A DNA stretch of 64,000 nucleotides from Octopus vulgaris (taxonomy: Eukaryota): assembly GCA_951406725.2 (NCBI GenBank), contig OX597830.1, positions 78,926,001 to 78,990,000 of the forward strand. The letters run 5' to 3'. A program made the translations under genes and the position numbers. Each line of letters starts with the position of its first letter. Positions within the stretch are counted from its first letter, which is position 1. Below are positions 1 through 64,000 of this stretch, piece by piece. The notes beneath the pieces were generated by a model. It had not been told where the DNA came from. It saw only the letters and a program-made list of their open reading frames with translations, and ran no database searches.

Positions 1-1028
1 ACGATCGTACTTAAAGGAGTTGGTGACAAAGATGTATTTAAAAACACCGTAGGGTCGCCTACAAAAGAATAAGCCGAATACGTGGTATAAAGAATATGAG
101 TGCCAGTAAATAATAAAGGAGAAAACACAACCGTTCTACTGATTGAGAGAGAAAGACTTTATTTACAGATGTGTACAATAAGAGTGTGTATGGGTGCTAG
201 CAGAGTGTAGTATCTGAGTGCGTGCACATAAGTGTCTCTGTGTCCGTTGTAAGTACAACAATGGTACGTACAACAAGTGTTTGTGTCTGTGTGTTCTTGT
301 GTGCGATACAAGAGTGAACATTAGTGCAAACACGGTGTATGCGCGTAAGACAGAATACAGAGCTTAGAATGAGTCTCTCGGGGTATTTCAGACAAGATGG
401 ACTTTATTTACCAGTTCGCAGTAAGGTTACACAATAGTTATAGTCCTGTACAAGAAGTTGAGGTCACGAGGCAGAACCGGTCACTAAACTTGTTGTGTGG
501 AGGTTGTGGCTATTATGCCGCGCCGGGTTACTTGATACAGGAATTCTTGCAGGTAGTTCTGGACTGTTAACCTTGGTGAAGTAGTCACAAACAGAGAGAA
601 GTTAACCTGGGCGAATGTTGTGTACGTATCGTTGAAGTCGACGGTGATGATGTCGGCGGTAGAGAACGGCGACGGTAGAGAACGGCGACGGTTGAGATGA
701 TGGCGGCGGTGGAGAACGGTCCTGAGTTGCTGCATGTTGGTCTCGTCGCTGGAACTGGCTGGTCTGGTCTTCGCAGCTGCCGCATGGTCAATGGTCAGAG
801 ACAAAAGACCTCGATTCACTGGATCGCTGGGTTTTTATAACGTTATAGAGGCTCCAGAAGAAAACCCAAAAGACTGTGTCACATGAACTTATTTGGAAGG
901 CACTGATTGGTTGGTTTACACATTGGCGCGAAATAAGTCAAGAGACAAACTGCGCCAACGCCAATCAATCAGAGCAGGAGACACAATAGGGCCCAAATAG
1001 CGGCCAAAGTTAACTGGTATCTACTACA
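1..1028 (-). mobile_element. probable LTR of an LTR retrotransposon (cut by window edge)
   Basis: Minus strand starts TGTAGT at 1028, then CCAAT boxes (905-970), TATAAAA (833-839), AATAAA (403-408, 158-163); more GC-rich than flanks. Confidence 0.5.
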
Positions 1029-1059
1029 ATATTATTTCTAATATATCTCTCAAACAGTG

Positions 1060-2352
1060 AGGATACCACCGAGCTACGCTACACTACTATTACTATCATC
1101 ACCATCACTACCACCACGACAACAACAACTACAACTACAACCATTGCCACTGTCATCCCTGCTACTACTACTACCAGTGCAACTACAAACATCACCACCA
1201 ACACCATCGCTAATGCTGCTATCACCTTTCACAACCATCACCACCAACACCACCAACACCACCAACACCACCACCATCACCACCAATTGGTTTATCGATT
1301 AATCTGTCAAAGCCCTTGCGTCACAGTCAGTGACCTTATCAATGACTTACCAATGTGCTTTTTAAGTAATACGTATTACATTTTCACTCTTCCTCTCATT
1401 TATTTGTAATAATCCTGAAGTGAAACATAACCAGTGCGTGTGTTTTTATTGGCGGCATGATCCTCCCGAAAGACATCAAAATCAACTTCAACGCATGATT
1501 TCACAAGAAGCTTGCAAAACAAATACAAAATACAGAGAATTAATGTTATTTTCATCAGAGTCATGTCTAACTCATAACCGGAAATGACGCTGACGAAAGT
1601 AGCATTAATTCTTTGGGTCGTTCGATTTTTCTCAACTGATCGATAAACCGATTGAGTAAACCTATCACGACTACTGGAAACAACTGTTAATCAAATTTAT
1701 TACAATAAAGAAATATTTAATGACAGTTAATTATAATAAATGGTCATTACATATTTATGTAATTATACTTTCTTGTATATCATCCTATATTTTTTTTAAA
1801 AAAAGAGAAAAGACAGAACACAACCTTTTAGATCGATCGATGTGATCCATTAAAACCGGTGAGGGAGTTCCCAAAATGGCCGCAGTCCAATACCTAGAAT
1901 CTGGAAAAGAACAAAGGAAAAACGTTTAGTTCATTGGTTTGCAATTTTCATACAGATAAGAATATTTGAAAAGATTGCAAACAGTTTAATAAAGTTAAAT
2001 AAAAATTTAACTGCAAAGAAAGAAGATTTAAGAAAAAAATGCGAATCATCCCTGGTGGGACTCGAACCCACGGCCTCTGGATTAGAAGTCCAGCGCGCTA
2101 TCCGCTGCGCTACAGGGACAAGACGAAACTAACTCTTTCTAAATAGTTTTTAACACGAAGTCCGTAATGTTAGGTAATTAGAGGTTTTGAACTATTTTCC
2201 TTTTTCTAGTTATACGCCCACATGTGCGTCTAAATATACATGTATATAGTGAAAGTTGCATATTATAATCACTTGCCAAACAAGTATTGTTATCAAATTT
2301 AGTGCATCAGACACAGAACATTACTATATCCGCTGTTTTATGTTATCAACTT
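1060..2352 (+). repeat. segmental duplication copy 1 (contains tRNA-Arg)
   Basis: Colinear diverged match to about 9915-11310. Confidence 0.85.
2047..2119 (-). tRNA. tRNA-Arg(TCT), intronless
   Basis: 73-nt cloverleaf GTCCCTG...CTGGA-CT-TCT-AA-TCCAG...GTTCGA...CAGGGATG; T-run Pol III terminator just downstream. Confidence 0.93.
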
Positions 2353-2644
2353 GACATGAGCCGCACGAACTTCTAGAGATAGCAACCACTAAATTTTCCT
2401 TCAGAAAAAGTTGGGTGATCATGATTGGAACGCTTAAGTATATGGTCTGCTGGACAGCAGATATGATCACACTTGGTATGAGGGATACATCACGGAATGC
2501 ATATAATTTCATAATCCTTTTGTATGATACTCACGAGAACAACTTGAGGTAATCTCTTTCTGTAACAGAATAATACTAAAACAAGTACTGCCATTTTAAT
2601 TTAAAAAGACAAATTGTCTGCGAATGTAAATCTTCCCTGAATAC

Positions 2645-2691
2645 CACCCCTGGATTGGAAGTCGGGCGCGGTATCCGCTGCACTACAGGGA
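2645..2691 (-). pseudogene. truncated, decayed tRNA-Arg copy
   Basis: Matches the 5' two-thirds of tRNA-Arg 2047-2119 with several substitutions; T-arm missing. Confidence 0.7.
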
Positions 2692-3215
2692 AATTGTCTG
2701 CATTTTCAATGATACACTCTTTGTTGCCGTGGCAACTATGGCAGCAAATGGTTTCCACTTCCGGTTGTGAGGACACTGGATTCATTTCATTGGCTAAAAA
2801 TATATAACTGACAATACTTCTATCTTGTCAATTATTAATTCTTCGAAAGCAAAAACTAAAAAGAAAAAATGAACGTGGTATTCAACTTCAGCATGCAAAA
2901 CTACATCTGTGTGGGAAATTTGAAAAAAATCCTTTGACAATTGAAACATTTTTTCAGGTCGTTGTAAGAAAACGAACAACATCCATTCTAAAAATTTCTT
3001 TTGCAAATCAGAATTGAAACCGGAGGAGTCGACATGGGCCGCTCCAACTACAGGAAACAGAAATTTACCTTCAATCAGTCGTACACTACCGCAGCGTTTC
3101 TCAACCGTAGCTCCCCGGAACACTAGTGTTCCGCAAAATGTTCCTAGGGGTTCCGTGAGAAAGAGTGAGATAAGCTAATGCTCATCTCATGATCGTAATA
3201 GTGCTATACGTGCAA

Positions 3216-3446
3216 GGCGGCGAGTTGGCAGAAACGTTAGCACGCCGGGCGAAATGCTTTGCGGTATATCGTCTGCCGCTACGTTCTGAGTTCAAATTCC
3301 TCCGGGGTCAACTTTGCCTTTCATCCTTTCGGAGTCGATTAAATAAGTACCAGTTACGCACTGGGGTCGATATAATCGACTTAATCCGTTTGTCTGTCCT
3401 TGTTTGTCCTCTCTGTGTTTAACCCCTTGTGGGTAGTAAAGAAATA
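3216..3446 (+). mobile_element. tRNA-derived SINE family A (representative copy)
   Basis: Head GGCGGCGAGCTGGCAGAAACGTTAGC with B-box GAGTTCAAAT, core GCCTTTCATCCTTTCGGGGTCGAT; other copies near 18.6, 20.5, 22.3-23.0, 32.0-32.3, 42.7-43.1, 46.5, 48.0-48.4, 49.7, 52.1-52.4, 56.4 and 60.3 kb. Confidence 0.85.
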
Positions 3447-3708
3447 GATTACATTGGATAGGGTATATTATAAAAGGTGTGGAGTAAAAAGTTGGGTAAT
3501 CATGATTAGAACGCTTCAGAATATGGTATGCTGGGCCGCAGACATGATTACACTAAGTATGAACGATGAATGACGGATTACATATAATTTCATCCTCTTT
3601 TTATATGATACCCACGTGAACAACTTTAGGTAATTTCGTTCTGTAACAGATGATAAAATAAAAAAAAAAAGCAGTACTGACATTTTAATTTAAGAAACAA
3701 AATTAATG

Positions 3709-3802
3709 TGCCCCGGGTGAGGGTCGAACTCACGACCTTCAGATTCCTCGGTTTTTGTATGTGATTATGAGACTGACGCGCTGCCTACTGCGCTACCGAG
3801 GC
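3709..3802 (-). tRNA. elongator tRNA-Met(CAT) with 21-nt intron
   Basis: GCCTCGGTAGCGCAGTAGGCAGCGCGTCAGTCTCATA[ATCACATACAAAAACCGAGGA]ATCTGAAGGTCGTGAGTTCGACCCTCACCCGGGGCA; G1-C72 and TTCG T-loop indicate elongator; intron at 37/38. Confidence 0.9.
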
Positions 3803-3897
3803 CACTGTCCGAAGAGCTAATATTTTCTGATTATAGTCTCGGCATAATTTTACTAGTGGCTTTGTGTGTATGTGTGTATATGTGTGTGTGTGTGAGA

Positions 3898-3963
<66 letters not shown>

Positions 3964-6698
3964 CAGAGACAGAGACAGAGACAGACAGAGAGACAGACAG
4001 AGAGAGACAGACAGACAGAGTGTGTGCATCTGTGTGCGCGCGCGCTTGAAATTTCCCTTCGATCAATCATACCCAACTGTCTTCAAAATGATGCCATCGA
4101 AGACTCCATTGAACAAGAAGATATCAGATACATAATGTTTAGATAAAGGCAGGATAATCATGTATATATATATATGTATAAAGTATATGGCTTAACTTAT
4201 TAAACAAAGTTCAACAATTTCATTTGTCTTTATGCAAAGAAAAAGAGGAGATTGGATGTTAAAATGGATTGTAGCTTTTATTTTTCATAATACTACACAA
4301 TTGTTTCATAAAAATGGACTCAGATATTCATAAATAGAAAATCGTAATAGTCATACTTGTACTCCTCAGTAGATAATAGAAAAAACAAAAAAAAAGTTTA
4401 AAGTACATAGGTTTTGGATTTAGTCTTTTTCATTCACAAAATGAGCCCCCTTTTAATTTTGCTCAGATTACTCTCAATTTTGGTGTATCTATGCAAATCT
4501 GAATTTTGATTACAATCAACCAATTACTTTATCTTGTAAATTAAAGAATCTGATGTTATTTGGTATTTAAGTTGGGAAATTTCGGTAATTCTAGCTAATC
4601 AACAGACGACGTGGCATTAGCGACTTGTTACCATGACAACCGCATGCTGTGTTGTGGTTCATTGTCTGTGCCGCAATTTGTTCTATGTTCATTTTTCACA
4701 TTTGATTCTTCACACCACGAGATTCTTTTCACCCCGGGTGTTTTGTTTTAACTTTTCTGTGTCTTAGTAAATTACATATTTCTCTGTGCTTTTTCTGTGT
4801 ATTAGTGTTTTTACATATTTTTCATTTCATATATTTTGGGGACTCATTGACTCAGATAGCTGGATTTATGATTTCACTAGGTTAATTCTATTCATAAAAA
4901 TTTTAATTAAGAGTATTTCTTAAACCGTTAGCTTCACATTTCAATAGTTGGATCTTTTCAATTACAGTCACAGGTTTTTTAATTAATTTTATTTTAACTA
5001 AACAGGCGCAGGAGTGGCTGTGTGGTAAGTAGCTTGATTACCATCCACATGGTCCGGGTTCAGTGCCACTGCGTGGCACCTTCGGCAAGTGTCTTCTTCT
5101 ATAGCCTCAGGCCGACCAAAGCCTTGTGAGTGAATTTGGTAGACGGACACTGAAAGACGCCCGTCGTATATATGTATATATATATATATATTTATTTCTA
5201 AATGCTGTATTTGTTTTCCGTGAGAGTTTGGCGCGCTGTTGGTTGGGGCATTTGAATTATAACGTCCGATGTAATCAATTGAACCGCACGCGTATTTATC
5301 GTTATGGTAAAATCTGGCGTGTGATTGAGTGGATTTCATCCAGATAGTCTTGGCTGAAGAGCTACAAATGGATTATTGTAAGTAATATTACATTTAATTC
5401 ATTAATAGCGAAACAATTGTCCCAAAATAATCTGTATTTTTGTTATTTTTTATTTGCCCTGTCCGTGTGAGCTAACAGTCGTACTGGCTTTCATGGGAAA
5501 CATGTATTTTTCGTGGTTGAAACCTTTTGGATTAACTGGTGCTAGAGTGATCAATATAGTGACCACTCTCTTATATTTATTTTGTGAAAATATTATAATA
5601 TGTTATAAAATATTATAATAATCCAGGTTTCTCGTAGCACTAGGCCACTTGGTGTGGAATAAATATACTATTAAATTAGTATCTAATTCTCTCACCCTTA
5701 TTAATAATTATATATATATATATATATATATGTGCGTGTGTGTTTGTGTCTATGTTTGTCCCCCTAGCATTGCTTGACAACCGATGCTGGTGTGTTTATG
5801 TCCCCGTCACTTAGCGGTTCGGCAAAAGAGACCGATAGAATAAGTACTGGGCTTACAAAGAATAAGTTCCGGGGTCGAGTTGCTCGATTAAAGGCGGTGC
5901 TCCAGCATGGCCGCAGTCAAATGACTGAAACAAGTAAAAGAGTAAACAGTAAACAGTAAACAGTTTGAACCTTCGGATACTGGTTGAATGTGTCACGTAG
6001 AACACGGTTTACTCTTATAATGGGACTCGAAGGTTCATGATACATGCGGAGTATCTTCTCCCATTACAATTATTTTCTGTAGTCTTAGGATCTGGAACTC
6101 GAAGAAGAAGAAGCTTACAAGCGGATGCAATTCAATGGTTGTATATTTAGTTCTCATTCATGGGGTTCGCTCCCGGCGACCATCCGTATGGCAGCGCGTA
6201 GTTCGTTATAGCTCCGTTCACGTGAGGTACATTACCTCTGGAGATAATGGGTGAAGATAGAGCAAGACAAGAATCTGCTGTGAGCCGCCAGTTTGCAGTG
6301 CTGCTCAGCGTGAGCGCGAATGCCAGAGAGAGACTCACCTTATTACGCCTCCTTAAATAGCTGTTGCCCACGAGAGCCTCGCTGTAGTCACGCACATGTC
6401 AAGCATGGTTTTAGGTGAGATCTCGGTCTCGGACATGGTAATGGCTGCCATTGAGAGCTCGTACAAAATGGTGCTGGCTTCTTGTGTCACGCTACACTCT
6501 TAACGTTTTTGACAAAACTTTGTATTTTAGAAGTTATTTCGTGTTAAAGTTGTCGTATTTGGGTAATTTTAACCAATCAATGACGTGTATTCAGTTGAAG
6601 AATGTTACTATTGTTTGCGAATGTAATGGAAGAGTAACAACTTCCGCGTCACCGGATCATGAAAGAGATGGGAGAAAAGTATAAAAGATAAGGAAGAT

Positions 6699-6903
6699 GG
6701 TACTATTTAAGAAGAGCTAGTCGTGACTAGTCGATCCTTACTTTGCCTTTTTGCTTTATTTACTTTGTTAAAAAATTTTTTTTATTTTGTATTTTATTTA
6801 CTTTGCTAGATAGTCTTTGTAGGATCGACTAGTCACGACTAGCTAGCGCGGATGCGCGAGTACGGGAGTGCGCGCACCGGGACCACTCTTCTTAAATAGT
6901 ACC
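6699..6903. mobile_element. MITE with GGTACTA terminal inverted repeats
   Basis: TIR GGTACTATTTAAGAAGAG / CTCTTCTTAAATAGTACC; related to 19139-19401. Confidence 0.75.
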
Positions 6904-7070
6904 AGAAAGGTGGGTGAGAAAAACAGAAAGTTCTTTTGTAGGGAATACATACGTGTGTGTATGCGTGTGTATTTCTTTCCGTCTTATCCAATGTGTCCTC
7001 CCGCTTATACAATGTTAGGTGTGACATTGAGTGAGATTTTGGCTATTATTTCCAGCAAATCGTAGAGAGA

Positions 7071-7128
<58 letters not shown>

Positions 7129-7266
7129 ACGGAGAGAGTGGAGGTGTGTTGACGATCTGAACGACAGCCTATATAAACTTACCATCCTCCTACCACTGCA
7201 TATTAATTTATTAATATCTACCCTTTTCCTTGTTTCCATTCGAGGTTCTATCAGCTTTACATATGA

Positions 7267-7299
<33 letters not shown>

Positions 7300-7979
7300 A
7301 CGGACAACATGAACTGTCGTCAACTGCACAATCCCCACTCCTTAAAGCTTTGTATTCCTTGCACCCACCTCCCTTTCTTTTTCTCCACAAATACAAGACA
7401 GACAGACACAATACTGAAATACGCATTAAATAAACACACGCAGACAAATATATTAATAGAACAAGTTTTTCAAAACATAATAAAAACATACAATCAATGA
7501 AGAAATAAAAAAAAAACAGTAAGATGCTTTATGGTATTTTATTAGGTATTCCTGTTTTTTTTTTTAAACCTTCAATGAACAGGTCATGTCACAGACGCTA
7601 AACGCAGAAAATTTCTGTCTCGCTATTGGCTAAAAAACTTTTTCCTCCATTTTTTTTTCTCCATAACATCATACCTTCATAGCATTTAGACTGGAAAACT
7701 ACACTGTTATAGCCGATTTTCAGATTATTTACTTCCTCTTAAATAAATGCATATATTTTAAATGAAAAAACACTAGCCCCTAGGTTTTTTCTTAGTTATT
7801 ATTTTAGGATTTGTAATTTCGTTCTTCCAGTCACATTTATTTGAATCTAGTCTAAAAAATATAGAAAGCTGGTGTTAATACAAGTAATATTAAATCTGAC
7901 ATCCTCTTTATCAAATCCAATATGTATCTCTATTTAAACCTCCTAATTTTTTTTGTTTTTTACTGGCCAAGCTGTGTAT

Positions 7980-8051
7980 CACAACCTTCAGATGACTTGA
8001 TTTCATACTTGATTATAGGACTGACTCTCGGTCTACTGCGCTACCGAGGGC
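7980..8051 (-). pseudogene. truncated tRNA-Met-derived pseudogene with intron
   Basis: 5' half, intron and variable loop recognisable; anticodon loop changed to CCTATA; T-arm and 3' acceptor strand lost. Confidence 0.75.
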
Positions 8052-8688
8052 AGAAGATCGCACTGCTCATATATAATGGTAACAATCTCGGCACAGTATT
8101 GCGCGCATGTGTGTGCGCACGTGCGTGTAGATGTTCTGTTAGAACAAACTATACTGCGCTAGATGCCATGAGAGAAATTCACATAGTGGCTTTGCATGCA
8201 ATATACACTGTAGCGATATAAACAAGAGTGCATTTTGCACCAAAAAGCCAATATGAGAGTGTCACTCACAATATCTACCGCAGTATAGTTTGTTCTAACA
8301 GAACAACCACATTTAAGTGGGGATAAATATCGCTTTCAGATTTTGACTCACGGTCATCATGTCCGGTGAGGCAGAGAGTAAGACAATTACATAGACCCCA
8401 GCGCCCGACTGGTATTTATTTTATCGACCCTGAAAGGATGAAAAGGAAGAGTTAACCCCTGGATATTACTCTTTACTCTTTTACTCTTGTACTTGTTTCA
8501 GTCATTTGACTGTGGCCATGCTGGAGCAGCGCTTTTAGTCGAGCAAATCGACCCCAGGACTTATTCTTTGTAAGCCTAGTACTTATTCTATCGGTCTCTT
8601 TTGCCGAAATGCTAAGTCATGGGGACGTAAACACACCAGCATCGGTTGCCAAGCGATGTTGGGGGAGGACAAACACAGACACACAAAT

Positions 8689-8773
<85 letters not shown>

Positions 8774-9392
8774 TACGACAGGCTTCTTTCAGTTTCCGTC
8801 TACCAAATCCACTCACAAGGCTTTGGTCGGCCCGAGGCTATAGTAGAAGACACTTGCTCAAGGTGCCACGCACTGGGACTGAACCCGGAACCATGTGGTT
8901 GGTAGGCAAGCTACTTACCAAACAGCCACTCCTATTAATGCAAATAATTATATCTTCTTACACGCTACCCACGGGAACAATTGAGGCAATTTCTTTCTTT
9001 AACACCATCATCAGAAGTGACGTGGGATCTTTTCGATTTGACCGGCAGATTTTTAAAATAATTTCTTTGTAACTAAACACTTTTAAACTTCGTATACTGG
9101 TAGAATGTGTTACATAAAACATCTTTTTCTCTTGGTTTTCTTGAGAAAATTCTGTAGTTTGTAGGCTATTTGTTGTTTAATTTATCGTATTTCGGCAATG
9201 TTGTTGACCCCAGTGCTCGAATGGTACCTATTTTATCGTCTCCGAAAGGATGAAAAGGAAAACTCAACCTCGGGTTATTAATACAAATAAATATATCCTC
9301 TTATACGGTACCCACGGGAACAATTTGAGGTCAACTCTTCTGACACAATCATCAAAACGATTTGTGTGTGAGTAATTGAAAAAAAAAAAATG

Positions 9393-9486
9393 TGCCCCAG
9401 GTGAGGATCGAACTCACGACCTTCAGATTCCTCTAACTTTATGCTTGATTATGAGACTGACGCGCTGCCTACTGCGCTACCGAGGC
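9393..9486 (-). tRNA. elongator tRNA-Met(CAT) with 21-nt intron, second copy
   Basis: Exons nearly identical to 3709-3802; intron ATCAAGCATAAAGTTAGAGGA; long poly-T terminator. Confidence 0.9.
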
Positions 9487-9648
9487 CACTGAAAGAACAT
9501 TTCTACTTTTCTGATAATAGTTTAGCTATGGGCTGATGGTTACGGATGTTAGTGTGTACCTGCGCGTGCGCTTTGTGTGTTCGTGTGTCTGTCTATGTGA
9601 GTGTGTGTTGACCTACACATCTATCTAAATTGTATTGTGGTGGTGGTG

Positions 9649-9705
<57 letters not shown>

Positions 9706-9914
9706 CAAACTATTCGACAGTTTGAGAAGCAGAGTCACCATCGTCGTCGTTGCCGTCACTGCCGAAGGCTCAGCGGAAGATGACAACTAATGACGGAGAG
9801 GGACGGAACTGGCGATTAACAACGAAGCTTACCGAAAGAAAATGTCTGAATTTCTTTGAACTTTCGGCTGACGCAATAGCATTCAATGACTAAAAGGTTA
9901 TACCAACCTATACT

Positions 9915-11310
9915 TCAACTACCACCATCACCACTATCGCGACTATTACTGCTATTAAAACCAGCACCACAACCACGACTAATACTACTACTACAACCAC
10001 AACCACTGCCCTCCTTCCTATTACTAGTACAACTTCAAACATCACCACCAACACCATCGCTAATGCTGCTATCACCTTTCACAACCAACACCACCATCAC
10101 CACCAACACCATCACCACTAACACCATCACCACCAACACCATCACCACCAACACCATCACCACCAACACCATCACCACCACCACCATCACCACCAATTGG
10201 TTAATCGATTAGTCTGTCAAAGCCCTTGCGTCACAGTCAGTGTCCTTATCAATGACTTACCAATTCGCTTTTTAAGCAACTCTTTCTCCGCAATACGTAT
10301 TACATTTTCACTCTTCCTCTCATTTATTTGTAATAAACCTGAAGTGAAACATAACCAGTGTGCGTGTTTTTATTGGCGGCACGATCCTCCCAAAAGACAT
10401 CAAAATCAACCTCAACGCATGATTTCACGTCAAGAAGCTTGCAAAACAAATACAAAATACAGAGAATTAATGTGGTCTTCATCAGAGTCATGCCTGGCTT
10501 ATAACCAGAAATCTCTCTGACGAAAATAGCGTTAATACTTTAGGTCGTTCAAATTTTTCTCAACCGATCGATAGTCCGATTGAGTAAACCTGTCAACAAT
10601 GAACCTATCATGACTACTGGAAACAACTGTTAGTCAAATTTATGACAGTATCACCATTAATTATAATTAATGGTCATTACATATTTATGTAATTATGCTT
10701 TGTCTTGTATATCACTTTGTATAAAAAAAAATTTAATACAGACCACAACGATTTAGATCGAACGATGTGATCGATTAAAATTTGTGAAGGGCGTCCCCCA
10801 GCATTGCCGCTGTCCAATACCTAGAATCCGAAAAAGAAGAAAGGCAAAAAAGTCTAGTTCATTGGCTTTCATTTCTCATAGAGATAAGAATATTCGAAAA
10901 AATTGCAAACAACTTAAATGAAGTTGAATGAAAATAATCTTCATAAAAATTTAATCTGAAATAAAGAAAATTTTTAAAATATTAAAAAAAAAAGTTGAAT
11001 CATCCCTGGTGGGATTCGAACCCACGACCTCTGGATTAGAAGTCCAGCGCGCTATCCCCTGCGCTACAGGGACAAGACAAGCAGTAATGTTTCTAAATAG
11101 TTTTTAACGAGAAGTCTCAGATGTTTGACAGGTACTGAGGTATTTTGAACTATTTCCTTTGTAAATATACGCCCGCCCGTCCACGTGTACGTCGAAATAT
11201 ACGCGTATAAGGTGAAGGCCGCATATTGTAATCACCAAACAGTTATTGTTACCAAATTTAGTCCATCAGACGCGGAACATTACTATACCTGCAGCTTTAT
11301 GTCGTCAACT
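9915..11310 (+). repeat. segmental duplication copy 2 (contains tRNA-Arg)
   Basis: Colinear diverged match to 1060-2352. Confidence 0.85.
11001..11073 (-). tRNA. tRNA-Arg(TCT), intronless, second copy
   Basis: Same cloverleaf with 3 substitutions; poly-T terminator downstream. Confidence 0.92.
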
Positions 11311-12460
11311 CGTTGTTGCTACATATTAGATTCCGTCTCTAGACTGATCATAATAAGCGACTTCTGTTGTAAATAATTACTTTCTTTTCTCGTATCATCC
11401 ACTCCATATAAGTTTTAACTTATTTAGCAAAATTCGTGTCATTAACCGAGTTGTGTTATTTCCTTTCGGTAATTATTTATTTGCATATTTCCAATCTTAA
11501 GACGTTTCTGGTGTATGAATTGAGAAAGATTTGTGCTGCTATTTCTAGTAGCGCGGATCGTCCTAAAAATACATGGGGGTAAGGCCATGTGGGACAAAAT
11601 ACCTTTACTTACACAGTTACGTCCCTTTACCTTCACAGCTGAAAACCCACGCTGGTTCGGTGTTATGACAATAATATTACTTTTTTACTAGTTTCAGTCA
11701 TTTGACTGTGGCCATGCTGGAGCACCGCCTTTAGTCGAGCAAATCAACCCCAGGACTTGTTCTTTGTGAGCCTAGTACTTATTCTATCGGTCTCTTTTGC
11801 CGAAATGCTAAGTTACGGGGACGTAAACACACCAGCATCGGTTGTCAAGCGATGTTGGGGGGGACAAACAAAGACATACAAACATATACATACACGTACA
11901 TATATATATATATATATACATATATACGACGGGCTTCTTTCAGTTTCCGTCTACCAAATCCACTCACAAGGCTTTGGTCGGCCCAAGGCTATAGTAGAAG
12001 ACACTTGCCCAAGGTGCCATGTAGTGGGACTGAACCCGGAACCATGTGGTTGCTAAACAAGCTACTTACCACACAGCCACTCAATATTGCTTTCAAACTT
12101 TGGTACAAGACCAACAATTTTGGGGAAGGGGTTAGTTGATTATATTGTCCCAACTATCCAACTGGTACTTATTTTATCGATCCAAAAGGATGAAAGGCAA
12201 AGTCGACCTCGGTAGAATTTAGAACGTAATGACGGACGAAATGCCGTAAGCATTTTGTCCGGCGTACTAACGATTTTGCCAGTTCGCCGCCTTTTTCCGT
12301 GACTAATATTATACATGTGAGATGAGTAGCTTGCTTCACAACTACTTGGTTCCAGGTTCAGTCCCACCTTGGTCAAGTATCTTCTACCATAGCCTCTGGC
12401 CGACCAAAGCCTTGTGAGTGGATTTGGTAGGCGGGAACTGAAAGAAGCTCGTCGTATACA

Positions 12461-12562
<102 letters not shown>

Positions 12563-12716
12563 TGTGTGTGTGTGTGTGTGTATTACGGATATGTACTCGC
12601 ATAGCAAGTGATTTGATCTGAGATCGGGTGCTGGAACGAAAACAATTGCAGCGTGGAAGGTGTTTGTAAGCCATTTAAGAAACACACAAAAGCCGTGCTG
12701 AAATGCAGTACGGATT

Positions 12717-12767
12717 TTTGTCAGTGAACAGGTCGCTGTCTTAAAGCGACGAAAATATTTTGACAAA
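12717..12767 (+). ncRNA. hammerhead ribozyme-like motif, G3-C8 core variant
   Basis: Stem I TTTGTCA/TGACAAA, core GTGAACA+G, stem II GTCGC/GCGAC, GAAA, palindromic stem III AATATT. Confidence 0.6.
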
Positions 12768-13012
12768 TTGAACTTAAATGTTGAAGTGAATCGAACGGCT
12801 TTTGTGTTTCTTAAATGGCTTACAAACACCTTCCACGCTGCAATTGTTATATATATATGCCATGCGCATATATGTATATAGTATGTGTATATATATATTA
12901 CGATGATCCGGTTCTTGACTGAAGATGAGGGTTTTATATGTCCTGTCCGTGTTTATTGTATCGTCTTCTAAGAGTTATACGTTCTTGTCCATGTTGTATT
13001 TTTCACATACCT

Positions 13013-13043
<31 letters not shown>

Positions 13044-13436
13044 CTAGCAGTATCGCCCGGCGTTGCTCGGGTTTGTAAGGGAAATAATTATATAAGCATT
13101 TTTAGAGATGTAAAGTATAATAGCCATCTCAATATGGCTAACCACAAAGGGGGTGGGTGTTACTGTAGCTTTTTACGTTCTGAGATTTAATAATAAATTT
13201 TAGAGAGTTACTTCCCTTATATATGTCAAAAATGGATTAAAAATGGGAAAAATTGATGGTAAATTTTTTTTTAATCGTAGACTCATCGTAGACGCGCGCT
13301 AATACCCAGACGGTCTCGATATGAATCACGACTATAAGATACCCGGTTTTGGTTAAACTGCACCGCAAAATGTGGGAGTAGTTAGGAATCTAAATCGTAG
13401 GAGACAGACACACAACCTCACTTTTATATATAAAGA
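13044..13436 (-). mobile_element. non-autonomous Helitron
   Basis: Minus strand 5'-TC...hairpin CCCGAGCAACGCCGGG...CTAG-3', inserted between A and T. Confidence 0.8.
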
Positions 13437-13732
13437 TTTCCTCTATTTACATAATATTGAGGTCTCTTTCTTTCTTTTGTTATCTTACTGTTTTTACCAA
13501 TATACATATATATATATATATATATAAATATATATATAGTTACAGAGATGTACTTGCATAGCAAGTGACTTGATCTGAGATCTTGTGCTGGAACGAAAAC
13601 AGTTGCAGCGTTGAAGGTGTTTATAAGCCATTTAAGAAACACACAAAAACCGTTAGATTCACTTCAACATTTAAATTTAATTTGTGAAAATATTTTCGTC
13701 GCTTTGAGACCGCGACCTGTTAGCACGATATT

Positions 13733-13783
13733 TTTGTCAGTGAACATGTCGCGGTCTGAAAGCGACGAAAATATTTTGGCAAA
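13733..13783 (+). ncRNA. hammerhead-like motif, G3-C8 variant, second copy
   Basis: Same fold; changes confined to loop II, the extra nucleotide and a G-U wobble in stem I. Confidence 0.55.
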
Positions 13784-14224
13784 TTAAATTTAAATGTTGA
13801 AGTGAATGAAACGGTTTTTGTGTGTTTCTTAAATGGCTTACAAACACCTTCCACGCTGCAATATATATATACACACATATATATATATGTATGTATGTAT
13901 GTATGTGTGTATATGTGTATGCATGTATGTGTGTGTGTGTGCGTGTCTGTGCTTGTGATTGTCCTCCACCACTGCTTGACAACGAATGTTGGTTTGTTTA
14001 CATCCCTGTCACCTAGTGGTTTGACAAAGGAAACAGATAGAATAAGTACAATGCTTACAAAAATAAAACTGGAGTTGATTCATTAAACTACAATTCTTCA
14101 AGGCATTGCCCCAGCATGGCCACAGACCAATGGCTGGAAAAAGCAGAAGAATAAAAGAATACATTCTCTGCTTTGGTCATATGTTGAAGGCATGAGAAAG
14201 CTTGAGTTTACATGAGAAGGCCTA

Positions 14225-14706
14225 ACAGACCTGGTAGAAACAGCAGCCAAATCTCCCTCAAATCACACCTTACTGTCTTATGTATGTATATATATATGAG
14301 CCAATGAGGGGGACCTCTACATGGTAGCTAGACCTGGTAGAAATAGCAGCCAAATTTCCCCCAAATCACACCTTACTGTCTTATCTATGTATATATGTAT
14401 GTATGAGCCTATGAGGGAGACCCCTACATGGCAGCTAGACCTGGTAGAAATAGCAGCCAAATTTCCCCCAAATCACACCTTACTGTCTTATCTATGTATA
14501 TATGTATGTATGAGCCTATGAGGGAGACCCCTACATGGCAGCTAGACCTGGTAGAAATAGCAGCCAAATCTCCCTCAAATCACACCTTACTGTCTTATCT
14601 ATGTATATATGTATGTATGAGCCTATGAGGGAGACCCCTACATGGCAGCTAGACATGGTAGAAATAGCAGCCAAATCTCCCTCAAATCACACCTTACTGT
14701 CTTATC
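14225..14706. repeat. 107-bp tandem repeat, about 4.5 copies
   Basis: Units in register at 14321, 14428, 14535 and 14642; near identical. Confidence 0.95.
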
Positions 14707-14766
14707 TTTCTGCTACTTGGATATAGGTGTTATATTCGTCGTAAAAAAACTTTCCTGTCACACACT

Positions 14767-14802
<36 letters not shown>

Positions 14803-15213
14803 CACACACACACACACGCGCACACCCACACCACACCCACTCACACACACGCACGTTAGCTTACAATTTTATTTATATATTTGCGTGTCTGTGTGGAAAG
14901 AGGAAGTGGGAGGCACAGTGAAAGAATCACTCACTACAGTAAGTCAATTACTTTCATTTTATTCGTTGCCCACTGTGTGTGTGCGTTTGCGTATGGTGTA
15001 AACCAGACTAAGAAAAGCATTTGACACACACACCAGAATGTGAGTTTTCTGTAAATTTTGCTTAACTGGAGTTTAAATTTTAAAAACTGGACCTGGCATG
15101 ACGCGATGCATTGTACTCTTAAAAATGCAAGGTAAATTGTAATTGAAGAAATCCTATATTGTAGATTTGTATAACTCCCAAAGGGAGGCAGATAAAATCT
15201 GCCTTTTATAATA

Positions 15214-15266
<53 letters not shown>

Positions 15267-15273
15267 TATATAC

Positions 15274-15396
<123 letters not shown>

Positions 15397-17004
15397 TATG
15401 CGCATGGCTCAGTGGTTAGAGCGTCGAGCTTACGATCGTGAGCTTGTTAGTTTGATTCCCGGACCAGGCTATGTGTTGTGTTCTTGAGCAAGACACTTTA
15501 TTTCACGTTGCTCCAGTTTGATCGTCACTGGTGCCAAGCTCTATCTTCACCTTTCCCTTGGAAAGAGGGGAGACTAGTGTGCATGGGCAACTGCTGGTCT
15601 TCCATAAACAAACTTGCCCGGACTTGTGGCACGGAGGGTAACTTTCTAGGTGCAATCTCATGGTCATTTATGACCGAAGGGGGTCACAACACAATGTAGC
15701 GAGCTGAAAGTGATGTGCCATATCAATTCGATATGATGTAGCCCACAACTAAATGTAGCGTTTAGATGTAACGGTTGAAGGTTCTCGCGACGGAGTAACC
15801 AGTAAACATCGAAGAATCAACACCAAGAGGGAAGAAATATTATTAACCATATTATTTACATATGTTTATTCGTTTGCCCGACAGGTAGTTAGAAATACAG
15901 TACTAATTGTAGTGAAAGGTCAGTAGTTGATAGTATAGAAAAAGATTGTCTGTTAAAAGACTGAAAGAGTAAAGAATGCACGGCGCTGACTAGAAAGGAA
16001 GAAAGGCTGAAGGTGGCATCGCCTTTCTTGCGGCCGAAAGCCTCTCTTTGCATATCGAGCAAAGGTAAGTGCTGTTCTTAGTTAAGGCTGACGCAAAAGA
16101 GCATGTTGCTCGTTGGTCATAGCAGACACAAAAGCAGACACGTTGCCCCTTTGTTCATAGCTGACACATAAGAGAAAGAGATAGGAAATTCTCTCTGTTA
16201 TACAGACTATTGTCAGTAATGTAGGTCAAACCCTAAACAAAGGATTGACCTTTCCTTGACCAGCACAGGTCCTAGGGGATCATCTAGTGTGGAGAGGATT
16301 ACCCGCATGTTTTGACAAGCAATAAGCGGGTGGGTTTGGTTTCAAATCTCAGGCAAGGTCAAGCTAGATCCCTACTGACCGCTAACTCCAAAAATATTTT
16401 TCATTGTCTCTGTGTTTATTTTCTCGTGTTCCTTTCAGTTGAAGAGCGTAGGCTCGAAACGTAGAAGACATTCTCACCTTCCCGAGCGTCAAAATAATAC
16501 ACCTGTTGGTTTTTTATACCCCTGTCTTCGTCTTTTGTCTTTCTGTGATTTTCAACAATATATATATATATGACAGTCCTCATTCAGCTTCCGTCTACCA
16601 GACCCTCACAAGGTTTTGGTCGACCTGAGGTTTTAGAAGATACTTGCCCAAGGTTCCATGCAATGGAACTGAACCCGGAATTATATGGTTGGGAAGCATG
16701 CTTCTTACCACACGGCCACGCCTGCTCATCTTTTATTCATTTATTCATTCAATTGGCCACAGGGCCTTACAAAGAAAGGAAGTTGCGGGCTGGACATGGA
16801 CATAATGAAATGGAAGGATTGACGATATGATAATAATGAGGGCAATAGCAACGCCCGCCGATTGGTGTTTATACACCTGCACTGCTTGTCACACAGCCAC
16901 ACCTGCGACTAAAATACATATATAGAGAGATTTTAAATATATAAATGTTGATTTCCTTACGCGCTTGTCACCCAGCCATTCGACAAAGAAAGGTCAATAG
17001 AATA

Positions 17005-17059
<55 letters not shown>

Positions 17060-17375
17060 GCAAAAGCAAAAGGGGCTGATCGCTACCTAACTCAGATACC
17101 AGGAAACCCCAAAATGACAGAAATCCAAAAGATAGTGCTCATGGGAACTGCTCATATCCTACGCAAAATACTTTCTATGTAATCTCAAGTTTTAAAACAA
17201 ACATACTTTTCTTTTTTTTTTTTTTTTGACATTCACTAGTACAACACTAAATACAAAACCAAATATATGGCACACTGGGCATAACATCACGAACTTCCAA
17301 CCTGTTGTCTCTTGAGGTCTCTGGGTGAGACTTGGAGCCAACTTGTACAAATATAAAGCAAAAGTCAAACATATA
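17060..17375 (+). mobile_element. 5'-truncated R4/Dong-like LINE 3' end in (AAT)n
   Basis: 17066-17182 encodes ...IPGNPKMTEIQKIVLMGTAHILRKILSM-stop, typical R4-clade C-terminus; (AAT)n on both sides. Confidence 0.75.
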
Positions 17376-17383
17376 ATAATAAC

Positions 17384-17433
<50 letters not shown>

Positions 17434-17439
17434 TAATAT

Positions 17440-17963
17440 GAATGCCCTGATGCACTACCAGGAAGTGGCTCTCGTGGCTTCTGATCTTAACTGATTGGAA
17501 GTGTTATCATGTACATTGTTTTGTCTTGGTATAAAAGATTGGCTACAGCAAATATTCTGCTCAATACCACAGATTTGCTTGTCAGTTGTTTGACCATAAC
17601 CAGTTGAGCATGTCCCTTAATGGCTGTCGATACGTGCATGTCTGATCACGAGCACAAGTAGTGGGGGAGCATCATAGCCATGTATTGAGAGGGATTTTGG
17701 GGGTTTGGATAATTCACATTTGGAAACATGCGTGGTTTGTTCAACATCCTTAAACAATCCTTATTCAGGGACCTTTTGAGCGGGATGGGTTACTCGACCA
17801 GAAGAAAATCCTAACTAAGCCCCCACCTGCAAGGTCATGTGCTGTTTATCTTGATATGAGATCACCATGTCGCGCACATATCGTTGACATGATGGGTATA
17901 CTGGGCTTCGTATATTTTACCCCAGTATCACTTTGATGGCATGCACTGCTCTCTCACCCACTC
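17440..17963 (+). mobile_element. about 520-550-bp non-coding element inserted in (AAT)n
   Basis: Second copy inverted at about 33768-34323; both bounded by AAT/TTA repeats. Confidence 0.75.
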
Positions 17964-18017
17964 AATAATAACAATAATAATAATAATAATGATAATAATA
18001 ATAATGATAATAATAAT

Positions 18018-18109
<92 letters not shown>

Positions 18110-18508
18110 AATTATTGTGTATAGTGCTCAGGTGCACTGCAACTCATCAAAGGTGCATGTACAGTACATAGAATTACGTTCAAAATACTAATTTTAAGAT
18201 AAACACTGAGATTTTATTTGCTAAGAAAAATAATTTTTTTAATCGTGCATCTGTGTGTATGTGTGTGTGTGTGTGCGCGCGCGCGCTTATGGGTAAGATA
18301 TATATATATAAGTAGATTGAGAAGCGACGGTCAGGTAACTCTGGAAGCCAAAGAGAAAACAAGGGCGACAACTGTGAATCTACCCTTAAGAAGAAACGGT
18401 GTTTTGATTCTCACTTCGGACCACAGATAATATCTAATCGTGTTTTTAGTTCAAACTAATTTTTTAAAATTTACCATGTCTTATACATCGAAGATAATAT
18501 TTAGCACA

Positions 18509-18572
18509 ATGTTGCGCTTTTCAGCGACTAACCTCTCTCGCAGGGCATCCGTAATACCTCGGATGTATTCAG
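18509..18572 (+). CDS. HIBADH: HIBADH exon 1, mitochondrial targeting peptide [21 protein letters not shown]
   Basis: ATG, Arg/Ser-rich peptide with no acidic residues and an R-x-Y-S cleavage-like motif; strong donor CAG|GTAAGT; phase 1 matches the next exon. Confidence 0.8.
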
Positions 18573-20666
18573 GTAAGTGCTCTGTAATCTTATATTTGTT
18601 TTCGTTCTGAGTTCAAATTCAGCCGAGGTCGACTTTGCCTTTCATCCTTTCGGGGTCGATAAATTAAGTACCAGTTACGCACTGAGGTCGATGTAATCGA
18701 CTTAATCCGTTTGTCTGTCCTTGTTTGTTCCCTCTGTGTTTAGCCCCTTGTGAGTTGTAAAGAAATATATATTTGTTTTCTCACCTTGTCCGCTAACATA
18801 CCGGGTTTTTTTTTTCTGCACCAAACATGATTTATGAAGCATTTTATTACGATATAAATGTACATTCATATATACATATTAAAGTGAAATGATATGAAGG
18901 CCTCTTCACCGCATCTCCGTCATGGTAGAATCGAATTTTTTTTATCGAACACGTGTTTTACGTTTCTAATTAATTTTTTAATTATTGTTGTTATTTAACT
19001 TCAGGTCAACCTCTATCTAACACATTTTGATGTGTATTTATTTTGTTACCTTGTTAATTCGATGTAAGTCCTGAACGAACAGACTTTCTAGCTGTGACCA
19101 TCTCGACTTCAGAATATCTAGAACTACGTTGTATTGTGGGTACTACTAGCGAACAGTGGTCCCGGTGCGCGCACTCGCGCTAGCTAGTCGTAAGTAGTCG
19201 ATCCTGCAACGACTTGCGCGTATGTTTGTATTTCAAGGCTGAATACATATCAAATAATATTTTTCGAACAAAATAATTAAAAGGCAAAGTAAATAATTTT
19301 TATAAACAAAGGTTAGGGTTAGTGTTAAAAAGCTGTAGGATCGACTACTTACGACTAGCTAGCGTGAGTGCGCGCACCGGGACCACTTCGCTAGTAGTAC
19401 CGTATTGTGTAGACTACAATGTACCCGTTCGTTTTACAGATGTTCTTTTAAAACGTTAGGGTGTGATGTAAATGAAATGGCACGAAGGCCATCTCACCTC
19501 ATCTCATCACTGTGGAATTGAATTCATTTTCTTTCAGTCGAGCATATCCATTTTACGTTATTACTGCTAGTTTTAGTCTCGGGTGAACCCCGATCAAGCA
19601 GACCTTTATTTAAATATAGTCCTATCGTGGCCTTCCGATCTCTTTGTGTCTATCTTGGTTTTCCCTCTTATTGTTAATTCGCTGTCATCTCTATACAAGC
19701 TGACGTTCTGACCGTGACATCTCGCCTTTGGTGTATCTAGGACTATCTGTAAAATATTGTCTACAACGGACTGATTTCTTACTATTACACCCGTTTCACG
19801 AGACGAGTATAATTAGTTGCTCGGCGGTTTCGAAGTAGTTATCACTCTCTCTCTCTCTCGGAGAGAAAGAAAAGAGCAAAGAACTGGGTGGTTGTTTCCT
19901 ACCCGTTCGATTATTTACTTTTAAAACAGAGAATAGACGTTAAAGTGTGATGCAGAGGAAGTGGTGTGGAAGCTGTCTCATCTCATCACATCACGGCGGA
20001 ATAGAATTAAATGCCTTTAGATCTAACACGTGTTCATGTTATGTTATTGCTGTTACTTTTAGCTTAAGGTCAATCACGATCAAGCAAATCTGTATTCAAA
20101 GGTTATCCATCTGTGACCCTTCCATCATTTTAAGTGTATCTTATGTTATTCCTCTTGTTAATCCAATGTCATCTCTAAACGAGTCTCTATAGGTTTATCG
20201 AAATTGTTTCGTTGTTGTTGTTGTTGTTGTTAATCCTGTGTTATTTCCGAACAAACGGGTTTCAGCCGTAACTATCTCGTCTTCGTCTATCAAGGACTAC
20301 ACTTTCTATTGTACCTGTTCCTAATTCATTTATTTTTTTGTCGAGGTTAAGGTGCGACGTGACGACATTTAGTTGTTGTTTCTAACAATTCGAACTCCTT
20401 ACGTTAAGGTTTGTTCGAAGACGTAGTGATGTTACGACTTACAATACATATTGGCATCTAAGGCGATGTGCTGACAGAATCGTTAACACGCCGGACAAAA
20501 TGGTTAACGGCACTTCGTTTTAAGTTCTGAGTTCAAATTCCACCGTGGCTAACTCTACCTTTCATCCCTTTCGGGGTTGATAAAATAAGACACGTTGATC
20601 ACTAGGGTCAATGTAATCAACTTGTCTCTTTTGCAAAATTACAGGCCTTGTGCTAAGATTTGAAAC

Positions 20667-20705
<39 letters not shown>

Positions 20706-23700
20706 TCATCATCATCATCGTTTAACGTCCGCTTTCCATGCTAGCATGGGTTGGACGATTGGCTGAGGGCTGGCGAACCTGATGGCTGCACCAGGCCTCA
20801 ATCTTGATCTGGCAGAGTTTCTGGATGCCCTTCCTAACGCCAACCACTCCGAGAGTGTAGTGGATGCTTTTATGTGCCACCGGCACAGGGCCAGTCAGGC
20901 GGTACTGGCAACGACCTCACTCAAATCTTTTACACATGCCACTGGCACAGGTGCCAGTAAGGCGATGCTGGTAACGATCACCCTCGAATGGTGTCTTTTA
21001 TATATATAGTATATTTGCCACCTAAATGTGGCTAACCTATAAGGGTCGACACTACTGCAGCTTGTAGCTCCAGGAAGACATCTCCTCTAGCTGGCTATTG
21101 ACACACTATCTGTGCCCGATCAGCATTTTAATTATGCAAAAAAGTAAAAAGGTGTGCCACAGGTGTGGATCGAACTCACACCTTCAGATGACTTGATTTC
21201 ATACTTGATTTATAGGACTGACATGCTGCCTACTGCGCTACTGAGGCAGAAGATCGCACTGCTCATATATTATGGTAACAATCTCGGCACAGTATTGCGC
21301 GTGCGTGTGTGTCATGGACAGCATGTCAACTGCACAATCCCCACTCCTTAAAGCTTTGTATTCCTTGCACCCACCTCCCTTTCTTTTTCTCCACAAATAC
21401 AAGACAGGCATACGTAATACTGAAATACGCATTAAATAAACACACGCAGACAAATATATTAATAGAACAAGTTTTTAAAAACATAATAAAAACATACAAT
21501 CAATGAAGAAATAAAAAAAAACAGTAAGATGCTATATGTTATTTTATTAGGTATTTCTGTTTATTTACAAACCTTCAATGAACAGGTCATGTCACAGACG
21601 CTAAACACCGAAAATTTCTGTCTCGCTATTGGCTAAAAATAGAGTTTTTCCTATCTTTAAACCTCTGTAACTTTTTCCTCCATTTTTTTTTCTCCACAGC
21701 ATCATACCTTCATAGCATTTAGACTGGAAAACTACACTGTTATAGCCGATTTTCAAATTTTTTACTTCCTCTTAAATATATGCATATATTTTAAATGAAT
21801 AAACACTAGCCCCTAGGTTTTTTCTTAGTTATTATTTTGGGATGTGTATATTCGTTCTTCCAGTCACATTTCTTCATCATCATCATGATCATCATTTAGC
21901 GTCCGCTTTCCATGCTGGTATGGGTTGGACGTTGCAACTGGGGTCTGGGAAGCCAGAAGGCTGCACCAGGCCCAGTCTGATCTGGCAATGTTTCTATGGC
22001 TGGATGCCCTTCCTAACGCCAACCACTCCATGAGTGTAGTGAGTGCTTTTTACGTGCCACCTGCACAGGTGCCAGACAAGTCTGGCAAACGGCCACGGTC
22101 GGGTGGTGCTTTTTACGTGCCACCGGCACGGAGGCCAGGTGAGGCTGGCAACGGCCACAATCGGATGGTGCTTTTTACGTGCCACCGGCACGGAAGTCAG
22201 TCAGGGCGGCACTGGCAACGGCCACATTCGGATGGTTCTCTTATGTGCCACCAGCACTGATATCACAGCGACAATTTCCATACATTTATTTGAAAAAAAC
22301 TGGCCTTGTGCCAAAATTTGAAACTATTACTATTATTATTAAGGTGGGGAACTGGCAGAATTGTTAGCAGGCTGAGCAAAATGCTTAGCAGTGTTTTCGC
22401 CTGTTGCTACAGTCTGAGTTCAAATTCCACCAAGGTTGACTTTGCCTTTTAATCCTTTCAGGGTTGATGAATTAAGCACCAGAGAAACACTGGGATCGAT
22501 GTAATCAACTAGTGCCCTCCCTCAAAATTTAAGGCCTTGTGACTGTAGTACAAAGGATTATTATTATTATTTATTTATTTGTTGCCCACAGGGGAGGTAA
22601 ACATAGAGGTGACAAACAAGGACAGGCAAAGGGATTAAGTCGATTACATTGACCCCAGTGCATAACTGGTACTTATTTAATCGACTCCGAAAGGATGAAA
22701 GGCAAAGTCGACCTCGGCGGAATTTGAACTCAGAACATTATGGCAGACGAAATACCGCTAAGCATTTCGCCCAGTGTGCTAACAGTTCTGCCAGCTTGCC
22801 GCCCTTATAATTATTATTATGAAGGCAGTGAGCTGGCAGAATTGTTAGCACGCCAGGCGAAATGCTTAGCAATAATTTGCCATTCATCCTTTCAGGGCTG
22901 ATAAATCAAGTACCAGTAAAATACTGGGGTCAATGGAATCAACTAGTCCTCGCTGCCAAAATTTCAGGCCTTGTGCCTATTGTAGAAAGGATTATTATTA
23001 TTATTATTATTACTATACAGGTATTGTGTATGGAGCACTACATTATCTAATACGAGTTTTCCCTTTTTCAATGGTAGTGTGAGATTTGAAAGAGATTCCA
23101 CTTGCTATTTCTAACAAGTCAAGTAACTCTCTTGAGATTTTCTCATAGGCTAATTTAAAATACATTTTGTTAAAAAGGTTGTTGTCCTAGTTTTCCTTTT
23201 TCATAAAAGGAGACAGGTGAAATAAAAGAATACCAACATACTTGTGCTAGATAAGCAACTATTTCTTTTGAGGTCACGGTCAGGCAGAGGGGATATGGAC
23301 ATAAAAAAATGCAGTTCATATGAGAAACATTCATATTAAAAACTTGCAGTTTAGCCCGGTGTTGCCCAGGATTAAGTTGGGATTATTAAATCAATCAAGC
23401 GCTTTGTTTCAAACCAAACTAAGTAACACCGACATCAAATTTCAGCGAAATCCATTGAAATTAGTTAGCATTTGGCATAAGGAATCAGTTTATCGATTTT
23501 TCCACTTGTTGATTTTTTTTGTTTTTTTGGAAAGCTTAAAGCATTCAGTGATCCCATGAGTCCTAAGTAATGTTGGCATCAAGTTTGAACAAAATACATC
23601 AAAATTGGTAAAAGTTATGGTTGAAAATGGGGTGTAGCTAATTTTAGTGGGAAATCCTTTAAGGAATTGGTTTATCGATTTTTCATCCTGATTGAAAACC

Positions 23701-23947
23701 CCATAAGGAATCAGTTTATTGATTGGTCCAGGAAACTTGATAGTAAAATGTTTTTATTTTTCATTTCGTTCCTGTTGAATTTTATCCCTAATTTTTGTGG
23801 TTATAGAACGAGTGGATTCCTTAAGTGTTTAAATGTACACTATATATTATGACTAATTCATAGTCTTTGGGGACTAAATTTTTACACGTTAGGCCTCTGG
23901 ATGTGAAAATTTTAATTAATTTTCCATTTCCCTTTGATATGTTTAAG

Positions 23948-23984
<37 letters not shown>

Positions 23985-24284
23985 GTGTGTGTGTATCTAT
24001 GTTTGTCCTCACCTCACCACTTGACAACTGGTGTTGGTGTGTTTATATGCCCGTAACTTAACAGTTCGGCAAAAGGGAATTATAGAAGAAGTCTTAGAAA
24101 TAATATGTTCTAGGGTTGAATTGTTCAGCTAAAATCCTTCAAGACAATACTTCAGCATAGCCACTTTCAAATGACTGAAACAAGTAAAAGAATATATATA
24201 TATATATATAACGGTAAGCTTTATGAAAATAGACAAAAGACGAAGGCAGGTTTACGGAATATACATATATATATGTATGTATCT

Positions 24285-24318
<34 letters not shown>

Positions 24319-24336
24319 ATATGTATGTATCTATAT

Positions 24337-24370
<34 letters not shown>

Positions 24371-24381
24371 ATGTATGTATC

Positions 24382-24414
<33 letters not shown>

Positions 24415-24567
24415 ATGTATGTATCTATATATATATATACATATACATATATATATATCTATATATATATATACATATACATATATATATATCTATATAT
24501 ATATATACATATACATATATATATGTATGTATATCTATATATATATATACATATATATATGTATGTA

Positions 24568-24619
<52 letters not shown>

Positions 24620-26901
24620 TCTTCGTTGGTTTAACATTCACTTTTCCATGCCAGCATGAGTCAAATGAAATACTGAGATGGATTTTCTATGTCCAAAAGC
24701 CCTTCCTGTCGTCAACCTTCACTTGTTTACAGGTGTGGCAATATTTCCCCATGACCAGACATCACACAGTGTCAATGTAAGAAGACAGTAACACGCACAC
24801 ACATAAGATGAAAATGTGGTGCAGTGAGATGATGAAGGAACACATGGAAAGATAAGAAAAAAAAGAAATCATTTACACAGTAGATGCAGACCTCATCAGC
24901 TATCAACAAAGTATCATCACAGTTTCCACACCTTCGAATAACATTATTCAATTTGATGATGTCAGCAATGTAAGCTGCTGGGAAATAAATGAGCAAACAT
25001 GATAGATGAACACAAACAGGAAAAATAAAACAAGTACAATAACAAAAAAGAATAAGGCCTCGAGACTGGAAAGTAGATAAAGCCAAATCTACTCTATTAC
25101 AAGTATTTGTGTTAGATCTTCCTTTGAGGGTGATTTCCTCCCTTCTTTCCACCCATCTCAGAAGTCAAGAACTGTGTCGCAGCACTGCCCTGACACCCCT
25201 CATTTAATCATTAACCCCCTAGCATTTAGACCAGTGGTTCTCAACCATTTTTTGCCTATGAACTCCTTTGATTCCTATTTTATTCAGGTAGGCCACTCCT
25301 AGCCATTCACTGTTTTTAAAAATCCTATTTTTATAATTAAATATTATTAGGAACTGTTTTAATAAAATTGTTGCAATATTTGGTGTATTGTCGAAACATA
25401 AGCAATTTATTGCTCATAGATTTCGTTTTTGGATTTGGTTTGCAAGATTCTTTATATGAGTTCGTGTGTTGAAGCATATTCTGGTGTGTCTGGGGAGAGT
25501 CATTTTCTTTTTGTGCCTTATTATGTAACACACTTACCAGTAAAATTTCCACTTGTTTCTTATTTTTATTTATCCTAAAATTTTCTTGCAACCTTTTCAA
25601 TAGTCTTGACTCTTTCAAGACTATTGAAAAGGTTGCAAGACGCAACGAAAATTTTAGGAAAATTAAAATAAGAAAAAAGTGGAAATTTTACTGGTAAGTG
25701 TGTTATATTATAAGGCACAAAAAGAAAATGACTCTCCCCAGACACAACAGAAATTGCTCATAGACTTTAACAAAAAAATCTTGTATGGACCCCTAGGTGT
25801 CATAAAGTCCCAGGCTGAGAATCACTGATTTAAATCAACCTTATTTGGCCCAAATATTCTACCTCTTTTGTGTTCAAACTGGCCAGATCCAGCCTCTCAC
25901 ACCTACCCTACAATATCATTCAGAAAATAGGTTGTCGCATCATTGAAATCCTGAAGCTACGAGATAATGCATGATTAATTCAAAACAATGTGAATAAATT
26001 AGCATTGCATTTGACAAAATAATTTAAATGCTAAAGTGTTAAATGAAAAAGGAATGTCCGATCAAGGAAAGAACACTTTTGAACTTAGAGATCTGCTCAA
26101 TCAATATCATCGACAACAAATGTGTCTGTAGATTCTATGATTTTTCTCAAAGACTGTTTCACTAACATCAACAAATATCCTCGTTAATCTTCTAACCATA
26201 ACCTTTGATCACATTCTAATTACTGAATATTTCAACTAATTTCTCTTCTTTCTCTTTTACTTCTTTTTATTCCAGATTCAGCTTCCGACAAGGTAAGTAG
26301 GAAATCCTTCTTCTATTTATAACACGTTGATTGTACCTAATTGAGCACAGGCAATGTTTCGCAAGCATGGGAAAGTGGACATTAAGTGATTATGATACAT
26401 ACATACATGCATACATCCATATAGACATATGTACGTACGTAAACCCAGTATGAATCAGAAAAAGAACTGAAATAGTTATAATATTACAAAGCCTACTTTG
26501 AGTTAAATAAAAATGTAAGCATTCCTTCTATGGTTTTAATGTACAGAAAGTAAGCCATTAGAGACGCACACACACATGCACACACTTATACACGCACACA
26601 TCCACATGCCAAAATCACCAACCCTTATCCACATATACATGCGCGCACATGCACCTTCGTTTTGGGATCACCAGTACTTTATTATCTCCCCTTCTTCCTA
26701 GCTCTCCTGTCTAACTACCTTTGTCCAACCAGTCACCATGATTGACTGCTAACTCCACAAGTTTTTTTATTCTCTCTGTTTATTTCCTCGTGTTCCTTTC
26801 TGTTGAAGAGCATAGGCTCGAAACGTAAAAGACTTCCTCACCTTCCCGAGCATCAAACTAATACACCTGTCTTCATCTTTTGTTTTTCTATAAATTTCAA
26901 C

Positions 26902-26946
<45 letters not shown>

Positions 26947-27252
26947 CACCACCACCATGACCGACCAGGCTATCAGATGTTGCTACACATCGCTGATCAC
27001 AATGCGTTTCGCATTGTTTTAGCCTTCAAATGATGCCACCCCACTGGCTAAGCGAGCAGGCCAACAGAAGAAAGAATGAGAGAAAGTCATGGTGTAAAAG
27101 TACAGCAGGGATCGCCACCACCCCCTGCTTGAGCCTTGTGGAGCTTTAGGTGTTTGCGCTCAATAAACACTCACAACGCCCGGTCCTAGAATCGAAACCA
27201 TGATCCTACAACCACGAGTCCGCTGCCCTAACGACTGGGCCATTGCGCCTCC

Positions 27253-27308
<56 letters not shown>

Positions 27309-28731
27309 TAGCAGTATCGCCCGGCGTTGCTCGGGTTTGTAAGGGAAATAACTATAAAGCATTTTTAGAGAGTTACTTCCCTTTAAAAAAATATGCATTA
27401 AAATGGAAAAAATGATGGTAAATTATTTTTAAAATCGTAGACTCATCGTAGATGCGCACTAATACCCAGAAGGGCTCGATATGAATCACGACTATAAGAT
27501 ACCCAGTTTTGGTTAAACTGCACCGCAAAATGTGGGAGTAGTTAGGAATCTAAATCGGAGTAGACAGACACACAACCTTACTTTTATATATAAAGATATA
27601 TATATATATATACACACACACACATTCATCCGTGCACACACTCACACAAATATATGCATAGAACAGCATGGAAAAGGAGAATGTCAGATTTGACAGTCAC
27701 AAGGATTTCCAATCAACTATTAATTGTCTGGACATGGAGTGGTGGTGGTGGTGGTGGTAGTGGTGGTGGTGGTAGGGGTTAAAATAGTGACTCACAGACA
27801 CACACACAAATAGATGCATATATACACATATATGTACATACACATATACATTGCCTATTCTTTTACATGTTTCAGTCATTTGACTGCATCCAAGCCTTAA
27901 AGGGTTTTAGTTGCAGAAATTGACCTTAGGACTTATTCTTTGTCAGCCTATTACTTATTCTATCAGTCTTGGTCACTACAAAACGATAGTGAAAGACATT
28001 TCAACCAAAGTGCCCAGCAGTGGGATTGAACCTGGGACTATGTAGCTGCAAAACAAACTTACTAACCACAACCATTCCATCCCCAATGTGAGTCTCTATA
28101 CATACATGTATTTACTCTGTGTGTGTGTGTGTGTGTGTGATGCATACATGTTATGTATGTTGATTGGTTGCCATGGCCACAGCTATCTGTTAATCATACA
28201 ATTTTCTGCTTTGCTTAATAGGAAAAACTGCATTGAGGCCTCCTCCTCCACCCTGCCTCTCTCTGTCTATCCTTCTCTCCTCTGCCTCCCCACCACCACA
28301 CCGTACCCATATGTCATCAAGCTGGTTGTCAGCAGACAAGCCTGAATGACTGCATCTGATATACCTTATACACACACACACACACACACACACACATCAT
28401 ATGTGTATACATACAGACATATATATGCGTGTGTATATGTATGTGTGTATAAATATATATATACATATTATATAGAATCACATGCATATAACCTCCCTCC
28501 ACTCTGTACACCTATATATATATATATATACACACATACACATACTTGTACACTTTGCATGTATTATATCATTTATGTACATTTACATGTGTGTGTGTGT
28601 GTGTGTGTGTATATGTATACATACTTATATGTATATATATGTATGTATGCATATATGCATATGCATGCATATATGTATATGTGTGTATGCATATGTTAAT
28701 GTATGTATATTCTATATATCTATATGTATAT

Positions 28732-28768
<37 letters not shown>

Positions 28769-28775
28769 ATGATTT

Positions 28776-28810
<35 letters not shown>

Positions 28811-30315
28811 CTAACCACACCACCTACATCCAATCCCACTCTCCCATCCCAGTCAACTGATGCAGAGAGATACACATACTGAAAAAAGAATCTGTCAGGG
28901 TGATGGAAAGGGGCGACGTGGTGCCGGTGGGGGTGGGGGGGGGTAGATTCCAACCGGTTCCCCCTGCATCCTCCTCTTTCTCCTCATCACACCCTCCCCC
29001 ACTCTTAACAACAACAACAAATAATGCCAAACAAAGAAATCAGATGTTGCTTTTTAATATATTTGGTGTTGTTGACACCATCAGTATGACTATTACTACC
29101 ATCAGCCCCCGCAACTGCCACCTCTGCCGGTGCCTAAACAACCACTACCACCATCATCACCCTCTCGGTATCATCATCATCATCATCACCACCACTTTAC
29201 TGCTGCTACTTAGACCACTACCACTATCACCATCATCACAAACTACCATCGGTATCACCCCAATTGTCAGCACCACCACAAATACCATCTGCTCCTCCTG
29301 CACCACCACTGGCACCATCATCTCATCATCCACACCATTGTCACCACCACCACCACCATCATAATCATCGCTGCCGCCACTTTCACTTTCACTATCATCA
29401 TCATCATCATCACCACTAATATCCCCATCATCATCATCATCATCATCATTGTAATTGTTGTCACTGCAGCCATCTACACCATCATCACCATCTTTGTCAC
29501 CTCTGACATCACCTTCAACACCACCACTGCCAGCATCACCACCACCACCATCAGCATGTTCATCACTGCTAATTCCAGCATCATCATCACCACCACCATC
29601 ATCATTGCTATCACCATTAACATCTCTATCACTGTCACCAGCATCCTTACCTTCATTTCCACCACACCACTCCTGTCTTCACTGCCACCAACCACTACCA
29701 CCACCAGTACCATCATCATCATCATCATCATCAGTTACTCCATCGCCATTAATGCCACCATTCCACCAAGACTCTACAATCATCACACCTACCACCACCA
29801 TTACTGCAACCACCACCACCACCAGCATCCTCTCTGTCCCTACCACCTCCCCCACCATCATCACCACAGACAACTACCACTATCAACACTACCATTATCA
29901 TCATCATCATCAACACCATGACCTCCCGCACCCCTATCATCATCATCACCATCAGCAGCAGCAGTAATGCGGTCTATCACTACTATCTCAGTAACCACCA
30001 CTACCATTATAGACAGCACCATCATCACAGCTACCATCACTACCATTGGCACCACTAGCACCTTTACCATCATCATCACCACCATCACCATCAGTTATAC
30101 CACGGTCCCTATCACTGCCTCCTCCTCCTCCCCCCACCCGCCACCATCTCTACTCTTCCTTAATTTCGTCAATGTCAGAATATTTAACACTGTTTGACCT
30201 GTTACCAAGTTGTGGGGTGGGATGTGATATTGAAGGGGTGGCATGATGTTGTGGCTGTGGGTCAAACTGACCAAAGTGGGTACTGTGTCTTCTCCTTTCC
30301 GATCACCCCCCCACC

Positions 30316-30350
<35 letters not shown>

Positions 30351-33300
30351 GCTTCACCCTCACCCACCCCTGCCGCTGCTGCTGTTGTTAATGCTAACAC
30401 CAAATTGGAGATGCTTTTGATGACAGCAGCTGTGATTGGGTGGGAGGCGTTGGGCTAGAGTAGGGTAGGGTTGGTTTCCACTACATTGAACAGCTGAGAA
30501 AGTGGTAGTAGCAGGGAGAGGAGGTTAGGGAGGGAGAGGGAGAGAGAGAGAGAGAAAGGGTAATGAATACTGAGAGACGAAGAGGAGAATGATTACAGAG
30601 ATGAAGATGGCCATGGTGGGATTGAGAGAACATGAGGCTAAGAGTCCTGTGAGAGAAAGAGACAGACATAGAGAGAGAGAGATCTAAGTGAAAAGAGGAA
30701 AAAGTGATGGGCGGGAATTTAAGGAATGTTAGTGACACAGAGAGCGAGAGAGAGTACAGAATTTGAAAATGACTAGATTCATGTCCAGGTGTTTCAACTC
30801 TCCACTCATCACAGAAGATGAGTAAATATTTATGATAGCTATTAGTTATTATCATCTTATAATAATTCTGTTTGTCGTTGCATTACTTAGCCTGTCGGTA
30901 AAACTTCCGCATGATTAGTTAAAAAGAAAGAGAGGAGAAAGAAAAAGGAGAGAGAAAAAGAGGGAGAGAGAATCATCCATGATGTGAGGTGAGGGGAATA
31001 GAATATTTATTACATGGTTAACAAAGTTAGCTGAAGGTAGAGGAGGAGAGTTAAAAATGTAATTTTAGCCGAGGGTGATGTTCTGATGATGAGGTTAAAG
31101 AAAAGCAGAGAGAGAGAGAGAGATGATGATGATGATGATGGTGGTGGTGGTAGCACCACATAAAATGCATTACTGCTGGTGCCTCGTAAAAGGCATTGGT
31201 GCTGGTGCCACGTAAAAGGTATTAGTGCTGGTGCCACGTAAAAGGTATTAGTGCTGGTGCCACGTAAAAGGTATTAGTGCTGGTGCCACGTAAAAGGCAT
31301 TAGTGCTGGTGCCACGTAAAAGGTATTAGTGCTGGTGCCACGTAAAAGGTATTGGTGCTGGTGCCACATAAAAGGCATTGGTGCTGGTGCCACGTAAAAG
31401 GCATTAGTGCTGGTGCCACGTAAAAGGTATTAGTGCTGGTGCCACATAAAAGGCATTAGTGCTGGTGTCACATAAAAGGTATTAGTGCTGGTGCCACATA
31501 AAAGGTATTAGTGCTGGTGCCACGTAAAAGGTATTGGTGCTGGTACCACATAAAAAAGTATTGGTGCTGGTACCACATAAAAGGCATTAGTGCTGGTGTC
31601 ACGTAAAAGGTATTAGTGCTGGTGCCACGTAAAAGGTATTGGTGCTGGTGCCACGTAAAAGGCATTAGTGCTGGTGCCACATAAAAATCACTGGTGCCAG
31701 TGCCACATAAAAAAACCACTGGTAATGGTGTCATGAAAATGAAGCTGCCAGTACACTCTGTAAATTGGGTGACATTAAGAAGTGCATCTAGCTGTAGAAA
31801 CCATTCTAAAGCAGACTGTGAAACCTGGTGCAGGCCCTGGTCTTGCCAGTTCCTGTCAAACAGTCCAACCCATGCCAGCATGGAAAACAGAGGTTAAACA
31901 ATTATTATCATTATTATTATTATTATTATTATTAAGGCAGCTTGCTGGTAGAGTCATTAACATGCCAAGCAAAAAGCTTAGCAGTTTTTTCATTTGTTTT
32001 TATGTTCTGAGTTCAAATTCTACCGAGGTCAACTTTGCCTTTTTCAGGATCAATGAAATAAATACCAGTTGAACACTGGGATCAATGTAATCGATTTAAC
32101 TCCTCCCCTGAAATTGCTGGCCTTGTGCCAAAATTTGGAACCAATATATAAGGTGATGAGCTCGCAGAATTGTCAGCATGGCAGACAAAACGCTCAGCAA
32201 CACTTCATCCATCTGTACGTTCTGAGTTCAAATTCTGCTGAGGTGGATTTTGACATTCATCCTTCCAGGGTCAATGAAATGAGTACCAGTCGAGTGCTGG
32301 AGTCAATGTAATCTTGACTAATGCCCTCCCCCAAAATTTCAAGCCTTTTGCCTGTAATAGAAAGTTGTTGTTGGTGGTGGTGATGATGATGATGTAAGAA
32401 TGAACTGACAATTTTGAATTTCTGTTGCAGGGTTGTGTTGGTTTTGTTGGTCTTGGCAATATGGGAGCACATATGGCTCGTAACCTTATAAAGAAGGGAC
32501 ATTCTCTTGTGGTATTTGATCTCTCAGAATCGGCCTGTAATTCTTTGAAGGAAGCTGGTAATGTATTCTGTATTTTTCGTGGTTTTCTTTTTACACCTTA
32601 TACATTTCCTTATTGTCTCCGCATTCATACAACAAAAGTTGGGAAAACCCAGCAATATAGTGTGTATACGTGTATACAAACACACACGCGCACACACACA
32701 TCATCATCACATTCATTATTTTTTTACTATCCACTTTTCCATGAGTAATGTCAGTGTGTGGAGGCACATGGCTTTGTGGTTAGGGCAGCCAAGAGGTTTA
32801 CGTACTTTTCATGTTCATTCGCACATTTATAGTTTTTTTAAATCGTATTTTACTATATTTTTACTATATTTTTAATATACCTTTTAATATATTCTTTTAT
32901 ATATAATTTTTATTTATTTAAATTTTTTTTCTTTTTGATTTTTTTTTTTTTATATTTCATTCACCCATCTTGGCAGAATCTTCCATTAAGTATGTTTTGC
33001 TTTCATATCGCTTCACACCTGTCCTCTATTTAAACGTAAACCTCTTGGCTACATAATTCAATAAATGCCTGATGAACGTACTTATGTATGTGAAACTATT
33101 AGTAGTGCATATATATATATGATGATGATGATGCTTTTCAGTAGTTTTACACTTTTTTTTACAAATTTTTTTCTCCCATGTTATATAGTCTGTTTTTTTT
33201 TTTCTCCTCCTCCTTTCCACAATTAAATTCTTTTATACAATTTCTCTCCCCAGGTGCCAAAATAGCCAGCAGTCCTGCAGCAGTGGCAGAATCATCACAG

Positions 33301-33497
33301 AAAATTGTTACAATGTTACCCAGCAGCCCTCATGTGAGAGCTGTGTATTGCGGACCTGGTGGGATTTACAGGTATGATAGCCTATCCTCATTGTCATCAC
33401 CGTCATCAGCATTTTACATCCATTTCTCTTGCATACAGTGATTAAGAGTGCGTATGTGTGTGCTTGATCATCATTATAATGTCCACCTTTCCATGCT

Positions 33498-33528
<31 letters not shown>

Positions 33529-36295
33529 AATATGTTTCATGTCTCTATTCAGTCATGTCACTTTCTTTTTTTTTTTCACAGTAAATTTCAAAAAGGAACT
33601 TTGTTAATGGACAGCAGCACCATTGACCCAGCTGTGTCTCAGGAGATGGCTGAAAAAGCAGAAGAGTTGGGTGGAGTGATGGTCGACTCCCCAGTCTCTG
33701 GAGGTAACATTGTAATGTAGTCTTTTTAATTATTATTATAATAATAATGATTATTAATATTATTATAGAGTGAGAGAGTAGTGCATGCCATCAAAGTGAC
33801 ACTGGGGTAAAATATACGAAGCCCAGTATACCCATCATGACTACCCGTCTGATAAGGGTACACCAGGCACATACATCACAACCATATGTGCGCGACATGG
33901 TGATTTTATATCAAGATAAATAGCACATGACCTTGCAGGTGGGGCCCAGTTAGAATTTTCTTCTGGTTGAGTAACCCATCCCACTCAAAAGGTCCCTGAA
34001 TAAGGGTTGTTTAAGGATGTTGAACGAAACACTCATGTTTCCAGAGGTGAATTATTCAGATCCCAAAGAATCCCTCTCAGCACACGGCTATGATGCTCCC
34101 CCACTACTTCTGCTCATGATCAGAGATGCACATATTGTCAGCCACTAAGGGACATGGTCAAGTGGTTAAGGTCAAACAACTGACAAGCAAATCTGTGGTA
34201 TTGAGCAGAATATTTGCTGTAGCCCATCTTTCATACCAAAACAAAACAATGTACATGATAACACTTCCAATCAGTTAAGATCAAAAGCCATGAGAGCCAC
34301 TGCCTGGTACTGCATCAGGGCATTTATTATTATTATTATTATCATTATTATTATTATTATTATCATTATTATCTACTACTACTACTACTACAAACTTGTA
34401 CAAAAACAATGGGAAGAAGTGTGTACATGATTATCACAAGGGAATAAGTTTGTTATACATAACTGGAAAAATTCTTGTGAAACTGATCCTTAACCGCATC
34501 AACAAGCATGTAGTGGACGGCATTGTGGATTTCAGGCTGGGAGAGGCACAGTTGATTGGATTTTTGCCCTTTAAAAAGAAAACACATGAGCAAAATACTG
34601 ACTTGTGCATGGTCTTTGTGAACTTGACCAAGGCTTTTGATACAGTGAATTGTGAGGAATTCTGGAAATGGTAAGGCTAATAGTATCTTTGCACAAAGGA
34701 ATGAAGGCGACAGTGATGTCTAGCAGTCAATGTTCTCAGGCATTTTCTGATGCCACTAGAACCAAACAGGGTTGTTTTAGCTCCTGTACTTTTTTACCTT
34801 ATTCTTTTTAATGATGCCCCAAAATGCTTTTCGGGATTATCATAAAGGTGTAAAATTCCAGTTTCACACGAGTTGGTCTACTAAACCTAAAAGAGCAAAG
34901 TTTTCAGATCAAAGAAAAAGATCAAGGAAATTATTCCATGTGGCTTACTGTTTGCTGATGATTGCATTCTGATTTCTCATACATTTGAGGGAATTCCAAA
35001 AACGGTCAATAGGTTTGTTGTGGCAGCTCATGCATATGGACAGAGTATTAACATCAAGAAGACCAAAGTTGTATTCCAACTAAAGCCTGGGGGCAGAACA
35101 TACTCAAGATTCAAATGTGATGATTGACAACAAGCCACTCAAATGAGTCAGATCATTTAAATATCTTGGAAGTACAGTAAACTTTAAGAGTAATCGATGT
35201 TAGAATATCTAAGGCTACAAGTGCTTTTGGAAAACCTTCCTATCATTTGTGGGATGGACACAGTGTTGGTCTGAAAACTAAAATGTGTGTATACAAATCT
35301 TGTATTTTGAGCACATTTTTTTATGGGACAGAAGCATGCACTCCTTACTACAGACATATAAAGAAACTTCAAACCTTTCACATGTGCTGTCTGCACAATA
35401 TCTGCAACATAAAATGGCAAGATAAAATATCAAATATCAAAATCTTAGCCAAATGTGGTTTCTCCAATAACAAAAGCATACTGCTGAGAATTCGGTTCAA
35501 ATGAGTAGGACATGTTCGAATGAAAGACAAACGCATTCTGGAAATATTTTGTATACCAACAAGTAGAGGGATACCAGGGTAAAGGAAGACCCATCTTTAG
35601 GAATAAGGGACAAGCTGAAGCAATTACTAAAGTCTCTACAGCTTAATTTGACATCTTGGGAAAGTCATTGCTTAGATCAATCTTCATGGTGTAAAATGTG
35701 TCATGAAGTATCCAAACAACTTCAGTTGGAACAAGAACAATAAAAGAATTACATCCTGAAATCAACCGACACGTTTGTCCAGTTCCAAGTAAGATCTCAA
35801 TCATCAGTGTCCCCATTGTGACCTCCTAGCAAAATCCATACCTGGACTTGCAAAGTGATGCTGGGGTACAAACGTACAGAGCCCAATATACCCATTTGAA
35901 TACCACCATGGCCTACCCTGATGGTGGACTTAGCCCATTAATTTGTTTAACATTGCCACCAAGTATTTTGCATACTTTTAGTAGAGTCCACTTCATTTCA
36001 AGCATTCAGACTCTGCTTCCAGTTTGAGGATAACCCTCTCCATTTCCAAGCACAATAAATAAATGGTAATTTCTTTGCTAATTCCATTGTCTTTTCAACA
36101 GGTATTCTTGCTGCCAGAGACGCTCTCCTAACATTTATGGTTGGTGGAACTGAAAGTGGTTTTGCCGAGTCAAAAAAAGTACTTGACCTCATGGGAAAGA
36201 ATGTTATCCATTGTGGTCCCAGTGGCACTGGACAGGTTGGTTTCTTTCTTTCTTTCTTTGTAATTATGTATCAAGAATATCTCCTCTCTCACATC

Positions 36296-36326
<31 letters not shown>

Positions 36327-37384
36327 GCATCGCCTTACTGGCATGTGAACAAAACATTTGACGAGGTCATTGCCAGTGCCGCTGGACTAGCTCCTGTGCA
36401 GGTGGCACGTAAAAAGCACCATTTGAGCGTGACCGTTGCCAGTACCACCAGACTGGCCCTCGTGCCGGTGGCATGTAAAAGCACCCACTACACTGTCGGA
36501 GTGGTTGGTATTAGGAAGGGCATCCAGCTGTAGAAACTCTGCCAGATCAGGCTGGAGCCTGGCGCAGCCATCTGGCTCACCAGTCCTCAGTCAAATCGTC
36601 CAACTTATGCCAGCATAGAAAGCGGACGTTAAATGATGATGATGATTATTAGGGTTGAAAGCTGACACAATCATTAGCATGTTGGACAAAATGCTTAACT
36701 ACATTTCTTGCAGTATTTTGAGTTCAAATCCCGCTATGGTTGACTTTACCTTCTATCCACCCAGGGTTGATGCAATAAAGATTACATTGACACCAGTCAA
36801 GTATTGGTGTCAATGTAATGGACTTATCCCTCCCACTAAATGTAATGGACTTAACCCTCCCGCTAAAATTTCAGGCCTTGTGCCTATAGGATTAGTGGCA
36901 GGGAAGGGCAATGATGTTCTCAGGGTGACTCTGGGCACCAATGAAAATGAACTGGTTTGTCTGTTCTGGAGGACTTTTCGGTCAAGAACTATCATGGATA
37001 ATTTTCAGATGTCCTTGGCCTGCCAATGCTACTGGTTCGAAGATAAATTCTACAGGTACGGATGTGCTGTCGGACGGGTTTGGCCGAAGTGCATGCAGAG
37101 TGACCAAACCATTCTGCATGCACTCATTCAGTGTCCGGGCATGGCTGGCTTGTGGGGTTATGTCAAACAGCTGCTGTCATTTTTTTTTTTCTTTAATATT
37201 TCAGGCTGCCAAAATCTGTAACAATATGCTGTTGGCTATTTCCATGATTGGAACATCGGAGGCCATGAATTTAGGGATCAAGTAGGTTGATGACCCTTGC
37301 CAGCTTTAATTGTTTTTCTCTTGTTTGGTTTATTTATTTATTTATTTATTGCTAGTCTGAACGTTATTTCTTGTAGCCGTGTGT

Positions 37385-37431
<47 letters not shown>

Positions 37432-40400
37432 TGTGTACGGAGAGTATATGTGTAGTATATGTATATGTGACATATCTGTGTGTTTGTACATATGTGTGTC
37501 TGTATACAGTGTATATGTGCAGTATCTGGCTGTGTGTGTGTATACAGAGTGTGTATGTACAGTACCTGTGTGTGAATGTTTATGTGTGTGTATATGCAAT
37601 GTGTGTATTTCTGTTTCATTTGCTTATCTATCTCTCTTTCTCTCTCTCTCTTTCTTTCTCTCTTTTTCTCTCTCCCTTTCTCTCTCTCTCTTTCTCTCTA
37701 CCACCCTCCCTTCACCACACATCACTAACAGCTTGGCATTAATTGTCCAGTCAATATCATTGACACCATCACCCCAAGCCACACTAGCAAGCTCACAGAC
37801 AGGGACAGATGCACACACACACACACACACACACATTCACACATGCACAGATTGACTTTTATGCATAAGTACACACATACAAGATGACTTTCATACACAC
37901 ACACACATACACACACACACACATACACACACATGCATTCGTATGCATACCTATATGCATGATCTCATGCATACACACACACACACACACACAGTATACA
38001 CACACATACTGAATAACTTGCACACACATATACACACTCTCCCCCATACATAGATTCATATATGCACACATATATACACAAGCTCCCATGCATACAAACG
38101 CACACACGATCTCAAGAACTTGCAAGTCTACACACCCTCGCTCACACATTATCTCTTCTTCCATTACCTCCTCCTCCTCCTCTGACCACCATCACTTCCC
38201 CCACACACACAGTCAACTCCATCTGCTCCGTTTCAGATGAAGTGTCACATCAATACTACCACTACAACCTACACCACCGCAAGCACCACTTATGCCATCA
38301 CCACTACTACCACCTACACTATCACTACCACTACTACCTAAACTACCACCACCACTACTGCAGCCTATACTAATCGTCTACTACATCCCTACCATTACTC
38401 TCACCTTCACTGTAAGAAATTAAAACAGCCCTTATTGATTTTGTTGCACCTTACCACCATCACTGCCACCAACACAACCATGCTATTACCCCCAACACTA
38501 CACCACACTACAACCACCACAACACTACCATTACTATACACTACTGGCAATGCTACTACCATACACCAGCACCAGCATACCACCACAAACCATATACTAT
38601 AAGGCGGCGAGCTGGCAGAAACATTAGCATGCAGGACGAAATGCTTCCAAAATACAGAATTTTCTCAACAATGCCAACAGTAAAAGATATTTTATGTGAC
38701 ACATTCTACCACTATACGAAGTTTGAAAGTTGTTTGGTTACAAAAAATTATTTTTTAAATTTGTCGGTCAAGTGGTAAAGATCCCCTAAAATTGCTGGTC
38801 CTCTGCCAAAATTTGAAACCATTAAGAACCCTGACTTTCAGCCAGATGCAACTGAGACAAGTTTTATTAATCTAATAAAATACAGGTACTGTAAATGCAG
38901 TAAAAGAAAATTCTTTATTGCAATTTTGAAAAGCAACAAGTTATATTAGCTCCATTTTTCATTTTTTTTTTTTTTTTGCAAGAAAGAAAAAGGAGGCTGC
39001 AACAACCAAAGCCTCCACCACAGATCCCTTGTGAACTGTGCAAGAATCGGTCTCATTAGTCATCAGAGGCACAAACATGGACAGAGGGGAAGAAGTGGTC
39101 AAGAAGAAACCAAATAAATTATCTCTATATATATAAACGGCAAAATGTCTGTGTGCGTGTCCTTTATACAAATCCACAATTTTTCAGTTAGAGGGCTCGC
39201 ACTTTATATGGTCATTCAAAACCGTCCAAGGGTGGTCGTGCACATCTTTACATTTCCCCAGTCACCCCGCAAAGCCATTAAAAAAATCAATAGAAGTGAC
39301 TTTTTTGTGAATTTTCTATCCAAAACCCAATCAAAATGCCCGAAACTTGATACGCCAGTTGAATGCCAGCTAGCTGTATGTGATTGGTCGGAGATTTGGA
39401 CAGTATTCGCGTGTATGTGCGCACACACGCAGCTGTTTATGCATGCACTAGACGTCATAGCAGTATGACCCGGCGTTGCCAGGTCATAGTGCTAGTCAGA
39501 CATATGATAAAACGCCAACGATTTTAGATACAGTAGAAACTTTCTTTCTGTTAATGACAGCTAACACAAATTAGCAGAAATTTTCTTGACTAATTAGGAA
39601 CATGTTTTTCAGTTGCATCAAACATATTTATAAGTTTGAAAATTTAATAACTGCCTGAAAGCTAATTCTGAAATGGAAAATCAATTAAAATACATATGAA
39701 GCTATGTTAAAAACCATTTATTAAAACAGATATATCTTGCAAAAAACTTGCATATGCAAGTGCTACCAGCCAAAAACTCCGCATACTGGAAGCCAGCATG
39801 TGTCATCAGGAGAGAATGCGCGCCGTTTCGGGGCCTACCTCTCGACGGCATCAATGCACACTGGCCCCACTCACTGATATGAGGCCCCGCTTGCTAGATC
39901 AACTGGTTATCAAATCATCATCATTTAGCGTCCGTTTTCCATGCTAGCATGGGTTGGACGGTTCTGCTGGGGTCTGTGAAGCCAGAAGGCTTCATCAGGC
40001 CCAGTCAAATCTGGCAGTGTTTCTACGGCTGGATGCCCTTCCTAACGCCAACCACTCCGTGAGTGTAGTGGGTGCTTTTTACGTGCCACCCGCACAAAGC
40101 TCAATATCCTTCGAGCCATCGCTCATCGTCTCTTTTTAACCAAATCCAGTGGCTAGCCTTCTCCACTGTGGGTTGGATATCGATCATGGTGGTATTGACA
40201 TTACGATGAGTTAGGCCTAGCGATAACAACAGTCGTCTCACACTGTGTCCAACGAACCCTCTACGTCCGACTTCGATTGGAAAATGTTCCGCTTTCCAGC
40301 CTGCGTCTTCACATTCCTCAAGGAGATTTACATAATGGTTAAATTTTCGAGCCCGAGCGGCGTCCATATTATCTTCATGAGGAACCGTTAACTCGACTAT

Positions 40401-42232
40401 ATTTACAACTTTCCTTCTTTCACACCACATCAAATAGAGCTTTATAAATGGTTTTTCATGTTACACGAGTTAAGTTGCATGTCCTGGAACCAATGACTGA
40501 TATAAATTGAGATATGCCAGTGTATTGATCTCTCCCCCTCTCTCTCTCTCTCTCACTCATTTATATCTAATTAATATCTCTGTGTTTCTCTTTCTCTCAA
40601 ACTAGACTTGGATTGGATGCAAAAATGCTGGCTAGCATCTTGAACGTGAGTTCTGGCCGCTGTTGGTCAAGTGAGATGTACAACCCTGTACCAGGGGTTA
40701 AAGAAGGTGTCCCCTCCAGCAATAACTATAAAGGCGGGTTTGGAACAGCATTAATGCTTAAGGTTTGTCACATTCTTATCAGTTCCTATGAATAAAAACT
40801 AAGGTCTTTTTGGGGTTTTTTTTTATAAATGCTGACATATCTATATTGTTAAAAAGTGGTTCCCATTGCAGACATCTAATTCTGGGTTCAGTCCCACTGT
40901 GCTTGACCTTGGGCAAGTATCTTCTACAATACCCTTTGGTTGACCAATACCTTATCAGTGGAATTTTGTTGAAGGAAACTGTGAGAAGCTCATCACACAC
41001 ACACCTTTTTTTTTAACTTATACTCGTTTTAGTCATTTGACTGTGGCCAATTTTAGTCAAACAAATTGAGCCCAGTACTTTTTTTTTTTGTTTGCTTGGT
41101 ATTTATATCATTGGTCTTTTTCGCTAAACTACTAAGTTACAAGGATGTAAACACACCATCACTGGTTGTCAAGCAGTGGTGAGGAACAAACAAACACATA
41201 CTGAAAGAGATACACACACACTGTATATATACATATATATATTGATAGATAGATAGATATAACAATAATTAAGGGTTTAGCAACAAGTTGCTTAACCACA
41301 TACTGAAAAATTTAGAAATAGCAGCCAAAAGACCATTATTTCTTTTCGCTACAAAATATGACTCCACAGATAACCCTATCTGTAACTCACAAAGTGCCAG
41401 TGTGACCCAAAACGACATCATTGAGAAGAAGCTCCTTAACTGCAGAGCCACTCCTGTGACTAAAAGAAACAAAATCTAATTAACTTCATTATGCTAACAA
41501 GACATATTTCAATCTTTTATTACATTCATCATCATCATTTAATATCCATTTTCCATGCTGCCCCCTGTCTGTTTTGGCATGGCTTCTATGACTGGATGCC
41601 CTTCCTAACACCACAAACCACTTTACAGAGTCTACTGGGTGCTTTTTACATGACACCAGCACCTATGAACCTGCAAGATTAGGGATGCAAGATTAGGGAT
41701 GTTCATTTAGGGAGGGACTGAGATGTGCTCAGTTGCAGGGGACAAGCTTGAATGCAAGGACAACCATGCTTTTACTTAGCTTGACGTGTCTCTTCAAGCA
41801 CAGCAAATCACCAGGGGTCTCAGTTCCTTGTCATCCCTTTTGTGGGTCCCAATGTCAGCAGATCCTTTCTCACCACTTCATCCCACGTGTTCCAGGTCTA
41901 CCCTTTCCACATATTCGCTCTACAATTAGAGATCAGCACCTCTTGACACAACCGTCTTCATTCATACATATTACATGGCCATACCATTGCTGTCTTCTCT
42001 TTTACACACCATATCTGGCGCTATGTATATCCAGTTATTTTTGTTGTTACCCTTTTTTTTTTTCTGTCTCCAGGATCTTGGTCTGGCACAGAATGCTGCT
42101 GGCGCAACTCAATCCCCGACACCACTTGGTGGAATGGCCTTAAATTTGTACAGAATTATGTGTAACAACGGCTTTTCTGAAATGGATTTTTCATCTGTCT
42201 ACAAGTTCCTGCAAAAAAGGGAATCCAGCTAA
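18509..42232 (+). CDS. HIBADH: 3-hydroxyisobutyrate dehydrogenase, mitochondrial; whole spliced gene, 9 coding exons, 975 nt, 324 aa
   Basis: Exons 18509-18572, 26276-26292, 32431-32557, 33254-33371, 33582-33703, 36102-36235, 37205-37281, 40606-40762, 42074-42232 join in frame through GT-AG introns (phases 1,0,1,2,1,0,2,0). Motifs: GFVGLGNMG (Rossmann), DSSTIDP, DSPVSGG, FMVGG, catalytic AAKICNN, KDLGLA. Confidence 0.95.
19139..19401. mobile_element. Merlin-like MITE
   Basis: About 70-bp TIRs beginning GG; perfect 8-bp TSD GTATTGTG; superfamily inferred from GG termini plus 8-bp TSD. Confidence 0.8.
20705..21000 (-). mobile_element. (ATG)n-tailed SINE-like repeat family E
   Basis: CATCATCGTTTAACGTCCGCTTTCCATGC end and GTGCCAC internal repeats; copies at 21.9-22.3, 31.1-31.9, 36.3-36.6, 39.9-40.1 and 41.5 kb. 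Confidence 0.7.
21155..21247 (-). pseudogene. full-length decayed tRNA-Met-derived copy in HIBADH intron 1
   Basis: Cloverleaf remnants, loop CCTATA (invariant U33 lost), mismatched acceptor and T stems, intron retained. Confidence 0.75.
25421..25752 (+). mobile_element. fold-back retroelement remnant (Penelope-like terminal repeat, inferred)
   Basis: 12-bp TSD ATTGCTCATAGA; inverted arms of about 130 bp; hammerhead-like motif at 25621-25657; second copy 43845-44188. Confidence 0.65.
25621..25657 (+). ncRNA. hammerhead-like motif, U3-A8 core variant
   Basis: CTA-TTGAAAA-G-GTTGC-AAGAC-GCAAC-GAAA-ATT-T-TAG; copy at 44055-44091. Confidence 0.5.
26276..26292 (+). CDS. HIBADH: HIBADH exon 2, 17-nt microexon (D)SASDK
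   Basis: Long polypyrimidine tract ending TTCCAG, donor AAG|GTAAGT; bridges phase 1 (exon 1) to phase 0 (exon 3). Confidence 0.78.
26796..26831 (+). ncRNA. hammerhead-like motif, C3-G8 with U at position 6
   Basis: CTTT-CTGTTGA-A-GAGC-ATAG-GCTC-GAAA-CGT-A-AAAG; copies 16432-16467 (+) and 50749-50784 (-). Confidence 0.5.
26960..27252 (-). mobile_element. tRNA-derived SINE family D
   Basis: A-box TGGCCCAGTCGTTAG and B-box-like GGTTTCGATTC head followed by a non-tRNA body. Confidence 0.65.
27308..27596 (-). mobile_element. non-autonomous Helitron, internally deleted relative of 13044-13436
   Basis: Same termini and hairpin. Confidence 0.8.
29070..30150. repeat. degenerate (CAT/CAC)n low-complexity tract
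   Basis: About 1.1 kb of trinucleotide-periodic sequence in HIBADH intron 2. Confidence 0.9.
31150..31712. repeat. 26-bp minisatellite, about 21 copies
   Basis: Unit GTGCTGGTGCCACGTAAAAGGTATTA, expanded from a family E internal motif. Confidence 0.95.
32431..32557 (+). CDS. HIBADH: HIBADH exon 3 (NAD-binding GxGxMG)
   Basis: [30 protein letters not shown]; acceptor TTGCAG, donor G|GTAATG. Confidence 0.95.
33254..33371 (+). CDS. HIBADH: HIBADH exon 4
   Basis: [27 protein letters not shown]; acceptor CCCCAG, donor AG|GTATGA. Confidence 0.95.
33582..33703 (+). CDS. HIBADH: HIBADH exon 5
   Basis: [16 protein letters not shown]...DSPVSG; acceptor TCACAG, donor G|GTAACA. Confidence 0.95.
34396..35860 (+). 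mobile_element. decayed RTE-clade LINE reverse transcriptase in HIBADH intron 5
   Basis: [65 protein letters not shown] motifs with frameshifts and stops. Confidence 0.85.
36102..36235 (+). CDS. HIBADH: HIBADH exon 6
   Basis: LTFMVGG...[15 protein letters not shown]; acceptor CAACAG, donor CAG|GTTGGT. Confidence 0.95.
36895..37175 (+). mobile_element. L1/Tx1-like LINE fragment (zinc-binding region)
   Basis: [24 protein letters not shown] resembles the CxxC...ETxxH...C...W motif. Confidence 0.55.
37205..37281 (+). CDS. HIBADH: HIBADH exon 7 (catalytic Lys)
   Basis: [25 protein letters not shown]; acceptor TTTCAG, donor AA|GTAGGT. Confidence 0.95.
39122..39495 (+). mobile_element. non-autonomous Helitron
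   Basis: A|TC start, hairpin TATGACCCGGCGTTGCCAGGTCATA, CTAG|T end. Confidence 0.8.
40101..40433 (-). mobile_element. 3' fragment of a restriction-like-endonuclease LINE (HERO/NeSL-like)
   Basis: IVELTVPHE...ARKFNHY...GW...PIEVGRRGF...WIWLKR C-terminal RLE signature; open frame. Confidence 0.85.
40606..40762 (+). CDS. HIBADH: HIBADH exon 8
   Basis: [31 protein letters not shown]...[12 protein letters not shown]; acceptor ACTAG, donor AAG|GTTTGT. Confidence 0.95.
42074..42232 (+). CDS. HIBADH: HIBADH exon 9 (terminal coding exon)
   Basis: DLGLAQNAA...[15 protein letters not shown] then TAA; acceptor CTCCAG. Confidence 0.95.
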   Translation, partial: DLGLAQNAAGATQSPTPLGGMALNLYRIMCNNGFSEMDFSSVYKFLQKRESS

Positions 42233-43880
42233 GTACACCATTACCAATAGTGTCAGAAACAGCAACAGCACCATCAAGAATAGCAAAACTACCCCTGCCC
42301 CCTAATACCACCAGACTGACACCGTCAACAACACTACTACCAGCTACACCAACAACACCAACAGCTCAGTTGTCAGGAATAGCAGCACCCATCCTCACCA
42401 CCAACACCTCCACTACCAATTATATCATTGCCACTACCTACAACACTAACTCCACCATCACCACTATCAACACCGCCACCAATATGATGAGGAAGCCTCT
42501 TTGTGGTTGTTCCAACAGCTAGAAATAGCAATCAAATCTCCACACATTGTCTGAAATAAGGATACAGCAATCATGACAGGAATTCTTTTGGTCATATCTC
42601 CTACGTCAGGTCTGACCTACCTCTTTACTACTACAACAACAGCACCAAAAGCCACTACCTTCAACACTAATACATCGTCTTGTTATTTTGGTTGTTAATA
42701 TTAATCCTATCTTTTATTCCACAAAGGTTGATTTTGCCTTTCATCCTTTCGGGGTTGATAAAATAAGTACCAGTTGAGTTCTGAAGTTGATCTAATCAAC
42801 TTGGCCCCCTTCCCTGAAATTGCTGGCCTTGTGCCAAAATTTGAATCCAATATTAATCCCCACTTAAGGCAGCAAGCTAGCAGAATTGTTAGCACACCAG
42901 GCAAAATGTTCACTGGTATTTTGTGTCTTTACATTCTGAGTTCAGATTCTGCCAAGACTGACTTTGCCTTTCATTCTTTCGGGGTTGATAAAATAAGTAC
43001 CAGTTGACTACTGGGGTTAATGTAATCAACTTACCCACTTCCCTGAAATTGCTGGCCTTGTGCCAAAATCTGAAACCATTTTTATCGCTATTAGGAAGGC
43101 AAGTTGACAGAATCATTAACACTCTAGGAAGTTAAGCAGATTTAAGAATGATTTGAAACCTGTTTGGTAACTCCTGTGGTATTGTTCTAATCATGAGAAA
43201 AGAAAAATACAATTGATAAAAATTAAAACTGAAATAAAAAAAAAAAATTAAGAAAAATTTTTTAAGCCACTTTTGATGTCCGGTTTGGAAAGATCAAATT
43301 CTTTAACAGAAAGGGATCTCATACATTCTTATAACTTTTTTTTTTTTTTCATTTTCTTTTCTTTTCTTTTTACCTAGGACATTTTGTATTCTAATTTTGG
43401 AAAAGAATCTCAGAAAATTAATTTTGAAAAAAATTGTAAAATATCAAGACTTTTCTTTTTCTTGTTTTATGAATTTAACATTATGTGTAGCAGAAGGTGG
43501 AGGGAGGATTTATGAGTAAAAAAAATTATAAGGATAAATTTCTAAAAATACTTATTTTATAATTTTTGAAAAATTATTGTGTGAAATGAAATAAAATCGA
43601 GCTATATTCAGAAATATTCATAGTTTTGTAAAAGTTTTCAATTTATTTTTATTATTTTATTTTATTGTGAAGCAGTGAGCTGGCAACATTGTTTGCATGC
43701 CAGACAAACTGGCTATACATTCTCAGTTCAAATTCCACTGAAGTTAACCTTGCAGTTCATCCTTTTGGGGTTGATAAAATAAGTACCATTTGAACACTTA
43801 TAGTGGATGGAACTTGTGGAAAAGGGCGACTCAGGAAGACATATTCTGTTGTGTCTGGGGAGAGTCATTTTCTCTGCAAG

Positions 43881-43927
<47 letters not shown>

Positions 43928-44622
43928 CATACATACACATGCATACATACTTACATACATGCATGCATGCATAGGCACATACACACACTGACCCACACGC
44001 ATGCGCACAAACAAACAAAAAGGAACGCAGTGTAAATAACGGACAGAGTCAAGACTATTGAAAAGGTTGCAAGACGCAACGAAAATTGTAGGACAATAAA
44101 AAATAAGAAATAAGTGGAAATCTTACCGGTGAGTGAGTTATATTATAAGGCACAAAAAGAAAATGACTCTCCCCAGACACAACAGAAATAAAAGTAAAAC
44201 AAGAGGAATAACTCATGAACAAACATTTGCTGTTATCTCCCTTGACGAGAGACTGCTCATTTTTATACATTCGTGTGTAGATGAGCGAGCGAGCACGCAC
44301 ACGCAAAGTTTACTATTTTGTTGCATGGATCCCCGGGTGAGAACCACTGTTTTAGAGAGTGTCGATAATTATAAAAAAATTTAAAAAGCATATAGTTTCA
44401 AAAGTTCCGTTGATTACATGGTGTCTCGGTAATTAATATATACGTGTATACACGCGCGCAGGCACACACATATTGTTTTTGTTTTTTTTTTTCTTTTGGG
44501 AAAAGCTTTTTTACTCGATTGCTTGGAAGTGCTCAGGTCGAACCCGAGACGTTAGACAATATATAACTTCGTATAAGAATAAACAAACATTTATATAATC
44601 ATTTATATTTATGATTTATGTT

Positions 44623-45034
44623 GGATCTTTTCGGTTTGAACGGCAGTTTTTTCTAGCGGTGTCATATGAAATTGTCACCCATAATTATGACCCTAGTATC
44701 GATCTATTGTATTTCAATCGGTTCTAGGGTTAGAGGTGGGGGGAAGGGTATCTTCTTTTCTTCAGAAATGTAAATAAACCCAATCTGTTTCTTAAACGAG
44801 GGACATATTCATACGGCACAGAATGTTTTCACCTCAATAGACGTCATTGATTTGTTGAAATTGCAGAAATTGAAGAAGAAAAACAACAAATATCTTACAA
44901 ACTATAGAATTTTCTCAATAAAGCCCAAGAGAAAAAGATGTTTTATAAACACATTCTACCAGTATACGAAGTTTAAAAGTGTTTAGTTACGTAGAAATTA
45001 TTTTTAAAAACTGCCGGTCAAACCGAAAAGATCC
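44623..45034. mobile_element. Merlin-like MITE
   Basis: TIR GGATCTTTTCGGTTTGA; imperfect 8-bp TSD TTTATGTT/TTTACGTC; partial copies near 9025-9200 and 38650-38785. Confidence 0.75.
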
Positions 45035-45093
45035 TTTACGTCAACATAATAAATCCATACATAGGCAGAACATTCAATTATATTATTCAGAAA

Positions 45094-45468
45094 GAAATGG
45101 GAGTTATATGAGGTAAAATTGTACATGAAAAGGGTAAATGAATAAAGGTTGATATATCGCTTCAAAATCATTTCAAATTTAAGACTAAAGGACGTTGAAA
45201 TAAGGATTAAAAGTTAAAGCATACATCGACAGTAGTGGGAAATCCTTATTATAGATCTAAAAGTTTAGAAGAGTTCCGAAGAAATGAACTCTTCTAAACT
45301 TTTAAATTCATATTTAGGATTTCCCACTACTGCCGATATATTTTATAATTTTTAATCCTTATTTCAACGTCCTTTAACCTTAATTTTAAAATGATTTTTA
45401 AGCGATATATCAACCTTTATTTATTTACGCTTTTCATGTACATTTTTACCTCATATAACTCTTATTTC
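45094..45468. repeat. long fold-back palindrome (about 180-bp arms, 9-nt loop)
   Basis: Arms meet at TAGAAGAGTTC-CGAAGAAAT-GAACTCTTCTA. Confidence 0.9.
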
Positions 45469-45659
45469 AGTCATTTGACTGTGGCCATACTGGAGCACTG
45501 CCTTTAGTCGAGCAAATCGACCCCGGGACTTATTCTTTGTATGCCTAGTACTTATTCTATTGGTCTCTAATGCTGAACCGCCAGGTGACGGTGACATAAG
45601 CACAACGGCATCGGTTGTCAATCAATGCTAGAGGGACAAACACACACACACACACACAC

Positions 45660-46517
<858 letters not shown>

Positions 46518-46947
46518 GCTGCGAGCTGGTAGAAACGTTAGCACGCCGGGCGAAATTCGTAGCCGTATTTCGTCTGTCGTTACGTTCCGAGTTCAAATTC
46601 CGCCGAGGTCGACTTTGCCTTTCATCCTTTCGGGGTCGATAAATTAAGTACCAGTTACGCACTGGGGTCGATGTAGTCGACTTAATCCCTTTGTCTGTCC
46701 TTGTTTGTCCCCTCTGTGTTTAGCCCCTTGTGGGTAGTAAAGAAATATATATATATATATAGATTATATATATAGATAATCTATATATATATATATATAT
46801 AGATAATATATATATATATATATAGATTATATATATAGATAATCTATATATAGATAATATATATATATATATATTTGAAGTAGATAAATGAATTATCTTA
46901 TTACGGATAATTCAAATGATAACCGATACCTGGGTAGCAAAAATCAC

Positions 46948-46979
<32 letters not shown>

Positions 46980-47253
46980 CGACGGGCTTCTTTCAGTTCC
47001 CGTCTACCAAATCCACTCACAAGGCTTTGGTTGGCCAAAGGCTACAGTAGAAGACATTGCCTAAGATGCCATGCAGTGGGACTGAACCCGGAACCATGTG
47101 GTTGGTAAGCAAGCTACTTACCACACAGCCACTGCTATAATATATAAATATGTTCCTTGTCTTGTAATTGTATGTTATATCTATGTATGTATTTATTATG
47201 TTGATGTAAATCATAAATATAAATGGTTATCTAAATCTATATATTTATGTGTA

Positions 47254-47288
<35 letters not shown>

Positions 47289-48623
47289 ACATATCTTTTA
47301 TTTTTTCCAGTCATGCGACTGCGGCCATGCTGGTGCATTCTTTTGTAAAGTTTTAGTCGAACTAATGAATTCCATGTAAAGATATATTCTTTTAAAAACT
47401 GGTATTTATTTTATCGGTCTCTTAGGCCATACCGCTATGTTACGGGGACGTAAACAAACCAACATTGGTTTACAAGCCTTGGTAGAACAAACACAAAGAC
47501 ACACGCACACATAATATTCGTGTAAATTCGAGGATGTCTTATCCTCTTAAGGGATTAATATATCCAAAATTTCACAGGTTTAATCCCCAACAGGTTCGAG
47601 GGAAGTCTCCACGATATGTCTGGGATTATTATAAGTATTATTTAATAAAAGGTGAGAAAATGGAGAGTTGGTAAGGACGTAAATTGATTTATTAACATGG
47701 TTCCAATGTAAAGACTGAATAGAAATAAATTTTAAGAAAACCTACGTACATTTCAATTCCAACCTATAAATAAATGCATAATTTCAAGAATTAGATTAAA
47801 TATGTGTGTGTGTGTGTGTGTGTGTGTTGTGTGTGTGTGTGTGTGTTGTGTTCGTGTGTGTGTAATAACACACACGGGACAGGTTTCAGTTTTCGTCCAG
47901 TAAATCCACTCAGAGGGCTTTGGTCGGCCCGTGGTTATAGTAGAAGACACTTACCCAACGTGCCTCGCTGTGGGATTGCACTTGCAACCGCGCATGTGGT
48001 TAGGAAACCAACTTATTTAATATTTCCTTATTGCCCCCAAAGGGGCTAAACATAGAGGGGACAAACAAGGAGAGAAAAAGGGATTAAGTCGATTACATCG
48101 ACCCCAGTGCGTAACTGGTACTTAATTTATCGATCACCGAGAGGATGAAAGGCAAAGTCGGCCTCGGCGGAATTTGAACTCAGAACGTAACGGCAGACGA
48201 AATACCTATTTCTTTACTACTCACAAGGGGCTAAACACAGAGAGGACAAGCAAGGACAGACAAACGGATTAAGTCGATTATATCGACCCCAGTGCGTAAC
48301 TGGTACTTATTTAACTGACCCCGAAAGGATGAAAGGCAAAGTCGACCTCGGTGGAATTTGAACTCAGAACGCAGCGGCAGACGAAATACGGCTACGCATT
48401 TCGCCCGGCGTTCTGACGTTTCTGCCAGCTCGCCGCCTTAGGAAACAAACTTCTTGTCACACAGCTATGCATGCATATACGTATGGATGTGTGTACCCAC
48501 ATACATAACTTGGGTGGAGGGAAGATATCATTATACACATTGCTATAATGATACAAATACATAGATTATAAAGAGATGATCTGATCACATGCTAAATGTT
48601 TTAAATATAAATGCTAAACTTTG

Positions 48624-48810
48624 CTATGAAGTAAATCTATTGACTTTAGCCGTCACTGTGTTTGTAAACGAATTAAATACATTAGACACACGAGACAATC
48701 GTAAGTAACTGTCATGTTTATACGATTTAACTCTGAGCAGGAAAAGAGGGATCGATTGGACAATAGATTCAGATGTCTTTACGCGATCTCGACAGCAATC
48801 GATTACCCTA
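48624..48810 (-). CDS. possible terminal exon (cytoplasmic tail-like)
   Basis: Acceptor TTTCCAG then 61 open codons RVIDCCRDRVK...VNRFTS-stop in AT-rich unique DNA; link to upstream exons not shown. Confidence 0.3.
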
Positions 48811-48989
48811 CTGGAAACCATGAAATTGTATTTAAAGATATTGTTGTTGTTAGGAATATAACTTAATCAAATAGACTGATTTATTGATATCAATATCAAT
48901 AAATTTATTCATATACAGACGTCATTGGATAATAGTTACATTGAGAGAAATAGACAGAGGCGTCATTAAATTACATATATTTATATATA

Positions 48990-50585
48990 CGAGGGTTATA
49001 CTGAAACTGTTTCAAAAGTGAGCATGACTTTATATCAGTTGTGTGTGTGTAAACTATGCATGATCAATATAATGTATATATTTTATTTTAAAACTGACAG
49101 TCACAAATAAGGTCTTTGTAGGGCTCACCATTCATTTAAGACAAGAAGCAATTGTTACACAATACATGACACCCCATAAAACAAGGTTAGACAAGAAAAT
49201 ACGAAAGTACTGTAAAAGTGGGCACCTCTTATTTCATTAACTGACATAGGACGTTTAAATTGCAAAAGTTGTTAGAGTAACTCTCCTTCTATACAAAAGT
49301 ATAACTCAACATAATTTCCATCACAAGTGATGCGTTTGCATCAAATACTCTTTCAAGAATTCGGGGATGCACTATTGTACTCACTTCTTCACAGCCGTTT
49401 ACATCCCCGTCTATGTTATAAAATCGATGCCTCTGAAGACTGTCCTTCATGGATCGAACAGAAGAAAGTCAGAGGGCGCCAATACCATGTTGTACCGACC
49501 AGGTTTATTTTCTGATTCCTTGATTTGTAGTCAAAGATTTGTTAGGCCGCGCGCTATCATAGTTAATGTAGGACACTTTGAAATTTTTGTTTGGTCTTTT
49601 CCTTCCGATGGCTTCTCTAAGCTTTTGTCTTTCTCAATGAACCGCTCGCTGTTCGCGGTATTGTCACTTGCGAGCTGCAGGCGGCGAGCTGGCAGAAACG
49701 TTAGCACGCCGGGCGAAATGCGTAGCCGTATTTCGTCTGCCGTTACGTTCTGAGTTCAAATTCCGCCGAGGTCGACTTTGCCTTTCATCCTTTCGGGGTC
49801 GATAAATTAAGTACCAGTTACGCACTGGGGTCGATGTAATCGACTTAATCTGTTTGTCTGTCCTTGTTTGTCCTCTCTGTGTTTAAGCCCCTTGTGGGTA
49901 GTAAAGAAATAGGTATTGTCACTTTCCAGAAAATCAAGAGAACGGTGCTCTTGTTATCCTCCTCCAAAATGGTCTTGAACTTATTAGGCCTTGGAGAGGT
50001 GTGACACCATTCCATGAACTGGGTCTTTAATTCCCTCTCATCAAATCAGAATTCTCCCTGTAGATCAGAGCAGACTCCTACTCTTTTCTTCTTCAAATTG
50101 GATACCAACTACCGAGGTACGCACTTCGATATCCAAAGTCCTGCACCACCTTCTGTAACACATTGTAAACTCTGTCCAGTCGTTCAGCAACTTCGCGGAT
50201 TGTGACTTGTCTGTTCGTGTGAATCATTTCATCCATTTACTGGTGATTCGTACCAGGGATCGCTGTTGATGGTTTCCTACTGCGTAGTTTGTTTTCAAAA
50301 CTGCTTTCGCTTTCTTTAAACTTCTTTTATCTCTGCACGTTATTCTTGTCAGTGGTGTCATTTCTGTCAATAAGCTGCAACCTTTTGTGTGTACGAGAAA
50401 GCTTCTGTAGCTTCTTCATCAAGAACTCAATGACCACACGACGTTATTTCAGACTGGAACATATTGTTTGCTTTCAATGAAGAACAAGAAGAGTTACTCT
50501 ACAAATATGTACAACATGAGCGACCTTTGTCCGTAAATACAAACTTCTTACGCCCGCGCTTAAATTACTTTCGACACAACCCTCG
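48990..50585 (-). mobile_element. decayed mariner transposon interrupted by a SINE
   Basis: TA|CGAGGGTT...AACCCTCG|TA termini; remnants VTIREVAE, KTQFMEWCHTSPRPNKFK, LAPSDFLLF; about 1.35 kb without the SINE. Confidence 0.8.
49670..49911 (+). mobile_element. young SINE family A copy inserted in a mariner
   Basis: 13-bp target-site duplication GGTATTGTCACTT at 49657-49669 and 49912-49924. Confidence 0.9.
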
Positions 50586-50782
50586 TATACACAGATGTAA
50601 TTAAATCACATTGCCTTTTAGAAATATATACATATATATATATATACATAACGGGAAGCTTTATGAAAATAAACAAAAGACGAAGGCAGGTGGAATACAA
50701 ACAAACAATTGTGTTAGTATGGCGCTCAGGAATATAAATAAAACAAGTCTTTTACGTTTCGAACCTACGCTCTTCAACAGAA

Positions 50783-50821
<39 letters not shown>

Positions 50822-51818
50822 TTAGATATATTTCGACCAAAGATTGGTCCAGGCCATGTCTAACTTAATAGCACCACCTGATAGGATTATCTTAATCCTG
50901 TTTAAGTCAAGTTTTGTTTAAGGTCCATTCAAGTAGTGGGTTTTTGTTGGGTGAGTTGTATCCAATTATGGGTGGCTTATCTGGTATTCCTTGAAGGAAT
51001 CTATATATATGTATATATATGTATAAATACATGTCACTGGACTACACCGCTACACCGACTTAGATATTCAGTTTCCGCTTGCAAGTCTACGTCTTCGCCG
51101 TCTGATAGAAACACGTCCAGGTCACGTTGGAACTCTGCACTAAAAACCATCTCAAGGATACTGTCATCGATCACTGGAAGACTGTACGGTATCCCGATCT
51201 CGTTTCCCTCCGCCAAGGCTTCAAGGACGCAGTCTACTTTATGTTCAAGGTCGTATAACCATTCGGGAAGATCTGAAATCTGAACTTTCCCCGGAAATGG
51301 TTCATTTTGTATGTCTTCTTCCTGAGAGCTGTCCTCATTGATATGGTTATCAGCCATTAGGATGAAAATATTCAATGTTTTTTGGGTTTTTTTTATGTAT
51401 GTGTGAAACCCCTGTGACTAATGTAGAAGGGATTAATTTAATTTAATTCTTGTTTTCTTGTTTTTTCTCCTATTTCTTCGCTCAGAAACTTGGTTGGGTA
51501 ATTTGGCAACCTAGAAAACAAACAGAATTTGGAATTATTATTATTGTTGTTGATATTATTATTATTATTATTATCATTATTATTACTATTATTATTATTA
51601 TTATTATCATTATCATCATCACTTTCATCATCAACATCATCATCGTTATCATCTTTTAACTTGTTTCAGTCATTAGACTGCGGCCATGCTGAGGCACCAC
51701 GTTGGAGAGGTTTAGTCAAACAAATCGACTCCAGGATTTGTTTTTTAAGCCTATTCTATCAATGGGGATGTAAACACACCAATACCAGTTGTCAAGCGGT
51801 GATGGGGAACAAACACAA

Positions 51819-51865
<47 letters not shown>

Positions 51866-54086
51866 CATATATACGACGGTTTTCTTTCAGTTTCCGTCTA
51901 CTAAATCCACTCACAAGGCTTTGGTTGGCTTAAGGCTATAGCAGAATACACTTCCCCAAGGTGCTACACAGTGGGACTGAACCCGGAACCATGTGGTTGG
52001 GAAGCAAGCTTCTAACCACACAGCCACGCTTTATTATTACCATAATCATAAAGGCCGCGAGCTGGCAGAAACGTTAGCACGCCGGGCGAAATGCTTAGCA
52101 GTATTTCGTCTGCCGTTACGTTCTGAGTTCAAATTCCGCCGAGGCCGACTTTGCCTTTCATCCTTTCGGGGTATATAAATTAAGCACCAGTTGTGTACTG
52201 GGGTCGATATAATCGACTGGCATCCTCCCCCAAAATTTCGGGCCTTGTGCCTAGAGTGGAAAAGAATCGTTAGCGCGCTGGACGAAATGTTTAGCGGTAT
52301 TTCGCCCATCGCTACGTTCTGAGTTCAAATTCCGCCAAGGTTGACTTTGCCTTTCATCCTTTCGAAGTCGAGAAAATAAGTACCAGTTGAACAATGGGGT
52401 CGATATAATCGACTCATCCCCTCCCCCAAAATTGCTGCTCTTGTAGACAGATTTGAAACCATTATCTTTATCATCATCATCACCTTTTTTTATTATCATA
52501 TTACTATTTGATATTGTTTATGATTTAAAAATACAGTGACAGTTATTTCTTGAGGATGGGGATTTCTAATTCAAAAAGAAGACTAGGTATATTTTGGGAG
52601 GAGGAGGAGGAGGAAAGGGGGAGGCTAAAATACTGTGTTGAAAACCAAACAAAATATATACGAAGATATTTCGTTAAACCATTCTACGTGCATTTCATTA
52701 ACATAAAGTTATTATTAGTAACAATGCAACTCACATAATCAGGACCTATTGCCAAATCCTCAGAGACTTGTAACTATCATCAATATATATATATATATAT
52801 AATATGCTACGTGTTTTTGTGTATATACTTTTTTGCGAGTTATGCTTTAACGTCTGAAACTGTTGAATTTGTTCCACTTAGTAAGATTATTTTCTAAATC
52901 ATTCGACACGAGTTGGAGTCGTTCTGTTTATGTGTGTATGTGTTTCATAATGCTTAATGAAACAATTTGAAATTTTCTAAATTAACCAGTAGTATTTCTA
53001 CTTTCTTACTGTAACAGCGTCTCGAGTTAGTTGTTCGGTTTGTCTTTTGTATTTGAAAGTTCATTCTGCTTTCTTCACGTTTAACTAATGTCTTAATATT
53101 CATAAATTTTGACGATTTGCTGTGTACCGCAACATTTATAAAAGATTTCTTCATCATTACTGTTACCCGAACAGTTCTTTTAAGGTAAGTTACTGCTTAT
53201 ACTACAGAACAGAAACACTTTATTCTGAGCTGATTTTTGTTTCCACTAAGACCAATAAAAATCCTTCTCTCTAAATTTTCAAACAAGGTTTCTGTTTACT
53301 TTCTGGAGTTTTTCTTATTGTTTTTTATATTCAGAAGTTCATTTTCCTATCTTCATTGTCTCATAATGTTTTAATGTTTATAAATTCAGACAATTAACCC
53401 GTATCGCCGCAATAGTCATAAGAAATTTCGATGCTACTTTAATCTGCGGTCTACCGCAATGTCTGTAGAATACGATGTGAAATTACCTAATCTGGGTTAG
53501 GGTTAGAACTAGGTTAAGGAACACTTTGAAATTACACTGAAAATTCAGAAGGCCACGGTATATTAGTACTTTCTCATGTTTACACAAGAAATATTGTTTT
53601 TCATTAACTTCCGTAGCGAATCATATCTGTATACTATTTTGAGAGTGATAAATGTAATTTCAATATTTTCCTGTTATTTTGGCTTTTACTTACTCATCCT
53701 CTAATTATCAACTTTCATCTGGTAACTTCTTCAACAATAACTCTGTCGTTATTGATGGCACCGGTACTCTAGTACTTAATATTACTGGAGTGGAAAGATA
53801 ACAGAATTCACCATCGTGGAGATAGTGATGTAGAAGAACTGGTGGAAACTTTTTAGAAATACTACAGCCGCTGGTCATCTAGACGGTGTGAAATGTCATT
53901 TTTTCACATCCAATAATTTTATGTGTAAAAGTTATACGTCTCTGACGATTTGACGATAAGTTTTGATTATATAATTTACATTATATAACTATTAATCACC
54001 TTATGTTAATAAAACGCACGTAAGATGATGTCACTGAATATCTTACATAAAATCATTCATGTTTTGCTTTGTTTTTTTTACATATA

Positions 54087-54490
54087 GGAGTACCTGTGTG
54101 GTAAGTAGCTTGCTAACCAACCACATGGTTCCGGGTTCAGTCCCACTGCGTGGCATCTTGGGCAAGTGTCTTCTGCTATAGCCCCGGGCCGACCAATGCC
54201 TTGTGAGTGGATTTGGTAGACGGAAACTGAAAGAAGCCTGTCGTATATATGTATATATATATATGTGTGTGTATGTGTTTGTGTGTCTGTGTTTGTCCCC
54301 CAAGCATTGCTTGACAACCGATGCCGGTGTGTTTACGTCCCCGTCACTTAGCGGTTCGGCAAAAGAGACCGATAGAATAAGTACTGGGCTTACAAAGAAT
54401 AAGTCCCGGGGGCGATTTGCTCGACTAAAGGCGGTGCTCCAGCATGGCCGCAGTCAAATGACTGAAACAATTAAAAGAGTAAAAAGAGTA
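54087..54490 (+). mobile_element. SINE family B, bipartite with internal (TA)n(TG)n (representative copy)
   Basis: tRNA-like head, CORE-like CTTGGGCAAGT, microsatellite, tail ending (GAGTAAAA)n; other copies at about 5.0-6.0, 8.5-8.9, 11.7-12.1, 12.3-14.2, 51.7-52.0, 54.7-55.2 and 61.0-61.8 kb. Confidence 0.85.
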
Positions 54491-54916
54491 AATCTATGTG
54501 ACACTCAATCCTGGATTTCATAACAAAGAATACAATTGCAACACACGAGCGAAAATATACATGAAGTTCTAAATACCAATCAAGCAATTTCTGTTTACAT
54601 ATACAAAATACTGTGTAAGAACCATAACAATATTTACAAATCTTAATATTATTTTTTTCTCTAAAACGTGCTTATATCTATGTTTCTAAGTTAATTTATT
54701 TGTATACTCTTTTACTCTTTTACTTGTTTCAGTCATGTGACTGCGGCCATGCCGGAGCACCGCCTTGAGTCGAGCAAATCGACCCCAGGACTTATTCTTT
54801 GTAAGCCTAGTACTTATTCTATTGGTCTCTTTTGCCGAACCGCTAAGTTACGGTGACGCAAATACACCAGCATCGGTTGTCAAGCGATGCTGGGGGGACA
54901 AACACAGACACACAAA

Positions 54917-54950
<34 letters not shown>

Positions 54951-54951
54951 T

Positions 54952-55014
<63 letters not shown>

Positions 55015-55276
55015 TATATACATATATACGACGGGCTTCTTTCAGTTTCCATCTACCAATTCCACTCACAAGGCTTTGGTTGGCTCGAGGCTATAGTAGA
55101 AGACACCTGCCCAAGGTGCCACGCAGTGGGACTGAACCCGGAACCATGTGGTTGGTAAGCAAGCTACTTACCACACAGACACTCCTACATCTCCACACAG
55201 CCACATGCAAGCCTTTCATATGAATTCAGAAGTAGGTGTACAGGATGAGGCAAAAAAAAAAAAAAAACACACTTAC

Positions 55277-55347
55277 CAGATTCACCATTCTTGTTAAACG
55301 TTTCGACAGCAAATGTACAGAGAACGTCAATCCAAACCATGATGGAC
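55277..55347 (-). CDS. candidate exon of same unknown gene
   Basis: Acceptor TTTATTTTAG, donor CTG|GTAAGT; in the frame set by the previous exon it reads SIMVWIDVLCTFAVETFNKNGES (FN3 FxVxxxNxxGxS). Confidence 0.6.
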
Positions 55348-56265
55348 CTAAAATAAACGATAAAACATTAGCTACAAGAAGATACCATTACTATCTGCCT
55401 GGTTTACAAACACCACACTAATCAGCTTATAAAATTCGTGAGGTTTTCCTGCTGCGCCCAGTAAATGATTCTATCGGGATCGTTATTTTACAGGGCATAC
55501 CTACAGAAGTGGACCCCCACCCCGACTTTGTTTCCCATAAATTCCAGAAAAATGGATAGTTTTTAATAACATTTTCTACAAATACGCTTTAGATGGTGTA
55601 AATTCTGATTACATCAGAAATGTGGTTAAAAAATTTTTCCGAAGGTGGGATGAGAAGTTTCGGAAAATTCACACGAGACGGGTTTCTTTACTCATAACTT
55701 TCAGAAAAATGGGAATTTTCTATAAAAATCTTTCAGAGTTTGTAGATTCCGATAATCTCGGAATTTGATGTGCAAAAAAAAAAAAAAATGGTGGGTTCGT
55801 ACATTTACATACTTGACACACATCACATGTTCAACAAAATGAAACTTGAAATTTCGAAAAATAATTTGTGATGTGTCACTAAGTGTGTGATATAACCGTA
55901 ATCTACACCACCTGAATGGTATTTGTAGAAAATTGAAGGCGGTGAGCTCTCAGAAGCAAACCAAATCCAAAAACGAAATACATTTTAGCTGTTTTATTTA
56001 TAACTTGTGCTTCATGGAAGCTAAGAAGCTCGCTGTGCAGTCAAATACTTTCGAGTTCATTCCCACTGCATGGTACTATGGGCGAGTGTCTTCTACTAAA
56101 GCCCCGGGCTGACCAATATCTTGTGAATGAATTCAGTAGACGAGCGCTGAGTGGAAGCTCGCCGTATATGAAAAGCAAACAAAGTATCGGCCGCTCTCTG
56201 ACAGCTTTATGACGATGGAGACCTACAACGTTCTCGGCTCCTGCACCGGGGCGGAGACAGCTTAC

Positions 56266-56362
56266 CTGTAAGAGCGAGCCCCGTGAGTCAGATTAACTGT
56301 TCTAGTGCATCTCCTTTGGGGCAACGCCTTTTCCATTTCGTCAGCTGGGAACAAAAGGGAGT
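56266..56362 (-). CDS. candidate exon of same unknown gene
   Basis: Pyrimidine-rich acceptor ...TTCAG, strong donor CAG|GTAAGC; SLLFPADEMEKALPQRRCTRTVNLTHGARSY; phase 1-2. Confidence 0.6.
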
Positions 56363-57023
56363 CTGAATTACAGGAAACCGAAAGAGTGTAAGAATTTCGT
56401 AGCTTACTACTCGATACACTAATGCACAATTTCTAAGGCGGCGAGCTGACAGAATCGTTAGCGCACCGGGCAAAATGCTTAGCAGCATTTCGTCCATCCT
56501 TACGTTCTGAGTTCAAATTCCGCCAAGGTCGACTTTGCCTTTCAACCTTTCGATAAAATAAAGACCAGTTGAATACTAGGGTCGATGTAATCGACTATTC
56601 CCCTCCCCAGAGTTTCAAGCCTTATGCCTATTGTAGAAAGGACAATTATATATCAAAGGTAAGAGCTGATGCTCAGCAGATATAAAAATAACATCAGAGA
56701 AAAATGAAGTTAAATCCAGAAGTATTTTCTTGCCAAATTCTCTTGTTCTTGTAATGTATTTCTTGTAATTTGTTTTCGTCCCAGTAACCTAGCAGGTCAG
56801 CAAAAGAGACCGATAGAATAAGTGCCATACTTTAAAAACACAAATACTGAGGCTGATTTGTTCGACTAAACACTGCAAGGCAGCAGTCCAATGACGGAGA
56901 CAAGTAAAAAGTAAGAATATATTTAAAAAATTATAATAATATAGGATTCACATTTTGGCACAAGGCCAGCAAAATAATATATCCAGTGCCTAGTTATATA
57001 TATTTTTAGCTTTTGTTTCAGTC

Positions 57024-57079
<56 letters not shown>

Positions 57080-57249
57080 GACGGGCTTCTTTCAGCTTTC
57101 TGTCAACCAAATCCAATCGCAAAGCTTTGGTCTGCCCAAAGCTATAGTAGAAGACACTTGCCCACGGTGCCACGCAGTGGGACTGAACCCGGTACGTGAT
57201 TGAGAAGCAAGCTTCTTACCACACAGCCACGCCTACACCTATACATATA

Positions 57250-57588
57250 TAAAAGAACCCCTTCGGTCATGAAGGGACATGGGATTGCACCCAGAAAGTT
57301 CTCCTCGGAGGCACAAGTCCGGGCAAGTTTGTTTATGGAAGTCCAGCAATCGCCCATGCATACCAGCTTCCACTTTGTTATCCAAGGATGTTATCCAAGG
57401 GAAAGGCAAAGGGGCCGCTACAGCTCGGCACCTGTGACGTCACAACTCATTTCTACAGCCGAGTGAACTGGAGCAACGGGAAATAAAGTGTCTTGCTCAA
57501 GAACGCAACACACAGCTCGGTCCGGAAATCGAACTCAATACGGCATGATCGTGAGCCTGACGCCCTAACCGCTGAGCCATGCGCCTTC
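57250..57588 (-). mobile_element. tRNA-derived SINE family C
   Basis: GGCGCATGGCTCAGCGGTTAG head, GTTCTTGAGCAAGACACTTT core; second copy 15400-15690 (+). Confidence 0.75.
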
Positions 57589-57846
57589 ACTATACATCTA
57601 TACAAGACAAAATAAATCGAATAAATTTAACAAATTACTGGAAATACCGAAATGGAATATTTTACTCATTTATAATTTTAAGAATAATGTTTTTTGCCAG
57701 AGCTAGTCCTCTTTAAGTCCTGCCAAAGGCGTGTGCTTATTTACACCTACCCACCCCCACTCTCTCTCTCTTTCTCTCTCTCTCTCTCCCCTTCTCTTCC
57801 CCCCTCTCTCCCCCTTCTCTCCCCCCTCTCCCCCCCTTCTCTCCCT

Positions 57847-57922
<76 letters not shown>

Positions 57923-58139
57923 TGCACTGCTAACAGTCGTTCGTCTGCGCGCGCCCATAGCCTTCGTATAAATGTATGCGCTTGTCTGTGTGCACGCACC
58001 AATAACGTTCGCATGTGTGTGTGTATGTGTGTGCGTGTGTGTGTGTGTGTGTGTGCACGCACCAATGACCTTCGTATATGTGTATGTATGTATGTATGTA
58101 TGTGTGTATGAACGTGTGTGTGTATCTATGTGTGTGCGT

Positions 58140-58170
<31 letters not shown>

Positions 58171-58355
58171 CCAATAACCTTCGTATATATGTGTATACAT
58201 CTGTGTGTGTGTATTTGTGTGTGTTTGTGTTTGTTTGTGTGTGTGTGTGTGCACGCGCTACTAGCGTTCGTATGAATCGCGCTCTCTGCTCTTTCCCTCT
58301 CTCTCTGCTCCCTCCCTCTCTCTTTCTCTCTCTCTTTCTATCTTCCCTTTCGTAC

Positions 58356-58613
58356 TCATATAAACTTTTGCCATTCCCTTGACACAGTGTGACAGATTGT
58401 TTATTCCAGAGGAATTTACCGCCAGTACTTTAATAGACATGACATTATATAACATAATTCCTGTTGCATCAATTATAAATGAGACGTTGAAGAGATTCTT
58501 CAACTGATAACACAGAGTTGTCTCTCGGTTTACGCGATACCCCAGTGAGGACGAGAATACGAACTGAATGATGTTTCTTTCCGGAGATGTCCTGGGGTTG
58601 TAGGTGATCTCAT
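58356..58613 (-). CDS. candidate exon, FN3-like beta-rich extracellular segment
   Basis: 258-nt stop-free unique sequence between microsatellites; [11 protein letters not shown] resembles FN3 strand F; three N-glycosylation sequons; acceptor CAAAG, donor A|GTACGA; phase 1-1. Confidence 0.5.
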
Positions 58614-58676
58614 CTTTGAACCACAAGAGTATACACACACGCACACACACACACATACATACATATATATATATAT

Positions 58677-58848
<172 letters not shown>

Positions 58849-58862
58849 TATATGTATATATG

Positions 58863-58893
<31 letters not shown>

Positions 58894-58972
58894 GTATGTA
58901 TGTATATACATACACACACATACATATATATATACACACACACATGCACACACATACGTATGTATATACATA

Positions 58973-59026
<54 letters not shown>

Positions 59027-59028
<2 letters not shown>

Positions 59029-59505
59029 TAAATGAAGAAAAGAAAATGGACAGTTAAAAGTTAATAATTATTTATTACTAACAAATTGGTAATTCTTTAC
59101 TTCTTACAACCGTTTCCATTAATACTCAATAATTAAATTACAAATTTGTGCATTAAATTTGCATTAATATGCTACGAGCATAATTTCATCAGAGAAGAAA
59201 AAAATATACCTTAAGATGTTACATGCCGACCTTATCAGTTCATAATAGCAGACTCTATCTACTAGTTTGGTCGCCCTGTGGCTATAGTGGAAGGAGTCTA
59301 CTGGTATGAACTGACAGGTCGACATGTAACATTTTAAGGTATATCCTTTTTTTTCTCTGATGAAATTATGCTCATAGTATACTAACGCAAATTTAATGCA
59401 CAAATTTGTAATTTAATTATTGAGTATTAATGGAAACGGTTGTAAGAAGTAAAAATTACCGATTTGTGAATAATAAATGATTCCCTTTCTACTCTTCGTT
59501 TAACT
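59027..59505. repeat. long inverted repeat (about 220-bp arms) with a hammerhead-like motif in each arm
   Basis: 59027-59256 is the reverse complement of about 59295-59505. Confidence 0.85.
59100..59197 (-). ncRNA. hammerhead-like motif, canonical CUGAUGA core with long stem II
   Basis: CTTCT-CTGATGA...GAAAC-GGTT-GT-A-AGAAG; mirrored at 59352-59449 (+). Confidence 0.5.
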
Positions 59506-59636
59506 GGATATGAACTATATCCTTAATATATATACCAATTGTTTTAAGGGAATTTCATTTTCCCAATAATACTAGGTATCGAAGCAGTATTCCCTCGGAT
59601 GTAAGCATCGCTTTATGAGCTTAACATATCCTCTAA

Positions 59637-59696
<60 letters not shown>

Positions 59697-60088
59697 GACG
59701 GACGGATTTTCTCTCTCTCTCTCTCTCTTCTATCTTTTATCCTTTCAAAAAAAATGTTTCTCCTAGCGTTCACTACTTTCCTCTCGTTCTGGTCAAACGA
59801 CCCTCTATGTTTGTTTTCGTTCGGTTTCCTTATATGTCTCTCCCGTCATATTTTTGTTCCCTACTTTGACCCTCCATAAATCCTAAATTTTATTTTAGAA
59901 TTTATGGGGGCAACTGTCTTTGAAGACTCATACTGTCGTTGAATGCTCGAAATTAGGAGTAGAAAAGCAGCCGACAACTGATGAGGGGTCTTTCCTCTGT
60001 GTTAACGTGTCCTGTTTTCCATTTTTTCTCGCTGTTTACGTATTTCATGTTATTTGCACTGTTGGTCACGTCCTGTACCCATATACGC

Positions 60089-60124
<36 letters not shown>

Positions 60125-60128
<4 letters not shown>

Positions 60129-60304
60129 AGCCCTATTTTTTAACGATTTTTTGACTGCTGTGTCGCCATTTTTCAGTGTATTTCAACCAGAAAAATGTTC
60201 ACTTAAAGAGAATAACAAGCTACATAATGCTAAACTTTTACTTTTCAAAAATTCCAATTCTAAAGGGTCGAAACAAACCCGAGCAACGCCGGGCGATACA
60301 GCTA

Positions 60305-60305
<1 letters not shown>
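60125..60305 (+). mobile_element. Helitron 3' end
   Basis: CCCGAGCAACGCCGGG hairpin followed by CTAG|T. Confidence 0.7.
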
Positions 60306-60349
<44 letters not shown>

Positions 60350-60620
60350 CGATCTGGCAGAAACGTTAGCACGCCGGGCGAAATGCTTAGCAGTATTTCG
60401 TCTGCCGTTACGTTCTGAGTTCATATTCCGCCGAGGTCGACTTTGCCTTTCATCCTTTCGGGGTCGATAAATTAAGTACCAGTTACGCACTGGGGTCGAT
60501 GTAATCGACTTAATCCGTTTGTCTGGCCGTGTTTGTCCCCCTCTATGTTTAGCCCCTTGTGGGTAATAAAGAAACATATATATATATATATATATATAGA
60601 ACAAATAGTAATTATAGTAC

Positions 60621-60701
60621 TCCAGACGAGAATGCATCGTAGCTCTTCGATCCGACATTCGAAACTCCGAGTACGAAAATGACAATCTTTTACTGTTTGT
60701 T
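60621..60701 (-). CDS. candidate exon of unknown FN3/cytokine-receptor-like gene
   Basis: QTVKDCHFRTRSFECRIEELRCILVW; acceptor TTTAG, weak donor A|GTACTA; phase 1-1. Confidence 0.4.
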
Positions 60702-60846
60702 CTAAATTATAACATATATAAATAATCCTCTATTTATATAATATCGATGTATCGTTCTTTTGTTGTTACTTTTTATTATATATATATATAATGTTATTTA
60801 TTATTTATCATTTAATTGAACGCGACGTATCCATTTGCAAGTGCGT

Positions 60847-60899
<53 letters not shown>

Positions 60900-61843
60900 T
60901 AATCCAAACAAGAAAACAAAAAACAACAACGCAAGGATGTGGAACAAATAAAGTATTATTGGACGCTCAGGAAAGAAGGGAAGATATATATATATATTCT
61001 TTTTTCTTTTATTCTTTTACTTGTTTCAGTCATTTGACTGCAACCATGCTAGATCACAGCCTTTAGTCGAACAAATCGACCCCAGGACTTATTCTTTGTA
61101 AGCCTAGTAATTTATTATATCGGTCTTTGTTGCTAAACTGCTAAGTTACGGGGACGTAAACACACCAACATCCGTTGTGAAGCGATAGTAGGGGACAAGC
61201 GTAAACACCCAAATACATACATACATACATACATACATACATACATACATACATACATACATACATACATACATACATACATACTCGACGGGCTTCTTTC
61301 AGTCTCCGTCTACCAAATCCACTCACAAGGCTTTGGTCGACCCGAGACTACAGTAGAAGACACTTGCCCAAGGTGTCACGCAGTGGGACTGAACCCGGAA
61401 CAATGTGGTTGGGAAGCAAGTTTCTTACCACACAGCCACTCCTACGCCTATAAATTCATTTAATTTCTTACTTGTTTCAGTCATCAATTTGCGGCCATGC
61501 TAGGGCACATTTTGAAGCATTTTTAGTCAAATGAATCGACCCTAGTACTTTTTTTAATGCCAAGTACTTTATCTATCGGACTCTCTTTGCTGAACCACTA
61601 AGTTACGAGTATATAAACACAGCATCACTGGTCGCGAAGCTGTGGTAGGGGACAAACACAGACACAGTGACATACACACATAGATATATATACTTACATA
61701 TACGACGGCCTTCTTTCAGATTCCGTCTACAAAATCCACTCATAATGGATTGTTCGGCCGTGGCTATAGTGGAATGCTCTTGCCCAAGGTGCCACCACCA
61801 CACCGTCACGGATATATATGTATAGATAGATAGATAGATAGAC

Positions 61844-61932
<89 letters not shown>

Positions 61933-61937
61933 TAGAG

Positions 61938-61991
<54 letters not shown>

Positions 61992-63186
61992 GGTAGGGTG
62001 CGGTGGATAAATTGTTACCATTTTATAGTTTTAATTTCGCGCGTGCGCATTGTTTTTGATTTTGTCAACTACACAGTATCGTAGGGTCAGTCGTGCACCG
62101 TCTGTGAGAAAAACAGCACCATGACGCAATTTACTCTGCCAGAAATTTGGAAACAACATGCAGTACTGCTTGGCATTCACACCGGAAGTTCCAGTACGAA
62201 TATTTCAGAGTGTTTGGGTGTCAATCTGAGGACAGTGCAGAGGATTCAGAATGAGTCGAATGAGCCAAATGGTGATTACGAAACTACAGCAGCTCAGAAA
62301 ACTCACTCTGCTCGTTCTAATGAGACAAGAACTCCTGAATTTGTGGGTGAGATCCAAGCCATGATAGACAACGATCCCTCCAAGCCAATCAGGTCCATCA
62401 CCAGGGACATGGGTGTATCTGAGTTTCTTGTCAGGCAGGTAGTGCATGAAGACATTTGGTATTCCTCTTACAAGAAGAGAAATGAGCCAATTTTTATCCC
62501 AAACCACCAAAGACAAGAGGAATGACCGCGCAACGAAGCTTTTGAACAAACTCGAGCATCCCCTCCAACCGAACATGTTTTGGTTTTCTCGGACGAGAAA
62601 AACTTCTGCCTGGATCACATGGTGAACACACAGATCAACCATTGGCTTGCCGTGTCCCCAAAACATGTACCGAGAATGATAAAAATCAAACATCCATTCA
62701 ACATCATGGTGTCTGGAGTGATCACTAGTGATGGCGACGTTATGCTTCCATTCATCTTTCCACACAACCTCATACTCAACACAGAGGCCTACATCAAATG
62801 CCTGGAGGAGGTAATGCTGTCCTTGGTCAAGAGAGTGGTCCCTATATCTGGCAACAGGACTTTGCACGATGCCACACAAGCAGGAGAACCCCCTTGATTA
62901 TTATGCGTGGAGCGCAGTTGAGAGAGAGACCCGCGAAACTCCTTGTAGCACCAAAGATGAACTGAAGGCAAGGATTACGGAAGCATTTACCAACTTAAAC
63001 AAGGAGACCATCCAGAAGTGTTGCAGGAGATTCCGAAGTTGTGATTGAATCCAATGGCGATTTTATTGATTAAGTTTATTCTTTAATATTTCAAGGTATC
63101 TTTTGGCAGATATATCTGTTAAAATGATATGTCAGTGTTTTCATTTTTGCATAATTTAGACGACAATTTATTCACCGCACCCTCTG
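61992..63186 (+). mobile_element. decayed Tc1/mariner (maT/DD37D-like) transposon
   Basis: TIR AGGGTGCGGTGRATAAATTGT at both ends; HTH ORF 62121-62525; catalytic remnants FSDEKNF, WQQD, NPLDYY with frameshifts and a deletion. Confidence 0.85.
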
Positions 63187-63273
63187 TGTGTGTGTCTGTG
63201 TGTGTATAAATATAAATATGCATAAATGTATATATATATACATATGTATATATAAATGCATATATATACATAT

Positions 63274-63319
<46 letters not shown>

Positions 63320-64000
63320 CCCAACATATGTATACACATACAGACATATATGCATATCACATGTATATGCACACACGCATAAGCATAGGTACGCAAATAT
63401 TTATAAATGCAGGTATATGGGGCGTGAGTCCGCATGGTGGTTTATCTAATTTTCATTCACAAGATGTGGATAAACCTGGATGTAGTAGACAACTTTCCAA
63501 AGTATCTCTCAGTGAGAGCGAAGCTGAAACTTTGTAATCATGAAGCGAAATTCTTAACCGTGCAGCAACGCATGCGCTCTTATGATAGCAAAACACATTA
63601 CATTAGTCGTATGGAAAATAAGTTGTAGAACAGCTACATTCAGCCAACCTTTTGATCCAGAAATAAACTCCTTTTCGTTAAAATATTTCTCAAGCTTGAA
63701 TGTGAAAGAAATCAACAACAGATTTATATTTTAGTCCGTTGTTGATAATACATAATTTTCTTGTATATCAGTGGATCACAAAAATACCTACTCTGCCTTG
63801 CTGAAAATATTCATTTTCCTAATGCAATCTCTTGATATGCTGAACATAAAATGTGAGCAAATGTCAAAATGCGGACATTAAAATAATCACCTTCTAAAAT
63901 ACTTTTGTCGCGTAACATATTGGCAACGTATGTCGCGTAACATATCGGCAATGATTATACGAGAAGTCCATAGCAGGTTGTCAGAGATTGTTCATTCCCA

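Follow-up and report, generated by a model that had tools for sequence, protein, structure and literature searches.

The locus raises the question of which kind of element carries two hammerhead-like motifs whose core pair between positions 3 and 8 reads G-C, and whether this arrangement is a family character or a mutation of individual copies. The C3-G8 pair of hammerhead ribozymes is a tertiary contact that structural work brought to light and that has been probed by exchanging the two bases in the laboratory. The window is a stretch of 64,000 nucleotides of Octopus vulgaris DNA (GenBank assembly GCA_951406725.2, contig OX597830.1, positions 78,926,001 to 78,990,000 of the forward strand), and coordinates given without a locus name refer to it.

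Two Hammerhead-like Motifs with a G3-C8 Core

Both motifs (Table 1) have a 7-bp stem I, the core GUGAACA, one extra nucleotide, a 5-bp stem II, GAAA and the palindrome AAUAUU, with cleavage predicted after UUU, which agrees in position and description with the original prediction. The copies differ, as it also stated, in loop II (two positions), the extra nucleotide (G in copy 1, U in copy 2) and a wobble in stem I (U-A to U-G), and nowhere else within the motif. The extra U is private to copy 2, with G found in 27/27 siblings among those listed. A strict scan of both strands of the window gives the two copies as the sole matches with a Watson-Crick 3-8 pair. A relaxed scan of the window returns one more weak motif at 25624, a U3-A8 hammerhead-like element (25617-25665, forward strand).

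The features of type I hammerheads of Penelope-like elements (PLEs) are present, with stems I and II, G10.1-C11.1, GAAA, A15.1-U16.1, a palindromic helix III and an NUH site, and the 3-8 pair is Watson-Crick as in minimal type I PLE hammerheads, here as G-C. The CUGANGA core of the minimal type I PLE hammerhead is replaced by GUGAACA throughout the family, and the octopus motif is therefore a variant and not a plain minimal PLE hammerhead. Rfam at the gathering score detects only tRNAs in the window and neither motif. The folding z scores, calculated with 500 dinucleotide shuffles, are -3.3 for copy 1 and -1.9 for copy 2, and the 6-bp stem III palindrome duplex contributes just -0.2 kcal/mol. 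Within the whole insertion the stem pairs of copy 1 have predicted probabilities of 0.57-0.94, and the hammerhead stems of copy 2 have a predicted probability of 0.0 within its fold-back. The inverted arm of copy 2 reaches the core and can thus pair with most of the hammerhead sequence; the prediction for this fold-back is that it ties up the ribozyme and blocks the hammerhead fold. The inverted partial copies expected ahead of each motif are found there, and they carry ~59 nt that are absent from the direct arm. An abundant SINE-like repeat lies directly upstream of copy 1 as an inverted pair 348 nt apart (11864-12016 and 12365-12517).

Table 1. Positions of the two inserts, their hammerhead-like motifs and the repeat that carries copy 2, in window coordinates
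Feature	Position	Strand	Remark
Copy 1 inverted arm: 3' part of pLTR with ~59-nt tail (12582-12640)	12582-12696	-	first 31 codons of element ORF
Copy 1 direct arm: pLTR stub running from the 5' boundary shared across the family as far as the short 3' end	12703-12848	+	ORF ATG 12815
Copy 1 minimal type I hammerhead-like motif, G3-C8 core	12717-12767	+	putative cut after 12760
Copy 1 stem I	12717-12723 / 12761-12767	+	
Copy 1 core GUGAACA	12724-12730	+	
Copy 1 extra nucleotide G	12731	+	
Copy 1 stem II	12732-12736 / 12746-12750	+	sixth pair possible
Copy 1 GAAAAUAUUU	12751-12760	+	
Composite Helitron-like repeat of 2.2 kb with copy 2 inside	13044-15216	-	5' TC, 3' hairpin + CTAG, between A and T
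Copy 2 inverted arm, including its tail (13540-13601)	13540-13721	-	extends back into core
Copy 2 direct arm: pLTR stub	13722-13862	+	ORF ATG 13833
Copy 2 G3-C8 hammerhead-like motif, same layout as copy 1	13733-13783	+	putative cut after 13776

The Inserts Are Almost Certainly Stubs of a Penelope-like Element

The genome searched comprises 2.8 Gb in 227 contigs. Each match resembling copy 1 is an insertion of its own, frequently within a TA run; the inversion points vary or the inversion is absent, and 28/29 of these matches have G3-C8. Upstream of the pseudo-LTR (pLTR) is a microsatellite-rich 3' UTR of ~1 kb, and beyond it are a GIY-YIG domain and RT motifs. The copy L126 is arranged pLTR-ORF-pLTR with the motif at 3242 and 7503; its ORF contains stops and a frameshift, and its first 31 residues are those that the inverted arm of copy 1 in the window encodes. 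The search of genome copies for an RT + GIY-YIG ORF, called for in the original prediction, also finds the motif after such ORFs in L093, L124, L125 and L127-L129, with L093 being a long copy that has an inverted partner. L124 holds a 1025-amino acid open frame, a part of which (P0002) shows YVDD and a CX3CxxC linker, with CQSNCAVC preceding a GIY-YIG domain that scores 25.5 bits in Pfam against a cut-off of 22.6. The Pfam RT domain has no match in P0001-P0003, and the RT assignment is made from sequence motifs and from the source names of two homologues (RT-domain proteins). The best named homologue of the element protein is labelled Octopus vulgaris and shows 58% identity.

The element has the single long ORF with RT (by motifs and homologue names) and C-terminal GIY-YIG that defines EN+ PLEs, the ORF is flanked by pLTRs in L126 with the same layout in the relatives L132 and L207, and copies show 5' truncation, an inverted copy with a variable junction and a one-sided tail. 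The window inserts are almost certainly 5'-truncated, 5'-inverted pLTR stubs of an EN+ PLE, and the architecture of the element is ordinary for PLEs. The terminal repeat of a Penelope-like element and the 5' inversion that had been proposed are both borne out, the first by the motif standing on both sides of the RT + GIY-YIG ORF in L126 and the second by inversion points that differ among insertions. Unrelated frames adjoin family copies at L091:8782-9405, L093:5437-6492 and in the downstream flank of L037, and these we take to be an unrelated RT fragment and a Tc1/mariner-like transposase.

Copy 2 Is Carried by a Helitron-like Repeat

Helitrons have a 5' TC and a 3' hairpin followed by CTRR, insert between A and T, and form tandem arrays. 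The ends at 13044 and 15216 of the repeat surrounding copy 2 (TC, hairpin-CTAG, A/T) are presumably Helitron ends, and by these rules both the ends and the arrays of the carrier fit, the latter running head-to-tail with a period of ~2,182 bp at G000:C2:206.158-206.184 Mb. The carrier has a second 5'-type end at 13436 and four internal 107-bp tandem units. It is young, with at least 639 copies, and seems to be an extension of a 393-bp unit (13044-13436); besides the PLE fold-back it contains the 107-bp tandem and a repeat of greater age. The 29 best fetched relatives of copy 2 are 29/29 other loci with the same flanks, up to 2.2 kb, and the carrier junction has 639 genome matches. Since the flanks are copied as a unit, copy 2 is a passenger of the Helitron-like repeat and not a separate PLE insertion at this position. 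The two fold-backs of the original prediction are real, but they are not two independent local PLE insertions. Among the sampled sites 7/77 are carrier-borne, and ~90% of family copies lie outside the carrier. A fixed fold-back element was considered and is refuted by the linkage to the ORF and by the variable junctions, the uniform top matches being carrier-borne.

G3-C8 Is the Family State

The outcomes named beforehand as contrary to the prediction were a CUGANGA consensus, with the window copies merely mutated, and stems that are not conserved across copies; genome-wide, the family has GUGAACA as its core, and its stems are conserved. An exact 19-mer pattern has 7,054 genome matches, with G3-C8 in 6,459, a base other than G at position 3 in 209, and G3 with a base other than C at position 8 in 386. 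The reversed 19-nt control pattern has 0 genome matches, so the core pattern is not a chance occurrence. A hand count of 100 listed non-G3 matches gives 57 A3-C8, 26 U3-C8, 7 C3-C8, 5 U3-G8 and 5 other, with C3-G8 at 0 among these 100. The heavily CpG-decayed, oldest-looking subfamily has C8 in 90/100 matches listed and G3-C8 in 27/30 fetched, and G3-C8 is the state of the family from the oldest-looking to the youngest subfamily. Changes at the level of subfamilies affect 5/9 loop II sites, one wobble and 8/~75 flank sites and 0 of the other 41 motif sites, a post hoc contrast with a Fisher p of ~0.05.

The 3-8 Pair Covaries Among Related Families

A sister family in the same genome, L132, has 1312-amino acid frames with 51% identity and a C3-G8 core, but with C at position 9, and it is because of this C9 that the strict scan misses its motif. 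The L132 family is very young, with sites at L132:1637 and 6225 (forward strand) and an Asn-rich insert. Among 14 metagenome loci the motif is found at the equivalent place in four (three by scan and L207 by eye); the other ten show no motif, and most of these are without the pLTR region. L205 and L209 are C3-G8, and L206 and L207 are U3-A8, with L206 also having C at position 9. The 3-8 pair is Watson-Crick in 6/6 related families in three forms, and it covaries, as three of the five relatives have C3-G8 and two U3-A8 with the octopus family at G3-C8. The stems of the relatives are unrelated in sequence yet paired, with two of the five having weaker stems. U4, G5, A6 and the GAA of the single-stranded core are invariant across the six families, and the C9 of L132 and L206 means that the core is not strictly conserved in the clade.

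In a 9-row alignment 92% of cells are paired and 7/10 pairs have changed on both sides, compared with 14-45% paired in slid controls; five of its rows come from the octopus G3-C8 family and L207 is excluded, and the rows are not independent. Another repeat family of this genome contains a U3-A8 minimal hammerhead (L139:8064-8648 and L133:9845).

Mismatched G3·G8 Copies

Copies with G3·G8 number 223, ~3% of the pattern matches, with 3/60 in an unbiased sample and 4/100 in the oldest-looking subfamily. They occur at 3-5% in old and young subfamilies alike, are scattered on the pLTR tree, where 13 rows call for 11 changes, and include two long ORF-bearing copies, L135 (3119) and L143 (6198). In a tree limited to the octopus G3-C8 family and three relatives, L135 and L143 nest with a G3-C8 copy (98/99), and the longer-branched copies are G3-C8, with the root inside the family unfixed. 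The recurrence of G3·G8, including in long ORF-bearing copies, argues that a copy can be made without the 3-8 pair.

The change from C8 to G (223) is far above the reciprocal G-to-C change at position 3 (~15, extrapolated), and C-to-G is found at position 8 in 3/60 compared with 0/780 at other C sites. G8 is over-represented among A6 mutants (19/72, some in local clusters), and U3 is over-represented among G8 copies (5/6 versus 26/83). The C8-to-G excess may reflect selection, recombination with a master present as a minority, or a site at which replication errs often. Two further ideas about these copies were considered and are unsupported. Survival of G3·G8 as an ancestral intermediate does not fit its count of 4/100 in the oldest-looking subfamily, its scatter on the pLTR tree and the nesting of the long copies among G3-C8, and enrichment in long copies does not fit counts of 1/30 by eye (0 by filter) versus 4/49.

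Ends of the Copies

Arms were sampled with a downstream 21-mer that has 11,473 genome matches, the first 100 places giving 92 arms, of which 83 remain after removing 9 that are carrier-borne. The 3' ends fall at +121-130 in 35/83 and at +176-190 in 47/83, two classes ~59 nt apart, the longer of which is bounded by the end of the reference. Fold-backs with both arms sampled have the tail on exactly one arm in 19/19. The stubs number thousands and are 150-210 bp long in TA-rich DNA. No arm in the sample (0/83) starts at the predicted cut (+35 to +39) and 68/83 start upstream of it, which indicates that the copies are made from uncut RNA; the ends of these thousands of stubs thereby map the template RNA.

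The 5' boundary is sharp: 37/83 arms start between 20 and 29 nt upstream of the core, and no more than 4 extend beyond this. At position 12703 of the window it coincides with an AG after a pyrimidine tract and a branch-point-like word, and it can be likened to the situation in Drosophila virilis, where an intron end adjoins helix I (PMC4209133). A shared first exon ahead of the AG, as spliced copies would have, is absent from all 65 boundary contexts, in which a cap-derived extra G is indistinguishable from a templated variant. A transcription start is for this reason just as good a reading of the boundary as a splice acceptor.

Comparison with Known Hammerheads and PLEs

Cervera and de la Pena (2014) describe minimal type I hammerheads in the pLTRs of metazoan PLEs (PMC4209133), and the octopus motif resembles these in its pLTR site just ahead of the ORF start, its short palindromic helix III, its thousands of mostly solitary copies, the extra nucleotide between 9 and 10.1, G10.1-C11.1 and the frequent U17. 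It differs in the core, as their consensus is CUGANGAH and the octopus family has GUGAACA with G as the extra nucleotide. The core variants given there are U3-A8 in Schistosoma and one U3·G8 row in Saccoglossus; the Fig. S3 rows examined contain none starting with GUGA, and the descriptors in the same account would miss G3-C8.

In the Poseidon element PAc of Anolis carolinensis the double change C3G/G8C partly restores cleavage, with protein needed (Frangieh et al. 2024, PMC11167929), so the laboratory rescue cited in the original prediction is upheld as a partial one in a PLE hammerhead. The octopus family is like PAc in the AT-rich targets, in copies that derive from unprocessed RNA with no ends at the ribozyme cut site, and apparently in two internal RT start sites within the ORF start that define an optional tail. 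The differences are that PAc is naturally C3-G8 with G3-C8 only engineered, whereas the octopus family is naturally G3-C8; that the tail is 30-40 bp in PAc and ~59 bp in octopus; that the ATG is at stem II in PAc and ~55 nt after the predicted cut in octopus; and that the octopus ORF has a CX3CxxC linker before EN, unlike PAc (PMC11167929).

Perreault et al. (2011) report natural 3-8 covariation with activity expected to be kept, and the text seen names only C3-G8 to U3-A8 (PMC3088659); the octopus family likewise shows natural covariation at this pair. Among EN+ PLEs the family is like the Neptune/Nematis type (Craig et al. 2021, PMC8557442) in having its GIY-YIG at the C terminus, a cysteine linker that separates RT from EN, a bias towards (TA)n, and an inverted 5'-truncated copy with a one-sided tail. 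The CQSNCAVC linker and TA-run flanks fit the CX2-5CxxC and microsatellite-bias features, and the linker does not separate Neptune from Nematis. Three sequence tags of the octopus family are not found in the searched supplement of PMC8557442. The PLE hallmarks that match the octopus end classes and one-sided tail are given in PMC8557442 and PMC11167929.

G3-C8 is mentioned as an aside in PMC3884650, and the hammerhead-variant literature searched, with partial coverage, contains no report of a natural G3-C8 family. Provisionally, the octopus G3-C8 is the occurrence in nature of a variant for which the publications searched show laboratory constructs only, and a family fixed for it in thousands of copies is a natural counterpart of the laboratory 3-8 swaps. 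Neither CUGANGA/UUGANAA descriptors nor Rfam at the gathering score can pick up G3-C8, and ribozyme censuses therefore likely undercount. Elements that are young and almost intact, the C3-G8 sister family of this genome, natural G3·G8 and U3·G8 variants and the thousands of stubs together provide a test set for the role of the PLE hammerhead.

Interpretation and Alternatives

The favored reading is that the inserts are pLTR stubs of an RT + GIY-YIG PLE whose minimal type I hammerhead has its 3-8 pair fixed as G-C and probably still self-cleaves weakly, as a dimer or with the assistance of protein. Retention of catalysis by the G3-C8 motif is judged somewhat more likely than not. Most probably an RNA that begins at the sharp boundary would be bound by the protein of the element, which would nick TA-rich DNA, with the cDNA beginning at one of two sites in the ORF start. 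Reverse transcription back to the 5' end of the RNA would give the 150-210-bp stubs, and a template switch would give the inverted arm, with the tail present on one arm only; all of these steps are modeled on PAc and the end classes. Cutting by the hammerhead would be slow, would involve a dimer or help from protein, and would spare the RNAs from which copies are made. Since copies come from uncut RNA, any cleavage would act elsewhere, in the trimming of read-through or tandem transcripts, and not in setting the 5' ends of copies. Copy 2 would afterwards have been captured and spread by the Helitron-like repeat.

A possible alternative, which we consider rather doubtful, retains the same PLE pLTR with a motif that no longer cuts, its fold being kept because it binds the element's protein, positions the start of RT or serves as a promoter or splice signal, or being merely inherited, with G3-C8 having drifted to fixation in a master lineage. 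The absence of copies beginning at the cut site and the recurrence of G3·G8 on all subfamily backgrounds are what such a motif would give, and parts of the published work point the same way, as a PLE can do without ribozyme activity in vitro, insertion by PAc hammerhead mutants being unaffected (PMC11167929), and PLE hammerheads cleave poorly in vitro (PMC4209133). It is harder to reconcile with two transversions that restore a Watson-Crick pair, which are unlikely without selection on the tertiary pair, and with the Watson-Crick 3-8 pair in 6/6 families and the invariance of U4, G5, A6 and GAA.

A retrozyme, an ORF-less tandem repeat amplified through self-cleaved circular RNA, would account for a minimal type I hammerhead in a short, abundant, non-coding insert, and retrozymes are related to PLE pLTRs (bioRxiv 10.64898/2026.07.22.740005). 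It is nevertheless very unlikely, as the stubs, which occur singly at scattered sites or as inverted pairs, include the PLE ORF start and have ends away from the cut site; the ORF-less head-to-tail hammerhead units of non-LTR retrozymes are lacking, and the tandem arrays seen are those of the 2.2-kb carrier. A non-autonomous fold-back DNA element (MITE-like) or a piece of a Helitron with a chance likeness to a hammerhead can practically be dismissed, because the shared junction and flanks of the best matches of copy 2, with its 639 junction matches, stem from the carrier, most copies lie outside it and have variable inversion points or none, and the motif flanks an RT + GIY-YIG ORF.

A bolder extension of the favored reading, in which the motif retains activity, is put forward tentatively. 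The octopus family could represent a natural high-copy active hammerhead with a reversed G3-C8 pair, selected through the whole history of the family and completing a natural C-G/U-A/G-C series within one retroelement clade, with the recurrent G3·G8 copies and the excess of U3·G8 being cleavage-dead escapes and rescues that record the selection.

Other Features of the Window

The tRNAs detected in the window are all on the reverse strand, at 2047-2119, 11001-11073, 3709-3802, 9393-9486 and 21155-21247, and comprise two genes for tRNA-Arg(TCT) together with three tRNA-like genes that contain an intron and whose anticodon region reads CAT. The arrangement of these five genes suggests a duplicated tRNA cluster.
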